In this document: positions 1 through 64,000 of the stretch, one piece after another
Numbering within the stretch: position 1 is the stretch's first letter
Layout of the letters: the number at the start of each line of letters is the position of its first letter
Assembly (NCBI GenBank): GCA_963845565.1
Contig: CAWJSJ010000002.1
Location: 2,368,001 to 2,432,000 of the forward strand
DNA from: an uncultured Methylomirabilota bacterium
Lineage (GTDB): Bacteria > Methylomirabilota > Methylomirabilia > Methylomirabilales > 2-02-FULL-66-22
DNA: 64,000 nucleotides
Direction of reading: 5' to 3'
The notes under the pieces: model-generated
What the model was told of the DNA's origin: nothing
The model's database searches: none
Seen by the model: the letters and a program-made list of their open reading frames with translations, nothing else
Made by a program: the position numbers and the translations under genes

Positions 1-541
1 CGAGGAGCGGGACTCGGCCCAGCTGCACCTCGTTCTGGGGGCCGAGGGGCTCCCCTACAGCCACGCCCACCGGTATGCCTTCTTCCTGCAGAACGCCATC
101 CTGGGCAGCTCCATGAGCTCCCGGCTCTTCCAGGAGATCCGCGAGAAGCGGGGGCTGGCCTACTCGATCTACTCGTATCAGGCGTCGTACCGGGATTCCG
201 GGCTGATGGCGGTGTACGCCGGCACGAGCACCGAGTCGTACCCGCAGGTTGTGGATCTGATCCGGGCGGAGCTCACGCGGCTGCGGAACGAGCCCGTGGA
301 CCTGGACGAATTCCGGCGGGCCAAGGCACAGCTCAAAGGCAACCTGCTGCTGGGCCTCGAGGGGACGTCGAGTCGAATGACCCGGCTGGCCAAGGCCGAG
401 ATCTATTTCCAGCGCTACTTCGACCTGGACGAGATCATCCGGGGCATCGACGAGGTGTCGCCCGACACGTTCGCCGAGCTGAACCGCTCCCTCCTCGAGC
501 CGGAGCGCTACGCCCTGACCACGATCGGCCACCTGCAGTAA
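1..541 (+). CDS. M16 family zinc peptidase, C-terminal part (5' truncated by window)
   Basis: SSRLFQEIREKRGLAYSIYS motif typical of the M16 C-terminal domain; frame is open from the window start. Confidence 0.85.
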   Translation, partial: EERDSAQLHLVLGAEGLPYSHAHRYAFFLQNAILGSSMSSRLFQEIREKRGLAYSIYSYQASYRDSGLMAVYAGTSTESYPQVVDLIRAELTRLRNEPVDLDEFRRAKAQLKGNLLLGLEGTSSRMTRLAKAEIYFQRYFDLDEIIRGIDEVSPDTFAELNRSLLEPERYALTTIGHLQ

Positions 542-721
542 GAGCCGTCCGCAGTCCAAACCGAAACGGTCTCCCGCACATTGTGTTCAGCCTTGACACG
601 CTCGTTCGCCGCTGGTAGCGTGCCCACTGTCGTGTCCCGACGCTGTCTGGCGGCGTCCGCCAGCGGACAATTCGCGCTGTTCAACGGGTTCGAGGTTCGC
701 GCAACGCTGCGGGGGAATCGC

Positions 722-1195
722 GTGGAACGAGACGAATTGTTGCGCGTTTTGAGAGCGTTCGAGGACGAGAGACTCGAGTATATCCTGATAGGTGCCACGG
801 CCTTGGCGTTGCACGGCATCGTTCGCGCCACCGAGGACGTCGACTTCTTCATCCGCGCGACGGCAGACAACGTCGAGCGACTCAAGCGGGCGCTCCGGAC
901 CGTCTACGCTGCCGACCCGAGCATCGACGAGATCCACGCCGAGGATCTGCTCGGGGAATACCCGTCGGTCCGGTACTACCCTCCGACGGGCGACCTCTAC
1001 TTCGACATATTGACGCGATTAGGTGAGGCCGCGCGCTACGAGGATGTGGCGGTCGAGACGAAGATCGTCGCCGGCATTCGTGTCTGGGTGGCCACGCCCC
1101 GCGCGCTGTACGATCTGAAGAAGGGCACCGTGCGCGCACTCGATCGGCAGGATGCCGAAGCGCTCCGGCAGCGCTTCGATCTGGAGGATCGTTGA
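722..1195 (+). CDS. Nucleotidyltransferase-fold protein
   Basis: YILIGATALALHG..RATEDVDF (G-x...DxD) motif; likely GTG start at 722. Confidence 0.75.
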   Translation: MERDELLRVLRAFEDERLEYILIGATALALHGIVRATEDVDFFIRATADNVERLKRALRTVYAADPSIDEIHAEDLLGEYPSVRYYPPTGDLYFDILTRLGEAARYEDVAVETKIVAGIRVWVATPRALYDLKKGTVRALDRQDAEALRQRFDLEDR

Positions 1196-1407
1196 GCGTG
1201 CCAGTTCAAAAGTTTCGCTCGATCGAAGAGATGGCCCGCGCCCCCGTGCCGGTTCGGACCGAGGATGGTTTCGAGCGGTTCATGCGCCACTGCGCCCGAA
1301 TGTTACGACTCGCGCCGCGTCGTTACCCGCGTGGAGTGTTCCGGTTCCGAACGATCGAGGAGGCGCAGGAGGCCCGTTGCGATGCAGGCCGGCCCGAAGA
1401 CGGTTGA
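1192..1407 (+). CDS. Small hypothetical protein coupled to the nucleotidyltransferase
   Basis: 4-nt overlap with upstream stop; internal duplicated motif KFRSIEEM / RFRTIEEA. Confidence 0.6.
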   Translation: MSVPVQKFRSIEEMARAPVPVRTEDGFERFMRHCARMLRLAPRRYPRGVFRFRTIEEAQEARCDAGRPEDG

Positions 1408-1642
1408 GCCCAGACGTCCGCGTGTCGTCGCCGTCCCCACGGTCTTCCGACTATCCTCCCCGGATCTCCTTCACTGTTTCCTCTTGACACCACAAATGTC
1501 TACCCATGGTTTCCTCTTGACTTTGCCTGAGCGCAATCGGTAAGCTGCTTTGCCTACGGCGCGATCCGCATCGATCTTCGATCGGCGAGGTCCATTTTCT
1601 TGCATCGCGGCCCCCCCAGGGGGTGGCCACAGGAGGAGGTCC

Positions 1643-2831
1643 ATGACGCGTTATCGAAAAGGATCCATCGGCACGCTCGCCTGCCTCTCGTTCCTGGTTG
1701 CGGCGGTCGTCCTGTGCGGCGTTCCATTACCCGCCGCCGCCGGGCAACCGATCGTACTCTCGATCATCGACAACGGGGGCGATCTACGCCTCCACCGGGG
1801 TGATCATCGAGAACTACAAGAAGGCCAATCCCGACAAGGTGAAGGAGATCAAGATCCAGCGCGGGCCCGCCCCGGAGACACCCGCCAAGATCAAGGCGCA
1901 GCAGGACTGCCGGCCGGGCGGACATCAACCTGGTCCTCACCGGCCAGGATGCCGGCTCCGTCCTCGCCGCCAACAAGCAGACTGATCGAGCTGTTCCCCA
2001 AGTACGACAAGATGTTCCCCAGGGATGAGCTGAACGAGGCGGCGAAGGTCCTGCAGGATTCGGGCGGAGGCTCGCTCATGCCGGTCGTGGTGAACGCCGG
2101 CGGACCGGTCTTCATCTACAACCCGAAGAAGGTGACAGAAGCCCCCGAAGACCGTCGACGAGTTCCTGGCCTGGGCCAAGGCGAACCCCAACCGGTTCCT
2201 CTACGCCCGCCCGGCGAACAGCGGCCCCGGCCGGTCCATCATGTGCGGGCTTGCCGTACATCCTGAGACGACAAGGCCCCCATGGATCCGGAGAAGGGAT
2301 GGGACAAGACCTGGGCCTTCCTGAAGGAGTTGGGGAAGTCCATGGAGTACTACCCCACGGGCACCCTCTTCACCCTCCGGGAGTTTGCCCAGGAGCAGCG
2401 GTGGATGATCTCCGGCATCATGGAGTGGGACATGAAGCCCCGGGCCGAGGGCGTGATCCCGCCGGAATGCCAAGATCACCGTCCTGGACAACACCACCTT
2501 CGTCATCGACGGCCACTACTGGGGGATTCCCAAGGGCGTGCCCCAGAACGAGGTGGACGTCCTCCTGGATCTCATGAAGTTCATGCGCCGCCCCGACCAG
2601 CAGGTCCTGACCTGGAAGGCCTTCATCGGCCCGTCCATCAAGGCGGCGACCTTCGACAAGGCGCCGGCGGCCATCCGGGACCTCGTCAAGGAACACTGGC
2701 GGCCCGAGTATGATCAGATCGGCCCCGGCAAGAAGTACAAGATGGCGCCGCAGCTCGACTTCAAGGAGCTGACCTACGCGATGGATCGCTGGGACCGGGA
2801 GATCGGCGCCCAGCAGATCAAGAAGCAGTAG
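1643..2831 (+). CDS. ABC transporter extracellular solute-binding protein (PotD/iron/thiamine-like; several frameshifts)
   Basis: AGGAGG SD, signal peptide, SBP-like fragments spread over several frames, upstream of ABC ATPase and permeases. Confidence 0.75.
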
Positions 2832-2912
2832 CGCGGGACGCAGCGGATACTGACGGAAGGGGAGGGTCCCGGTCGAGCGACCCTCCCCTTCATTGCCTAA
2901 CGGCGGGAGACC

Positions 2913-3999
2913 ATGAAAGAGACGATTGATATCGCTGCGATTCCGGATCACCAAGCGGTTTGGGACGAAGACCGTGCTGCGGGATTTTGCCCTGGAGGTC
3001 CGCGGCAAGCAGTTCATCACCTTTCTGGGGCCCAGCGGCTGCGGCAAGTCCACGGCCCTGAACATCATCGCCGGGCTGATCCCCGCCACCGAGGGCGAGG
3101 TCTGGATCGACGGGGAGCGCATCGACCACCTGCCGCCCGAGAAGCGGGGGTTCGGCATGGTCTTCCAGAACTACGCGCTCTTCCCGCACATGACCGTCTT
3201 CGCCAACATCGCCTTCGGCCTGCAGCTCCAGCGCCGGCCGGCGGCGGAGATCACCGAGCGCGTCCAGCAGATGCTGGAACTGGTCCAGCTTCTCGGCTAC
3301 GAGGGGCGCTACCCGGGGCAGCTCTCCGGCGGCCAGCAGCAGCGGATCGCCATCGCCCGGGCCCTGGTCCTGCACCCGCGCCTCATGCTGCTGGACGAGC
3401 CGCTCTCGAACCTGGACGCCAAGCTGCGGATCGAGATGCGGGCCGAGATCAAGCGGCTCCACACCAGCCTGGGCCTCACCTCCATCTACGTGACCCACGA
3501 CCAGACGGAGGCCCTCTCGCTCTCCGACTGGGTGGTGGTGATGAAGGACGGCCTCCTGATCCAGGCGGGCCCGCCGCAGGAGATCCACGACCAGCCCGTC
3601 AACGTCTTCGTGGCGGACTTCATGGGGTTCCGGAATTTCTTCCCGACCCGGGTCGTGGCCCTCGGGCCGGACCGGGACGTGGAGGCCGCGGGCAACGGGA
3701 TGACGATCCGGGGCAAGACCCGGCACACCTTCGCCCCCGGCGCCTCGGTGGTGGCCGCCATCCGTCCGGATGATGTCGTGGTCGGTGGGGACGCCGCCGG
3801 TCCAAATGCGTTCCGGGCCAAGGTGGACATCGTCGAATACCTGGGGCGTGAGGACGAGGTGATCGTGACGCTGGAGGCCGGCGGACGTCTCTGGGTGCGG
3901 ACGGCCGCCCGGGTGACCCCGGGGGAGAACGTGACCGTGGTCCTCCCGCCGGACCGGGTCATCTTCCTCCCGGCGGAGGGATCCGGAGGTACGGCATGA
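2913..3999 (+). CDS. ABC transporter ATP-binding protein (PotA-like; frameshift near the start)
   Basis: Walker A GPSGCGKS, LSGGQQQR signature, LLDEPLSNLD, TOBE-like C-terminus. Confidence 0.92.
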
Positions 4000-4883
4000 G
4001 GCGCGCAGGGACCGGCGAACCGAGCGAGCTGGACCTGCTGGCGATCGCCTGCCTGCTCCCCTCGCTCCTCTACGTGCTGGTGCTGTTCGTCTACCCGTTC
4101 CTCTACGGCATCTACCTGAGCGTCCACCCGCTCAAGGTGGACGGCTTCAGCCTGGCCAACTACATCGCCTTCTTCACCGACCAGTACCAGTACAAGACCG
4201 TGGGGATCACCTTCCGCCTCGCCGTCCCCAACACCATCGTGGTCGTGGCCATCAGCCTGCTCTTCGCCTACAACATGCGCCGGGGGATCTGGCTGGAGCG
4301 GACCATCACCACGATCCTGGTCCTGCCCATCTCGCTCGGCGTGATCCTGCTGGCCCAGGGGATCCTGGGCTTCTACGGAGGGAAGGGGTGGTTCAACCAG
4401 TTGCTCCTGGGCCTCGGCGTCCTGGAGGAACGCGCTGATCGCTGACTCACAACTTCACCGGGGTGATGCTCTCCCTCTTCATGCAGCAATTCCCCTTCTG
4501 CTTTCTGATGCTGCTGGGCTACATCTCGGGCATCGACCCCAGCATCGAAAACTCGGCGCGCACGCTCGGGGCGAACCCCTGGACCGTCTTCCGGCGGGTC
4601 ATGTTGCCCCTGATCGCCCCCGGACTGGCGATCGCTTTCGCCCTGGTCTTTGTCATGAGCTTCGGCACCTTCGCCTCGGCCATCATGCTGGGGCAAGCCG
4701 TCGGGTTCCACCCGGACCATCGCCATCGCCGCCTATGCACAGGCCTTCGAGATGTTCGACATGCCCTATGCCTCAGCCATCGCGGTGATCATGGGGATCT
4801 TCCAGCTCGCCGGTCTGCTCGTCATCCTCCTGCTGCGCAAGCGGATGGTCACGGCGGCAACCATGGGGGTTGGGAAGCGGTGA
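3996..4883 (+). CDS. ABC transporter permease (PotB-like; frameshifts near 4435 and 4700)
   Basis: Hydrophobic helices; EAA loop IENSARTLGANPWTVFRRV. Confidence 0.8.
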
Positions 4884-4900
4884 GGGGCCAATCGAAAATG

Positions 4901-4976
4901 AAAACCGACAACCGACAACCGGCCATTGAGCGTATTCTCTTCAATGATCGGTTATCGGTTGTCAGTTGTCAGTTTT
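4901..4976. repeat. Hairpin built from inverted heptamer repeats (CGACAAC/GTTGTCA)
   Basis: aaaaccgacaaccgacaaccgg...tcggttatcggttgtcagttgtcagtttt between the two permeases. Confidence 0.7.
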
Positions 4977-5023
4977 ACGACTGACTTTGTGAGTTCCGGA
5001 CGATTCGTCACTGAGGAAGGTCT

Positions 5024-5846
5024 ATGCGCGGCCGACTGTGGGGACTGGCAGTTTATGTGTTCGTTCTGGGGTTCATCCTGAACCTGCTGGGGATCGTGAG
5101 CCATGTCGTGGTGAGCTCGTTCGCCAAGCGGTGGTTCGGCACCCCGTTTCCCGCGCTCGCTCACCACCGAGTGGTACAGCTACGCCTGGACGGAGTTCGG
5201 CCTCGCCCAGGTCCTCGGGGTGACGGTCTTCGTGGCGCTGACCGTGGTGGTTCTGGCCCTGCTCATGGGGTTCCCGGCCGCGTACATCCTGGCGCGCCGC
5301 AACTTCCGGTGGAAGCCGGTGCTGCTCCTGCTCTATTTTCTGCCGCTGCTCATCCCCCAGATGACCTACGGCATCCCGCTTGCGACCACCATGTTCCGGT
5401 ACGGGATCGGCGGGACCGTGGCCGGCGTCATCCTGGCCGTGATGGTCCCGATGGTGCCCCTGGCCATCTTCATCCTCATGCCCTTCTTCGAACAGATCAG
5501 CGTCAACCTCGAGTGGGGTGCGGCCATGATGGGCGCCAACCGGTTCCAGATTTTCCGCCGCGTCCTCTTGCCGCTCACCCTGCCCGGACTCCTCACGGCC
5601 GGGATCCTCGTCCTCGTGAACACGGTCTCGAACTTCGAGCTGACCTTCCTGGTCTCCGGCGCCGGCTCCCAGACGCTGGTCGTGGCCCTGTTCTACAACG
5701 TCTTCGCGGGCGGGGTCCGCCCCGTCTATTCCGTGGACGCCATGGCCGTGATGTACATGACCATGATCATGGTCCTGCTCCTCATCGCCCTGCGCTTCGT
5801 CCGTCCGACGCAGATGGTCTTCCGCCTCGACCAGCCCAAGCGCTGA
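5024..5846 (+). CDS. ABC transporter permease (PotC-like; frameshift near 5155)
   Basis: Hydrophobic helices; EAA-like loop LEWGAAMMGANRFQIFRRV. Confidence 0.8.
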
Positions 5847-5955
5847 CCGGCCCCACCCATTGGGCTACCACTGAAGCGTGGGGTGGTGGCCTCGCGTGAA
5901 CGGCCGACAGAAAGATCACGTTCCGGCGGGCGGGGCGTTCGTATGGGGGTACGCA

Positions 5956-7029
5956 ATGGGGAACGGTGCACCGAGAAGAGCGAACCCGGAGAGGCTCGAT
6001 CGTTTCGTGTCGTCGGCCTTCCGCGGGGTGGGCGTTCCCCCCGGCGATGCCGACTTGGCCGCCAAGATTCTGGTGGATGCCGATCTGCGCGGAATTGACT
6101 CCCACGGCGTCATCAACCTCCACGGGACCTACATCCGGGGGCTGCAGACCGGGGCCATCAACCCCACGCCGGAGATCCGGGTGGCCCTGGGGAGCCCCAC
6201 CACGGCCTCGGTGGACGGGGGCAACGGGTTGGGAGCCGTGGTGAGCCACCACGCCATGACCGAATGTCTCCGGATGGCCCGAGAACACGGGACGGGGTGG
6301 GCGACGGTCTGTAATAGTCACCATTCCGGAGCGGGTGCCTACTACGTCTTGATGGCGGCCAACCAGGACATGATCGGCCTCCACTCCTCCTCGGGAGGGT
6401 CAACCGTGGCCGCGCCGGGGGGCAGGGGGAGGCTCATCGGAAACAACGTGCTGGCGTTCGCGGCGCCCGGCCGGAAGCACGGCCCCTTCGTGCTGGACAT
6501 GGCGCCGACCATGGCCATCGCCAACAAGCTACACATGCTTCAGTGGGCCGGGAAGCCGATGCCGGAGGGGTGGGCGGTAGATTCCGAAGGGCGGCCCATC
6601 ACGGACCCCAAACGCTACTTCGCAACCGAAGGCGCCATTCTGCCCCTGGGGAGCACCCCCCAGAACGGTGTGCACAAAGGATTCGGACTCCTACTGGTCT
6701 CGGACATTCTCACGGGTCTCCTCTCCGGAGATGGCGGGAGCATGTTCCGCAGAAAAGGCGAGCACACGCATGTCTTCTGTGCCCTGCGCATCGACGCCTT
6801 CCCGACCGGTGGGGACTTCAAGGACTTGATGGACGCCATGATCGAGAAGCTGCATGCAACCCCCACCGTGGGGGCCACGGGCCGGATCCGGTACCCCGGC
6901 GAGCGCGGGAACCTGACCCACCGCGAGCGCAGCGCCACGGGGATCCCCCTCCGCCAGAACGTCGTGGAAGATCTGCAGCGCATGAGCGCGGCGCTACACC
7001 TCTCGCTGGACGATATCTGGGAGCGGTAG
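5956..7029 (+). CDS. Ldh_2 family (malate/L-lactate/ureidoglycolate-type) oxidoreductase
   Basis: ADLRGIDSHG, NSHHSGA, HKGFGL, RYPGE motifs. Confidence 0.9.
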   Translation: MGNGAPRRANPERLDRFVSSAFRGVGVPPGDADLAAKILVDADLRGIDSHGVINLHGTYIRGLQTGAINPTPEIRVALGSPTTASVDGGNGLGAVVSHHAMTECLRMAREHGTGWATVCNSHHSGAGAYYVLMAANQDMIGLHSSSGGSTVAAPGGRGRLIGNNVLAFAAPGRKHGPFVLDMAPTMAIANKLHMLQWAGKPMPEGWAVDSEGRPITDPKRYFATEGAILPLGSTPQNGVHKGFGLLLVSDILTGLLSGDGGSMFRRKGEHTHVFCALRIDAFPTGGDFKDLMDAMIEKLHATPTVGATGRIRYPGERGNLTHRERSATGIPLRQNVVEDLQRMSAALHLSLDDIWER

Positions 7030-7388
7030 CGGTTCGCGCGGCCTGTGGGCGGGTCGCGTGGCCGGTCCCCAGCGACTGCGTCACTTCCTGCCGGAGTACG
7101 GCAAAGCGGCCTGGGGGGGTGCGTTGGTCGCCCTCGGCAATCCCTCTCCATCTGCATTTGCCCTATCCTGCCGTGCCCGCCTTGACACCCCAAGGAGCCG
7201 ATGATAGCGTCCTGGCCGTTTCGAGTGTCCCCGATTTCCGATCCTTGTTTCGGTCATTTCCATGGCAGGTGCGGGTGTCCCAGTCGAGACGCTGGGCCTT
7301 GGTCGCCACTGAATTTCCTCCTCCGTGTTCTGGCCTCCGATCGCATGCCGATGATGTTGTGGCACCTTTCCTGAAGAAGGGGGACTCT

Positions 7389-7949
7389 ATGAGGACATGG
7401 GTGTCGATCCTGGGAGTGTTCATCGTGATCACCGGGATGGGTGCGACGGACTCCGCGCGGCCCGGAGCCGCCGCCACGGACCAGAACGTGGTCGTCAATG
7501 GGAATCAGTCCGTGTCCGTTTCCGCCAACCGGAGCCTCAATGTCGGTGTTGATGACTTCGAGGCGGTGGGGAGGAACCGTACCATCACGGTGGGGTCCAT
7601 GGAGTCAACGACGGTCGGCGCCGGGCAGACGATTCGGATCGGCAGCGACCAACAGATCGCCGTTGGGAGGACACAGACAGTCAGCGTCGGTCGGGACGTG
7701 AATGTCACGGCCGGCGGCAACAAGATGGAGCAGACAGGGGGAAGCGTGATCTACCGGGCGGGCCATACGATGGTGATTGAAGCCCGTGAGGAGATCGTCC
7801 TTCGGACCGGGGCAGCGTCGATCCAGATGAAGAAAGACGGTACGGTCGTCATCCGTGGGAAGGATATAACGATTTTGGGGAGTGGAAAAATCAATGTTAG
7901 GGAGGAGGGAGTGGTTCAGAAGCAGACCCCCGGTGTGCAGTCGAAATAG
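7389..7949 (+). CDS. Secreted protein made of gp5/VgrG C-terminal beta-helix repeats
   Basis: Hydrophobic N-terminus, about ten 8-residue (V/I/A)Gxxxxxx repeats, then EIVLRTGAASIQMKKDGTVVIRG. Confidence 0.7.
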   Translation: MRTWVSILGVFIVITGMGATDSARPGAAATDQNVVVNGNQSVSVSANRSLNVGVDDFEAVGRNRTITVGSMESTTVGAGQTIRIGSDQQIAVGRTQTVSVGRDVNVTAGGNKMEQTGGSVIYRAGHTMVIEAREEIVLRTGAASIQMKKDGTVVIRGKDITILGSGKINVREEGVVQKQTPGVQSK

Positions 7950-8150
7950 GTGCAAGGTCGAGGCGCGTTGCCGTTTCTGGGTGCAGCTCGCCGGTTTTTC
8001 CTTTGGTGATAACCCCTGCCCGCCGTTGTCTCTGGCGTCTGTCTGTGATAGCCTGCGGACGATGTGTGGGGCCGGCGGCGGTAGCACGGGGGCGGGAGAC
8101 CGCCGCCGGATGTCTGGAATGGCAGCGCAACCTTTCCTGAAGGAGCGGAA

Positions 8151-9458
8151 ATGATCCCGCGGTATTCCCGACCGAAAATGGCGGCCATCTGGGAGCCGGC
8201 GAACCGGTTCTCACTCTGGCTCACCATCGAGATCCTGGCCTGCGAGGCCTGGGCCGAGCTGGGTGTGGTGCCGAAGGAGGCCGTGGCCGAGATCAAGGCC
8301 AAGGCCAACTTCGACATGGCCGCACTGGTCCCGCGCATCGACGAGATCGAGCGGCGGACCAAACACGACGTGGTGGCGTTCACCGAGGCGGTGGCGGAGA
8401 AGATCGGGCCGGTCTCCCGGTACATCCACCTGGGCCTCACCTCCTCGGATATTCTGGATACCTGCCTCGCCTGCCAGATGCGGCAAGCGGCGGATCTCCT
8501 CCTCGAGGATGTGTCGGCTGTGGAGGCCGCCCTGGCGACGCTGGCCGTGCGGCACAAGCGCACCGCCATGATCGGCCGCACGCACGGCATTCATGCCGAG
8601 CCCACCACCTTCGGCCTGAAGGTTGCCATGTGGCTGATGGAGATGCGGCGGGCGGCAGAGCGGCTGACCCGGGCGCGCGAGGTGGCGAGCTACGGCAAGC
8701 TGTCGGGGGCGGTGGGGACGTTCGCGAATGTCCCACCCCAGGTTGAGGAGTACGTGTGTGCCAAGCTGGGACTCAAGCCTGAACCCATCTCCACGCAGAT
8801 CATCCAGCGCGACCGGCACGCCGAGTACCTGGCGGTCCTCGGGATTGTGGGGGCCTCGCTGGACAAGTTCGCCACCGAGATCCGGCACCTGCAGCGGACC
8901 GAGGTCCGGGAGGTGGAGGAGCCGTTCAGCGAAGGCCAGAAAGGCTCCTCGGCCATGCCCCACAAGCGGAACCCGGTCTCGTGCGAGCAGATCTCGGGCC
9001 TGGCGCGGCTGCTCCGGTCCAACGCGCAGGCCGGGCTGGAGAACGTGGCGCTCTGGCACGAGCGGGACATCAGCCACTCCTCGGTGGAGCGGGTGATCCT
9101 GCCGGACGGGACCATCCTGCTGGACTACCTGCTGGCGAAATTCCGGGACATCGTGCAGGGAATGCGGGTCTATCCGGAGCAGATGCTGCGGAACTTGAAC
9201 GCCACGCACGGCGTCATCTTCTCGCAGCAGGCGCTCTTGGCGCTCTCCAAGGCGGGCGCCACGCGCGAGGCCGCCTACCAGATGGTCCAGCGGAACGCCA
9301 TGCGGGCCTGGGAGACTGGAGAGGGGTTCCGGACGCTGCTTCTGGCCGACGCCGAAGTCGGCGCGGTGCTGTCGCCCGCGGAAATTGAAAGCTGCTTCGA
9401 ACTGGAGTATCATCTGCGCCACGTGGATGCCATATTCCGGCGGGTCGGGCTCGACTGA
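8151..9458 (+). CDS. purB: Adenylosuccinate lyase
   Basis: MIPRYSR start, GRTHGIHAEPTTFG, GSSAMPHKRNP. Confidence 0.97.
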   Translation: MIPRYSRPKMAAIWEPANRFSLWLTIEILACEAWAELGVVPKEAVAEIKAKANFDMAALVPRIDEIERRTKHDVVAFTEAVAEKIGPVSRYIHLGLTSSDILDTCLACQMRQAADLLLEDVSAVEAALATLAVRHKRTAMIGRTHGIHAEPTTFGLKVAMWLMEMRRAAERLTRAREVASYGKLSGAVGTFANVPPQVEEYVCAKLGLKPEPISTQIIQRDRHAEYLAVLGIVGASLDKFATEIRHLQRTEVREVEEPFSEGQKGSSAMPHKRNPVSCEQISGLARLLRSNAQAGLENVALWHERDISHSSVERVILPDGTILLDYLLAKFRDIVQGMRVYPEQMLRNLNATHGVIFSQQALLALSKAGATREAAYQMVQRNAMRAWETGEGFRTLLLADAEVGAVLSPAEIESCFELEYHLRHVDAIFRRVGLD

Positions 9459-9461
9459 TTT

Positions 9462-9583
9462 AGGCTGCTGAAAAAGGCCCATCTACTGCGTTGGCGCGCT
9501 CGGGCGCTCGTTGCGGCGTACGGGAAGTACGCCTCACTCGACCCATCGCTTGCCGCCTTGTATCTGGACCTTTTTGAGCCGCC
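9462..9583 (+). repeat. Repeat family A copy 1 (MITE-like, ~122 bp, ~25-bp imperfect TIRs)
   Basis: aggctgctgaaaaaggcccatct...atctggacctttttgagccgcc; matches 3 other copies. Confidence 0.85.
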
Positions 9584-9625
9584 CGGGGGCAAAGCGAGTT
9601 CTTCAATTTCCCGTGAGGGGTGGAA

Positions 9626-10342
9626 ATGGCCGTTGTGCGGGGTCGGAAGCTCTACGAGGGGAAGTGGAAGATCCTCTTCGAGACCACGGATCCCGGCCGG
9701 TTGCTCCTACGGTTCAAGGACGTGCCGGCATTCGACCGGGCGGCGGCCCGCCCGACGTTGCCCCGGCGCGGGGCCATGAAGACGCAGATTGCGGCGGCGC
9801 TCTTCACGCTGCTCCAACAGCAAGGGATCCCGACCCATTTCCTGGAGGTGGGCGGCACTCGGGATCTGCTGGTGCGCAGGCTCGAGATGATTCGGTTGGA
9901 GGTGGTTCTTCGGAACGTGGTGGCCGGCAGCCTCGCCAAGCGCCTCGGGATGGAGGTGGGGAGTCCGCTGCCGGCGCCGATCCTGGAGTGGTACTACAAG
10001 AGCGATGCGCTCGGTGATCCGCTCCTGAACGATGCGCATGTCAGCGCGCTGGGTCTTGCCTCTGTCGAGGAACTCAAGGCCATCCGCGAGATGACCTTCC
10101 GCGCCAACGGCATCCTGTTGCCTTTCTTCGCGGAGCGGGAGATCATGTTGGTGGATTTCAAGCTGGAGTACGGGCGGCAGGCCGGCCGGCTGATGCTGGG
10201 GGACGAGCTCACGCCGGACGGGTGTCGATTCTGGGACCGCGCGACGCGCGAGCGCCTCGGCAAGGACCGCGCGCGCCGGAGCCCCGCCCGCGAGGCGGCC
10301 GCGTACCAGGAGGTGTTCCGGCGCATCTGCAGCGGCTGTTGA
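9626..10342 (+). CDS. purC: SAICAR synthetase
   Basis: LYEGK, EVVLRNVVAGSL, LVDFKLEYG, DELTPDGCRFWD. Confidence 0.93.
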   Translation: MAVVRGRKLYEGKWKILFETTDPGRLLLRFKDVPAFDRAAARPTLPRRGAMKTQIAAALFTLLQQQGIPTHFLEVGGTRDLLVRRLEMIRLEVVLRNVVAGSLAKRLGMEVGSPLPAPILEWYYKSDALGDPLLNDAHVSALGLASVEELKAIREMTFRANGILLPFFAEREIMLVDFKLEYGRQAGRLMLGDELTPDGCRFWDRATRERLGKDRARRSPAREAAAYQEVFRRICSGC

Positions 10343-10493
10343 AAAGGGCCCATCTGCGGTGACCCAGTCTTCGGCTGGGTACCCCGCCCGCCTCGGCACT
10401 CACTGCGACGTACTTCCAGTACGCCTGGACCCAGCGGACTGGGTACCCCGGCCTCCGGCGTGCCGCCTTGCAGCTGGACCTTTTGAGCAGCCT
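10333..10493 (+). repeat. Repeat family A copy 2, with two nested hairpin insertions; supplies the purC stop codon
   Basis: ggctgtTGAaaagggcccatctgc...ggaccttttgagcagcct. Confidence 0.85.
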
Positions 10494-10639
10494 ACTAGAA
10501 GCGAAGGACGACAGAGTAGGGTTAGAGACAGGATGCTTCCAGGCTGTCGGGCGGCTAAGCCGCCGAGCCGCCTAGCTGTCGGCGCTGTCGCTATGGAATA
10601 TCGATATTCCTCAACCGGACGTGTGACGAAAGGGCGAAC

Positions 10640-10894
10640 ATGATTGAGGCCCGGATACATGTGACCCTCAAGAAGAGCGTGCTGGACCCGCAGGGCGACA
10701 CCGTGAAGAGCGGCCTCGCCAGTCTGGGATTTTCGACCGTGCACGATTGCCGGATCGGGAAGTTCATGGTCCTGCGACTGAACGAGACCGACGCGACGGC
10801 GGCCAAGGCCAAGGTGGACGAGATGTGTCGGAAGTTGCTGGCCAATCCGGTGATCGAGGAGTACGTGTTCCAGATCAGCGAGGTGGCCGGATGA
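10640..10894 (+). CDS. purS: FGAM synthase subunit PurS
   Basis: VLDPQG, LLANPVIEEY. Confidence 0.96.
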   Translation: MIEARIHVTLKKSVLDPQGDTVKSGLASLGFSTVHDCRIGKFMVLRLNETDATAAKAKVDEMCRKLLANPVIEEYVFQISEVAG

Positions 10895-11586
10895 AGGTCG
10901 GCGTGCTGGTCTTTCCGGGTACCTGGAGTCACCAGGACTTCGCCCACGTGTTGCAGGACGTCCTTGGCGTCGGCTGGGGGTATGTCTGGCACAAGGAGAC
11001 CTCGGTGGCAGGATACGACTGCCTCATCCTGCCCGGCGGGTTCGCCCACGGGGATTACCTGCGCTGCGGGGCGATCGCGCGTTTCTCGCCGGTGATGGAG
11101 GCGGTGATCCGGTTCGCGAAGAGCGGCGGCCCGGTGATCGGGAGCTGCAACGGATTCCAGATCCTCTGCGAGGCGGGCCTCTTGCCCGGGGCGCTCCTTC
11201 GAAACGACTCCCTGCAGTACCGCTGCCGGTGGGTGCACCTTCGCGTGGAGAATGCGGACACTCCGTTCACCCGGGCTCTGCGGCCGGGTCAGATCCTGAA
11301 GATGCCCATCTCGCACGGCGAGGGGCGTTACTTCGCGACCCCCGAGGTCCTCGCGGCGCTCAGGGCGAACGGCCAGATCGTCTTCCGCTACGCCACCCCC
11401 GATGGCCAGCTCACGGCGGCGGCAAACCCGAACGGTGCGCTGGAGCACATCGCCGGGATCTGCAGCGAGGGGCGGAACGTGGTCGGGCTCATGCCGCATC
11501 CGGAGCGGGCCGCCGAGCCGCTGCTGGGATCGGAGGACGGTCGGCTGCTGTTCGACGCCATGTTGGATGCGGCTCTCCCGCGGTAA
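10891..11586 (+). CDS. purQ: FGAM synthase glutaminase subunit PurQ
   Basis: [30 protein letters not shown]. Confidence 0.96.
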
Positions 11587-11706
11587 ATCCGTAAAGCGTT
11601 CGACTGTTCGACGGTTCACGGTTCGATAGAACCGCCGAACCGCATGTGACTCGTTTTCCAATACGACCACCCGACTCTAAGAGAATGCTGACGTTCCCCT
11701 TTCTTC

Positions 11707-11829
11707 AGGCTGCTCAAAAAGGTCCAGATGCAAGGCGGCACGCCGGAGGCCGAGCGAGGCGTACTGGAAGTACGTCGCAGCGAGTGCCGAGGCGGGCCAA
11801 CGTGGCAGATGGGCCTTTTTCACCAGCCT
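11707..11829 (-). repeat. Repeat family A copy 3 (inverted orientation)
   Basis: aggctgctcaaaaaggtccagatgc...gcagatgggcctttttcaccagcct. Confidence 0.85.
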
Positions 11830-11841
11830 GCTAGGGACACC

Positions 11842-14066
<2,225 letters not shown>

Positions 14067-14153
14067 TTATGAGCGGGTCCCGGCGCCAAGCGTTCCGCGG
14101 TCTACGCCGGTGATTCTGCTGCCGTTAGGAAAGCGCAAAGGAAAGGTTGTGGG

Positions 14154-15455
14154 ATGAAGACGATCAGCGTTGGCCTGCTGGGGTTGGGGACGGTCGGGTC
14201 GGGAGTCGTGAAACTGTTCCAAGAGCACCCCGACCTCTTGGATCGGCGCGTGGGCGCGAAGCTCCGCATCCGGAAGATCGCGGTGCGTAGGACTCCCCCC
14301 CGGATTCCCGTCGATCTGAAACTGGTCACCACGGACGCTCTGGATGTCGTCAGGGATCCCCAGATCGACATCGTGGTGGAATTGATCGGCGGGACGGACG
14401 TGGCCAAGACGCTGTGCCTGGAAGCCGTGGCGAACGGGAAGCACCTGGTCACCGCCAACAAGGCGCTCCTGGGCGAACACGGGTTGGAGATCTACCGCGC
14501 GGCGGCCGAGAAGCACGTGGATCTGGGGTTCGAGGCCAGCGTCTGCGGCGCCATTCCCATCATCCGCTCGGTCAAGGAGGGCCTGGTCGCCAACCGGATC
14601 CTCTCCATCATGGGGATCGTGAACGGGACCACCAACTACATTCTGACCAAGATGACGGCGACGGGGGAGGCGTTCGCATCGGTCCTGGCCGAAGCGCAGG
14701 CCAAGGGATATGCCGAGGCGGATCCGACGCTCGATGTGGGCGGGATCGACGCGGCGCACAAACTGCAAATTTTGGCCTCGCTGGCCTACGGCGGCTACAT
14801 CCGGTTCGCCGATATCTACGTTGAGGGAATCCAGAAGATCGAGGCGATCGATATCGAGTTCGCCCGGCAGTTGGGCTATCGCATCAAGCTTCTGGCCATC
14901 GCCAAGGAGGACCAGGGGGAACTGGAGGTCCGGGTACACCCGACGATGATCCCCGAGGCACACCTCTTGGCGTCGGTCGGCGGCGTGTATAACGCCGTGC
15001 ACATCCGCGGCGATTCCTGCGGCTCCCTCATGTTCTCGGGCCGCGGTGCCGGGCAGATGCCGACGGCCTCGTCCGTGGTGGCCGACATCGTGGAGATCGC
15101 CCACAACATCGTGTATCACCGACCCGCCCGCGCGGGGCTGCTCCCGACCGGTGCGGTAGGGTCCGAGATCACGCTGCGGCCGATGGAGCGGATCTCCAGC
15201 CGGTATTATCTCCGGGTCATGGCGCTGGACCAGCCGGGCGTGCTCTCCCGGGTGTCCGGCGTCCTGGGCGAGAACCACATCAGCATCGCCTCCATGATCC
15301 AGAAGGGCCGGGATGAAGCCGCCGCGGTGCCTATCGTGATGCTGACGCACGCCGCGGTGGAGGGGGATATGCGGCGGTCGCTGCAGCGCATCAACGCCCT
15401 GGACGTGATCGCCCAGGACACCGTCTGTATCCGCGTCGAGGGCGCCGAGGAATAG
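14154..15455 (+). CDS. hom: Homoserine dehydrogenase with ACT domain
   Basis: GLGTVGSG, VTANKALL, NGTTNYIL, GYAEADPTLDV. Confidence 0.96.
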   Translation: MKTISVGLLGLGTVGSGVVKLFQEHPDLLDRRVGAKLRIRKIAVRRTPPRIPVDLKLVTTDALDVVRDPQIDIVVELIGGTDVAKTLCLEAVANGKHLVTANKALLGEHGLEIYRAAAEKHVDLGFEASVCGAIPIIRSVKEGLVANRILSIMGIVNGTTNYILTKMTATGEAFASVLAEAQAKGYAEADPTLDVGGIDAAHKLQILASLAYGGYIRFADIYVEGIQKIEAIDIEFARQLGYRIKLLAIAKEDQGELEVRVHPTMIPEAHLLASVGGVYNAVHIRGDSCGSLMFSGRGAGQMPTASSVVADIVEIAHNIVYHRPARAGLLPTGAVGSEITLRPMERISSRYYLRVMALDQPGVLSRVSGVLGENHISIASMIQKGRDEAAAVPIVMLTHAAVEGDMRRSLQRINALDVIAQDTVCIRVEGAEE

Positions 15456-15457
15456 CC

Positions 15458-15580
15458 GGCTGCTGAAAAAGGCCCATCTGCTGCGTTGGACCACTCGCGC
15501 GCTCGTTGCGGCGTACATCCCAGTACGCCTCACTCGGCGCTCCGTGCTCCGCCTTGCATCTGGGCCTTTTTGAGCAGCCT
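15458..15580 (+). repeat. Repeat family A copy 4
   Basis: ggctgctgaaaaaggcccatctgc...gcatctgggcctttttgagcagcct. Confidence 0.85.
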
Positions 15581-15697
15581 GAGTGATTGGGGGCGATTGG
15601 TCGATGAGTCAACGAGTCGATGTGTCGACATGCCAACTCGCTGTTGCGAGTTGACGACTCGACCAATTGACGAATCGACAACGCGGAGGACGCACGT

Positions 15698-16753
15698 ATG
15701 TTATGGCGAGGGTTGATTCACGAGTACCGCCAGTACCTGCCCGTGACGGATGCCACGCCGGTCGTCACGCTGAACGAGGGGAACACGCCGCTCATTCGGG
15801 CGGACCGCCTGCGGCAGCGGTTGGGTTTGAGCTGCGAGGTATACCTCAAGTATGAGGGGCTGAATCCGACCGGGTCGTTCAAGGATCGCGGGATGACGGT
15901 GGCGATCAGCAAGGCTGTGGAGCGCGGCGCGAAGGCCGTCATCTGTGCCTCCACCGGGAACACCTCCGCCTCGGCGGCGGCCTATGCGGCACGGGCGGGG
16001 ATCCGGGCCTTCGTCCTGATCCCGGAAGGAAAGATCGCCCTGGGGAAGCTGGCCCAGGCCATGTTTCACGGCGCGCAGGTCCTGCAGATCCGCGGGAATT
16101 TCGATGACGCCTTGCGGCTCGTCCGGGAGATCTCGGAGAAGCATCCTGTGGTCCTCGTCAATTCCGTGAACCCGGATCGGATCGAGGGGCAGAAGACGGG
16201 GGCCTTCGAGATCTGCGAACAACTGGAGGGTGCGCCGTCCTACCAGTTCATGCCCGTGGGGAACGCCGGCAACATCACGGCGTACTGGCGGGGATACCGG
16301 GAGTACCATCGGATCGGGAAGATTTCTCGCCTGCCGCGGATGATCGGATGGCAGGCCGAGGGCGCGGCGCCCATCGTCCTGGGGCACGTCGTGGAGAAGC
16401 CGGAGACGATCGCGTCCGCCATCCGGATCGGAAACCCGGCGAGCTGGCAGGGGGCGACAGACGCCTTGCAGCAGTCCGAGGGGGCCATCGATGTCGTCTC
16501 CGACGAGGAGATTTTGACCGGGTACGCGCTGCTGGCGCAGACCGAAGGCGTGTTCTGTGAGCCGGCCTCCGCCGCGTCCGTGGCCGGCCTCGTCAAATGG
16601 GTCAAGACCCGCGGATTCACACCACGCGATCGGGTGGTGCTCATCCTGACCGGCCACGGTCTGAAGGACCCCGACACGGCGGTCAAGCGCTCGACCGCGC
16701 CGCTGACGGTGGACGCAGGCATGGGACCCGTGATGGACGCGCTGCAGATGTGA
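15698..16753 (+). CDS. thrC: Threonine synthase
   Basis: [36 protein letters not shown]. Confidence 0.96.
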
Positions 16754-16839
16754 ACCGAGCTTTCTCGCCACAAGAGGCACAAAACGCACAAAGGCCTCGA
16801 TCACCTGGGGCTATCGGCGAGGCTACAGGAAGAAACGAA

Positions 16840-16869
16840 TTGACAGATCTGGGTTTTTCTTGCTATCTT
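16840..16869 (+). promoter_or_regulatory. Sigma70-type promoter of tRNA-Gly
   Basis: TTGACA-N18-TATCTT with extended -10 TG. Confidence 0.55.
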
Positions 16870-16880
16870 CCTCTGCCGAT

Positions 16881-16956
16881 GCGGGAATAGCTCAGCTGGT
16901 AGAGCACAACCTTGCCAAGGTTGGGGTCGCGGGTTCGAATCCCGTTTCCCGCTCCA
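16881..16956 (+). tRNA. tRNA-Gly(GCC)
   Basis: Cloverleaf, anticodon GCC, encoded CCA. Confidence 0.97.
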
Positions 16957-16965
16957 AAGAAAGCA

Positions 16966-17010
16966 ACCCGGGATTGTGGGCGAAACGCCTGCAATCCCGG
17001 GTTTTCTTTT
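16966..17010 (+). terminator. Intrinsic terminator after tRNA-Gly
   Basis: aacccgggattg...caatcccgggtt hairpin followed by T-tract. Confidence 0.75.
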
Positions 17011-17072
17011 GCGTGCGGTGTGCTGAGTTTTATACCTTGCAAATCTAAACAATGCGTTTGATAATGCACGGT

Positions 17073-18301
17073 ATGAAACGAGCCTACGAAGGGCTGCTAC
17101 AGTCGTATCTGGGGATGTTTCCGTGTGTCGCCGTCATCGGTGTCCGGCAATGTGGCAAGACGACATTGCTCCAGACTCTGCCGGAAGGCTGGCAGTATTT
17201 CGACCTGGAGCGGCGGGCGGATCATGAGGTCGTTTCCCGCGACGCGGATGCGTTCTTTCGCCTCCATTCCCGACGGGTAGCGCTGGATGAAGTCCAGTTG
17301 ACACCAGAGGTGTTCTCTGCGCTTCGGGTGGCGATTGACGAACACCGCGCGGAGAAGGGCCGATTCGTCGTCACCGGCTCCAGCTCGCCGGAGCTGTTGC
17401 GGTCGGTCTCGGAGAGTCTGGCGGGCCGGGTCGGGATCATTGAGCTGGCACCGTTGTCCTGGGAGGAGGCGACGCAGACCTGCGGGCGGGACTCGATCTT
17501 GCGCCGATTGCGGGACCGAAAGGCCAAGCCCGCAGACCTGATCGAGGGGTTGAGGGCGCGCGGGGACGTGGCGCGAGCGCACGAGTTCTGGTTCCGGGGT
17601 GGATTCCCCGAGCCGTGGCTGAATCCGGGGACGAATTCCGCGAGCGCTGGGTGGAGCAATACCTCCAGACCTACCTGTACCGGGACGTGAAGCGCTTCTT
17701 TCCGGGGTTGGACGATGTCCGGTTCCGGCGATTTCTGGCCATGCTGGGCGGGCTGTCGGGGCGGGTGTTGAACAATGCCGAAGTGGCGCGGGCGCTCGCC
17801 GTGTCCCAGCCGACGGTACGGGATTACTTCGAGATCGCGCACGGCACCTTTGTTTGGCGGCGCATCCCCGCTTTCACGCAGGACGTGGTGAAGCGGGTGG
17901 TGAAGCACCCCCGGGGATATTTGCGCGACAGCGGCTTGCTGCACGCGCTCCTGCGCATCCCGGACACCGACGCGCTGTTGAGCCACCCCCAGATGGGCGC
18001 CTCGTGGGAGGGGATGGTGGTGGAGGAAATCCTCCGCCAGTTGAATGCGCTGGGCGTGGGGCATGAGTATTCGTACTACCGCACCGGCGGCGGCGCAGAG
18101 GTGGATCTGATACTCGAAGGTGACTTCGGTCGCGTGGCCGTCGAGATCAAGCACGCCTCCACCGTGAACGCGCGCGAACTGCGGGGCCTCGGCGACTTCG
18201 TCAGGGAGCACAAGGCGCGCCTGGGCCTGGTGGTCACCAACGACTGCGCGGCCCGGCAATACGATGAGAAGCTGCTGGGACTGCCGTTCAACTGGTTGTA
18301 A
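17073..18301 (+). CDS. AAA+ ATPase, DUF4143 type (frameshift near 17630)
   Basis: GVRQCGKTT, LDEVQ, TGSS, RGGFPE, DSGLLH, EVDLILE. Confidence 0.85.
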
Positions 18302-18403
18302 GCCGTTGTCAAAGAATACGTTGAGCGGAGACATTTCGAAACGGCATAAGGAGCCGTAACGAAATAGAAAAAGAGGTATAGGTTATTTCGTAACGGCTCC
18401 TAA
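18299..18403 (+). repeat. Repeat family B copy 1 (~105-bp double hairpin), begins at the TAA stop of the AAA gene
   Basis: taagccgttgtcaaagaa...aacggcataaggagccgtaacgaaat...atttcgtaacggctcctaa. Confidence 0.9.
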
Positions 18404-18805
18404 GAATCGGGCTCCCAACCCACACGCGCCGCGGGCGCGTTTATTCGGCCTGCGGAGAAATTCGAACAGGATGCTTCGGGATGACCTGAGATCTTCAGGC
18501 CGCGGCCTCGCTAGCTCCGCGCTTGACACCAATGCGCGCTTGGCATAGCCTTTCCATCGACTTGGTCCCGCATCAACCGGTGTCCCGGCTGGGGCGCTGA
18601 ACACTCACGGCCCATCCGGTCTCCGCGTCCGATACGATCGCGCTCTCTGGTATGCATCGAGGTGCTGCCGGGCTTCTCGGAAGCTGGGCTGGTTCTCCCA
18701 TACGGAGGACGAGCGACGCAGCGGCCCTTTCGATCGGGGACCAGGGGTCCTCGCGGAGCGCCCACACCTGACCGGTCGACCGCGGGCGGGACGAAGGAGC
18801 AGACC

Positions 18806-19189
18806 ATGGCCGAGACATCCGACCGCCGCCGCGCCGCGCGGCTGACCGTTGCGCGGCATCTTCGCGGCTCCGAACTGGAACTCCACCTCGTGCGACTCCT
18901 CGATCTCAGCCCCACGGGCGCGCGCATCGAGCACCTAGAGCCGATGCGCCAGGGGGGGATGTGTCACCTGGATCTCCCGCCCGCCTTTGGACGGGTCCGG
19001 CTCACCGGCCGGGTCGTATGGACCGAAGTCCGCGGGAGCGAACAGACACTGGAGGGTGATCGCCGTTTCCATCACCAGAGCGGCATCGAGTTCGAAGGGC
19101 TCACCCCCGAGCAGCGCGCCGCCTTGGCCACCGCGCTCGAGACGTTGCGAGCGGCGAGCGAGGCGCCGGACCACCCGTCGCTTCGCTGA
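18806..19189 (+). CDS. PilZ domain protein
   Basis: RxxxR (RRAAR) and DxSxxG (DLSPTG) motifs; AAGGAG SD. Confidence 0.8.
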   Translation: MAETSDRRRAARLTVARHLRGSELELHLVRLLDLSPTGARIEHLEPMRQGGMCHLDLPPAFGRVRLTGRVVWTEVRGSEQTLEGDRRFHHQSGIEFEGLTPEQRAALATALETLRAASEAPDHPSLR

Positions 19190-19319
19190 CGCCCCGCGGC
19201 GCACGGCGAGACGCATTGCACTCATCAACACGCGCGTCACGTGCCGGATCCTTCCGGCCCGCGCCCCAATGATGGTTCAGGTTGACCGCTCTGGCGAGAT
19301 CGCCTATTATGCACGGTGT

Positions 19320-19395
19320 GGCGCGGTACCCAAGTGGTTAAGGGGGAGGTCTGCAAAACCTTTACTCGGCGGTTCGAATCCGCCCCGCGCCTCCA
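19320..19395 (+). tRNA. tRNA-Cys(GCA)
   Basis: Cloverleaf, anticodon GCA, CCA end. Confidence 0.95.
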
Positions 19396-19446
19396 AGTAG
19401 TATAGCCTTCAGCTTTCAGCGATCAGCTTCCGGGTGGTTTCTCATC

Positions 19447-19770
19447 TTACCCTTCGGCTGCCCGTCTCCGCACCAACCGGATCTCCAGCGAGCACCCCAC
19501 CGCCTTCGCGTACTTCTTCAAGGTGGCGATCGTCGGGGAGTGTGTGCTCCCCGACAGCGAGGTCTCTAGCCGCGTCACCGCCGGTGCTTTGGTTCCCATC
19601 TTCTTCGCGACCCCGGCCTGGCTCAGCCCCGCCTGTTGCCGGGCGAGGAGGAGTTCCCGCAGCAGCGCGAACTCGGTGTCGAGCTCGGCGTACCCTTTCA
19701 GAAACGTCGGGTCATTTTTCCACCGCTCCACCATCTGGCGATGGGTGAGCCGCGGTGTCTTCCTGGTCAT
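19447..19770 (-). CDS. XRE-family HTH antitoxin (HigA-like)
   Basis: ARQQAGLSQAGVAKKMGT..AVTRLE..PTIATLKKYAKAVG. Confidence 0.88.
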   Translation of the reverse strand: MTRKTPRLTHRQMVERWKNDPTFLKGYAELDTEFALLRELLLARQQAGLSQAGVAKKMGTKAPAVTRLETSLSGSTHSPTIATLKKYAKAVGCSLEIRLVRRRAAEG

Positions 19771-19961
19771 AGCGTACGTACCTCCCGTTGCCGCCGACGG
19801 GCAAGCGCAAGCTCACGTGTGGGCGTTCCTGGCGTCTTCTTGTCGAGGCCGAACTCTTCGAGGAGTTCGGTCAGTCGGGCGTAGGCCGCCCGGATTCCCA
19901 CGGGCAGGGCCTCGATTTCTAGCCGGACCGCCTCGCTGTAGTAGTCGATCGTCCATGGCAT
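19767..19961 (-). pseudogene. RelE/HigB (Gp49-like) toxin with an in-frame internal deletion
   Basis: N-terminus WTIDYYSEAV..LLEEFGLD joined directly to C-terminus KKTPGTPTRELALARRR; the central part is missing; 64 aa. Confidence 0.7.
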
Positions 19962-19969
19962 GATGAATA

Positions 19970-19987
19970 CATAACATATGTGTTATG
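19970..19987. promoter_or_regulatory. Palindromic operator of the toxin-antitoxin operon
   Basis: CATAACATATGTGTTATG inverted repeat just upstream of the toxin start. Confidence 0.6.
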
Positions 19988-20321
19988 CCACGACAAGAGA
20001 AACATCTAAGAATGCCGCTTGTCCGGTGTGGTCCATAAGAACTCTACCCCCCAGGATCCACATATGCGGCCTCACGTGTGGTAAGCAGCCCGTGAGATTG
20101 TTAGCGTCGCCATTCGCCTCCGTATGTTGGAACCGTGCTCCGATCGATCGCAGCAGGGGCCTTTGTACTTCTGGCGAGCCGTCCATGCGATGGAGGAAAT
20201 GGGTCGCGGCTCTCAGAGCTTCCGTTTCTGCTCGAGGCGGATAGCCGACCGCCGACTGTTCGTATGCGCCAGTGGACAATCGTCCGCAGGCTGTGGTAGG
20301 TATCATGTCGGCGCATGCGCT

Positions 20322-20408
20322 GCGGGAGTGGCGAAATAGGCAGACGCGCGAGACTTAAAATCTTGTGCGCGAAAGCGCGTGGGGGTTCGATTCCCCCCTC
20401 CCGCACCA
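20322..20408 (+). tRNA. tRNA-Leu(TAA)
   Basis: Cloverleaf with long variable arm, anticodon TAA, CCA. Confidence 0.95.
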
Positions 20409-20641
20409 TTTCTCGTCCGATAGTCACGAGCCCGACCCATCCCGCAGGGATATCCAGCCCGTCGGCCGCCGCTCGAAGGTCCGCCTCGCTTCCTATATTG
20501 TACCGTCGGGAAAGCTATCAGTTTCTGCAGAGTTGCGGAATCGTCCTCCCAACGCGCCTCGCCACCCACTCCCTCGCAACTACTTGGGATTACACGGTTG
20601 CGTGAATCACGAGTCGTGGCCTTTTGTATTTCTGAAAGCTT

Positions 20642-20657
20642 GGGCACGGTCTATGCT
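20642..20657 (+). promoter_or_regulatory. Possible sigma54 promoter
   Basis: GGGCACGGTCTATGCT, GG-N10-GC spacing, ~100 nt upstream of ORF 20758. Confidence 0.4.
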
Positions 20658-20757
20658 CTGCCTGACTCAGCGTTATCCATCTCCTTCGGAATATTCTAGA
20701 AAAGAACGGGCGAACAACCATCTTCATTAGCCCACAAACAGCCAGGGAGGACAGAGC

Positions 20758-21081
20758 ATGACCAGCGAGATGGCGGGTACACCTCAGGAGCACGTGTTTC
20801 GGTGGATGGAAGAAGGTCCGACTGTCCTCGCGGGTATTCGCTGTATTGTCCAGGAGGACGCCAACCTCAAGAGGATCGTGGAGGCTACCCAGAAGGAATG
20901 CGAGCGACTCCGGCACGAGTGTGAGCAATTACGCGTCGAGGTCAGCCGACTCACAGCCGGGACCGAGCGCCTCCAGAAAGAGCGGGCCGAAACGGCCCAA
21001 TGGTTCACCGCCATGATGAACGAAGCTGCCGCTCGGCTTCGGCGCGAGCATTCGCCCGCCGTGAGCGATGGCCGCCAATAG
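20758..21081 (+). CDS. Hypothetical coiled-coil protein
   Basis: GGAGG SD; heptad-rich ECERLRHECEQLRVEVSRL. Confidence 0.65.
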   Translation: MTSEMAGTPQEHVFRWMEEGPTVLAGIRCIVQEDANLKRIVEATQKECERLRHECEQLRVEVSRLTAGTERLQKERAETAQWFTAMMNEAAARLRREHSPAVSDGRQ

Positions 21082-21395
21082 CCGACACGGCGAGCAGGAG
21101 TGACTCCAGCCTGAGCGTCGGGACTCCCCTCTGCGTCCGGCGTTGGCCATGTTCGTACGTCTGGTGGCCACTTGCGCCACCACACTATCCTTCCCGGAGC
21201 CATTTCATGCGGTGGGCGTGCGGGTCGAGCACCATCGCCCCGGACTTGCCGCGACCTCCCTTTAGATTTGACAGGCTTCGGACCGTCCGCTAGCGTTCCG
21301 GGTATCGGGACGGCGGCGATGCGCATCACGGAGGGCTCCGATGCGCTCTGGGTACCCCCTGCCCGAGGGCGGCCATTCGACGGGGAGCGAGACAG

Positions 21396-21653
21396 GTGAC
21401 GGCGCAACGGGAGATCGGCTATACCTGCTGGCCATGCCGGGACGAGGACGGGCGGGTAGCCGTTCCGGCCACGTACCGACTCCTGGTACGAGAGGTCGGT
21501 AAGAAAGTTGGGGACGAGGTCTGGGGATGCGGCGCGCATATCTGCGAGTTGTACGTGCACATCATCAGCCTGGGGAAACCCCTCGACGTGATCGTCCACA
21601 ACATGGCGACCGGCGCGTGCGTGGCCGAAGCACACCCGAGGCAGGCGGGGTGA
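21396..21653 (+). CDS. Small hypothetical protein, possible Zn-binding (CxxC...CxxH)
   Basis: CWPC and CGAH motifs; upstream GGAG. Confidence 0.45.
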   Translation: MTAQREIGYTCWPCRDEDGRVAVPATYRLLVREVGKKVGDEVWGCGAHICELYVHIISLGKPLDVIVHNMATGACVAEAHPRQAG

Positions 21654-21667
21654 GGCCTCACGGCTCC

Positions 21668-21772
21668 TAAGCCGTTGTCAAAGAACAAATTGAGCGGAGA
21701 CATTCCGAAACGGCATAAGGAGCCGTAACGAAATAGAAAGAGATGTCTAGGTTATTTCGTAACGGCTCCTAA
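21668..21772 (+). repeat. Repeat family B copy 2 (preceded by a right-end remnant acggctcc)
   Basis: Near-identical to copy 4. Confidence 0.9.
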
Positions 21773-21784
21773 GGCTCGAATGTC

Positions 21785-22312
21785 ATGACACGCGAGCGGG
21801 GTAGCTTCTGGACGTGGGTGGCGAGGCGCTTGGCGACCGCCCGAGACACCCCGATCGTCCTGGACCGGCGCCAAGCGGAGCGCCGACAACAGCTCCAGCC
21901 TCCAGACGAGGAGCGGCGGCTTACGGACCGTCGGCGTCCGGAAAGCAGCGACCTGGGCGAGGTCGGCGGTTTCTTGGAGGCGGGGATTCATCTCCGGGGC
22001 GTCCTGCAGTTCAGCGGCGCACTCCGCGTCGACGGCCATTTCGAGGGGGAGCAGGTTCGCGGCGAGACGCTCGTCATCGGTGAACACGGATTGGTGAACG
22101 CCGAAATCCGGGTTGAGATTCTGCAGGTCAGCGGTCAGGTGCTGGGGGACGTCACTGCGAAGCGGTGGGTTGAACTCCTCGAGTCGAGCACGGTGACCGG
22201 AACTATCCGTACCCCGCGATTGACGATATGGAAGGGGGCCGTCTTCAACGGGACCTGCGACATGCCCGCCGCACATTCCCCGGAGAGCGAAGTTCTCTCA
22301 CGGCCGGCGTGA
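21785..22312 (+). CDS. Bactofilin (polymer-forming cytoskeletal protein) with Arg-rich N-terminal extension
   Basis: LRVDGHFEG..TLVIGEHGLVNAEI..VELLESSTVTGTI..GAVFNGTCDM. Confidence 0.85.
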   Translation: MTRERGSFWTWVARRLATARDTPIVLDRRQAERRQQLQPPDEERRLTDRRRPESSDLGEVGGFLEAGIHLRGVLQFSGALRVDGHFEGEQVRGETLVIGEHGLVNAEIRVEILQVSGQVLGDVTAKRWVELLESSTVTGTIRTPRLTIWKGAVFNGTCDMPAAHSPESEVLSRPA

Positions 22313-22415
22313 GCCGTTGTCAAAGAATAACTTGACCGGAGAAATCCCGGGAACGGCATAAGGAGCCGTAACGAAATTCCAAAAAGTGGACAAGCTATTT
22401 CGTAACGGCTCCTAA
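22310..22415 (+). repeat. Repeat family B copy 3, begins at the bactofilin TGA stop
   Basis: tgagccgttgtcaaagaataacttgacc...ctatttcgtaacggctcctaa. Confidence 0.9.
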
Positions 22416-22658
22416 CGACAGGCGACCTCGTGTGGGATGATCAGGTTCGCGGTCATCCCGGCGGGCGTCGGCGGGCGCGCCTGCACGTCTCTGCGTTCAG
22501 CTTCCTCGCTTCGGTCTACGATGAATTGTCCCCTCGCCGATCTTTCCTCGTGAGCACGCTCACTCCGTGCTGCGTATTCCCGTTCATTCCTATTCGGTTA
22601 CACTCCTCGATCTCGCCGGATCGCTAGGAGCCGGGCAGGTCTCTATCCCTTGGCCGGC

Positions 22659-22982
22659 TCAGGCAGCGGGAAGACACCGGGCGAGTGCCTCGGCGGTGAT
22701 GTCGTCGTGCGAGGCGCTCCACACGACCACGCCCCGCCGGAAGACGATGATCTGGGGCGACTCGTGTTCTATGCCTGACCGCGCCGCGATCTGCTGGGAC
22801 ATGGAGCGCTGCGCGCGAACGTCCACGAGATACGCCGGGATCTGTGGGTGCTGAAGGAGGAAAGCTTCGACCTCGCCCAAGGCCGTCACGCACGTAGGTC
22901 AGGTTGGGCTATGCTTGTACAAGAACGCACGCTCCGCGGTGAAGACATTTTCCAGTTCGCGCTCTTCGCTAATGCGCCGCAT
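22659..22982 (-). CDS. ytxJ: YtxJ/BrxC-like thioredoxin-fold protein with in-frame TGA at codon 28 (probable selenocysteine, UxxC)
   Basis: ORFs 22899..23090 and 22659..22889 are in the same frame: YKHSPT-TGA-PTC ... GIEHESPQII ... WSASHDDIT; GGAGAGGGG SD; 107 aa. Confidence 0.8.
22868..22885 (-). promoter_or_regulatory. Candidate bacterial SECIS hairpin
   Basis: CGGCCUU-GGGC-GAGGUCG; G-first apical loop 20 nt after the UGA. Confidence 0.55.
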
Positions 22983-23326
22983 GATCCCCTCTCCGACATT
23001 GGCCGCGATGGATGTGCTGGTCCGATTTCGGCCTGTGTATTTATCATTCTTTGGGCGAAGTTTCAATCTGTGGAGGCGGCGCGACCTCACGCGCTCACCT
23101 CTTTTCCACAGATGTCCGACCCTGGCCGCTGAGCCACTGTTTGCTGCCCGCCATTACCTGCGCATAGGACCTCCCATCGAGTCCTGCGGTGGAAAAAGTT
23201 CCTGGCAAACTTTACACCGCCCCGGACCACGGATTTCCCGCGAACCACGTGGCTTTTCCGCTTTGACGACCCATAACCTTTTGCGTTTATGGCTCTCTGC
23301 TTATCGCTCCAGGTGACGATCTCAAA

Positions 23327-23341
23327 TGGCACCGTAATTGC
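23327..23341 (+). promoter_or_regulatory. Sigma54 (-24/-12) promoter
   Basis: TGGCACCGTAATTGC matches TGGCAC-N5-TTGC exactly. Confidence 0.65.
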
Positions 23342-23533
23342 CCTGTATGAATCACGACGAAGAAGGGGGTTAGTCAATCCTGACCCCCGGTCGGCCCCAC
23401 CGGGCCCGCAGTCCTGGCCCTGACACGACACAGCGTGAAGGGGAGGGATCGGAGATGCGGGGAGGGCTCCTGGAGAAGGAGTCTCAGGGGCACTGTAACC
23501 CGGATCGTCATCCGGCAAGAAAGGAGGAGCATC

Positions 23534-23779
23534 ATGAAGTACGGTATCGCAATCACGCACCTGATCTTGGTGCTCACCGTGAGTGGCAGCCTGGCCTTCG
23601 CCGCGACGGAGGTTCCTCGGGTGCCGCCGAAAGGCACGGAGGGCCCGGACGTGCGCGCCAGGGTAGAGCCGAAGGGCCAGGAGGGGCCCGATGTCCGACG
23701 CATCCGTGAAACTGATTGCCACGGCGTGGAAGGGCCGGACGTTCGCCACAATGCCAGCGCCTCTTGTTTCACGCTGTAA
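23534..23779 (+). CDS. Small secreted protein with three GxEGPDVR repeats
   Basis: AAGGAGG SD, signal peptide ending AFA, repeats PKGTEGPDVR / PKGQEGPDVR / CHGVEGPDVR. Confidence 0.75.
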   Translation: MKYGIAITHLILVLTVSGSLAFAATEVPRVPPKGTEGPDVRARVEPKGQEGPDVRRIRETDCHGVEGPDVRHNASASCFTL

Positions 23780-23881
23780 GCCGTTGTCAACGAATTAGTT
23801 GAGCGGAGACATTCCGAAACGGCATAAGGAGCCGTAACGAAATAGAAAGAGATGTCTAGGTTATTTCGTAACGGCTCCTAA
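23777..23881 (+). repeat. Repeat family B copy 4, begins at the TAA stop
   Basis: taagccgttgtcaacgaattagttgagc...gttatttcgtaacggctcctaa. Confidence 0.9.
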
Positions 23882-24193
23882 GGGGCACCCTGCATAGTGG
23901 ATCCCACTGCTGACCGACCGGCCGGGGAGGCGCGGTAACCTCGTCATGACGCGACCGCCTCCCCGGCCTAGCCTCACGCCCAGTCCCCGGTTTCGCGCCC
24001 CAGCCGGTCCAGTGCTCTCTAATCGCGTACGGAGCAGGATGCCCTGGTGAGGGGCCCTGCGCATCTTGCGACTCCCGCTTCTCAAGTGGCTCTGTCGGGC
24101 GCCCCTCGCCGCCGGCTCGTATCAACCGCACAACCATCCGGTGGGGGGACGGTGTTTCCGGATGTTTCGAGATCTTTCCCCACAGGTTTTCTC

Positions 24194-24214
24194 TTGACAC
24201 GTGATAACGATCAC
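24194..24214 (+). promoter_or_regulatory. -35 box followed by a palindromic operator
   Basis: TTGACA then GTGAT-N4-ATCAC upstream of the SAF oxidoreductase. Confidence 0.45.
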
Positions 24215-24316
24215 AATTCTAATCACTATCGTCCGGCGAGCGTCTTGGACCGCTGCGCGGCTAGGCCGGTTTCATTCACACACTGCACGGCATTCACTCG
24301 CAAAGGAGAACCACTC

Positions 24317-25666
24317 ATGATCTCACCGAAGCTCCTCAAGCGCCACGCGGCCGGCAACCCGATCAAGGTCGGCTGGGTGGGGGCCGGCCGCATGATCACC
24401 GGGGCGATCTGCCAGACGGCGCTCATGAAAGGGATGCGCAACGCCGTGATCTGTGACATCCGCCCGGAGGTCGCTATCCGGGCGTATGAGATCAACGGCG
24501 TGAAGAAGCAGGACATCGTGTTCTCGGAACAGCTGGGCCCGATCAACGACGCGCTGCGGGCCGGGAAGCCGGTGATCACCCAGGACAGCCACCTGATGCC
24601 CGCCCTGGAGGTGGACTGCGTGGTGGAGGGGACGGGCGTCCCCGAGGTGGGGGCGAGCGTGGCCTATCGCTGCATCCAGGGCGGGAAGCACATCATCATG
24701 CTGAACGTCGAGGCGGACGTGGTGATCGGCCCGATCCTGCACCAGATGGCGGAGCGGGCCGGCGTGGTCTATTCCGTGTCGAGCGGCGACGAGCCCGGCC
24801 TGATCACCGAGCTGGTGGACCGCTGGGGCGGCCTGGGGTTCGAGATCGTGGCGGTGGGCAAGACGCCGGCCAGCCTGGGGAAGCTGGATCTGTACTGCAC
24901 CCCCGACACGCTCGCCGCCGAGGCCAAGCAGCTCAACGTCAACCCCCACTTCTTGGTGACGTTCCGGGATGCGACCAAGACCGCCATCGAGATGTCCTGC
25001 ATCGCCAACGCCACCGGGCTCATCCCCGACGTGCGGGGAATGCACGGGCCGGTGGCCGGCATCTACGAGATGGCCAATGTCTTCCGACTCAAGGCCGAGG
25101 GCGGCCTCCTCAACAACCGGGGCGTGGTGGACTACGCGCGGCCCCTCAAGAACGCCGACGGCTCCATCGACTACCTGCGCAGCGTGACCCCCGGGGTGTT
25201 CGTCGTCGTCCGGGCCACCCACCCCCAGATCCAGCAGGACCTCGGGTATTTCGACGTCGTGCACACCGGCGAGTACTTCACGTTCCACACCCCCTACCAC
25301 CTGGTCACCAACGAGATCCCGCTGTCCATCGTCTGGGCCGTCGAGGATGGGGAGCCGACGGTGGTGCCGCGGCACGGGTTGCTGGCGGAGGTCCTGGGCG
25401 CCGCCAAGGCCGACCTGAAGGCGGGCACCATCCTGGATGGCGGCGGCGGCTTCACGCTCTACGGGGTGAACGACCTGGCCTGCGTGGCCAAGCGGGAGGG
25501 GTGCGTCCCCTTGGGCCTGCTCGACGGGGCCACGCTGCGCACCGCCGTCAAGAAAGATCAGGTCATCACCCACGACATGGTGCAGCTCCAGACGGAGACG
25601 ATGCTCTACCACCTGCGGCGGATCCAGGACGAGGTGCTGCCGCCGACGGACGTCAGCCGGAGCTGA
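24317..25666 (+). CDS. NAD(P)-dependent oxidoreductase with C-terminal SAF domain (homoserine dehydrogenase-like)
   Basis: VGWVGAG Rossmann motif, LNVEADVVIGP, GDEPG, DATKTAIEM, LDGGGG, VPLGL. Confidence 0.85.
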   Translation: MISPKLLKRHAAGNPIKVGWVGAGRMITGAICQTALMKGMRNAVICDIRPEVAIRAYEINGVKKQDIVFSEQLGPINDALRAGKPVITQDSHLMPALEVDCVVEGTGVPEVGASVAYRCIQGGKHIIMLNVEADVVIGPILHQMAERAGVVYSVSSGDEPGLITELVDRWGGLGFEIVAVGKTPASLGKLDLYCTPDTLAAEAKQLNVNPHFLVTFRDATKTAIEMSCIANATGLIPDVRGMHGPVAGIYEMANVFRLKAEGGLLNNRGVVDYARPLKNADGSIDYLRSVTPGVFVVVRATHPQIQQDLGYFDVVHTGEYFTFHTPYHLVTNEIPLSIVWAVEDGEPTVVPRHGLLAEVLGAAKADLKAGTILDGGGGFTLYGVNDLACVAKREGCVPLGLLDGATLRTAVKKDQVITHDMVQLQTETMLYHLRRIQDEVLPPTDVSRS

Positions 25667-25759
25667 GGATCGGCGGCGCCCCGACCTTGACAACCGCAAT
25701 GTCGTCATCTACTCAATGAAAGGAGGAGCGAGCGGAATCGAGATTTGATGGGCCCCCGT

Positions 25760-25865
25760 TAAGCCGTTCTCAAAGAATAACTTGACCGGAGACATTTCGG
25801 GAACGGCATAAGGAGCCGTAACGAAATTACAACAAATGGACAAGTTATTTCGTAACGGCTCCTGA
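25760..25865 (+). repeat. Repeat family B copy 5
   Basis: taagccgttctcaaagaataacttgacc...gttatttcgtaacggctcctga. Confidence 0.9.
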
Positions 25866-25937
25866 GATGCCATGCTCCCCGCGGGGTTTGGTGTTCCGGT
25901 TCCCGCAGAAGCAGGCCTCGAGACGGGTGGAGGTTCT

Positions 25938-26231
25938 ATGGAGGTCGAGTCGGCGGATTCCCAGGATGCGATCCGGACGCGCCTCCAGCGCCGGGTGGCG
26001 CTGATGGTGGAGCATGTCCAGGCGATCGAGGGGCTCCTCGATGGGCTGCAGACGGCGCTGCAGGATCCGGCCACCTCCTCGCTCGGTCAGGTCCATGTCA
26101 AGGCGCTTCAGGACGTGTCGGATATCCTGCGCGAATGTCAGCAACTCGCCTTCTCCAACGCCTCGGACATCATCCGGGACACGGAGGAAGACTCCCGACG
26201 ATCGGACGCCGGCTCTCCCGGCGGGGATTGA
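25938..26231 (+). CDS. Hypothetical helical protein
   Basis: GGAGG SD; coding-like composition. Confidence 0.5.
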   Translation: MEVESADSQDAIRTRLQRRVALMVEHVQAIEGLLDGLQTALQDPATSSLGQVHVKALQDVSDILRECQQLAFSNASDIIRDTEEDSRRSDAGSPGGD

Positions 26232-26410
26232 GGTCCCGGCGTGCGACTCGCGAAGCGTCGCCGCCGTGTTCCCGCGGTTTCCCGCCCTTTCTGTCTCCTT
26301 GCCAATCCCGGCGCATCTCACTAGAATACCATCGGTGCGAGCTATTGACGCGGCTTCCAGGGCTGATGGTTCGTTTCGTCTCCCGTTGCCACATCAGGGG
26401 TAGGTGACGC

Positions 26411-27121
26411 ATGGAGCAGGTGCTCAATGAGTTCGTGGGGGAGGTGCAGTATCTGTACGGGAGCGACCTCGTCGCCGTCTTCCTGTACGGAAGCGCGGTC
26501 ACCGGCGAGCACGTTCCGGGGCGCTCAGATATCAACGTGGCGGTCCTCCTCGCCGAGGTCACCGCGGCGGCGCTGCGCAAGGCATCCGGGAAGCTCCGCG
26601 GTTGGGCCCGCCAGGGATTCGCCACGCCCGTGTTCTTCGATGTGGAGTTCCTGCGCGACGCGCTGGACGTCTTTCCCATCGAGCTCCTCGACATGCAAGA
26701 GCGCCACCGGATGCTCTGCGGACCGGACGTTTTGGCCGGGCTGCAGATCGAGGTCGGAGCGCTGCGCCGCCAGTGCGAGCAGGAACTGCGCGGGACGCTG
26801 CTCAAGCTCCGGCAGGCGTACCTCGAATCCTCCCCATCCCCGAAGGACCTGCAGATCGTCCTCACCGCGGCGGCGAGCGGCTTGGTCGTGTTGGCCCGGA
26901 CGCTTCTGCACTTGGCGCGGGCGGATGAGAGCGGCGGCACCGAGGCGGTGTTCCGGCGAGTCGAAACCCAGTTCGGCGTCCGCGTGGCGCACCTCCGCAA
27001 GGCGTGGCAGCTCAAGCGCGGCGAGGCGCGCGTGACGGGATCGGAGATTGATCTGCTGTACCAAGGCGTGCTGGAGGAATTTCAGCACCTCGTGCGGGTG
27101 GCGAATGCGCTCCCGGCGTAG
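26411..27121 (+). CDS. Nucleotidyltransferase domain protein (LemA/TPM cluster)
   Basis: VFLYGSAVTG..SDIN, DVFPIELLDM. Confidence 0.85.
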   Translation: MEQVLNEFVGEVQYLYGSDLVAVFLYGSAVTGEHVPGRSDINVAVLLAEVTAAALRKASGKLRGWARQGFATPVFFDVEFLRDALDVFPIELLDMQERHRMLCGPDVLAGLQIEVGALRRQCEQELRGTLLKLRQAYLESSPSPKDLQIVLTAAASGLVVLARTLLHLARADESGGTEAVFRRVETQFGVRVAHLRKAWQLKRGEARVTGSEIDLLYQGVLEEFQHLVRVANALPA

Positions 27122-27956
27122 CCTCGCGCTCTGGGCGGCGTTCTTGGTCCTGGCGGCGCTGGTAGCGGGCGGGCACGCTACCGCGGCCGAGATCCCATCA
27201 CCCGAGGGTCCGGTCACCGATCGGGCCGGCGTGCTCGGTCAAGACGTCCGCCAACGACTGGTCCGGATCATCGAGCAGGTCCGGGGACGAACCGGGGCCG
27301 AGATCGCGGTCCTGGTGGTGCCCTCCACGGCACCGGATTCGATCGAGGACTACTCGATTGCGGTCTTCGACCGCTGGAAGATCGGCCAGCAGGGGAAGGA
27401 TAACGGGGTCTTGTTCCTGGTGGCGGTTCAGGACCGGCGGATGCGGATCACCACCGGTTACGGCCTCGAGGGTATCCTGCCCGACGGTAAGGTCGGGGAG
27501 ATCCGGGATCGGGCCGTCATTCCCCTGTTTCGGGCCGGCCGGTACGCCGACGGGATCGTGCAGGGAACCGAGGCGCTGGCGGCGGCGATTCTCGGTCAGG
27601 CGGGCGGAACGCCCGGATCGGGGGCGCAGGCCAAACCTCGGCAGCGCGCGGGCCAGGTCGGGTTTCGATGGACCGGCGTTCTGTTGGTGGTATTCGTCCT
27701 GCTGATTCTCGTCGCTGTCGCCGTCTCTGCGGCGGACCGACGTGCCGCCTCGGGCGGCCGCGGGGTCGGCAGGCGGCGAACCGGCTGGCTGCCATGGGGG
27801 ATCGGAGGCGGCGTGGGCGGCGGCTACGGGGCGTGGTCGGGTGGCCGGCACGGCGGCTGGTCCGGCACAGGATTCGGCGGAGGGTTCGGGGGCGGGGGAT
27901 TTGGCGGTTTCGGCGGGGGCGGATCGGGTGGCGGCGGAGCGGGCGGATCGTGGTAG
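27105..27956 (+). CDS. TPM domain membrane protein with Gly-rich tail
   Basis: VTDRAGVL, WKIGQQGKDNGVLFLVA, GYGLEGILPD, GGGGSGGGGAGGSW. Confidence 0.9.
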   Translation: MRSRRSLALWAAFLVLAALVAGGHATAAEIPSPEGPVTDRAGVLGQDVRQRLVRIIEQVRGRTGAEIAVLVVPSTAPDSIEDYSIAVFDRWKIGQQGKDNGVLFLVAVQDRRMRITTGYGLEGILPDGKVGEIRDRAVIPLFRAGRYADGIVQGTEALAAAILGQAGGTPGSGAQAKPRQRAGQVGFRWTGVLLVVFVLLILVAVAVSAADRRAASGGRGVGRRRTGWLPWGIGGGVGGGYGAWSGGRHGGWSGTGFGGGFGGGGFGGFGGGGSGGGGAGGSW

Positions 27957-27995
27957 GGTGCGGTATCGACTGAAACCGAAAAGGAGCGAGTGCGC

Positions 27996-28562
27996 ATGAA
28001 ACCAGTGTGGATTGTCTTGGGGGTTATCGCCCTGCTCGTCGTCGGGATCGGGGGTTTGACCGCCTCGAAATGGAACCAGCTGGTCGCCATGGATACCGAC
28101 ATCAAGGCCAAGTGGGCCCAGGTGGACAACCAACTCCAGCGACGGGCCGACCTCATTCCTAATCTCATCGAGACGGTGAAAGGCTTTGCGGGTCAGGAGC
28201 GCGCGGTGATCGACTCCGTGACCGCCGCCCGGGCGAAACTGGCCGGCGCGGGGAGCGTGCCCGACAAGATCGCGGCCTCCAACGACCTGTCCGGGGCCCT
28301 TTCCCGGCTGCTGCTGGTGGTGGAGAATTACCCAAACCTGAAGTCCGACGCCACGTTCGCCCGATTGATGGATGAACTTGCCGGGACCGAGAACCGCCTG
28401 TCGGTGGAGCGCAAACGGTACAACGACGCCGTCCAGGTCTACAATGTGGCGGTCAAGCAGTTCCCAGGAAACCTGATGGCCGGCCTGCTGGGGTTCCGGG
28501 AGCAGGCGTTCTTCGAGGTGCCGGCAGCGGCACGGCAGGTGCCGCAAGTGAAGTTTCCTTAG
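27996..28562 (+). CDS. lemA: LemA family protein
   Basis: WAQVDNQLQRRADLIPNL, VENYPNLK, ELAGTENR. Confidence 0.93.
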   Translation: MKPVWIVLGVIALLVVGIGGLTASKWNQLVAMDTDIKAKWAQVDNQLQRRADLIPNLIETVKGFAGQERAVIDSVTAARAKLAGAGSVPDKIAASNDLSGALSRLLLVVENYPNLKSDATFARLMDELAGTENRLSVERKRYNDAVQVYNVAVKQFPGNLMAGLLGFREQAFFEVPAAARQVPQVKFP

Positions 28563-28709
28563 ACCGGACGTCCGAGAGTCGGGGATGGCTGCGGGGCTCG
28601 GCAACGGATCGCAGGGCCCGCAAGGGCTTTTTCCCTTGACACTTCTGGGCATTCGAGTATAAATATCCGTCGCTTTGTATACCAATTCCGTCTGTGCCGG
28701 ACTGAGCGA

Positions 28710-28784
28710 GGGCGCGTAGCTCAGGGGGAGAGCGCTTGCTTGACACGCAAGAGGTCGGTGGTTCGATACCACCCGTGCCCACCA
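28710..28784 (+). tRNA. tRNA-Val(GAC)
   Basis: Cloverleaf, anticodon GAC, CCA; TTGACA/TATAAA promoter at 28636-28663. Confidence 0.95.
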
Positions 28785-28821
28785 CGTTACATCCTGTGAT
28801 GGAATAATAATGTGTGGCCTA

Positions 28822-28860
28822 AGCATCACGATGGAAGTGGTGTCGTGATGCTCTTTTCTT
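28822..28860 (+). terminator. Intrinsic terminator after tRNA-Val
   Basis: agcatcacgat...gtcgtgatgct followed by cttttctt. Confidence 0.65.
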
Positions 28861-28888
28861 CTGTGATGACATACGTTTGTGATGACAC

Positions 28889-30886
28889 ATGTCTGACGCC
28901 GAACTGATTCTCGTCGACGGCCGTCGGGTCCGGGTTCCGGCCGGGCAGCCCCTGGCTGGTCCCTTGTCCGCACTGGGGCCGGACGCGGTGCGGGGCGCCG
29001 TGGCGGCTGCCTGCGACGGCCAGTTTCTGGATTTCATGACCCCGGTTCCGGCGGGCGCCGTACTCACCCTGGTGCCGGCGGATTCGCCCGAGGGTCTCCG
29101 GATCGTGCGGCACAGTACCGCCCACCTGATGGCATCGGCCGTCCAGGCCTTGTTTCCGGAGGCGAAGTTCGCCATCGGGCCGGCCATCGACGACGGGTTT
29201 TATTACGACATGGAACTCCCGCGGGCTCTCGCCCCCGAGGACCTGCAGGCCATCGAGGCCAAGATGCGGGACCTAGGCTCGACGGCGATCCCCTTCGAGC
29301 GCCGGGAGATGGACATGCCTGCGGCCCTCGCCTGGGCCCGCGATACGCAGCAACCCTACAAGGTTGAGATCCTGGAGGCGCTGCGGGACCACGGGACGAG
29401 TAGAGCCGAAAGCCGAGAGCCGAGAGCTGAAATCGACGAGCTGGCAAGCGAGGCGACGCCGGGAGCGGGGTCGGCGAGCTTCTATCGGACGGGGGCATTC
29501 ACCGATCTGTGTCGCGGTCCCCACGTGCCGGACACCTCGTGGCTGACGGCGTTTCGCCTCACGCACCTGGCCGGGGCCTATTGGCGCGGAGACGAGCGGC
29601 GCCCGATGCTGCAGCGTATCTACGGGACGGCGTTTCCGACGCAGCAGGCGCTCGAGGATCACCTCGCCCGGCTGGAAGAGGCGCGGCGCCGGGACCACCG
29701 CCGGCTGGGGCAGGATCTGGAGTTGTTCAGCATCGTCGACGAGGTGGGCGGCGGCTTGGTTCTCTGGCATCCCAAGGGCGGGATGGTTCGCAAGCTGATC
29801 GAGGACTTCTGGCGGGACGAACACCTCAAGAACGGGTACGACCTCGTCTACAGCCCCCACGTGGGGCGCGCCAAGCTGTGGCAGACCAGCGGGCACCTGG
29901 ACTTCTACCAGGAGATGATGTACCCCCGGATGGAGCGGGAAGGGAACGACTACTACCTCAAGCCCATGAACTGCCCGTTCCACATCATGATGTACCAATC
30001 GCGGGTGCGGAGCTATCGGGAACTCCCGCTCCGATTCGCTGAGCTGGGGACCGTCTATCGGTTCGAGCGGGCCGGCGTGCTCCACGGATTGATGCGGGTT
30101 CGGGGCTTCACGCAGGACGATGCGCACTTGTTCTGCACGCCGGAGCAGATGGACGAGGAGATCACCCGGACGGTGCAGTTCAGCCTGTTCTTCCTGCGGA
30201 CGTTCGGGTTCACCAACTACGAGCTCTACGTCGCGACCCGACCGGACAAGTACGTCGGGGATCTGGCGGCGTGGGATGCGGCGACGGAGGCCCTGACGCG
30301 GGCGGCGGAACGCGCCGGGCAGACGTACACCATCGACCCGGGCGGCGGCGCGTTCTACGGGCCGAAGATCGACATCAAGGTCAAGGACGCGCTGGGGCGT
30401 CCCTGGCAGTGCACCACCGTCCAGTTCGACTTCAACCTGCCCGAGCGGTTCGGCATCAGTTACGTGGGCGAGGACAATCGCCCACATCGGCCCTTCATGG
30501 TCCACCGGGCTCTCCTGGGGTCCTTGGAGCGGTTCCTGGGCGTCCTCATCGAGCACTACGGCGGCGCCTTCCCGGTGTGGCTCGCCCCGGTCCAGGTTCG
30601 GATTCTGCCCGTGGCGGATCGCCATCGCGTCTACGCGCAGAGCGTGTGCGACCGATTGCGTGCGGCGGGCCTGCGCGGTGAAGTGGACGTCCGGAGCGAG
30701 AAGATCGGCTTCAAGATCCGCGACGCGGAGGTCCAGAAGATTCCGTATATCCTCGTGGTGGGCGATAAAGAGACGACAGCGGGCACAGTGTCGGTCCGTC
30801 AGCGGGGCGGCCAGGATCGCGGCGTGATGCCCCTGGCGGACCTAGTCCAGTCCGTGTCTGCTGAGAACGCGCCGCAGATCGCCTGA
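28889..30886 (+). CDS. thrS: Threonine--tRNA ligase
   Basis: RHSTAHLMA, DLCRGPH, KPMNCPFH, RVRGFTQDDAH, AFYGPKID. Confidence 0.97.
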   Translation: MSDAELILVDGRRVRVPAGQPLAGPLSALGPDAVRGAVAAACDGQFLDFMTPVPAGAVLTLVPADSPEGLRIVRHSTAHLMASAVQALFPEAKFAIGPAIDDGFYYDMELPRALAPEDLQAIEAKMRDLGSTAIPFERREMDMPAALAWARDTQQPYKVEILEALRDHGTSRAESREPRAEIDELASEATPGAGSASFYRTGAFTDLCRGPHVPDTSWLTAFRLTHLAGAYWRGDERRPMLQRIYGTAFPTQQALEDHLARLEEARRRDHRRLGQDLELFSIVDEVGGGLVLWHPKGGMVRKLIEDFWRDEHLKNGYDLVYSPHVGRAKLWQTSGHLDFYQEMMYPRMEREGNDYYLKPMNCPFHIMMYQSRVRSYRELPLRFAELGTVYRFERAGVLHGLMRVRGFTQDDAHLFCTPEQMDEEITRTVQFSLFFLRTFGFTNYELYVATRPDKYVGDLAAWDAATEALTRAAERAGQTYTIDPGGGAFYGPKIDIKVKDALGRPWQCTTVQFDFNLPERFGISYVGEDNRPHRPFMVHRALLGSLERFLGVLIEHYGGAFPVWLAPVQVRILPVADRHRVYAQSVCDRLRAAGLRGEVDVRSEKIGFKIRDAEVQKIPYILVVGDKETTAGTVSVRQRGGQDRGVMPLADLVQSVSAENAPQIA

Positions 30887-30922
30887 ACCGGCGGTCGCCG
30901 ACCGCGGCGGGAGGTAGCCTCC

Positions 30923-31435
30923 ATAAGTAAGGGCCTGCGCGTCAACGATCGGATTCGCATCAAAGAAGTCCGCGTGATCGCTCCGGACGGGAGTCAGCTC
31001 GGCATCCTTCCGACCGAGCAGGCGCTGCAGACCGCGTACTCGCAGAACCTCGACCTGGTCGAGGTGGCCCCCGAGGCGCGGCCGCCGGTCTGCCGGATCA
31101 TGGACTACGGCAAGTTCCGGTACGAGCAGAGCAAGAAGGCGAGGGAGGCCAAGAAGAAGCAGACGGTGATCGAGCTGAAGGAGATCAAGCTCCGCCCCAA
31201 GACGGAGGAGCACGATTTCCAGTTCAAGGCCCGCCACGCCGAGCGGTTCCTGCAGGAGGGGAACAAGGCGAAAATCACCATGATGTTCCGGGGACGCGAG
31301 ATGGCCCGTATGGATCGGGGCCGGGTGATCCTGGACCGGTTCGTGGAGACACTGAAGGAAGTGTGCGTCGTGGAGCAGGCCCCCAAGGTCGAGGGCCGGA
31401 ACATGACGCTGATCCTGGCACCGAAGCAGAAGTGA
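30923..31435 (+). CDS. infC: Translation initiation factor IF-3 (ATA start codon)
   Basis: GGAGG SD then ATA AGT AAG GGC CTG CGC GTC AAC, in frame with DLVEVAP..PPVCRIMDYGKF. Confidence 0.93.
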   Translation: MSKGLRVNDRIRIKEVRVIAPDGSQLGILPTEQALQTAYSQNLDLVEVAPEARPPVCRIMDYGKFRYEQSKKAREAKKKQTVIELKEIKLRPKTEEHDFQFKARHAERFLQEGNKAKITMMFRGREMARMDRGRVILDRFVETLKEVCVVEQAPKVEGRNMTLILAPKQK

Positions 31436-31552
31436 CTCGGTGCGCTCGTCCATCGCCAACGTGACGCGCCGCGCGCGGGCGGGTGACGATCGGCCGGCGG
31501 ATATTTTCACGCGGCAGTTACGGGCCGCGTCATCGCAAGGAGAGGACCAGTC

Positions 31553-31750
31553 ATGCCCAAGATGAAGAGTAACCGAGGGGCGACCAAGCGGTTTCGCACC
31601 ACCGGCACCGGAAAGATTCGCCGTGCCCATGCCTGCAAGGGCCATCTGTTGACCGGGAAGTCGACCAAGCGGATGCGAGGCCTCCGGAAGGGGACGCTGG
31701 TGGACAAGGCGGATGTGAAGCGGATGCGGGTGCTCGCGCCCTATATTTGA
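31553..31750 (+). CDS. rpmI: 50S ribosomal protein L35
   Basis: [14 protein letters not shown]. Confidence 0.96.
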
Positions 31751-31854
31751 TTTGATCAGTCGGCGACGGCGGCTGACGCACCGCTCGCGGGCGATGGGGC
31801 CTGATGAGTTATGCGTCATGCGCCGCGGGCTTTACGTGAGGAGGAGTCGTAGTC

Positions 31855-32214
31855 ATGCCACGCGCAAAAGGTGGATTCAAGACGCGCCATCGGCGCAATC
31901 GAGTGTTGAAGCAGGCCGAGGGATACTTCGGCAAGCGGAAGAACTGTTTCCGCAGCGCGCAGGAAGCGGTGGACCGGGCGCTGGCCTACAGCTACCGGGA
32001 CCGTCGCAATCGCAAGCGCGAATTCCGGAATCTGTGGATCATTCGCATCAACGCGGCGGCCCGAATGGCCGGGCTGTCCTATAGCCAGCTGATGGGCGGG
32101 CTGCGCAAGGCGGGTGTCGCACTTGACCGGAAGGTCCTGGCCGATCTGGCGGTGCGCGACGCCTCGGCGTTCGGCGCCCTCGCGGCCCTGGCGAAGGGGC
32201 AGGCCGCAGCCTAG
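31855..32214 (+). CDS. rplT: 50S ribosomal protein L20
   Basis: [24 protein letters not shown]. Confidence 0.97.
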
Positions 32215-32237
32215 CTCGGATCGCGACCCTCGATGCC

Positions 32238-32268
32238 GCGCCCCGAGTCATTCGGGGCGCTCTTTTTT
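32238..32268 (+). terminator. Intrinsic terminator-like hairpin between rplT and pheS
   Basis: gcgccccga...tcggggcgc followed by tctttttt. Confidence 0.65.
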
Positions 32269-32279
32269 GTGGGGGACGG

Positions 32280-33314
32280 ATGAGTGATCTTGCGCAGGCT
32301 CTAGCCTCCCTGGAAGCGGCGGCCCAGGCGGACCTGGCAGCGGCGGCGGACGTGTCGGCCGCGGACGCGGTCCGGATCCGGTACCTGGGTCGAAAAGGCT
32401 CCCTGGCGGCGATTCTCCGCGGCTTGGGCGGGCTCGACGCGGCGGAGCGGCCGCTGGCGGGCAAGCTGGCCAACGAGGTCAAGACCCGGGTGGAGGCGGC
32501 GATCGACGCTCGGCGCGACGATCTGGTGGCCGCGGCGCAGGCCGCGGCGCTGGCGGCGGACCGGCTGGATGTCACTCTGCCGGGGCAGCCGGTGGCCATG
32601 GGGCGCCTGCACCCGAGCACGCAGGTGCTCCGGCGCATCTGCCAGATCTGGATGAACATGGGATTCCAGATCTACCGCAGTCGGGACGTCGAGAGCGACG
32701 AGTTGAATTTCGAACTGCTGAACATCCCCGCGCATCACCCGGCGCGGGACATGTGGGATACCTTCTACACGGAGACCGAGGGCGTCCTGCTCCGCACGCA
32801 CACCTCCCCGGGACAGATCCACGCCATGCGGGAATTTCATCCCGAGCCGATCCGCGTCATTCTGCCGGGGATGTGCTACCGGTACGAGCAGATCACCGCA
32901 CGCTCGGAGATCCAGTTCCACCAGGTCGAGGGGTTGGCCGTCGGTCGGCACATCACGATGACCGACCTCAAGGGCACCTTGATCAGCTTCGCCCACCGGA
33001 TGTTCGGTGCGAACCGGAAGGTGCGCTTCCGCGCCAGCTACTTCCCGTTCACCGAGCCCAGCGCCGAGATGGACGTGGAATGCCTCCTCTGCGGCGGAAG
33101 CGGCTGCGGGATCTGCAAGCAGAGCGGCTGGCTGGAGATATTGGGGTGCGGTATGGTGCATCCCCGGGTGCTGCAGAACGGCGGCTACGATCCCGCCGTC
33201 TTCTCCGGGTTCGCCTTCGGCATGGGCCCTGAACGGATCACCATGCTGCTCCACCGGATCGATGACATTCGATTCTTCTGGGGCAACGACCTCCGCTTCC
33301 TGGAGCAGTTCTAG
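32280..33314 (+). CDS. pheS: Phenylalanine--tRNA ligase alpha subunit
   Basis: HHPARDMWDTF, LLRTHTSP, FHQVEG, YFPFTEPS. Confidence 0.97.
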   Translation: MSDLAQALASLEAAAQADLAAAADVSAADAVRIRYLGRKGSLAAILRGLGGLDAAERPLAGKLANEVKTRVEAAIDARRDDLVAAAQAAALAADRLDVTLPGQPVAMGRLHPSTQVLRRICQIWMNMGFQIYRSRDVESDELNFELLNIPAHHPARDMWDTFYTETEGVLLRTHTSPGQIHAMREFHPEPIRVILPGMCYRYEQITARSEIQFHQVEGLAVGRHITMTDLKGTLISFAHRMFGANRKVRFRASYFPFTEPSAEMDVECLLCGGSGCGICKQSGWLEILGCGMVHPRVLQNGGYDPAVFSGFAFGMGPERITMLLHRIDDIRFFWGNDLRFLEQF

Positions 33315-33342
33315 CAGGCTGCTGAACAAGACCGAGGACACG

Positions 33343-35826
33343 ATGCGCGTTCCCATCAGCTGGCTGAAGGAATTCGTCGACATCCCGATCCCGATCCACG
33401 ACCTGGCCGAGCGGCTGACGTTTGCCGGTTTGGAGGTGGCATCCGTCCAGACGGTGGGACTGCCGGGGGGTGAGCTGCCCTGGGATCGGGACCGGATGGT
33501 GGTGGGGTGCGTGAGGGAGGTCGTGGCGCACCCCAACGCCGACCGGCTGGTGCTGGCCACGGTGGAGTACGGGCCAGACCAGGTGAAGACGGTGGTGACG
33601 GGCGCGCCGAACTTGAAGCTCGGCGACTGCGGCCAGAAGGTCGCGTTTGCCCTGGAGGGGGCCCGCCTCTGGGATGCCTACGCCGAGACGCCCCAGATCG
33701 TCACGCTGAAGGGGCGAAAGGTCCGCGGCGTCTATTCCGACGGGATGGTGTGCTCCGAGCGGGAACTGGGCCTCTCCGATAATCACGAGGGGGTCCTGAT
33801 TTTGGAGGACGACGCTCCGGTCGGGACGCCGCTGGCCGAGTATCTCGGCGACCAGATATTGGAGCTCGAGATCCTGCCCAACATGGCCCGCTGCCTGTCC
33901 GTCCTGGGCGTGGCGCGGGAAGTGGCCGCGCTCACCGGGGGTCGCGTCCGGGTCCCGGAGCCCACGATGCTCGAGGCCGGCGAGCCGATCGCCGGCCAGG
34001 TGCGGGTGGCGATCGCCGATCCGGAGCTGTCGGCCCGCTACGCGGCCACGCTGATTCGCGGCGTGCGGATCGGGCCGTCGCCGGGCTGGATGCAGCGACG
34101 GCTCCGCCTGGCGGGCATCCGGCCCATCAGCAACGTCGTGGATGTGACCAATTATGTAATGCTGGAGTGGGGGCAGCCGCTTCACGCCTTCGACTACGAC
34201 GTGTTGGTGCGCCGCGCGAAAGGGGTCCCGGAGATCACCGTGCGGCCCGCCTACCCGCACGAAATCCTGGTGACCCTGGATGGGGTCGCGCGGGCACTGA
34301 CGCCCGAGCGGCTGGTGATCGCCGATACCGCCGGTCCGATCGCCGTGGCGGGCGTGATGGGCGGCGCCGAAACGGAGGTCACCGCGGCCACGACGGCCAT
34401 CCTCCTGGAATCGGCAAACTTCCACTTCGTCTCCATTCGCAAGACCACCCAGGCCTTGAAGCTCCCCAGCGAGGCGAGCACCCGGTTCGGGCGCGGCGTC
34501 CCGCCGGCCCAGGCGGAGCCGGCCGCGCGGCGCGCCACGGAGCTGATCCGGACGCTGGCTGGGGGAACCGTCGCCCGCGGGGTCGCAGACTGCTATCCGG
34601 CGCCGCAGGTACCCTCGATGGTCACGCTCGACGTGGCCGATGCCAAACGCATTCTGGGCATGGAGGTGCCGCGGGACGAGATGGCGCGGATCCTCACGGC
34701 GTTGGAGTTCATCTGCCAGCCCGACGGGGAGGCGGCGCTTCGGGTCACCGCCCCGGTCAGTCGGCTGGATGTCGGGACCGGCATGATCGGCGTGCACGAT
34801 CTCCTCGAGGAGGTGGCACGCATCCTCGGTTACGACCGGATTCCCGTCACCGACATGGCGGATACCTTGCCTCCGCAGCGGAACAATCTTGCCGTGGAGG
34901 GAGAGGAGCGGGTTCGCGACCTGCTCGCGGTGGCAGGACTCCAGGAGATCATTTCCTACCGCCTGACCACACCCGAACGGGACGCGCTGGGGTTTCCGCC
35001 CGCCGAGCCGAGCGGCTCGGCACACGTGCGGCTGGCCAACCCGATCAGCGCCGATCGGGCGGTCATGCGTCGGACCCTCATGCCCGGTCTGCTCGAGGCC
35101 ATGGCGCAGAACGCGCGGGTGCGAGAACGGCTCTGGTTCTTCGAGGTCGGGCCGGTGTTTCTCCCGGCGCGCGATCAGAGACTTCCGGTGGAGCTGCGCC
35201 GGCTGGGAATCGGCATCGCGGGGCCCCTCACCCCGGGATCGTGGCGCGAACAGGATCCGCCGCGCGCCGACTTTTTCACGCTGAAAGGCGTGGTCGAATC
35301 CCTCTTGGCCGGTCTCCACGTCGGCGGGGTGGGGTTCGAGCCGGTGGAGAGCCCGCTGGTCGCACCTGGCCGAGCGGCGCGGGTGACCGTGCAAGGGAGT
35401 GCGGTGGGCCTGCTCGGCGAAGTGCATCCGCAGGTGCGCGCCCACTTCGATCTGACGGTGCAGCCCGTCTGCGTGGCCGAACTCGACCTGGAGCGCCTCT
35501 TCTTGCTGGTGCCGGTATCCTTCGGGGTGCGGTCGGTCCCGCGCTTTCCGCCGATCCTTGAGGACATCGCCCTCGTCGTGGATGGCGCGGTGTCGGCGGG
35601 GGCCGTGGCGGGAGTGGTCCGCGAGGCCGGGGGGTCTCTGCTGACCGAGGTGCGCCTTTTTGATGTCTACCAGGGGCCGCAGGTCGGCGCGGGAAAAAAG
35701 AGCCTCGCCTTTTCTCTGGCGTTCCAGGCCCCAGACCGGACGTTGACGGACGCCGAGATCGAGAAGGAGAAGGCGCGCATCCTCGCGGCGGTCTCGGAAC
35801 GTCTGGGGGCGCGCTTGCGGGCATAG
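33343..35826 (+). CDS. pheT: Phenylalanine--tRNA ligase beta subunit
   Basis: MRVPISWLKEFV, HPNADRL, NVVDVTNYVMLEWGQPLHAFD, C-terminal FDX-ACB domain. Confidence 0.97.
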   Translation: MRVPISWLKEFVDIPIPIHDLAERLTFAGLEVASVQTVGLPGGELPWDRDRMVVGCVREVVAHPNADRLVLATVEYGPDQVKTVVTGAPNLKLGDCGQKVAFALEGARLWDAYAETPQIVTLKGRKVRGVYSDGMVCSERELGLSDNHEGVLILEDDAPVGTPLAEYLGDQILELEILPNMARCLSVLGVAREVAALTGGRVRVPEPTMLEAGEPIAGQVRVAIADPELSARYAATLIRGVRIGPSPGWMQRRLRLAGIRPISNVVDVTNYVMLEWGQPLHAFDYDVLVRRAKGVPEITVRPAYPHEILVTLDGVARALTPERLVIADTAGPIAVAGVMGGAETEVTAATTAILLESANFHFVSIRKTTQALKLPSEASTRFGRGVPPAQAEPAARRATELIRTLAGGTVARGVADCYPAPQVPSMVTLDVADAKRILGMEVPRDEMARILTALEFICQPDGEAALRVTAPVSRLDVGTGMIGVHDLLEEVARILGYDRIPVTDMADTLPPQRNNLAVEGEERVRDLLAVAGLQEIISYRLTTPERDALGFPPAEPSGSAHVRLANPISADRAVMRRTLMPGLLEAMAQNARVRERLWFFEVGPVFLPARDQRLPVELRRLGIGIAGPLTPGSWREQDPPRADFFTLKGVVESLLAGLHVGGVGFEPVESPLVAPGRAARVTVQGSAVGLLGEVHPQVRAHFDLTVQPVCVAELDLERLFLLVPVSFGVRSVPRFPPILEDIALVVDGAVSAGAVAGVVREAGGSLLTEVRLFDVYQGPQVGAGKKSLAFSLAFQAPDRTLTDAEIEKEKARILAAVSERLGARLRA

Positions 35827-35945
35827 GCGGCGGTGCCGCGGCGTGGCGGAGACCGCGTGCACGCCCGTGTTCCCGCCCGCGAAAGACCTTTACAAAGACG
35901 GGGGGCTTTGCTAGGGTTTCCCCGGGCTGTCGGGAGTGGAGCGAT

Positions 35946-36257
35946 ATGGATATGGTGCTGGAACGACTTGGCGAGCTTGAACGGAAGGTCCGCGAGGCCC
36001 TCGGGGAACTCGCGCAGGCGCGCGCGGAGCGCGAGGGATTGTTGGCGAAGGTGGAGAGCCTGCAGGGCGAACTGACGTCGCGAGACCAGGAAGCGGCCGC
36101 GCTGCGCGCCGAGCGGGAACGGGAGGCGTCCGAGGCAACGCGGTTGCGGACCGAGCGCGAGGAAGTCCGGGCGAAAGTGGAAGGGCTTTTGACCGAGATC
36201 GGCCGCCTGGAGTCGGCGGTACAGGGAGCGGCGACCTACGCCGTCGTCAAAGAATAA
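35946..36257 (+). CDS. Coiled-coil cell division protein (ZapB-like)
   Basis: All coiled coil, EREEVRAKVEGLL; located upstream of zapA. Confidence 0.7.
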   Translation: MDMVLERLGELERKVREALGELAQARAEREGLLAKVESLQGELTSRDQEAAALRAEREREASEATRLRTEREEVRAKVEGLLTEIGRLESAVQGAATYAVVKE

Positions 36258-36342
36258 CTTGGCGGGAGAATTGTCGAGAACGGCATAAGGAGCCGTAACG
36301 AAATCACAAAAAATGGCCAAAGTATTTCGTAACGACTCCTAA
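36237..36342 (+). repeat. Repeat family B copy 6, overlapping the 3' end of the zapB-like gene
   Basis: tacgccgtcgtcaaagaataa...agtatttcgtaacgactcctaa. Confidence 0.85.
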
Positions 36343-36354
36343 GAGGGACGTGGG

Positions 36355-36648
36355 ATGACAACGGACGACCGGGGGGCGGACGTCGAGATCTTTGGCGAGC
36401 GATATACCCTGCGGTCGGGCGACGCGCCGGAGTACCTGCAGCGCGTGGCGGAGTACGTCGACACCAAGTACCGCGAGCTGGTCAGACAGAGCCCCAGCCT
36501 CGTGCCCTCCAAAGTGGCCGTTCTGGTGTCGATCAACATCGCGGACGAGCTCTTCAAGCAGGGCGACGCGATCCGCCGCCGCGAGCAGGACGCCGTGGCG
36601 CGAATCGACGGGATTGCGGCATTGCTGCGGCGCGAGGACGCCGCATAG
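36355..36648 (+). CDS. zapA: Cell division protein ZapA
   Basis: VEIFGERYTL, VAEYVD, VAVLVSINIADEL. Confidence 0.9.
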   Translation: MTTDDRGADVEIFGERYTLRSGDAPEYLQRVAEYVDTKYRELVRQSPSLVPSKVAVLVSINIADELFKQGDAIRRREQDAVARIDGIAALLRREDAA

Positions 36649-36761
36649 ACGGTCGGGATCGACGGCCGACGGTCGGCGGCCCGGTCTGGTGGGCCGCCGA
36701 AAAGGGCTTGCAGCGAGGAATGGCCTGTGTTAGCGTGGCACTCAGCGGTGTGGCATATCGA

Positions 36762-36950
36762 GAACCCCTACCGTGTACGTGATGCGGTAACTTTTTTTGA
36801 GCCTACACCCTCAGAACGGGAATCCCTCCGAGAACGCCGTGTGCAGGCCTATCCGCTCTGGTGGATGGGAAGCCTAAAGCGTTTGCGGGATGCCCACCTG
36901 GTGAACCAGGTTCAAACAGGGTCCAGCACACGGCACAATGGTAGGGGTTC
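36762..36950 (+). ncRNA. ssrS: 6S RNA
   Basis: Closing stem gaacccctacc/ggtaggggttc, ~190 nt, conserved zapA-ssrS-rny synteny. Confidence 0.85.
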
Positions 36951-37214
36951 CTTGTTGTCGCGTCCCTAGAGACCCCGCTGTTTTTTCCCACACCCTGACC
37001 CCGCGCCGTTCCTGACAGCGTCCGCCCGATCGTCTCACAACCGGATTCTCGTTTGCCGCCCCTTTCGGGAGGCACGCCTCCCGTTGCGCCTGATGCGTCG
37101 CCAGGTCAGCGCAACCGGATCGTCCGTCCGGGGCGGGGACAGATGGGGAGGATGGTCAACGGCAACTCGGGCTCCGCACCGGGTGCGGCGCCGATCGGCG
37201 GCGCCGGCCCGCGG

Positions 37215-37320
37215 GAAGCCGTTGTCAAAGAATTGGTTGAGCGGAGACATTCCGAAACGGCATAAGGAGCCGTAACGAATATAGAAAGAGATGTATAGGT
37301 TATTTCGTAACGGCTCCTAA
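37215..37320 (+). repeat. Repeat family B copy 7
   Basis: gaagccgttgtcaaagaattggttgagc...gttatttcgtaacggctcctaa. Confidence 0.9.
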
Positions 37321-37401
37321 GCGGACGGCTGCGTGGGAACAGGCCGGGCCGCGGTGGCGGCGCCGGTCTCGTGAAGCGACGCGGAGGTGGGAGGGAATCC
37401 C

Positions 37402-38964
37402 GTGGAAATCTGGATTGTGGCAGCGGTGGCGCTGGGAATGGTGCTGGTCGGCCTGATCGTCGGCCGCGCCCACGAGCAGCGGCGGCAAAATCGGCTCAAG
37501 CAAGAGGCGGGAGAGGAGGCCAAGCGCATCATCCGCGAGGCGGAGCGCGAGGTCGAGGCGAAGCGCAAGGAGGCGGAACTCGAGATCAAGGGCAAGACGC
37601 TGCAGGCCCGGACCGAGTTCGAGCAGGAGTCCCGGACGCGACGGGAGGAGATCCAGAACGTCGAGAAACGGCTGAATCAGCGGGAGGAGATTCTGGACCG
37701 GAAGCTGGAGGTCATGGACCGGCGCGAACGCGAGCTGGCCGGCCGGGAACAGGAGCTCCGCGGCCGGGATCAAGCGGTGAGCAAGCAGGAAGCGCACTGG
37801 TCCCAGGTGGTCGCCGAGGCGCAGCGGAAACTGGAAGTGGTGGCCGGCCTCACCGCGGAGGAGGCCAAGGCCCAGCTGGTGCAGTCGTTGGAGGAGGAGG
37901 CGAAGCTGCACGCCGCCTCGATGGTCAAGCGCATCGAGGACACCGCCACCGAGACCGGGGAAGAGCGCGCCAAGCAGATCATCGGGCGCGCCATCTGCCG
38001 GATTGCGTCCGAGTACGTCGCCGAGGCGGCGGTGTCGGTGGTGGATCTGCCCAGCGACGATATGAAAGGGCGGATCATCGGTCGGGAAGGCCGGAACATC
38101 CGGGCGCTGGAGAAGGCGACCGGGATCGACATCATCGTGGACGACACGCCCGAAACGATCATCCTCTCCGGGTTCGACTCCATCCGGCGGGAGGTCGCGC
38201 GGGTGGCCATCCAGCGCCTGATCCAGGATGGCCGCATCCACCCGGCCCGGATCGAGGAGACGGTCGAGAAGGTCGCCAAGGAAGTCGAAAAGGACATCCG
38301 CGAGGCCGGCGAGCAGGCGTGCTTCGAGCTGGGGATCACGGGGATGCATCCGGAGCTGGTCCGGATGGTCGGGCGACTCAAGTACCGCTACAGCTATTCC
38401 CAGAACCAGTTGGCGCACACCAAGGAGGTGGCCACGCTGGCGGGACTCCTGGCGGCGGAGCTCAAGCTGGACATCAAGGCGGTCAAGCGCGCCGCCCTGC
38501 TGCACGACATCGGGAAGGCGGCAGACCAGGGGACGGAGACCTCGCACGCGCTCCTGTCGGCGGAGCTGGCGAAGAAGTACAACGAGGATCCGCGCGTCAT
38601 CAACATCATCGCCGCCCATCACGAGGAGGTGGCGCCGCAGTATCCGGAGGCCATCCTGCTGCAGGCGGCCGACACGCTGTCCGCGGCCCGCCCCGGTGCC
38701 CGGCGGGAGATCATGGAGACCTACGTCCGCCGGCTGGCCAAGCTGGAGGAGATCGCCACGTCATTCAAGGGAGTCGAGAAGTGCTTCGCGATCCAGGCCG
38801 GGCGTGAGGTCCGCGTGGTGGTGGAGAGCGAGCAGATCACCGATCAAGCTGCCTTCGTCATGGCTCGGGACATCGCCAAGCGGATCGAGGACGAGATGGA
38901 GTATCCCGGACAGATCAAGGTGACGGTCATCCGGGAAACCCGGGCGGTGGAATATGCGCGATAG
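37402..38964 (+). CDS. rny: Ribonuclease Y
   Basis: N-terminal TM, KGRIIGREGRNIR (KH), LLHDIGK (HD), EYPGQIKVTVIRE. Confidence 0.96.
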   Translation: MEIWIVAAVALGMVLVGLIVGRAHEQRRQNRLKQEAGEEAKRIIREAEREVEAKRKEAELEIKGKTLQARTEFEQESRTRREEIQNVEKRLNQREEILDRKLEVMDRRERELAGREQELRGRDQAVSKQEAHWSQVVAEAQRKLEVVAGLTAEEAKAQLVQSLEEEAKLHAASMVKRIEDTATETGEERAKQIIGRAICRIASEYVAEAAVSVVDLPSDDMKGRIIGREGRNIRALEKATGIDIIVDDTPETIILSGFDSIRREVARVAIQRLIQDGRIHPARIEETVEKVAKEVEKDIREAGEQACFELGITGMHPELVRMVGRLKYRYSYSQNQLAHTKEVATLAGLLAAELKLDIKAVKRAALLHDIGKAADQGTETSHALLSAELAKKYNEDPRVINIIAAHHEEVAPQYPEAILLQAADTLSAARPGARREIMETYVRRLAKLEEIATSFKGVEKCFAIQAGREVRVVVESEQITDQAAFVMARDIAKRIEDEMEYPGQIKVTVIRETRAVEYAR

Positions 38965-39003
38965 AATTCGAATTTCGAATTTCGAAATTCGTTTTTCGAA
39001 TTC
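38965..39003. repeat. Heptamer tandem repeat (TTTCGAA-like)
   Basis: aattcgaatttcgaatttcgaaattcgtttttcgaattc. Confidence 0.7.
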
Positions 39004-39008
39004 TTGAG

Positions 39009-39785
39009 ATGCGCATTCTCTTTATCGGGGACATTGTGGGGCAGCCGGGCCGCAAGATGGTGGCGCGGCACGTCCCACGGCTGGTGGCGGTGCACGGCGT
39101 GGATGCGGTCATCGCCAACGCCGAGAATGCGGCCGCCGGCTTCGGGATCACGCCCAATGTCGCCCGGGAGCTGTTCGACTCGGGCGTGGCGCTGCTCACC
39201 TCGGGAAACCACGTCTGGGACAAGAAGGAGGCGGAGGGCTACCTGGCGATCGAGGGACGGATCCTCCGCCCCGCGAACTACCCGGACGAGGTCCCGGGCA
39301 GCGGGAAGAGCATCCTGCGGGTGGGCGAGCGGCTGGTGGGAGTGGTGAACCTGCAAGGGCGGGCCTTCCTCCCCCCGATCGATTGTCCTTTCCGGGCGGC
39401 CGACCGCGAACTCGCCGAACTCCAACGCGTCACCGACATCGTGCTGATGGATTTCCACGCGGAGGCCACGGCCGAAAAGCAGGCGTTCGGCTGGTACGTG
39501 GACGGTCGGGTCTCGGCGGTGCTCGGCACCCACACGCACGTCCAGACAGCCGACGAGCGGATTCTGCCGGGGCGGACGGCCTACATCACCGACGTGGGCA
39601 TGACCGGCCCGCGCGACTCGGTGATCGGGATGCGACCAGAGGATGCCATCCCGAAGTTCCTCACGCAGATGCCCAGGCGCTTCACCGTGGCGGACGGCCC
39701 GGCACAACTCAACGCCGTCCTGGTGGACATCGAGGATGGCGGCCGGGCCAGCGCCATCCAGCGACTCCAGATCGTGGACGATTAG
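39009..39785 (+). CDS. ymdB: YmdB-type metallophosphoesterase
   Basis: GDIVG, NAENAAAGFG, TSGNHVWD, DFHAEATAEK, GTHTHVQTAD. Confidence 0.93.
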   Translation: MRILFIGDIVGQPGRKMVARHVPRLVAVHGVDAVIANAENAAAGFGITPNVARELFDSGVALLTSGNHVWDKKEAEGYLAIEGRILRPANYPDEVPGSGKSILRVGERLVGVVNLQGRAFLPPIDCPFRAADRELAELQRVTDIVLMDFHAEATAEKQAFGWYVDGRVSAVLGTHTHVQTADERILPGRTAYITDVGMTGPRDSVIGMRPEDAIPKFLTQMPRRFTVADGPAQLNAVLVDIEDGGRASAIQRLQIVDD

Positions 39786-39798
39786 GAGCCGTCACGCA

Positions 39799-40656
39799 AT
39801 GACCCACGCCGCGCGGATCATTGACGGGAAGCGGATCGCGGCAATCGTTCGCGAGGAGGTCCGCGAGCGGGTGCGGCGCCTCCGCGAGACGCATGCCGGA
39901 GCGCCCGGCCTGGCAGTGATCCTGGTCGGCGACGACGCGGCCTCCGCCACCTACGTGCGCAGCAAGACCAGAGCCTGCCAGGACGCCGGCATCGCCTCGC
40001 GGCAGGTTAACTTCCCCCGCTACATCTCGCAGGACGAACTGACGAGCGCCATCCAGAGCCTGAACCGGGATTCCGGTATCCACGGCATCCTGATTCAGCT
40101 TCCCCTCCCGGCGCATCTCGACGAGCGGGCCGCCCTGGAAGTCGTGGATCCCGGCAAGGACGTCGACGGGTTCACGTACGCGAACATCGGGCGCCTGGTC
40201 GAGAACCGGGCGCGGTTCGTCCCCTGCACGCCCGCCGGCGTCCTGGAGCTTCTGGATCGGGAGCAGATCGCCATCGCGGGCACGCACGCCGTGGTGGTCG
40301 GGCGAAGCGAGATCGTGGGGAAGCCCGTCGGGATGCTGCTGCTTCACCGGCACGCCACCGTGACCCTCTGCCACTCCCGCACCGCGGACCTGGCGGCGGA
40401 GACCCGCCGGGCCGACATCTTGATCGCCGCTGTCGGGCGCCCGCACCTGATCACGGGCGAGATGGTGAAGCCCGGCGCGGTTGTGGTGGATGTGGGGATC
40501 AACCGTATCGAAGACAAGCTCGTCGGCGACGTGGACGACGCCTCCGTCCTGCCCGTCGCCTCCGCCCTCACCCCCGTCCCCGGCGGCGTCGGTCCGATGA
40601 CGGTAGCCATGCTGCTGAAGAACACCGTTCACGCCTTCGAATTGGCATCCAGATAG
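39799..40656 (+). CDS. folD: Methylenetetrahydrofolate dehydrogenase/cyclohydrolase
   Basis: KDVDG, PCTPAG, GRSEIVGKP, TPVPGGVGPMT. Confidence 0.96.
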   Translation: MTHAARIIDGKRIAAIVREEVRERVRRLRETHAGAPGLAVILVGDDAASATYVRSKTRACQDAGIASRQVNFPRYISQDELTSAIQSLNRDSGIHGILIQLPLPAHLDERAALEVVDPGKDVDGFTYANIGRLVENRARFVPCTPAGVLELLDREQIAIAGTHAVVVGRSEIVGKPVGMLLLHRHATVTLCHSRTADLAAETRRADILIAAVGRPHLITGEMVKPGAVVVDVGINRIEDKLVGDVDDASVLPVASALTPVPGGVGPMTVAMLLKNTVHAFELASR

Positions 40657-40783
40657 CCAGCGGTACCACGCGAGGCAATGATCGCCGCCTGCCGCACCCC
40701 GCATGCGCCTCACCGCCCCGGCAGCGAGCGATCGCCCGCCTGGCATGGCACAACATCGGGCGCCGAGAGCGCGGCGCCGGTCG

Positions 40784-41485
40784 CTAGGGCTTTCGGTGTC
40801 GATAGCTCAGGCAGAACCCGTCATCCAACGTGGCGCTGACCGTCACCGTGTCGAAGTCGGGATGCTTGCGGACCAGGTCGAGGTAATCCTGCATGGCGCC
40901 GGTTTGCCGGATGGCGTTGTGGACCGCAAGGAGGCCGCCGGGGGTGAGTGTGCGTGGGTACAGGGCATTGAAGTAGTCGACCTGGCCTTCCTTGTCGGCG
41001 TCCAGGAAGACGAAGTCGAACGGGCCCGCGAGTGTGGGGACCTTCGCATGCGCGTCGCCATGGATCAGCGTGACCCGCTCCGAAAGCCCCGCCTCGCGGA
41101 GGTGCCGTCGCGCCAGGTCATGTCGTGCCGAATCGATCTCGATCGTGGTCAGCCGTCCGCCGGTCTCCTCCAGGGCGAGTCCCATCCAGACCGCCGAGTA
41201 CCCATGGGAGGTGCCCACCTCGAGGACGCTCCGCGCCCGGGTCGCCTTGACCAGGAAATGCAGAAATTCTCCATCCGCTCGGGGTACGCTCCAGTATCGG
41301 CCTCCCTTGGCCTCCATATCGCGTAGCAATCGCTGGAGTTGTGCGGGGTCGCGCCTGCCCGGCCGGACGCCGCCCTCTGCCGCGTTCGCCGCCGATCGCC
41401 ACCGATCGCCAAGCGCCAAGAGGCCCAGCGTCGTGCCGGCAGTCGCCAGGAATTCCCGACGCCTGGATTTCCGTGGGGTCGTCAT
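40784..41485 (-). CDS. SAM-dependent O-methyltransferase with Tat-like N-terminus
   Basis: VLEVGTSHGYS, FDFVFLDADK, GGLLAVHN; SRRREFL plus hydrophobic stretch. Confidence 0.85.
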   Translation of the reverse strand: MTTPRKSRRREFLATAGTTLGLLALGDRWRSAANAAEGGVRPGRRDPAQLQRLLRDMEAKGGRYWSVPRADGEFLHFLVKATRARSVLEVGTSHGYSAVWMGLALEETGGRLTTIEIDSARHDLARRHLREAGLSERVTLIHGDAHAKVPTLAGPFDFVFLDADKEGQVDYFNALYPRTLTPGGLLAVHNAIRQTGAMQDYLDLVRKHPDFDTVTVSATLDDGFCLSYRHRKP

Positions 41486-41498
41486 AGTCAGTCGCCGC

Positions 41499-43997
41499 CT
41501 ACCGGTTGCTGGCTTGCGGAGGAGGGGCGGCGAGGGGTGGCACGGCCCCTCGGGGTGGTGGCAGCCGGCCGGGACCTGGTGCGGGCGATGGCGCAGCGGT
41601 CCGTGGCGACGCCTGGTCCGCGGCGGGCGCCGGGCGAGGGGCCGGATCGGCTGCCGGAGTGAGCGGCGGGGCGATCGCCGCCGGGCGAGGGGCCGGATCG
41701 GCCACCGGGGCGAGCGGCGGGGCGATCGCCGCCGGCCCTGCGAGTTCGGCGCCCTGGCCGGGCTGCTCCGGGACGGAGCTGCGATTCGCCGGAGGGGATG
41801 AGCGGCCCAGCTGGAGATCCTCATTCGTCGGGCCCGTCCCGTTGGGCGCGGGGAAGTCCTCGGCTTCCGTTCCTGCCAATGCCTTCTGCATGAAGTGGAT
41901 CCAGATGGGGAGCGCGAGGCGCCCGCCGGTCTCGGCGGAGCCCAGGGAGCGCTTGACGTCGTACCCGATCCAGACCCCCGCCACCAGGCTGGGGCTGAAG
42001 CCGACAAACCAGAGGTCGGTGGCGTCGTCCGTGGTTCCGGTCTTGCCGGCCAGTGGTCGCTGGAGGACTTTGGCGCGGGCGCCCGTGCCGCGCTCGATCA
42101 CGCCCTTCATGACATCGACGAGGACGTGGGCCGTCTGTGGCCGCATCACCTCCTGGGTTTCCGTGACGTGTTGCTCCAAGATTCGCCCCTGCAGGTCGGT
42201 CACCCTGCGGATGGCGAACGGCTCTGCCCGGACGCCCCCGTTGGCGAAGACGCCGTAGGCGGAGACCAGCTCCAGCGGGGTGACCTCGGACACGCCCAAC
42301 GCCAGGGCTATCTCGCGGCGCAGTTCGCTCTCGATGCCCACTTGGTGGGCCAGCTTGATGACCGGATCGACTCCGACCTGCTGGAGGAGCTTGACCGTGA
42401 CGACGTTGATCGAGTTCTCCAGCGCGCGTCGCAGCGTCGTGGGGCCATGGAACTTCCGATCGAAGTTCCGGGGCGACCACTCGACGACCTGGCCGCCCAC
42501 CCGGGTGTGGAAGCTGATGGGCGAGTCGTCAATGACCGTGGACGGTGTGAGCCCGCGGTCAAACGCCGCGGCATAGATGAACGGCTTGAAGGCGGAGCCG
42601 GGCTGCCGCTTCGCTTGCGTGGCTCGGTTGAACTTGCTGCGTTCGAAATCGTAGCCGCCGATGAGGGCCTTGATGGCCCCGTCCCGCGGGTCCAGGGCGA
42701 TGAGGGCACCCTCCAGCTCCGGATGCTGCTCGAGGCCGAGGTCGACCGTCTTGCGCTGCTCATTTACCGCCAGCACCTGGACGAGGATCGGGCCGCCCTC
42801 CCGGAACGCCTCGCCGGGATTGGCGAGCTTGGTCCACTTCAGGCTGTCGAAGCGGAATCTCCCCGCGGTACCGACCCAGCTGGACCTCCACAGACTTCGG
42901 TTTGATCTTGAGCACCGTCCCCGGCAGGATCTCGCCCACCCGGGGGGTATAGGGGCCCATCCGTCCGCGCAGGCCCTCGGCCTTGGCCGGGCGGTACCCG
43001 TGACCCTTGTCCAGGTCGCGGAGGCCGCCGACCAGAGCCTCTTCCGCGGCCCGGTACATCGTCAGGTTGAGCGTCGTGTAGACTCTGAGGCCCGTGTTGT
43101 AAAGCGCGTACGCCCCGTAGGTCTCCTCCAGGATCTGGCGGACGTGCTCCACGAAGTAGGGGGCGACGGTGGCGCTCCGCGTGAAGAGGGTCTCGTTGAA
43201 CGGTGTGCGGCCGGCCTCGTCCGCGTCGGCGCGGGTGATGTACTTCTCGTCGACCATCCGGTTCAGGACGTGATCGCGTCGTCGCCGGGCGCGCGGCCGG
43301 ATCCACGATCGGGAGAGAACCGGTTGGGCGCACTGGGCAGGCCGGCCAACATGGCGGCCTCGGCGAGGTTGAGGTCGCCCACCGGTTTCTTGAAGTAGGT
43401 CTGCGCGGCGGCCTCCACCCCGTAGGCCCCGTGGCCGAAGTAGACGAGATTAAAATAGAGCTCCAGGATCTTCTCCTTGGAGAACTGTTTCTCGATCTCG
43501 ACGGCGAGGAGGGCCTCCTTGACCTTGCGGGAGATGTTCTTCTCGGGGGTGAGAAAGAGGCCGCGGGCGAGCTGCTGCGTGATCGTGCTGCCGCCCTGCG
43601 CCCGGCGCCGGGCGACGAGGTTCATGACCAGGGCCCGGCCGATTCCCCGCATTGACAGGCCGTGGTGCTCGAAGAAGCGGGAATCTTCGACGGCCAGCAC
43701 CGCCTGCTTCAGGTGGGCGGGGATCTGGTTGAGCGGGACCAGTGTGCGCCGCTGCTCGTAGAACGAGTGGAAGGGCTCGTCCTGATCGGTGTAGAGCGTG
43801 GTGGCGATGCTGGGCTGGTACTCCTCGAGGCCGTCCAGGCTCGGCAGATCCACCAGGAATGCGGCGAAGATGCCGGCTGCGGCGCCGAACCCGATGACGA
43901 TCGTCACGATGAGGCACCAGAAAGCCGTGACGATGACCCGGCGCCACAACCCCTGTCGGCGGGTGGAAGTTGGCCGTGCACGCTCCGGAGTCGCCAT
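41499..43997 (-). CDS. Class A penicillin-binding protein PBP1A (frameshifts near 43300 and 42850)
   Basis: EDSRFFEHHG, QGGSTITQQLAR, RQPGSAFKPF (SxxK), SIN, GKTGT. Confidence 0.9.
41630..41735. repeat. 51-bp tandem duplication in the PBP1A Pro/Ala-rich tail
   Basis: Encodes PAAIAPPLxPxADPAPR twice. Confidence 0.8.
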
Positions 43998-44146
43998 GGC
44001 GCAAAATATAACACACGGTCGGCCGCGTGCCTAGCGCCAACGGGCGCGCCGCGCGGCGTCCGACGGGAGATCTGCACGGTCTTTTCGGTTGCGGGGATGA
44101 CCCTCCTGTGGTAGAAAGCGCGCCTGTTGTGGAAAGGATTCGCGGC

Positions 44147-45394
44147 ATGACTGGGACCGCCATCGAGCAGGAAGCACAGCGCCAGCTGGCCATCCTCAAG
44201 GCCAGGTGCGTGGATCTGTTGGTCGAGGAGGAGCTGCACCGAAAGCTCTGCCGTTCGCTGGCGACCCGGACGCCGCTCCGGGTCAAGCTGGGTTTGGACC
44301 CGACCGCGCCCGACCTCCACATCGGCCACACCGTGGTCATCCACAAGCTGCGCGAGTTTCAACTGCTGGGCCATCAGGTCATCTTTCTCATCGGGGACTT
44401 CACCGGACGCATCGGCGATCCCACCGGCCGCTCCGAGACGCGCAAGGCGCTCACCGAGGCTCAGATCGCCCAGAATGCCGAGACCTACAAACGGCAGATC
44501 TTCAAGATCCTGGACCCGCACCAGACGGTGATCGACTACAACAGCCGGTGGGGCAAGACCCTCGGCTCGGAAGGGATCATCAAGCTGGCCGCCCAGTACA
44601 CCGTGGCCCGCATGCTGGAGCGGGACGATTTCCAGAAGCGCTTCGCCGAGGGCCGTCCCATCAGCATCCACGAGTTCCTGTACCCGCTGCTGCAGGGGTA
44701 CGACTCCGTGGCGCTCCAGGCCGACGTGGAGCTCGGCGGGACCGACCAGAAGTTCAATCTGCTGGTCGGCCGAGAGTTGCAGCGCGAAGCCGGCCAGGAG
44801 CCACAGGTCATCATGACGCTGCCGATCCTGGAAGGGCTCGACGGCGCGCAGAAGATGAGCAAGAGCCTGGGAAACTACATCGGGATCGACGAGCCCCCCC
44901 AGGCCATTTTCGGGAAGGCGATGTCCATCCCCGACGCGCTGATCGTGCGGTACATGGAGCTGGCGACCGCCATCGCGCGCGACGAGATCGCGGCGATGGC
45001 GAAGGGCCTGGCGAGCGAGGCGGCGAATCCGCGCGACGCCAAGGTGCGCCTTGCCAAGGCGCTGGTAACGCAGTACCATTCGGCCGAGGCCGCAGAGGAG
45101 GCGGCGCGCTGGTTCGCGCAGACCTTCAGCGCCCGGCAATTCCCCGATGACGCGGAGGTTGTGCGCGTGGACTCGGGAGCCCTCGAAGCCGACGGGCAGG
45201 TGGGAATTGCCCGCTTGATCGTCGTGTGCGGCAAGGGGGCAATCAGCAGCTCGGAAGCCGGCCGGCTGGTCGCGCAGGGCGGGGTGAAGGTCGACGGAGA
45301 AGCCATTTCCGATCGAGAGTCTCGCGTCTCTCTCGACCGCGAGCGGCGCTTGCAGGTCGGCAAGCGCCGTTTCTACAAGGTCTCGAGAGCGTGA
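44147..45394 (+). CDS. tyrS: Tyrosine--tRNA ligase
   Basis: DPTAPDLHIGH, KMSKS, C-terminal S4 domain. Confidence 0.97.
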   Translation: MTGTAIEQEAQRQLAILKARCVDLLVEEELHRKLCRSLATRTPLRVKLGLDPTAPDLHIGHTVVIHKLREFQLLGHQVIFLIGDFTGRIGDPTGRSETRKALTEAQIAQNAETYKRQIFKILDPHQTVIDYNSRWGKTLGSEGIIKLAAQYTVARMLERDDFQKRFAEGRPISIHEFLYPLLQGYDSVALQADVELGGTDQKFNLLVGRELQREAGQEPQVIMTLPILEGLDGAQKMSKSLGNYIGIDEPPQAIFGKAMSIPDALIVRYMELATAIARDEIAAMAKGLASEAANPRDAKVRLAKALVTQYHSAEAAEEAARWFAQTFSARQFPDDAEVVRVDSGALEADGQVGIARLIVVCGKGAISSSEAGRLVAQGGVKVDGEAISDRESRVSLDRERRLQVGKRRFYKVSRA

Positions 45395-45435
45395 CGGCTT
45401 CGCCGAAGGTTCTCGAAATTTCTTTTAAAAAGTAG

Positions 45436-45464
45436 TTGACAAGGTTCGTGCACACGAGTATAAA
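45436..45464 (+). promoter_or_regulatory. rRNA operon promoter
   Basis: TTGACA-N17-TATAAA with AT-rich UP element. Confidence 0.75.
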
Positions 45465-45680
45465 GAGAATCCCACGGCGGGAGGTTCCACGGCTGATGGG
45501 AACCGAAGATCCCGCGGGGACGTTCTAGAAGTGAAGCGGCGGGAGGTTTTTGAGCCCGCCCCTTTTTGTTCTCTGACAACAGAATATCATTGCTACGAGC
45601 TTGTGGGTGGACACATGAGTAATTACACCTCCGTCCGCCAGGACGGGGTGTCCGAGATCTCTCGTAAGAGAGACCGTATA

Positions 45681-47248
<1,568 letters not shown>

Positions 47249-47463
47249 AGCTTGGCCAGTCCCTCGAAAGTTGGACTGTACGGCTTCTGGTCGATTTACC
47301 CCAAGTTGGTAGCAATGATATCTAATACACGCGCGCATCTCTGGTGCGACACGGCGGGGCGGGGAACACTGCTGCCCCGTTGTCTGTCTGGAGACGAGGC
47401 CGAACCGTTGCGCGGCCCGAAGGTAGGCCAGCGGCTGCTGCGGTGGCGCTTCGTCGGTCGCGG

Positions 47464-47540
47464 GGGCCTTTAGCTCAGCTGGCTAGAGCGCACGCTTGAT
47501 AAGCGTGAGGTCCCTGGTTCGATCCCAGGAAGGCCCACCA
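47464..47540 (+). tRNA. tRNA-Ile(GAT)
   Basis: Cloverleaf in the 16S-23S spacer, anticodon GAT. Confidence 0.96.
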
Positions 47541-47618
47541 CAGGAATTGACGATTGACGATTGACGATTTTCGATTGTTCAATCGGCAATCAAAAATCGG
47601 CAATCGGAAATTTACTGT

Positions 47619-47694
47619 GGGGATGTAGCTCAGTTGGGAGAGCACCTGCTTTGCAAGCAGGGGGTCAGCGGTTCGATTCCGCTCATCTCCACCA
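47619..47694 (+). tRNA. tRNA-Ala(TGC)
   Basis: Cloverleaf in the 16S-23S spacer, anticodon TGC. Confidence 0.96.
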
Positions 47695-47800
47695 TGAGAG
47701 TGTGCTGCGCGTAAGAGTGTCCCCAGGAACATGTGGGGATTTGCTCTTTGACAACTGAATAGCGATCGGGTGTCTATATTGTTTCTCCGAGCAGAAGTGG

Positions 47801-50826
<3,026 letters not shown>

Positions 50827-50861
50827 ATTTTTCTTCTTTCATTCGATACTTTCGGGAAGCA

Positions 50862-51218
50862 ATGAGACACCCGATTCGCTATTCGTCTTTGCCAATGCGA
50901 TGCGTCGCTTTTGTGCTTGGCTTAAGCGGTACGCTGGTGCTTGGAGCGGACGATGTGTTGCCGGCGAACCAGGGAAAGCCCGAGGTGGCTACCCAGGTTC
51001 AAAAGGCGCCGGTAAAGTCGGCGGGAAAAGCCGATGTGAATACGGCGAGTGTCGACGAGCTCTCGCGACTGCCGGGGATGAACGTTCAGACCGCCGAAAA
51101 GATCATCGGAAATCGTCCGTACCGAAAGCTGGACGAACTGATCACCAAGAAGGTGCTGGGCAAGAAAGAGTTTGCGCAGGTTCGGGAGTATATCGTGATC
51201 AGGTCCGGCAAGAAGTGA
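50862..51218 (+). CDS. ComEA-like helix-hairpin-helix protein with signal peptide, located in the 23S-5S spacer
   Basis: DVNTASVDELSRLPGM..TAEKIIGNRPYRKLDEL; N-terminal hydrophobic segment. Confidence 0.82.
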   Translation: MRHPIRYSSLPMRCVAFVLGLSGTLVLGADDVLPANQGKPEVATQVQKAPVKSAGKADVNTASVDELSRLPGMNVQTAEKIIGNRPYRKLDELITKKVLGKKEFAQVREYIVIRSGKK

Positions 51219-51247
51219 TGTGTCGCGGTTGGCTCGAGTCCTGAAGT

Positions 51248-51364
<117 letters not shown>

Positions 51365-51372
51365 ATTTTTTC

Positions 51373-51416
51373 AAAGGGCCTCATGCGTTTTAAGCATGAG
51401 GCCCTTTGTTTTTCTT
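51373..51416 (+). terminator. rRNA operon terminator
   Basis: aaagggcctcatgc...gcatgaggcccttt followed by T-tract. Confidence 0.85.
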
Positions 51417-51557
51417 ACGGCAGCGGTCTTGCGCGGCACCGGATGGCATTTCTGCCGGATTCTGGCGTGTCCTCGCCAACGCCCTGGCGGGAGATGTCAA
51501 TTGACAGGGATGCAAGCGGTGTGTTAAATACTTGGATCAAAATGGCCGGAAAGACGG

Positions 51558-53027
51558 ATGAAAATCGCCTTCTCTGATACCAGGCAATCGTGGACCTCCC
51601 GGCTTCTCGTCGCGGTTGCGATCGTGACGGGCGCGGTGCTGTGTCTCGCGCCAACGGTTACTGCCGGGCAACCGGACAACTCGCAAAGACCTCCATCCGG
51701 TTCCTCAACACCGCCCCGCGAAACTGTCGCGCCGGTTTCAACCACGGCCGGAATCTCCAAGATCCGAATCGGGAAACACCCGGACTTCACCCGCGTCGTG
51801 CTGGAACTGACCGGGTCATATGAATGGACGATCGAGCAGCCCCCCGGCGGTCCGGTGCGGATCCTGATTCCTGGGGCCGGCGTGGATGCGAGCATCCGTC
51901 GTCTCGAGTTTTCCAGCGGAGTGATCCGGTCGGTACAGACGACGCGACGCGCCAACGGCATTGAAGTGATCTTGGTTTGCCAACCCGCCGGGGTGAAGCT
52001 ACGTACACAGACCCTGACGGAACCGGAACGGTTGGTGGTGGACGTGTCCCTTCCGGCTGCCGGGGAGGAGGGGCGGACGCTGGCACTGGCCGGCGTACCC
52101 CCACCAGGAAACCCGGCCAAGGCCGCCGCTCCGGCGCCGGCGCCGCGCACCGGGTTGGAGAAATCCCCCGCTTCAGAGGCTCCCACTCCTGAACCGGCGG
52201 ATCGGGCGGCGCGTATCCCCGCACCCCTGGGAAGCGCGGGGAAGGAGGCGGCCGGGGGGAGCGGGACGGGTGCAACGGCATTGCCGGACCGGGACGGTAC
52301 CAGAAAACCGTTGACGATCGTCCTCGACCCCGGCCACGGCGGACACGACACGGGCGCCATTGGGCCGACCGGCTTGATGGAGAAGGACGTGGTGCTGGAC
52401 CTGGGGTTCCGACTCCGGCGCCTGTTGCAGGACCGGCTCGGCGTCCGGGTGTTGATGACCCGGACCGAGGACGAGTTCGTGTCGCTCGCCGACCGGAGCG
52501 CCTTTGCCAATCGCGCCAAAGCGGACTTTCTGATCAGTCTGCACGTGAACGCGGCCAGCAAACGGGGAGCCGTCGGGTTCGAGACGTTCTTCTTCGCGCG
52601 TGAGCCGTCCGATAACGACGCGCGCGCCTCGGCGCAGCGGGAGAACCTGGTGGTCGAGGGCAACGGGGCGGGTGGGAACGACTTGGAGGCCTTGCTCAAG
52701 ACCACGCTCGCCGACATGGCGGTGACTCGCGATATCAAAGAATCGAGCAATCTGGCGGAACGCCTCCTGGCGTCCCTGGAGAAGATCCTGCGGGTCGACA
52801 ATCGCGGGGTCAAGTCCGGTCCGTTCTACGTCCTTGCCACAGCGGCCATGCCCGCCGTCTTGGTGGAGAGCGCGTTCATCACGAATCCCAAAGAGGAGCG
52901 AAAGCTCCAACGCGAGGAACACCGGCAGCGGATCGCCGACGCGCTGTATGAGGGGATTGCTGCGTACAAGGTCCGCTACGAGCAGCGACTGGGCTTGCGG
53001 ACCGTCCCGGCCGGCGTCGGGTCCTGA
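51558..53027 (+). CDS. N-acetylmuramoyl-L-alanine amidase with AMIN-like domain
   Basis: IVLDPGHGGHD, EKDVVL, ISLHVNA, PAVLVESAFITN. Confidence 0.92.
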   Translation: MKIAFSDTRQSWTSRLLVAVAIVTGAVLCLAPTVTAGQPDNSQRPPSGSSTPPRETVAPVSTTAGISKIRIGKHPDFTRVVLELTGSYEWTIEQPPGGPVRILIPGAGVDASIRRLEFSSGVIRSVQTTRRANGIEVILVCQPAGVKLRTQTLTEPERLVVDVSLPAAGEEGRTLALAGVPPPGNPAKAAAPAPAPRTGLEKSPASEAPTPEPADRAARIPAPLGSAGKEAAGGSGTGATALPDRDGTRKPLTIVLDPGHGGHDTGAIGPTGLMEKDVVLDLGFRLRRLLQDRLGVRVLMTRTEDEFVSLADRSAFANRAKADFLISLHVNAASKRGAVGFETFFFAREPSDNDARASAQRENLVVEGNGAGGNDLEALLKTTLADMAVTRDIKESSNLAERLLASLEKILRVDNRGVKSGPFYVLATAAMPAVLVESAFITNPKEERKLQREEHRQRIADALYEGIAAYKVRYEQRLGLRTVPAGVGS

Positions 53028-53031
53028 GCCG

Positions 53032-53646
53032 ATGCCCACCCAGCGTCGGACCGGTTCGCTGTGGCCCTGGCTCACCGTGCTGGTGACGAGCGGGGCGGTG
53101 ATCGGCGGGATCGGCTGGGACGTCTGGCCGCGAACGGTGGACTTGTCGGTCCTGCGTTCCCGCGTCCCGGGCGGCGCGATGGCGCCGACTCCGGCGGCCG
53201 AACAGATCAGCGTGCGTCTTTTTTTCCCCCAGGAGGCCAAACCCGTCCTTGCGGAAGAGGCGCGAGATGTTCCGCGCCGATTCCTCTTGTCGGATTCCGT
53301 ACGGGCCGTGGTGGCGGAACTGACCAAGGGGGGCGGGCCCGGGACGGCGCCGCCGCTTCCGCCGGAGACCGACATCCGTCAGGTCTCCCTGGATGCGTTT
53401 GGGATTCTGTATCTGGATTTCGCCGCAGGAATTGAGGCGCTGACCGCTGGAGATGCCACCCGCGCGGAGTTGAACATTTCGGCCGTGGTCCTCACGCTCA
53501 CGGCCAATTTCAGCGAGGTGAAGCGGGTGCAATTCTTATCGGCAGGTAGCGAGGTCTCCGCCCAGATCGGGAGCGCCGACCTGCGTCGTCCGTTGCAACC
53601 CTCCTTTCCCGGCGAGGAGTCCCAACCGATCACCCTCCAACCGTAG
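53032..53646 (+). CDS. GerMN domain protein
   Basis: N-terminal [27 protein letters not shown]; amidase-GerMN-rph synteny. Confidence 0.75.
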
Positions 53647-53723
53647 GAACGGCAGTAGGGGCGGGGCTCCCACCGCAGGTGTCGGCTCGCCTGCACACGC
53701 TTCGCACAGTGAACGGAGACGCC

Positions 53724-54608
53724 ATGCGGCCCGACGGGCGACAACCCAACCAGATGCGACCGGTGACGATCACGCGGGATTTCCTGCGCCATGCCGAGGG
53801 GTCGGTCCTGATCGAAGTGGGAGACACGAAAGTCGTGTGCACGGCCAGCGTGGAGGATCGGGTGCCCCCGTTCCTCCGCGACACCGGACAGGGGTGGGTC
53901 ACGGCCGAGTACGGCATGCTCCCCCGCTCGACCAAGACGCGCACTTCGCGTGAGACGTCGACCGGAAGACCGAGCGGGCGAACCTTCGAGATCCAGCGGT
54001 TGGTGGGACGCTGCCTGCGGGGCGTCGCGAACCTCGCCGCGCTCGGGCCGCGCACGATCTGGATCGACTGCGACGTCATCCAGGCCGACGGGGGGACGCG
54101 CACGGCCGCCATCACCGGGGCGTACGTCGCGCTTGCCGACGCGTTGCACTACCTCCGAAAGAACGGGCAGATCGCCACGCTTCCGCTGAAAGACTTCGTG
54201 GCGGCCACCAGCGTCGGCGTGGTGGAGGGGCAGGTCGTCCTGGATCTGTGTTATGCCGAAGATTCGATGGCCGATGTAGACATGAACGTCATCATGACGG
54301 GCGGCGGCAAGTACATCGAGGTTCAGGGCACCGCAGAGGACGCCCCGTTCGATCGGGGCCAACTGGACGCCATGCTCACCCTGGCGTCCACGGGGATCCA
54401 GGATCTCATCGCCATGCAGCGGCGTCTGCTGGCCGAGCGAGGCGGCGGCCACCAAGTAAGCCCAGGAACCTCCGTCGTCGATCGTCGTCCGCTGAAGCCC
54501 GCCACTTATTTTCCAAACAGGGCACGGGCGACGACACCGACCAGCCAGGTTCCGCCGCCGATGAATGCCACGAAGCCGCCCAGCAGCACGATCAGTGCCG
54601 GACCATGA
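53724..54608 (+). CDS. rph: Ribonuclease PH (true stop possibly ~54458)
   Basis: [38 protein letters not shown]. Confidence 0.95.
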
Positions 54609-54709
54609 CTCAATGATGTGGTGAAGTCTTCGCCCCGCCGCAAGTTGCCCACCCAATGCACGACGCCATAACTGAGGGCCATCGCCCCGAAGAAGAGCGC
54701 GTACTCCAT
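54506..54709 (-). CDS. Small two-TM membrane protein
   Basis: GGAG-rich SD, 67 aa with two hydrophobic segments. Confidence 0.55.
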
Positions 54710-55034
54710 CTCCCTCTCTCCTGTGTCCCTGCTCTGCTCGGTGGGATGTTGCGCGCCGGTCGACGCGTTCGGGCGATGGTACCACAGGCTCGGCGCCGAC
54801 CGCCAGGGGTGCGCGCCGGCTATTCTCGTGCTTGAAGTGTGGGCGGCTGGCGACTCGATCGCCGAGGAGCCTGATTGCCACGGAAGGGACGCGGCATGCG
54901 GGTGGAGTATGCCGTCGTGACGGCGGGCCCTTTTCCGTTGCGCGCCACTCGGATTACATGTTAGAAACAGCCGTCCTTTGGAATCGGTGTCGCGTAGGGA
55001 TCGAGAATTTCTGGGCCGCGAGGGCATTAGTGGC

Positions 55035-55679
55035 TTGACAAACCAACCCCTCACCCATAAAATCACGCTCGTCATTGCGACCGGCAATCGCGGGAAATTC
55101 AAAGAGTTTGCCGAGTTGCTGCAAGGCCTGAATGCCGACATCGTGCCGCTCGACCGGGTTGGGCCTGTCGAGGTTCCTCCGGAGAGCGGCGACTCGTTTC
55201 AGGAGAACGCGCGGCTGAAAGCGGTGGCCGTCGCCACCGCGCTCGGAGCTGGGTTCTGGCTGATGATTCCGGTCTCGAGGTGGATGCGCTGGGGGGTGCC
55301 CCGGGTGTCCTTTCGGCCCGGTTCGGCGGCCCAGGTAAGACCGACGCCGAACGGTGCGACCTGCTCTTGGACAAACTCATAGGGATTGCTTCCGAGCGGC
55401 GAACGGCACGCTTTCGCTGTGTGGTTGCCCTCGCCGAGCCGGGCGGACGGGTGCACTGTCGCCGAGGGAGCTTGTGAGGGGCGTATCGCGTCGGCGCCGC
55501 GGGGCTCCCACGGGTTCGGGTACGATCCCGTGTTCGAGATCCCGGCGCTCGGCAAGACGCTGGCCGAGGTTGGGCCAGAGATCAAGAACCGCCTGAGCCA
55601 CCGGTCCCAGGCTGTCGCCAAGATGCGCGCGATCCTTCAGACTCTTCTGCCGACAGGTGACCGACGGCGGGAGGGGTGA
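55035..55679 (+). CDS. rdgB: Non-canonical purine NTP pyrophosphatase (frameshifts near 55250 and 55455)
   Basis: [44 protein letters not shown]. Confidence 0.88.
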
Positions 55680-55707
55680 GAGGCCGGAACGCCGGAAGAT
55701 GTTACCT

Positions 55708-55784
<77 letters not shown>

Positions 55785-55879
55785 GTCGGAGCGAATTGGA
55801 GATTGCAGATTGTCGATTGAAGATTTCGGGATTGGCACTCCCAATCGGCATTCTGCAATCTGAAATCTGCAATGTACCT

Positions 55880-55957
55880 GCGCCCGTAGCTCAGCCCGGA
55901 TAGAGCAACGGCCTCCGGAGCCGTGTGTCGGGTGTTCAAATCACCCCGGGCGCGCCA
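55880..55957 (+). tRNA. tRNA-Arg(CCG)
   Basis: Cloverleaf, anticodon CCG, CCA. Confidence 0.94.
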
Positions 55958-56045
55958 AGGGATTTTCGATTGAGGATTGTCGATTGACGATTCCGACCGA
56001 AACAATCGTCAATCATCAATCGGCAATCGTCAATTGTAAGGTTGT

Positions 56046-56123
56046 GGTGAGCGTAGCTCAATTGGTTAGAGCACTGGACTGTGGCTCCAGGGGTTGAGGG
56101 TTCAAGTCCCTCCGTTCACCCCA
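56046..56123 (+). tRNA. tRNA-His(GTG)
   Basis: Cloverleaf with G-1, anticodon GTG. Confidence 0.95.
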
Positions 56124-56207
56124 AAGTCGATTGCGATTTCGCGATTGCGGGATTGTCGTGAAGTCAATCGACAATCGTCAATCTGCAATCGTCAATATTC
56201 GGGAGAG

Positions 56208-56284
56208 GCGCCCGTAGCTCAGTCGGATAGAGCGGCTGGCTTCGAACCAGCAGGTCGGGAGTTCAATCCTCTCCGGGCGCGCCA
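56208..56284 (+). tRNA. tRNA-Arg(TCG)
   Basis: Anticodon arm gctgg-ct-TCG-aa-ccagc. Confidence 0.93.
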
Positions 56285-56382
56285 AGCGGGCGTTCACCCG
56301 AATGACCAATGACAAGCGAGCAATGACCAATCGTGATGTTCCGTTGGTCATTCGGGATTGAGAATTCGTCATTGTGTTCGGG

Positions 56383-56458
<76 letters not shown>

Positions 56459-56569
56459 AGAAAAGCATTGTCGATTGATGATTTCCGATTGGCGATTGCC
56501 TGGGGAAAGACATTCAGTGACGGTTCAATCGTCAATCGGCAATCGTCAATCTGAAATGTTTTTACGGAT

Positions 56570-56645
56570 GGGCCGCTAGCTCAGATGGTAGAGCAGCTGA
56601 CTCTTAATCAGCGGGCCGAAGGTTCGAGTCCTTCGCGGCCCACCA
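56570..56645 (+). tRNA. tRNA-Lys(CTT)
   Basis: Anticodon arm gctga-ct-CTT-aa-tcagc. Confidence 0.96.
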
Positions 56646-56794
56646 TCCGTTTCTGTTGACAATCCTGCGCGAGGCAACGAGGGGCGGCGCCGGGCGTCGC
56701 TCGACGCGGATACCTCGCATGTCGTCGGTTTGGAGAGTGCGGGCGAACCAGCCGCGAGGGCGCACAGCAGCTCACACCGAGGCCCTTGCCTCCG

Positions 56795-56878
56795 GCGAGA
56801 GTGGCGGAATGGCAGACGCGTCCCGTTTAGGGCGGGATGGGGTAACCCGTGGGGGTTCAACTCCCCCCTCTCGCACCA
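56795..56878 (+). tRNA. tRNA-Leu(TAG)
   Basis: Long variable arm, anticodon TAG, CCA. Confidence 0.93.
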
Positions 56879-56914
56879 AGCCGATTCTTCCTTGTTCACC
56901 CCACGTGAGAACCC

Positions 56915-58219
56915 ATGAAAGTCACAGTTGAAGAACTCAGCCCGTCCAAGCGAGCCCTCCACGTCGAGCTGCCATCCGAGCGGGTGACCGACCGGGTCGA
57001 GGCGGCGTTCCGAGAGTGGGGTCAGAAGCTCCAGCTCCCCGGTTTCCGCCGCGGCCGGGTTCCGCCAGAGATCATCCGGAAACGGTTCCAGGCCGAAGTC
57101 CATGAAGAAGTCCTTCGGGAACTGATTCCCGACTCGTACCGGGAGGCCTTGACGCAGGCGGCGATCGAGCCGGTCAGCCAGCCCGAGGTCGAGGATGTCC
57201 ACTTTCATGCCGGGGAGCCCCTGACCTACCGGGCGGTGGTGGAGATCAAGCCGCCGGTGACGGCGAAGGATTACCGTGGCATCACCCTCGAGCGCGAGAA
57301 GGTCGAGGTGTCGGACCAGGAGTTGGACCGGGCGCTGGAGTACCTCCGCGAAGACGCGGCGGAATACGTCCCCATGGAGGGGTGGCCGGCCCTGAAGGAC
57401 GATCTGGTCGTCCTGGATCACGAGGGCAGCATCAACGGGAAGCCGTTCAAAGGCGGGAGCGGGAAGAACCTCACCGTCGCGCTGGGCCACGAAGGGTATC
57501 TGCCGGGATTCACCGAGCAACTGATGGGGACGCAGAAGGGCGAGCACAAACAGTTCACACTGCAGATCCCGGCCGACGGGCCGCGCAAGGAACTGGCGGG
57601 GCGATCCGTGGAGTTTCGCGTGACGGTGAAAGAGGTCAAGAAGCGGCGCGTGCCGGAGCTGAACGACGAATTCGCCAAGACCGTGGGGGACGTGGAGAAT
57701 CTGGCGGCCTTGCGGGAAAAGCTCCGCCAGCAACTCGTGCAGCGCAAGACGCGGGAGCAGGACGCCGCGCTCAAGCGCACGCTGATGGAGAAGCTGGTTC
57801 AGCAGCATGCCATCGAGGTGCCGGAGGCGATGGTGGACCGCGAGGCGGCCGCCGTACTGGAGGAGCTGGCGATGACGCTCCGGGCGACCGGCGGTCGCAT
57901 GGAGGGTCTCCCCCAGGATCCCGAGACCCTGCGGACCACGGCGCGCGAGACCGCCACGCGCCGGGTGCAGCAGGCGCTCCTCCTGGAGGCGGTAGCCAAG
58001 CAAGAGAACTTGGCGGTGACCGAGGACGAGATCGAAGCCGAGATCGCGGCGATGGTCCGGGCGTATCCCGCCGACCGCGGGACTGCGGTGCGGCGCGCCC
58101 TCGACGACCCGGAGCGCAAGGCCGGACTGAGCGGGCGAATCTTGGAACGCAAGGCCATGGATTTTCTGTTCCAGCACGCCACCATCAGCGACGCGTTTCA
58201 TCTGATCAAGCCGGCGTAA
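56915..58219 (+). CDS. tig: Trigger factor
   Basis: LPGFRRGRVP signature, FKBP domain, ELNDEFAK. Confidence 0.95.
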   Translation: MKVTVEELSPSKRALHVELPSERVTDRVEAAFREWGQKLQLPGFRRGRVPPEIIRKRFQAEVHEEVLRELIPDSYREALTQAAIEPVSQPEVEDVHFHAGEPLTYRAVVEIKPPVTAKDYRGITLEREKVEVSDQELDRALEYLREDAAEYVPMEGWPALKDDLVVLDHEGSINGKPFKGGSGKNLTVALGHEGYLPGFTEQLMGTQKGEHKQFTLQIPADGPRKELAGRSVEFRVTVKEVKKRRVPELNDEFAKTVGDVENLAALREKLRQQLVQRKTREQDAALKRTLMEKLVQQHAIEVPEAMVDREAAAVLEELAMTLRATGGRMEGLPQDPETLRTTARETATRRVQQALLLEAVAKQENLAVTEDEIEAEIAAMVRAYPADRGTAVRRALDDPERKAGLSGRILERKAMDFLFQHATISDAFHLIKPA

Positions 58220-58264
58220 GCCGTTGTCAAAAAGATGGACAACGTATTTCGTACCGGCTCCTAA
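58217..58264 (+). repeat. Repeat family B, internally deleted copy starting at the tig stop
   Basis: taagccgttgtcaaa joined to aagatggacaacgtatttcgtaccggctcctaa. Confidence 0.8.
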
Positions 58265-58318
58265 CCCTGTATGCCACATGCCCGTCCCGCCCCTCGGGGG
58301 ATTGCGGGTGGAGGACTT

Positions 58319-58957
58319 ATGCTGGTTCCCATGGTGGTCGAGCAAACCAGCCGCGGCGAGCGCGCTTACGACATCTTCTCGCGGCTGCTCAAGGATCGGA
58401 TCATCTTCATCGGGACCCCGATTGACGACGTGGGGGCCAACCTGGTCATCGCGCAGCTCCTGTTCCTGGAGGCCGAGGACCCGGACAAGGACATCCACGT
58501 GTACATCAACTCCCCCGGCGGGTCGGTGACCGCCAGCTTGGCGATCTACGACACCATGCAGTTCGTGAAGCCGGCCATCGAGACGATCTGCATGGGGCAG
58601 GCCGCCAGCGGCGCGGCGCTCCTGCTGGCGGCGGGGACCAAGGGGAAGCGCATGGCCTTGCCCAACTCCCGGATCATGATCCACCAACCCTACGGCGGCA
58701 CCCAGGGGCAGGCGGTGGACATCCAGATCCAGGCCAAGGAGATCCTGCGGATGCGGGAAGAGCTGAACCGGATTCTGTCCCACCACACCGGCCAAACGCT
58801 GGAGCGGGTCGAGAAGGACAGCGACCGCGACTACTTCATGTCGCCGGAGGAGGCCAAACAGTACGGGCTGGTGGACGAAGTGATCTTTTATCGGGACCTG
58901 GCCAAACGGAAGGCGGAGGCGGCTGCGCCGCCGCCGTCGCTTCCCCAGACGGCCTGA
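58319..58957 (+). CDS. clpP: Clp protease proteolytic subunit
   Basis: [31 protein letters not shown]. Confidence 0.97.
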
Positions 58958-59025
58958 GGCGGCGGGGCGAGTCGTTTCCTCCGGGGACGAGGGGACGGCT
59001 CGATCGTCACCAGGGAGAGGGGCGG

Positions 59026-60273
<1,248 letters not shown>

Positions 60274-60393
60274 CGGCGCAGCGCGTGCCGTCGGATCCGC
60301 TGGCGGCGTGACGACTCTCGGAGACGCAAGCGCCCGCCGTTCCCCCCGTGGGGATCCCGGCGGCGGACGCGAGGCGATGGGGCGGGGAGGCGA

Positions 60394-61323
60394 ATGAGCA
60401 GCGTGTCCGGGTTCCGACGACGGCCCTCGCGCGCGGCGAGGCGCGCCGGGCTTCCTCTGGTTCTCCTGCTGATGGCGTGTCTCTTGCCGGGGTGCGCCGC
60501 CTACGACTTCCTGTACGGCAAACCTGCGCGGCGAGAGTCCCAACAATCGGAACAGGATCTGCTGCGGTCGGCGGAGGGCCAGCTGCAGCGGGGACAGTAC
60601 GAAGACGCGCGCAAGTCTCTGCAGCGGCTGATGAATCAGTATCCCGAGAGCGACCTGGTCGCGACGGCCCGCCTGGGGACGGCGAAGGCGCTATACATGG
60701 AGAAGAAGTACGACGAGGCCCGCGCCGAGTACCAGCGTTTTCTCGAGTTGCACCCACAGCACGAGCGGGCGGACGAAGCCGTCTACTACATGGGGATGGC
60801 ATATTTCCGGTCGGCGGACAGCCCGGACCGGGATCAGACCCATACCAAGAAGGCGCTGGGGGAGTTCCGGCTGCTGGTCAAGCAGATGCCCGATTCGCAA
60901 TACGTGCCCGACGCCCAGCAGCGGATCGAGGCGGCGCGCAAGAAGTTGGCCGAGAAGGACCTGTACGTCGGGCGGTTTTACTTCGACCGGGGCAACTACG
61001 CCGCCGCCGCCGGACGCCTCCAAAACCTGCTGGGCGACTACAACCGGGCGGGCTTCGACGACCAGGCGCTCTACTTCCTGGGAGAATCGCTGTGGCGGCT
61101 GGAGCAGAAGGACGAGGCCCGTGCCGCTTTCCTCCGACTGATCCAGGAAGAGTCGCAATCCGAGTGGGCTCCGCCGGCCGCGGACCGGCTGGGGGTCGTG
61201 CTGGTGCGGACGGGGCCGCCGAAACCCAAAGGGCCGAGCACCTGGGAGCGCGTCAAAACGGGGATGGGCGCCATCTGGGATGAGCTGGGCGACACCGTTC
61301 GGAGCTACCGGCTCTTCAATTGA
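60394..61323 (+). CDS. bamD: Outer membrane assembly lipoprotein BamD
   Basis: Lipobox LPGC, TPR repeats, DRDQT, LYVGRFY. Confidence 0.85.
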   Translation: MSSVSGFRRRPSRAARRAGLPLVLLLMACLLPGCAAYDFLYGKPARRESQQSEQDLLRSAEGQLQRGQYEDARKSLQRLMNQYPESDLVATARLGTAKALYMEKKYDEARAEYQRFLELHPQHERADEAVYYMGMAYFRSADSPDRDQTHTKKALGEFRLLVKQMPDSQYVPDAQQRIEAARKKLAEKDLYVGRFYFDRGNYAAAAGRLQNLLGDYNRAGFDDQALYFLGESLWRLEQKDEARAAFLRLIQEESQSEWAPPAADRLGVVLVRTGPPKPKGPSTWERVKTGMGAIWDELGDTVRSYRLFN

Positions 61324-61369
61324 AGACGGGCCGGGCCAGGGCGGACGGGAAGGACGGCAGGTCGACAAG

Positions 61370-62086
61370 GTGGCCACGGAAACACGGTTGCTCATTCAGC
61401 GGGGTACGGCGGCATTCCGCGCGGGGGCGTATGCCGAGGCGGAGAGGCCCCTGCTCGAGGCGATGGCGCGCGACGCCAACTTCGCCAACGTGTACCACAT
61501 GCTGGGCGTGATCGCCGGCCGGCGCGGTGCGCCAGGGCGGGCGATCGAGCTGTTTCGGCGCGCCCTGGCCCTGAACCCGCGGTACAGCGAAGCGCAGCTG
61601 AACCTGGCCATTACCCTGGCCGAGACCGGGGCCTACGACCAGGCGGCCGAGGAGATCGGCCGCGTGCGAGCGCGGGAGCCGGTCGAGGCCGGACGACCCG
61701 GCGCTGCGGCGCGTGGGGCCTTGGCCAACGCGCATGCCGATCTGGCGCGCCAGTACCACGCGTTGGGCATGTACGCGGACGCGGTGGGGGAGTACGACAA
61801 GGCCATCGGACTGTGCCCGGATTTCGCGGATCTCCACCTCGCCCGCGCGGTGAGTTGCCGGGAGCGTGGGGACGACGCCGGCGCCGCCACCGCCGTGACG
61901 CGCGCCCTGGAGCTGAACCCGCGGTACGTGGACGCGCACGTGACACAGGGGTGCCTGTATCAGCGGGCGGGGCAGGCCGCGGCGGCGATCGCGGCGTGGC
62001 AGCGGGCCCTGGCGCTCGATCCCGGGCACAAGCTGGCCCGCGTCTACCTCGCCCAGGCGACGGCCTCCCGGGTAGCCGGGACGTGA
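61370..62086 (+). CDS. Tetratricopeptide repeat protein
   Basis: Repeated ALALNPRY / ALELNPRY TPR motifs. Confidence 0.85.
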   Translation: MATETRLLIQRGTAAFRAGAYAEAERPLLEAMARDANFANVYHMLGVIAGRRGAPGRAIELFRRALALNPRYSEAQLNLAITLAETGAYDQAAEEIGRVRAREPVEAGRPGAAARGALANAHADLARQYHALGMYADAVGEYDKAIGLCPDFADLHLARAVSCRERGDDAGAATAVTRALELNPRYVDAHVTQGCLYQRAGQAAAAIAAWQRALALDPGHKLARVYLAQATASRVAGT

Positions 62087-63024
62087 CCCTCGCGGACCCA
62101 CTCCCCGACTCTCTCCTGTCCCAGACGCGGGCGCTGCTGCGCACCCGCGGCCTGCGGCCGCGCCGACGGCGTGGCCAGAACTTCCTGGTGGATCCCAGGG
62201 TCCGTGATCGGATCGTGGCCGCCGCCGGCATCGGTCCGGGGAGTCTGGTGCTCGAGGTCGGCCCCGGCACGGGGATCCTGACCGAGGCCATGCTCCGGGC
62301 CGGGGCCAGCGTCATGGCGGTCGAACTCGACCGGGACTTGGCGCAGGCGCTCGCGGACCGGCTGGGACGGGACCCGGCGCTGGTCGTGCGGGTGGCGGAC
62401 GCGCTGACGTTCGACTTTTCCGAGGCGCTGCGCGGCGACCCGCGGCAGGGCCGCATCCGGGTCGTCGCCAACATCCCGTACTACATCACCACCCCGTTGA
62501 TCCTCCGATTCCTGCGCCACCGGGAGCTGTTCGACGCGTTGTTCCTGACGGTGCAGCGCGAGGTGGCGGAGCGTCTGACGGCGGCGCCGGGCGGCAAGAC
62601 GTACGGGGCCCTGACCCTCGCGTGCCGGTACTGGGCCGATGTGCGCACGGTGCTGCCCATCCCGCGCACCGCGTTCTTTCCGGTTCCCGAGGTGGATTCG
62701 GCGCTGGTCCGGTTCGATCTCCTGGCCGGCCCGCGGGTCTCGGTCCGGGCCCCGGGGCGGCTCTTCGCCGTCATCCGCGCCGCGTTCGGCACCCGGCGGA
62801 AGACCCTGCGGAACGCGCTCTGCCGCGGCGGCTGGCCGGGGGAGTCGGTGGATGCGGCGCTCGGCGCGGCCGGAATCGAGGGGCGGCGGCGAGGGGAGAC
62901 GTTGACGCTGGAGGAGTTCGCCCGACTGACCGAGGCGTTGCCGGCGACCATGGACCGCGACGCCGTTGGCGAGGCCGGCCCGGATCGAGAGACGGGATCG
63001 TCTCTCGATGTGGCTGCCGGATGA
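62083..63024 (+). CDS. rsmA: 16S rRNA adenine dimethyltransferase
   Basis: GQNFL, LEVGPGTG, ANIPYYIT, FFPVPEVDS, RRKTLRN. Confidence 0.95.
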   Translation: MTLADPLPDSLLSQTRALLRTRGLRPRRRRGQNFLVDPRVRDRIVAAAGIGPGSLVLEVGPGTGILTEAMLRAGASVMAVELDRDLAQALADRLGRDPALVVRVADALTFDFSEALRGDPRQGRIRVVANIPYYITTPLILRFLRHRELFDALFLTVQREVAERLTAAPGGKTYGALTLACRYWADVRTVLPIPRTAFFPVPEVDSALVRFDLLAGPRVSVRAPGRLFAVIRAAFGTRRKTLRNALCRGGWPGESVDAALGAAGIEGRRRGETLTLEEFARLTEALPATMDRDAVGEAGPDRETGSSLDVAAG

Positions 63025-63057
63025 TCAGTCGTCCACGCGGAAAGGGACGGAATCTCG

Positions 63058-64000
63058 ATGAGCGAGTCGCTGTTTCAGACGGCCAAGGATGAGGAGATCA
63101 AGGCAGGACAGGTCACGGACGTCTACTTCGCGCGGACCCTGGAGATCCTCCGGCGGCGCGGCGTGGCGAAGCGGGTGACGGCGGAGGTGGTCCTGAAGAG
63201 CTTTCCCTCGGGGTGGGCTTGGGGTGTCTTGGCGGGGATCGACGAGGTGGCCACGCTGCTCCGGGACCTGCCGGTGCGCGTCCGCGCCTTTCCCGAGGGG
63301 GCGGTGTTCGGCACGATGCAGCCGGTCCTGACGGTCGAGGGGCGGTACGTGGACTTCGCGCAGTACGAGACAGCGCTCCTGGGGTTGCTCTGCCAGGCCT
63401 CGGGGGTGGCGACCAAGGCCGCCCGGTGCAAGAAGGCGGCCGGGGAGCACCCCGTGGTCAGCTTCGGCGCGCGACGGATGCATCCGGCGCTGGCGCCGAT
63501 GATCGAGCGGAATGCCTATCTCGGGGGATGCGACGGGGTTGCGGTGGTCAAGAGCGCCGAACTGCTGCAGCTCGAGCCGAGCGGAACGATGCCCCATTCG
63601 CTGATCCTGATGTTGGGGGACACGGTGGTGGCGGCGCAGGCGTTCGACGAGATCATCGATCCTGCCGTCCGCCGGGTGGTGTTGATCGACACCTTCGGCG
63701 ACGAGAAGGTGGAGGCGGTCCGGGTCGCCGACGCGCTGCGCGACCGGCTGTACGCGGTGCGGCTGGACACGCCCGCCTCGCGCCGCGGCGACCTCGTCGG
63801 TATCCTGCGCGAGGTGCGGTGGGAGCTCGATTTGCGCGGATTCCAGCACGTGCAGCTGTTTGTGAGCGGCGGGCTGGACGAGGAGGAAATCCTTCGCCTG
63901 AATCCGGTGGCGGATGCCTACGGGGTGGGGACCGCCATCAGCAACGCCCCGGTGCTGAATTTCGCCTTGGATATCGTCGACGTGGACGGATCGCCGGTCG
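63058..64000 (+). CDS. pncB: Nicotinate phosphoribosyltransferase (3' truncated by window)
   Basis: Manual translation: MSESLFQTAKDEEIKAGQVTDVYF..SFGARRMHP..GTMPHS..VRLDTP..VSGGLDE. Confidence 0.88.
   Translation, partial: MSESLFQTAKDEEIKAGQVTDVYFARTLEILRRRGVAKRVTAEVVLKSFPSGWAWGVLAGIDEVATLLRDLPVRVRAFPEGAVFGTMQPVLTVEGRYVDFAQYETALLGLLCQASGVATKAARCKKAAGEHPVVSFGARRMHPALAPMIERNAYLGGCDGVAVVKSAELLQLEPSGTMPHSLILMLGDTVVAAQAFDEIIDPAVRRVVLIDTFGDEKVEAVRVADALRDRLYAVRLDTPASRRGDLVGILREVRWELDLRGFQHVQLFVSGGLDEEEILRLNPVADAYGVGTAISNAPVLNFALDIVDVDGSPV

Follow-up and report, generated by a model that had tools for sequence, protein, structure and literature searches.

The closest described relative of the gene considered here is the monothiol bacilliredoxin BrxC (YtxJ) of B. 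subtilis, which strips bacillithiol from oxidised proteins, as described by Gaballa, Su and Helmann (2021; PMC8113031). The two proteins fall in the same Pfam and NCBIfam family and share the fold of the solved homologue 3IV4, and the redox residue of BrxC occupies the same column after KHS as a UGA codon does in the present gene. Several differences stand beside these similarities: the catalytic residue of B. subtilis BrxC is Cys, where the present gene has the UGA codon; BrxC has a CxxS motif, the Ser of which is here replaced by Cys (UPTC); BrxC resides in a Firmicute host, whereas our gene is found in a non-Firmicute; and no counterpart of the Bdr/YpdA partner was found in the genome studied here.

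A second set of comparable systems is provided by the Sec-containing thioredoxins, glutaredoxins and Prx-like/TlpA-like selenoproteins that appear in Table 1 of PMC13188914. As summarised there, these proteins have the thioredoxin fold in common with our gene product, Sec takes the place of the N-terminal Cys of a CxxC or CxxS motif, Cys homologues are abundant and the SECIS element lies in the coding region just past the UGA, all as found or proposed in the present case. They belong, however, to families other than PF11009/TIGR04019, and their partners are glutathione or thioredoxin reductase, whereas the presumed thiol partner here is bacillithiol. For the SECIS element itself, the constraints given for bacteria are a loop of 3-9 nt with G in the first two loop positions, a stem of at least 4 bp, a spacing of 16-37 nt and an energy of -7.5 kcal/mol or below (PMC13188914, Fig. 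2 legend).

In this study, we analysed a gene on the minus strand of the window, by which we mean the whole stretch of 64,000 nucleotides. The gene would belong to a well-known kind, namely thioredoxin-fold proteins with Sec for the catalytic Cys, and, judged from its sequence and those of its relatives, it very probably encodes a Sec-decoded member of the YtxJ/BrxC family.

Reading frame, family and fold

From 22982 to 22659, the minus strand holds a single frame of 107 sense codons with one internal TGA (22901-22899) and a terminal TGA (22661-22659), and the features of the gene are collected in Table 1. The codons around the internal TGA read TAC AAG CAT AGC CCA ACC TGA CCT ACG TGC GTG (YKHSPT-TGA-PTCV), as the preliminary description had given them. 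Translation table 11 splits the gene into two ORFs, 22899..23090 (63 aa) and 22659..22889 (76 aa), both of which lie in the gene's frame; the earlier statements that these two fragments together make up one 107-aa product that includes the HESPQ motif, and that gene callers would miss or split it, have both held up, the nearest public proteins being 73-78 residue C-terminal pieces named YtxJ.

Table 1. Features of the ytxJ/brxC-like gene; positions are those of the window.
Feature	Position	Strand	Comment
ytxJ/brxC-like gene, 107 codons plus terminal TGA	22659..22982	-	YtxJ/BrxC-family redoxin, one in-frame TGA read through (proposed)
Start codon ATG	22982-22980	-	27 codons ahead of the TGA
Shine-Dalgarno-like GGAGAGGGG	22986..22994	-	3 nt upstream of the ATG
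Internal TGA, candidate Sec codon (residue 28; KHSPT-U-PTC)	22899..22901	-	Cys column of homologues
TGC = Cys31, candidate resolving cysteine (UxxC)	22890..22892	-	TGC in 30 of 44 unique full-length TGA forms
Candidate SECIS hairpin	22868..22885	-	7-bp stem, loop GGGC, 20 nt after the UGA
HESPQ motif, residues 73-77, family-invariant	22752..22766	-	Homologue alignments
Terminal TGA, ordinary stop	22659..22661	-	Majority of relatives also stop with TGA

The read-through product, written with C in place of U at residue 28 in the profile query, matches Pfam PF11009 (BrxC) over residues 4-100 with 95.9 bits (cut-off 24.2) and NCBIfam TIGR04019 (YtxJ) with 93 bits (cut-off 77.25). Both scores exceed the curated cut-offs, which confirms the YtxJ/BrxC identity proposed earlier. 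The sole solved relative found by sequence is 3IV4 (phmmer E = 1.2e-14), a "putative oxidoreductase" that carries KHSETCPIS at the aligned site. An AlphaFold model built from 44 aligned sequences reached a pLDDT of 95.7, and a Foldseek search with this model returned 3IV4 as the top PDB match (TM 0.87, rmsd 1.5 A), with thioredoxins next. Residue 28 of the model lies in a loop (25-30) between a strand (19-24) and a helix (31-44), and this placement, together with the matches to 3IV4 and thioredoxins, shows that the TGA falls where a thioredoxin fold has its active site. The product is thus a YtxJ/BrxC-family thioredoxin-fold protein. The monothiol CxxS arrangement is a trait of a subfamily, not of the family, and it does not occur in the window gene, which has UPTC.

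These results bear directly on the reading that gene callers follow, in which the true product is only the 76-residue ORF that opens with GTG at 22889. Many YtxJ versions of 73-78 residues do stand in public protein sets, but on the model the active site, along with the initial strand and helix, lies outside this fragment, its GTG has no ribosome site ahead of it, and the region upstream is conserved in frame, with the family profile matched from residue 4, so that we regard this reading as very improbable. Relatives with the TGA mostly have an ATG 27 codons before it, and many of them have GGAG or GGAGG shortly upstream. At the other end of the gene, TGA is likewise the terminator in 39 of the 49 relatives whose stop could be determined, which indicates that UGA is still a stop codon and has not been reassigned genome-wide.

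The gene stands alone at its locus. A bactofilin gene (PF04519, 84.7 bits) at 21785-22312 on the plus strand converges on it, and an oxidoreductase with DRL, SAF and NAD-binding domains begins at 24047. The roughly 1 kb upstream (23000-24000) holds overlapping ORFs only, including one of 220 aa at 23087-23749 on the minus strand, and none of them has a family match. A promoter scan at the locus gave no sigma-70-like promoter, and a terminator scan gave two terminator-like sites, both on the opposite strand only. Elsewhere in the window, seven tRNA genes (Pro, Arg, His, Arg, Arg, Lys, Leu) are clustered at 55708-56878, and a tRNA-Ile/tRNA-Ala pair at 47464-47694 suggests an rRNA operon.

TGA and cysteine codons among relatives

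A search of 61 genomes of the same order found full homologues only in the window's genus, in seven genomes including the source genome (G000). Five of these seven have one in-frame TGA (G000, G009, G013, G012 and G006), and the other two have none (G005 and G020). In the alignment, the five TGAs share one column (KHSPT-TGA-P), where G005 and G020 have TGC. Extending the search to 251 genomes of the phylum added only two matches, a short one in G014 and a weak one in G133; the totals of 61 and 251 include the unpublished genomes G055 and G028, neither of which matched. The gene is therefore patchy, being present in 8 of 21 genomes of the genus, with one weak match among the 230 other genomes of the phylum. 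The short match in G014 (L036:1453-1644, plus strand) is a Cys-form ytxJ (KHSPRCPIS) in which a large internal deletion joins the active site to the C-terminal tail, and it is probably a remnant.

In other phyla, Cys stands at the column in 79 of 80 loci, mostly within KHSxxCPxS, although the search pattern itself carried Cys and the loci were ranked by tblastn, so that 79/80 is no measure of the frequency of Sec forms. The placement of the TGA at the redox Cys, as claimed in the preliminary description, is borne out by these 79 loci and the two Cys-form genomes of the genus, as is the alternation of TGA and Cys for which a search among relatives had been proposed.

Further TGA forms were obtained from metagenome contigs with the DNA pattern KHSPT-TGA-CC. 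Examination of 80 of the 94 pattern matches yielded 47 intact or contig-truncated TGA homologues and 33 chance matches; since the flanks of the pattern are fixed, TGA forms with other flanks are missed. These sequences give 41 distinct 60-nt segments after the TGA, and 44 unique full-length TGA forms were compared. One metagenome TGA form (L172) has an extra stop within HESPQ and several odd residues, and may be a decaying copy or come from a poor contig.

The residue three positions after the TGA differs between the forms. It is encoded by TGC in 30 of the 44 unique full-length TGA forms, with Ser codons in the remainder, and in the 77 Cys forms it is an AGC or AGT Ser codon in 56 and Cys in five. 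The UxxC site proposed in the preliminary description accordingly fits the window gene (UPTC), but UxxC is not the sole form, as UxxS forms exist too. KHSPTCSIC is the motif of the nearest full-length public proteins, P0004 (64% identical) and P0006 (62% identical). A quick tree divides the Sec forms into one group of 32, which also encloses these two Cys forms, and another of 11; this tree has many open forks and is compatible with one or two origins of Sec. Another public protein, P0002 (168 aa, from a contig of 1223 bases), has a TPR-like N-terminus ahead of what corresponds to the final 76 residues of the gene (96% identical), and may reflect a chimeric assembly or a rearrangement.

The TGA was also compared across independent assemblies. 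Two of the metagenome contigs that were retrieved, L194 and L192, keep the TGA and match the window at 99.5% identity; contigs from two metatranscriptome libraries, which cover 22667-22989 and 22801-22959, have it unchanged; and so does a contig from a soil DNA run that covers 22715-23100 and shows only two differences, both synonymous. The runs with covering contigs are X15, X16 and X11, and coverage by contigs from RNA libraries is no proof of transcription or translation. An error for TGC or TGT in sequencing or assembly is thereby refuted for practical purposes: the assembly does contain indel-type breaks, for example in selB, but an error at this site would have to be a substitution and not an indel, as the preliminary description had argued, and the TGA recurs identically in assemblies and runs of independent origin, as well as in four further species of the genus.

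A pseudogene created by nonsense mutation would be a different explanation for the same TGA. Other broken genes are said to lie in the window, and the deleted Cys-form remnant in G014 and the further stop in HESPQ of L172 also speak for it. However, sequences that share only about 50% identity still have the TGA, with an open frame on either side of it, and among the 44 unique full-length TGA forms dN/dS is 0.56 upstream (codons -24 to -7) and 0.29 downstream (codons +12 to +75). Conservation extends to the start codon and the ribosome site, and where other samples differ from the window gene, the changes are synonymous. This explanation is therefore strongly disfavoured.

A conserved hairpin and the selenocysteine machinery

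On the minus strand, the hairpin after the TGA is formed by a 5' arm at 22885-22879, a loop GGGC at 22878-22875 and a 3' arm at 22874-22868. Two of its seven pairs are G-U, 20 nt separate the A of the UGA from the first loop base, and the hairpin alone has an energy of -7.8 kcal/mol; the stem, G-first loop and spacing reported in the preliminary description are all reproduced. The features that it shares with the consensus bacterial SECIS model are its 4-nt loop beginning with GG, its 7 bp, its 20-nt spacing and its energy, all of which lie within the published bacterial constraints. The consensus model, however, has low specificity in the G+C-rich DNA of the window: a scan with the constraints passed 29 of the 41 Sec forms but also 27 of the 77 Cys forms, and of 2460 synonymous shuffles 53% passed. 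Nor is the hairpin unusually stable. When 66 nt were folded and compared with controls, there was no excess of stability (z = +0.62), and a median of 37% of synonymous-codon shuffles were at least as stable as the native sequence. The minimum free energies of Sec and Cys forms (-11.9 vs -10.1 kcal/mol) are confounded by relatedness. A search against Rfam gave no match at E values up to 10.

A clearer signal is provided by synonymous sites. Ala+6 is encoded by GCC in all 41 distinct TGA forms, whereas the Cys forms use GCG (31), GCC (23), GCA (12) and GCT (9), and both Cys forms from the same genus (G005 and G020) have GCG. Similarly, all 41 distinct TGA forms encode Glu+9 by GAG, compared with 32 GAG and 20 GAA in the Cys forms. 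Codon +5 always reads NCG in the 29 type-A sequences, despite encoding Thr, Ala or Ser, and is varied in the Cys forms. Over codons +5 to +10, which make up the core of the hairpin, dS among the TGA forms is 0.45, compared with 1.02-1.16 elsewhere.

The alignment points in the same direction. Of its cells, 69% pair, compared with 39-47% when the partner is slid. Pair 18-33, formed by the third bases of codons +5 and +10, is G-C in 30 rows, U-G in nine and unpaired in none; four core pairs never vary, and the U-A pair 22-29 is lost in 20 of 39 rows. Covariation at the hairpin is thin, the lone double-sided pair change having probably arisen through few events, and a second pairing register showed no covariation over the whole alignment. 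A second type of hairpin, found in 12 of the 41 segments, has its register offset by a single base, a loop of 3 nt (GGU, GUC or GGC) and a U that is either bulged or mismatched; this register-shifted type among the relatives departs from the consensus SECIS model. Overall, the hairpin keeps its position among the relatives, its synonymous sites are frozen and it is under constraint at the RNA level, in answer to the earlier question of whether relatives keep the TGA together with the hairpin.

Comparable hairpins accompany other in-frame TGAs in the source genome. Its selD has a 7-bp stem with a GGC loop 17 nt after the UGA, and three of seven AhpC/TSA-family TGA genes have stems of 7-8 bp with loops GGUC, GGC and GGC at 17, 20 and 17 nt. 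Each of the seven in-frame TGAs in AhpC/TSA genes is followed by a hairpin. It is the frozen synonymous sites and the likeness to these other TGA hairpins of the genome, and not stability, that support the hairpin of the window gene as a candidate SECIS element.

The machinery for Sec was searched for in the same genome, and selA, selB, selC and selD were all found. The selA match scores 578 bits; tRNA-Sec scores 76 bits and lies on contig 4 at 9777-9867; and selD has its own in-frame TGA, in CAG-U-ASK. The selB gene adjoins tRNA-Sec on contig 4 at 5502-7391 (loci L005 and L009) and has three frameshifts within its first 200 codons, at least one of them beside a run of G, which may be assembly indels. 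Among the five relatives of the genus that were searched, selA is present in all, carriers of the Sec and of the Cys form alike, and selB is intact in three (G020, G009 and G006), cut by a contig end in G013 and, at E 1e-60, gave no match in G012.

The source genome also looks rich in selenoproteins. Of 17 matches to the AhpC/TSA family on its contigs 2 and 4, seven have one in-frame TGA at redox motifs such as TFVU, WUPVC, STUPHC and similar. A Sec-containing formate dehydrogenase was considered as well (TIGR01553 FdhA search) and rejected, as the sole TGA lies upstream of the gene. For comparison, the review PMC13188914 gives 63 predicted selenoprotein genes for one Methylomirabilota MAG.

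Reading of UGA28 without selenium, by a near-cognate Cys- or Trp-tRNA, or termination at most passages with the downstream conservation owed to some other RNA or protein constraint, would account for part of these data, in that the hairpin is no more stable than shuffles and selB of the source genome is frameshifted in the assembly. Nevertheless, the genus retains selA, selB, tRNA-Sec and a Sec-containing selD, the UGA swaps specifically with Cys at the catalytic column, and the synonymous freezing coincides with a hairpin that matches those of other in-frame UGAs in size, loop and spacing; we therefore consider this explanation improbable. The decoding of the UGA as Sec, as originally proposed, is supported by the alternation of UGA and Cys, the Sec machinery and the conserved hairpin, and remains the preferred reading.

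Proposed seleno-bacilliredoxin function and implications

Under Sec decoding, translation would start at the ATG at 22982, and the hairpin 20 nt downstream of UGA28 would recruit the SelB/Sec-tRNA(Sec) complex, so that Sec would be inserted there in place of termination. The second UGA, which has no such hairpin, would then end translation to give 107 residues. The selenolate of Sec28 might attack mixed disulfides between proteins and bacillithiol; in the UxxC form, Cys31 could resolve the intermediate as a selenenylsulfide, and in the UxxS relatives a second thiol would be expected to do so.

The genomic context is compatible with this scheme. The source genome has bshC (PF10079, 332.8 bits), the presence of which makes the predicted role of a seleno-bacilliredoxin plausible, and in a control search PF10079 matched only in B. 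subtilis, Thermus and Deinococcus. The bshC gene is also present in 18 of 20 relatives of the genus and in 41 of 61 genomes overall, a total that includes the unpublished G055 and G028. YpdA/Bdr (TIGR04018) gave no match above the cut-off in the source genome, the best reaching 51.9 bits against 339.9. On these grounds, a seleno-bacilliredoxin is a plausible reading of the protein, with its activity, substrate and reductant predicted from sequence and genomic context.

With respect to novelty, Deng et al. (2026) are said to have predicted many selenoprotein candidates in groundwater MAGs. In our own search of full-text papers, no report that joins YtxJ/BrxC (DUF2847) with selenocysteine was found. 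PF11009, TIGR04019, YtxJ and BrxC are absent from the 119 selenoprotein families and subfamilies in Table 1 of the 2026 review PMC13188914, and the main texts of PMC12013277 and PMC9312934 contain none of the names of the YtxJ/BrxC family.

Taken as a whole, we see the case for a wider interpretation as evenly balanced. In this interpretation, YtxJ/BrxC would be a selenoprotein family not yet catalogued and the first link between bacillithiol and selenium; it would comprise two lineages, one mostly UPxC and the other UPxS, each with its own variant of a coding-region SECIS element, and Sec and Cys would have been swapped repeatedly within one genus. The UxxC form might, moreover, be recycled by a different reductase, a notion that draws on the fact that no Bdr/YpdA was found.

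If Sec is inserted, a new family would join the list of selenoproteins and selenium would enter bacillithiol-based thiol repair. The closely related versions in one genus, Sec beside Cys and UxxC beside UxxS, would offer a natural experiment on the benefit of Sec to a thiol-disulfide exchanger. In addition, the hairpins of the source genome provide a compact local SECIS pattern with which finders that are weak in G+C-rich DNA may be tuned. Finally, the public YtxJ stubs lack the active site, so that the complete enzyme is missing from redox inventories of these bacteria of wetlands, soils and fresh water.

Follow-up and report, generated by a model that had tools for sequence, protein, structure and literature searches.

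The spacer between the 23S and 5S rRNA genes is, in textbook terms, non-coding RNA that is trimmed away. The locus described here has an intact reading frame in that position, and it raises the question of what a protein gene is doing there: whether it is genuine and old, whether it is expressed as part of the ribosomal RNA precursor, and what its product might do. It lies in an uncultured bacterium of the order Methylomirabilales (phylum Methylomirabilota, NC10), in the lineage to which Ca. Methylomirabilis oxyfera, a well-studied methane oxidiser, belongs. The window, by which we mean the whole stretch of DNA analysed, is 64,000 nucleotides long, and all coordinates refer to it. A preliminary description of this DNA had proposed that the gene rides on the pre-rRNA transcript, which would tie an exported DNA-binding protein to growth rate, or else that it is a recent insertion separating 5S from 23S.

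Layout of the operon and start of the gene

The operon runs in the order 16S, tRNA-Ile, tRNA-Ala, 23S, gene, 5S, terminator. It is the single rrn operon of the genome; the locus sits 2.4 Mb into a large contig, and the 5S sequence has a single match in the 5.36-Mb assembly. The features are as follows.

45051..45079, + strand: promoter-like site 5' of 16S, candidate rrn promoter (TTGCCA-17-TACCAT, 9/12)
45681..47242, + strand: 16S rRNA (Rfam RF00177, 1611.5 bits)
47464..47540, + strand: tRNA-Ile (GAT) (ARAGORN; Rfam tRNA)
47619..47694, + strand: tRNA-Ala (TGC) (ARAGORN; Rfam tRNA)
47743..47754, + strand: boxA-like element GCTCTTTGACAA (exact match), directly 5' of the 23S stem
47757..47800, + strand: 23S processing stem, 5' strand, pairing with 50827-50884
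47801..50826, + strand: 23S rRNA, full length (Rfam RF02541, 2947.2 bits)
50827..50884, + strand: 23S processing stem, 3' strand, the first 58 nt of the spacer; includes ATG 50862
50891..50906, + strand: predicted bracket helix, 5' strand GCCAAUGCGAUGCGUC, including the start codon (MFE fold)
50895..51218, + strand: gene for a 107-aa exported-type HhH (ComEA-like) protein (Pfam HHH_3; conserved start)
51217..51233, + strand: predicted bracket helix, 3' strand, beginning within the UGA stop codon (MFE fold, duplex tests)
51249..51365, + strand: 5S rRNA (Rfam RF00001, 103.4 bits)
51372..51408, + strand: intrinsic terminator hairpin, 15 pairs, 9 of them G-C, then the T-run TTTTTCTT

Measured between the Rfam ends of 23S and 5S, the spacer comprises 422 nt (50827-51248), and the co-oriented ORF in a spacer of about 420 nt that had been reported before is real. 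The ORF of 118 aa (50862..51218, + strand) is present and intact, and the hydrophobic leader and ComEA-type HhH domain ascribed to it are there as well; what has to be revised is the start. A start motif conserved among relatives, ATGCGAYGC, leads to the ATG at 50895, which is probably the start codon (giving 107 aa) rather than 50862. The upstream codon is disfavoured because positions 50827-50884 form the 3' strand of the 23S processing stem and not a coding leader. Upstream ATGs in relatives are out of frame, and three of the eight members of the 90% protein cluster to which the window's gene belongs are called at 107 aa.

Helices flanking and bracketing the gene

The gene starts a few bases 3' of the 3' strand of the 23S stem, which covaries. 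In the window the stem has a dimer fold of -93.7 kcal/mol, and duplex energies range from -72 to -113 kcal/mol in all nine operons compared; across five operons of the genus there are 43 inter-flank pairs, 6 of them compensatory, with 208 of 214 cells paired. Within the 3' strand the block ACCCGAWTCGCTATTC is conserved as nucleotides, and the strand is kept in genome G012 despite deletion of the gene. In G064 the terminal helix is the one clear part of the stem. The position of the start codon relative to this stem varies: it lies outside the stem in the genus that has the bracket helix and inside it in another genus.

The second helix encloses the gene itself. The MFE fold of 50827-51420 has a z-score of -4.44, and the bracket duplex in the window reaches -26 to -27.7 kcal/mol, a value that 6 of 300 shuffles equalled. 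Column-based covariation from a MAFFT alignment was dropped because the post-stop strand is out of register, and cognate pairings were compared with non-cognate ones instead. Within the window's genus the cognate mean was -21.1 kcal/mol against -16.4 for non-cognate pairs, with 7 of 20,000 permutations as low. Taken singly, five of the nine genus loci fold such that at most 10 of 300 shuffles do equally well, while in the other four the helix is no better than shuffles; in seven of the nine the distance between the start of the 3' strand and the first stop-codon base is 0-3 nt. In the window's genus only, these comparisons of sequence show a conserved, covarying helix, predicted to join the bases around the start codon to those at and just after the stop codon. 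Family f7 gave no signal (3,378 of 20,000 permutations as low), and the helix is unsupported in f2 and in G064, the latter having only about 10 nt past the stop codon. Given these cases and the four unsupported genus loci, the helix is no universal requirement of the layout.

A pairing of the start region with the stop region loops out exactly the ORF. A likely course of events is the following. Polymerase from the rrn promoter would cross 23S, the gene and 5S and stop at the terminator behind 5S, and such read-through of the whole operon would give one message copy per 5S molecule. Cleavage of the 23S stem by RNase III would leave a gene-5S RNA, on which the bracket helix would hide the AUG until melted or cut. 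Melting or cutting would then free an mRNA with almost no leader, plus pre-5S. The result would be constitutive production of a DNA-binding protein in the periplasm, tied to ribosome synthesis and held down at the level of translation. The genome contains one RNase III-domain match (37.9 bits against a cut-off of 35). We suggest, tentatively, that the mRNA module might be a fourth programmed product of the rrn operon, excised or unmasked by the RNase III-based route that also frees the rRNAs; it would be near-leaderless, made one-to-one with ribosome production and gated in its translation by pre-rRNA processing, thereby keeping a periplasmic DNA receptor constitutive.

It is possible as well, if doubtful, that the gene is co-transcribed while the helix stays uncut and serves as a structural clamp for 23S and 5S maturation. 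The AUG would then remain hidden and translation low, and the mRNA would be either the uncut gene-5S precursor or an RNase E product. Spacing is in keeping with a clamp: with the helix closed, 5S lies about 21 nt from the base of the 23S stem, and in the gene-less G012 this distance is 20 nt. The helix does cover the AUG, the genome encodes RNase E/G, and all 22 loci with the gene keep a 'TT' just 5' of 5S (the gene-less spacers examined likewise end in T). However, RNase III could plausibly act on a helix of some 16 bp as well, and f7 has the layout without such a helix.

The encoded protein

The predicted protein consists of a hydrophobic N-terminus of Sec type, a variable linker and a basic (HhH)2 domain. 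The domain matches Pfam HHH_3 (E = 5.3e-14, 52.5 bits against a cut-off of 27). By inspection, all 21 sequences begin with M-[KR]-[KR] followed by some 15-20 hydrophobic residues, and this N-terminus is a candidate signal peptide or anchor that would place the domain outside the cytoplasm. Computed for the domain in 20 loci, the pI comes to 9.8-11.2; the value obtained for the window, 9.8, is that of the whole protein. In the AlphaFold model residues 51-100 have a pLDDT of 93-94. The best fold match is 2duy, a ComEA-related protein (TM-score 0.83 normalised to the target; rmsd 1.7 A over 60 columns), and 8dss_B matches with an rmsd of 1.5 A over 66 columns. Profile searches likewise return the ComEA-related 2duy (1.1e-10) as well as Geobacillus ComEA. 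The genome also encodes ComEC, DprA and two secretins, families that match in non-competent control genomes too. A role in taking up or retaining DNA is probable for this protein.

Alternatively, it could be an HhH protein of the periplasm that is no DNA-uptake receptor and has some other role, such as a PsbU-like protein-protein contact or a part in an envelope or extracellular-DNA matrix, and this we consider rather unlikely. The NCBIfam models for ComEA fall far short of their cut-offs (TIGR01259 comE, 26.2 against 152.35; TIGR00426, 17.8 against 53.1), and the second hairpin is atypical, reading VLGKK or VLGRK where 2duy has GIG. Pfam PsbU scores just above its cut-off (26.9 against 24.5), and many PsbU chains appear among the structure and profile matches; NCBIfam PRK02515 stays far below its own (28.4 against 85), and the HHH_3 score is much the higher. 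PsbU is an extrinsic protein of photosystem II that does not bind DNA, and NC10 bacteria are not known to be phototrophic. Elsewhere the genome has a longer HHH_3 protein, in a 226-aa frame, that may be the canonical ComEA, and free-standing proteins that resemble the embedded one and share its architecture are common in the class. Against another role stand the ComEA-type identity of the best sequence and fold matches (2duy, 8dss) and the strongly basic domain. The architecture, moreover, equals that of periplasmic ComEA/ComE as given in PMC4147865. We keep to a ComEA-like DNA-binding protein as the probable product.

Transcription

A consensus scan of 45000 to 52000, covering sigma-70-like promoters, yielded a single promoter-like site on the + strand, the one at 45051..45079, a candidate by its match to the consensus. 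Between 23S and 5S the same scan found neither promoter-like nor terminator-like sites on the + strand of the window, in agreement with the earlier observation that no terminator is evident after 23S and that 5S has a strong one behind it. In the relative's locus L044 no terminator-like site separates 23S from the gene, and the sole candidate in the f7 locus L043 is the terminal helix of 23S itself. A hairpin followed by a T-run stands 3' of 5S in 22 of 22 loci, with differing stem sequences. The boxA-like element GCTCTTTGACAA, for which 0.11 matches are expected by chance with up to one mismatch allowed, is seen in eight of nine operon leaders (the row for L043 is cut short); we take it to be the antitermination boxA of rrn operons, as in E. 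coli rrn.

Contigs from RNA libraries cross the junctions on both sides. One from library X1 (50732-51056) runs from the 23S end into the gene, two from X2 (50795-50880) bridge the 23S end and the spacer, and one from X3 (51125-51275) starts within the gene and extends over 27 nt of 5S; the body of the ORF is covered in all four RNA runs, from four studies. These are assembled metatranscriptome contigs with uncontrolled DNA carry-over, which cannot prove single transcripts, and none of the runs contained half or more of the sampled words. The X1 contig derives from a relative, since its identity is only about 95%. Joints in X2 and X4 that skip 50812-51251, 50823-51261 and 50824-51250 (side 26-35) probably come from relatives with short spacers; they were left out of account, as were the depth figures and the uncovered parts of the stretch.

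The position of the gene between 23S and 5S, closed by a helix, makes it most likely that the message arises within the rRNA precursor. We consider it likely that the gene is co-transcribed with the rRNA, with its translation masked, or released by processing. The earlier proposal that it rides on the pre-rRNA transcript has thus gained support short of proof: the gene abuts the 23S stem with no prior terminator in the window and two relatives, the terminator comes after 5S in 22 of 22 loci, the sole 5S lies downstream, and RNA contigs bridge 23S and the gene. From such an arrangement we would infer that expression is coupled to growth rate.

Could the gene have a promoter of its own at the 23S/spacer junction, so that its mRNA is independent, 5S is reached by read-through from this promoter or from further upstream, and the location is incidental? 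Promoters within rrn operons are known in other bacteria. In five of 20 relatives' loci there is a sigma-70-like match in which the 23S end acts as the -35: the terminal TTGACC of 23S is followed, after 17-18 nt, by TATCAT, TATGAT or similar (10/12 in L044). The match is absent, however, from the window, from L043 and altogether from 15 of the 20 loci, and chance matches are likely because the -35 falls in rRNA sequence that does not vary and the spacer is rich in A/T. Besides, 5S has to be made in step with 23S from the single operon, so that polymerase has to cross the gene anyway, and the RNA-library contigs continue from 23S into the spacer. A separate promoter therefore strikes us as quite improbable, and co-transcription with the rRNA remains the reading to which we hold.

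Conservation, selection and loss

Comparison with the rrn loci of relatives, which the preliminary description had called for, revealed an identical slot throughout. In all 21 of the best homologue loci (relatives, Methylomirabilales, NC10 phylum) 5S lies directly downstream of the gene, and in 19 the 23S end is also visible, the other two having no sequence on the 23S side. Across the class, the gene and 5S are neighbours in 10 of the 12 f1 genomes whose 5S is complete, in 12 of 13 f7 genomes (the thirteenth contig stops at 5S) and in the one genome each from f2 and f9. All eight loci that were extended, among them two single-contig genomes, have the order 16S-tRNA-tRNA-23S-gene-5S, whole or up to the contig end.

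Occupation of the slot is common to at least four families, and in the 23S tree one split (support 92) parts all gene bearers from all naturally gene-less lineages. This lends no support to the idea of a recent insertion separating 5S. As the comparative data show, the gene already occupied its slot when at least three families had yet to diverge, and a single ancient gain fits the 23S tree. Going by the sequences, it is gene loss that is recent: the gene is deleted in G012 and G013, both of the window's genus, one of which keeps a remnant, and in view of these deletions it is dispensable. Neither the matches outside the phylum (L055-L058) nor the weak matches (L024-L031) showed linkage to rRNA. 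A protein tree of embedded and free-standing homologues (48 rows, 117 columns) did not, at its best, unite the embedded genes in one clade (3 changes), and a single clade was not rejected (p-AU 0.177); the f2 copy groups with the free-standing clade (98/97). The embedded gene may have arisen by duplication of a free-standing one.

The dN/dS check that had been called for gave a ratio for the domain of 0.16 in the window's genus and 0.11 in f7. Differences by codon position (0.30/0.19/0.57) are dominated by the third, with synonymous sites near saturation. Proteins with identities of 32-47% to that of the window keep an intact frame in 21 of 22 extracted loci, a frameshift being present in G009. 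By these measures this is a real gene under purifying selection. It can hardly be an untranslated relic in which the RNA spacer is all that matters, even though its AUG is buried in a helix, it has been lost in G012 and G013 and frameshifted in G009, and no clear Shine-Dalgarno sequence precedes it (under a loose and uninformative rule, 38 of 73 long ORFs have an SD-like motif, where chance would give about 75%): the low dN/dS, the third-position variation and the retained frame all speak against this. Misassembly at the rRNA repeat, a frequent fault of metagenome-assembled genomes that the preliminary description had named as a refuting circumstance, is excluded for practical purposes by the single operon and single 5S 2.4 Mb into a large contig and by recurrence of the layout in 21 other, independent assemblies (two of them single-contig) and in RNA-library contigs.

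Relation to known systems and significance

Our search of the literature found no paper on a gene in the 23S-5S position, whether of Methylomirabilota or of other organisms. The closest relatives of the protein by type are the periplasmic ComEA and ComE proteins of Gram-negative bacteria, which, according to PMC4147865 and PMC2601033, are small, consist of a signal peptide and HhH motifs, bind DNA without sequence specificity and pull or retain it in the periplasm; N. gonorrhoeae has four ComE copies. The window's protein has the same architecture as Vibrio cholerae ComEA, Neisseria gonorrhoeae ComE and Pasteurellaceae ComE1, and its best solved relatives are of ComEA type, but it differs in lying below the NCBIfam thresholds and in its atypical second hairpin. 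None of those genes is reported from the 23S-5S spacer. In Neisseria the four comE copies reportedly adjoin rrn operons, an observation attributed to Chen and Gotschlich in 2001.

Protein genes between the rRNA genes of one locus have precedents in Saccharibacteria and other CPR bacteria and among 'unlinked' rRNA genes. In oral Saccharibacteria, tRNAs and one to five protein genes, including one for a conserved 79-aa protein, lie between 16S and 23S (PMC7651992). Those genes occupy the 16S-23S spacer in various orientations, whereas the window has one co-oriented gene in the 23S-5S spacer, which is usually short, in a non-CPR phylum and with a closing helix of its own. In this last respect it recalls the large stems that flank 16S and 23S, both of which RNase III cleaves (PMC6582327): the bracket helix, too, is long-range and encloses a module of the pre-rRNA. 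Unlike in those stems, what the bracket helix encloses is a protein-coding gene, not rRNA or discarded spacer. Comparable modules with pairing flanks are the intervening sequences (IVS) that RNase III excises from 23S. There are also mixed operons of stable RNA and mRNA, such as tRNA-tufB and secG-leuU of E. coli, in which one transcript is separated by processing; in these, tRNAs stand at the ends of ordinary operons, whereas the gene of the window lies inside rrn, between 23S and 5S.

The arrangement means that a message is also borne by the unit that the cell transcribes most heavily and protects by antitermination. Ribosomes would have to reach an RNA while it undergoes folding and cleavage as pre-rRNA, and expression of an envelope DNA-binding protein would be hard-wired to ribosome synthesis. 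The natural variants, with the start codon outside or inside the 23S stem and two deletions, offer comparisons of how mRNA and rRNA mature on one transcript. On the practical side, these genomes will be mis-handled by annotation pipelines and by rRNA-operon amplicon methods built on the assumption that the 23S-5S spacer is short, and the module could be used as a design for rRNA-coupled gene expression. If the mRNA module is indeed a fourth product of the rrn operon, it would represent a so far undescribed way to express a protein from pre-rRNA.

The embedded gene and its operon

The elements of the operon, all located with Rfam (ARAGORN for tRNA identity), are as follows.

Features of the rrn operon in the window
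45681-47242, + strand, 16S rRNA
between 16S and 23S, + strand, tRNA-Ile (GAT)
between 16S and 23S, + strand, tRNA-Ala (TGC)
47801-50826, + strand, 23S rRNA
51249-51365, + strand, 5S rRNA

These ends of 23S and 5S define a spacer of 422 nt. The preliminary description was right that a spacer of about 420 nt holds an intact, co-oriented HhH frame of 118 aa: the ORF (50862..51218) matches Pfam HHH_3 with E 5.3e-14, and PsbU and ComEA models more weakly. Elsewhere in the region, the tRNA-Ile/tRNA-Ala spacer (47541-47618) is filled with short repeats in tandem-like arrangement, three copies of TTGACGA followed by AATCGGCAATC-like units. Past the rrn terminator the first gene (51558-53027, + strand) is an ORF of 489 aa whose N-terminus includes a hydrophobic segment.

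Conservation, gain and loss

Misassembly, raised earlier as a possible source of the arrangement, is not borne out: the window lies 2.4 Mb inside its contig, in an assembly of 5.36 Mb and 6 contigs with a single 5S gene, and the same layout recurs in 21 other loci. A protein search gave matches in 30 of 61 related genomes. When rrn loci of related MAGs were compared, as the preliminary description had proposed, 5S lay directly downstream of the gene in 21/21 best loci outside the window's genome (L003-L023, E <= 5e-16), and the 23S 3' end lay upstream in 19, the sequence of the other two stopping short of the 23S side. rRNA was absent from all eight weak-hit loci (L024-L031). The order 16S-tRNA-tRNA-23S-gene-5S held, complete or until the contig end, in all eight extended loci, two of them from single-contig genomes. 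One of the proteins (genome G042) is a 100% match of a protein named for Ca. M. oxyfera.

The closest homologue (L006; G009:C23:1-1833, ~14-336) shows 79% identity across its C-terminal 58 residues, and its coding sequence switches frame near the HhH start; it is a frameshifted pseudogene, or else the start of the contig was misassembled. Two records from distant phyla, one of Pacebacteria (L055) and one of Acetobacteraceae (L056), contain free-standing relatives that share the RPY-motif HhH domain and have no rRNA linkage; the Pacebacteria copy is the end of a 229-aa open frame and hence has a longer N-terminal part.

Distribution was established by matching coordinates between a profile search and a 5S search in 151 genomes of the class. 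The family tallies are sample-based, and MAG assemblies frequently lack rRNA; four genomes flagged unpublished are counted in the automatic tallies, and our claims do not depend on them.

State of the 23S-5S spacer by family of the class
f1 (holds the window's genus): gene adjoins 5S in 10/12 genomes with complete 5S; exceptions G012 and G013
f7: gene adjoins 5S in 12/13; contig of the 13th ends at 5S
f2: gene adjoins 5S in 1/1
f9: gene adjoins 5S in 1/1 (G064)
f4: gene-less short spacers, 4/4 read directly, 57-65 nt
f5: gene-less short spacers, 2/2 read directly, ~57 nt
f8: gene-less short spacers, 5/5 read directly, 61-100 nt
f10: gene-less short spacers, 3/3 read directly, ~70 nt

A tree of 17 23S sequences, built without f2 and at odds in topology with the order labels of the genomes, has a split (support 92) parting gene-bearing f1, f7 and f9 from naturally gene-less f4, f5, f8 and f10. 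This single split fits one ancient gain of the gene; with the layout common to relatives, it speaks against the earlier suggestion of a recent insertion separating 5S. Loss is seen directly in two genomes. The window's closest sampled relative, G012 (support 100), has a 76-nt spacer in which the stem strand is kept and the gene is gone. In G013 the spacer measures 160 nt and shows ATGCGACGC followed by a premature TAG, plus a fragment that encodes KQFARIRD. In the G013 spacer (L061, G013:C290) a direct repeat of the stem-base TCGCTATTC flanks the remnant, after the stem and just before 5S, and may mark how the deletion arose.

Coding evidence and the start codon

The products of all 21 frames, 32-47% identical to the window's protein, begin with M-[KR]-[KR] and a hydrophobic segment, from which a variable linker leads to the conserved HhH domain. 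The dN/dS check advised at the outset gave 0.16 for the domain in the window's genus and 0.11 in f7, the N-terminus plus linker giving 0.70 and 0.53; domain differences per codon position were 0.30 / 0.19 / 0.57 and 0.21 / 0.10 / 0.55, respectively.

The start ATGCGAYGC is kept in the genus, with TTG at that place in one locus and ATGCAGCGC in another. ATGs farther upstream are out of frame in relatives, although the nucleotides ACCCGAWTCGCTATTC are conserved. Since the start codon is conserved and the upstream conserved block is a strand of the 23S stem, 50895 is the most likely start of the gene (107 aa), 10 nt beyond that stem; the 118-aa frame exists, and its start at 50862 is disfavoured. 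The 107-aa call is found in 3/8 members of the protein's 90% cluster.

Probable transcription with the rRNA

A consensus scan of 45000-52000 bore out the reported lack of a terminator after 23S and the strong one behind 5S: it found no terminator-like site on the + strand from 23S to 5S, and a 15-pair hairpin with a T-run (51372-51408) directly behind 5S. The only + strand promoter-like site in that stretch lies upstream of 16S. In 22/22 loci, 5S is followed by a hairpin and T-run. With no second 5S gene in the genome, 5S can be made only by polymerase that has crossed the ORF, unless a promoter hides within the ORF. The invariant 23S 3'-terminal TTGACC (window 50812-50826, and relatives) itself resembles a -35 hexamer; combined with A/T-rich spacer sequence, it yields a sigma-70-like match in 5/20 relatives' loci, reaching 10/12 with TATCAT in L044, and no TTGACC-based promoter-like pair is present in the window or in the f7 locus L043.

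No public run contained at least half of the words sampled from the stretch. Four metatranscriptome runs from four studies were compared through assembled contigs, which represent neither ends nor single transcripts and may include DNA carry-over. The 23S end is bridged into the spacer or gene by one contig of run X1 (50732-51056, 17 differences) and two of run X2 (50795-50880, 0 and 4 differences); a contig of run X3 (51125-51275) extends 27 nt into 5S, under the 31-nt bridging rule. The ORF body is covered in 4/4 runs. The gene is most probably transcribed together with the rRNA. The proposal that it rides on the pre-rRNA transcript gains from the terminator arrangement and the 23S-to-gene contigs.

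The 23S processing stem

The standard model, in which RNase III processes rRNA, is set out in PMC6582327. In the 23S processing stem (5' strand 47757-47800, 3' strand 50827-50884), the conserved ACCCGAWTCGCTATTC block supplies the 3' strand, and 47757-47775 is a near-exact reverse complement of 50865-50884. Co-folded 23S flanks reached -72 to -113 kcal/mol in 9/9 operons. Five operons of the window's genus share 43 inter-flank pairs (29 invariant, 7 one-sided, 6 compensatory; 208/214 cells paired), and four of f7 share 33 (22 invariant, 2 one-sided, 2 compensatory; 124/132 cells paired). A boxA-like GCTCTTTGACAA lies immediately 5' of the stem. In f7 the AUG falls within an internal loop of the stem, and codons 3-5 (CGG ATC GC) form its basal helix with the 23S leader; one stem sequence is coding in f7's genus and non-coding in the window's.

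The f7 loci L011 and L014-L023 also carry, 15-45 nt upstream of 5S in 11/11, a motif GA[CT]CCGGA[AG][AC]GC, with variants, similar to the 23S leader strand GATCCGGG. It could pair with gene codons 2-5, a pairing for which no statistical support was found.

A helix around the ORF

The fold of 50827-51420 (z -4.44) pairs the start region with that directly past the stop codon: 50891-50906, with the AUG inside, against 51217-51233, which begins within UGA. Shuffles paired as well as the real strands in <=10/300 cases in 5/9 loci of the genus. Bases directly 5' of the AUG vary among species and partner bases vary to match. In a register-free control, pairing each start region against each post-stop strand, the genus mean was -21.1 kcal/mol for cognate vs -16.4 for non-cognate strands, and only 7/20,000 permutations reached the cognate value. 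The 3' strand starts 0-3 nt from the stop codon's first base in 7/9 loci of the genus. The closed helix leaves 6 + 15 = 21 nt between the 23S stem base and 5S; gene-less G012 has 20 nt. The helix is unsupported in f7 (3,378/20,000 permutations), f2 and G064. Judged from this covariation, the predicted helix encloses the ORF and hides the start codon in the window's genus, and we infer that the message would be excised or unmasked by processing.

The protein and related systems

A PDB profile search returned the T. thermophilus ComEA-related 2duy (1.1e-10), Geobacillus ComEA, many PsbU chains and Tex. AlphaFold models the domain with pLDDT 93-94 over residues 51-100 and disorder before it. Foldseek also placed 2duy first (TM 0.83 normalised to target, rmsd 1.7 A, 60 columns), then Tex and Geobacillus ComEA (8dss_B), then PsbU chains; none reached E 0.001, which is unsurprising for a domain of this size. 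Scores against NCBIfam ComEA models fall far under the cut-offs. The domain is basic (pI 9.8-11.2 over 20 loci computed, the window's 9.8 being for the whole protein).

The same genome encodes an HHH_3 protein (226-aa frame), a Tex-like protein and a small paralogue that stands alone. ComEC, DprA and two secretins, members of widespread families, are encoded as well. The paralogue (G000:C6:6433-6738, outside the window; L035, L087) shares its signal peptide, linker and HhH architecture with the embedded protein and falls in a clade common among gene-less families; ~650 nt further downstream, the same strand carries a SAM riboswitch (L035 2330-2442). Free-standing look-alikes built in this way are frequent in those families of the class that lack the embedded gene, and are a possible source of it. 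We infer a role for the gene in DNA uptake.

The comE copies of N. gonorrhoeae are reported to lie beside rrn operons. According to PMC4147865 and PMC2601033, that species has four comE copies, and ComEA/ComE are small periplasmic proteins with signal peptides and non-specific DNA binding. Protein genes between 16S and 23S are described for Saccharibacteria (PMC7651992). Our literature search found no description of any gene between 23S and 5S. The ComEA-like gene embedded there in Methylomirabilales is real, ancient and under selection, and is classed with the protein genes that ride on stable-RNA operons.
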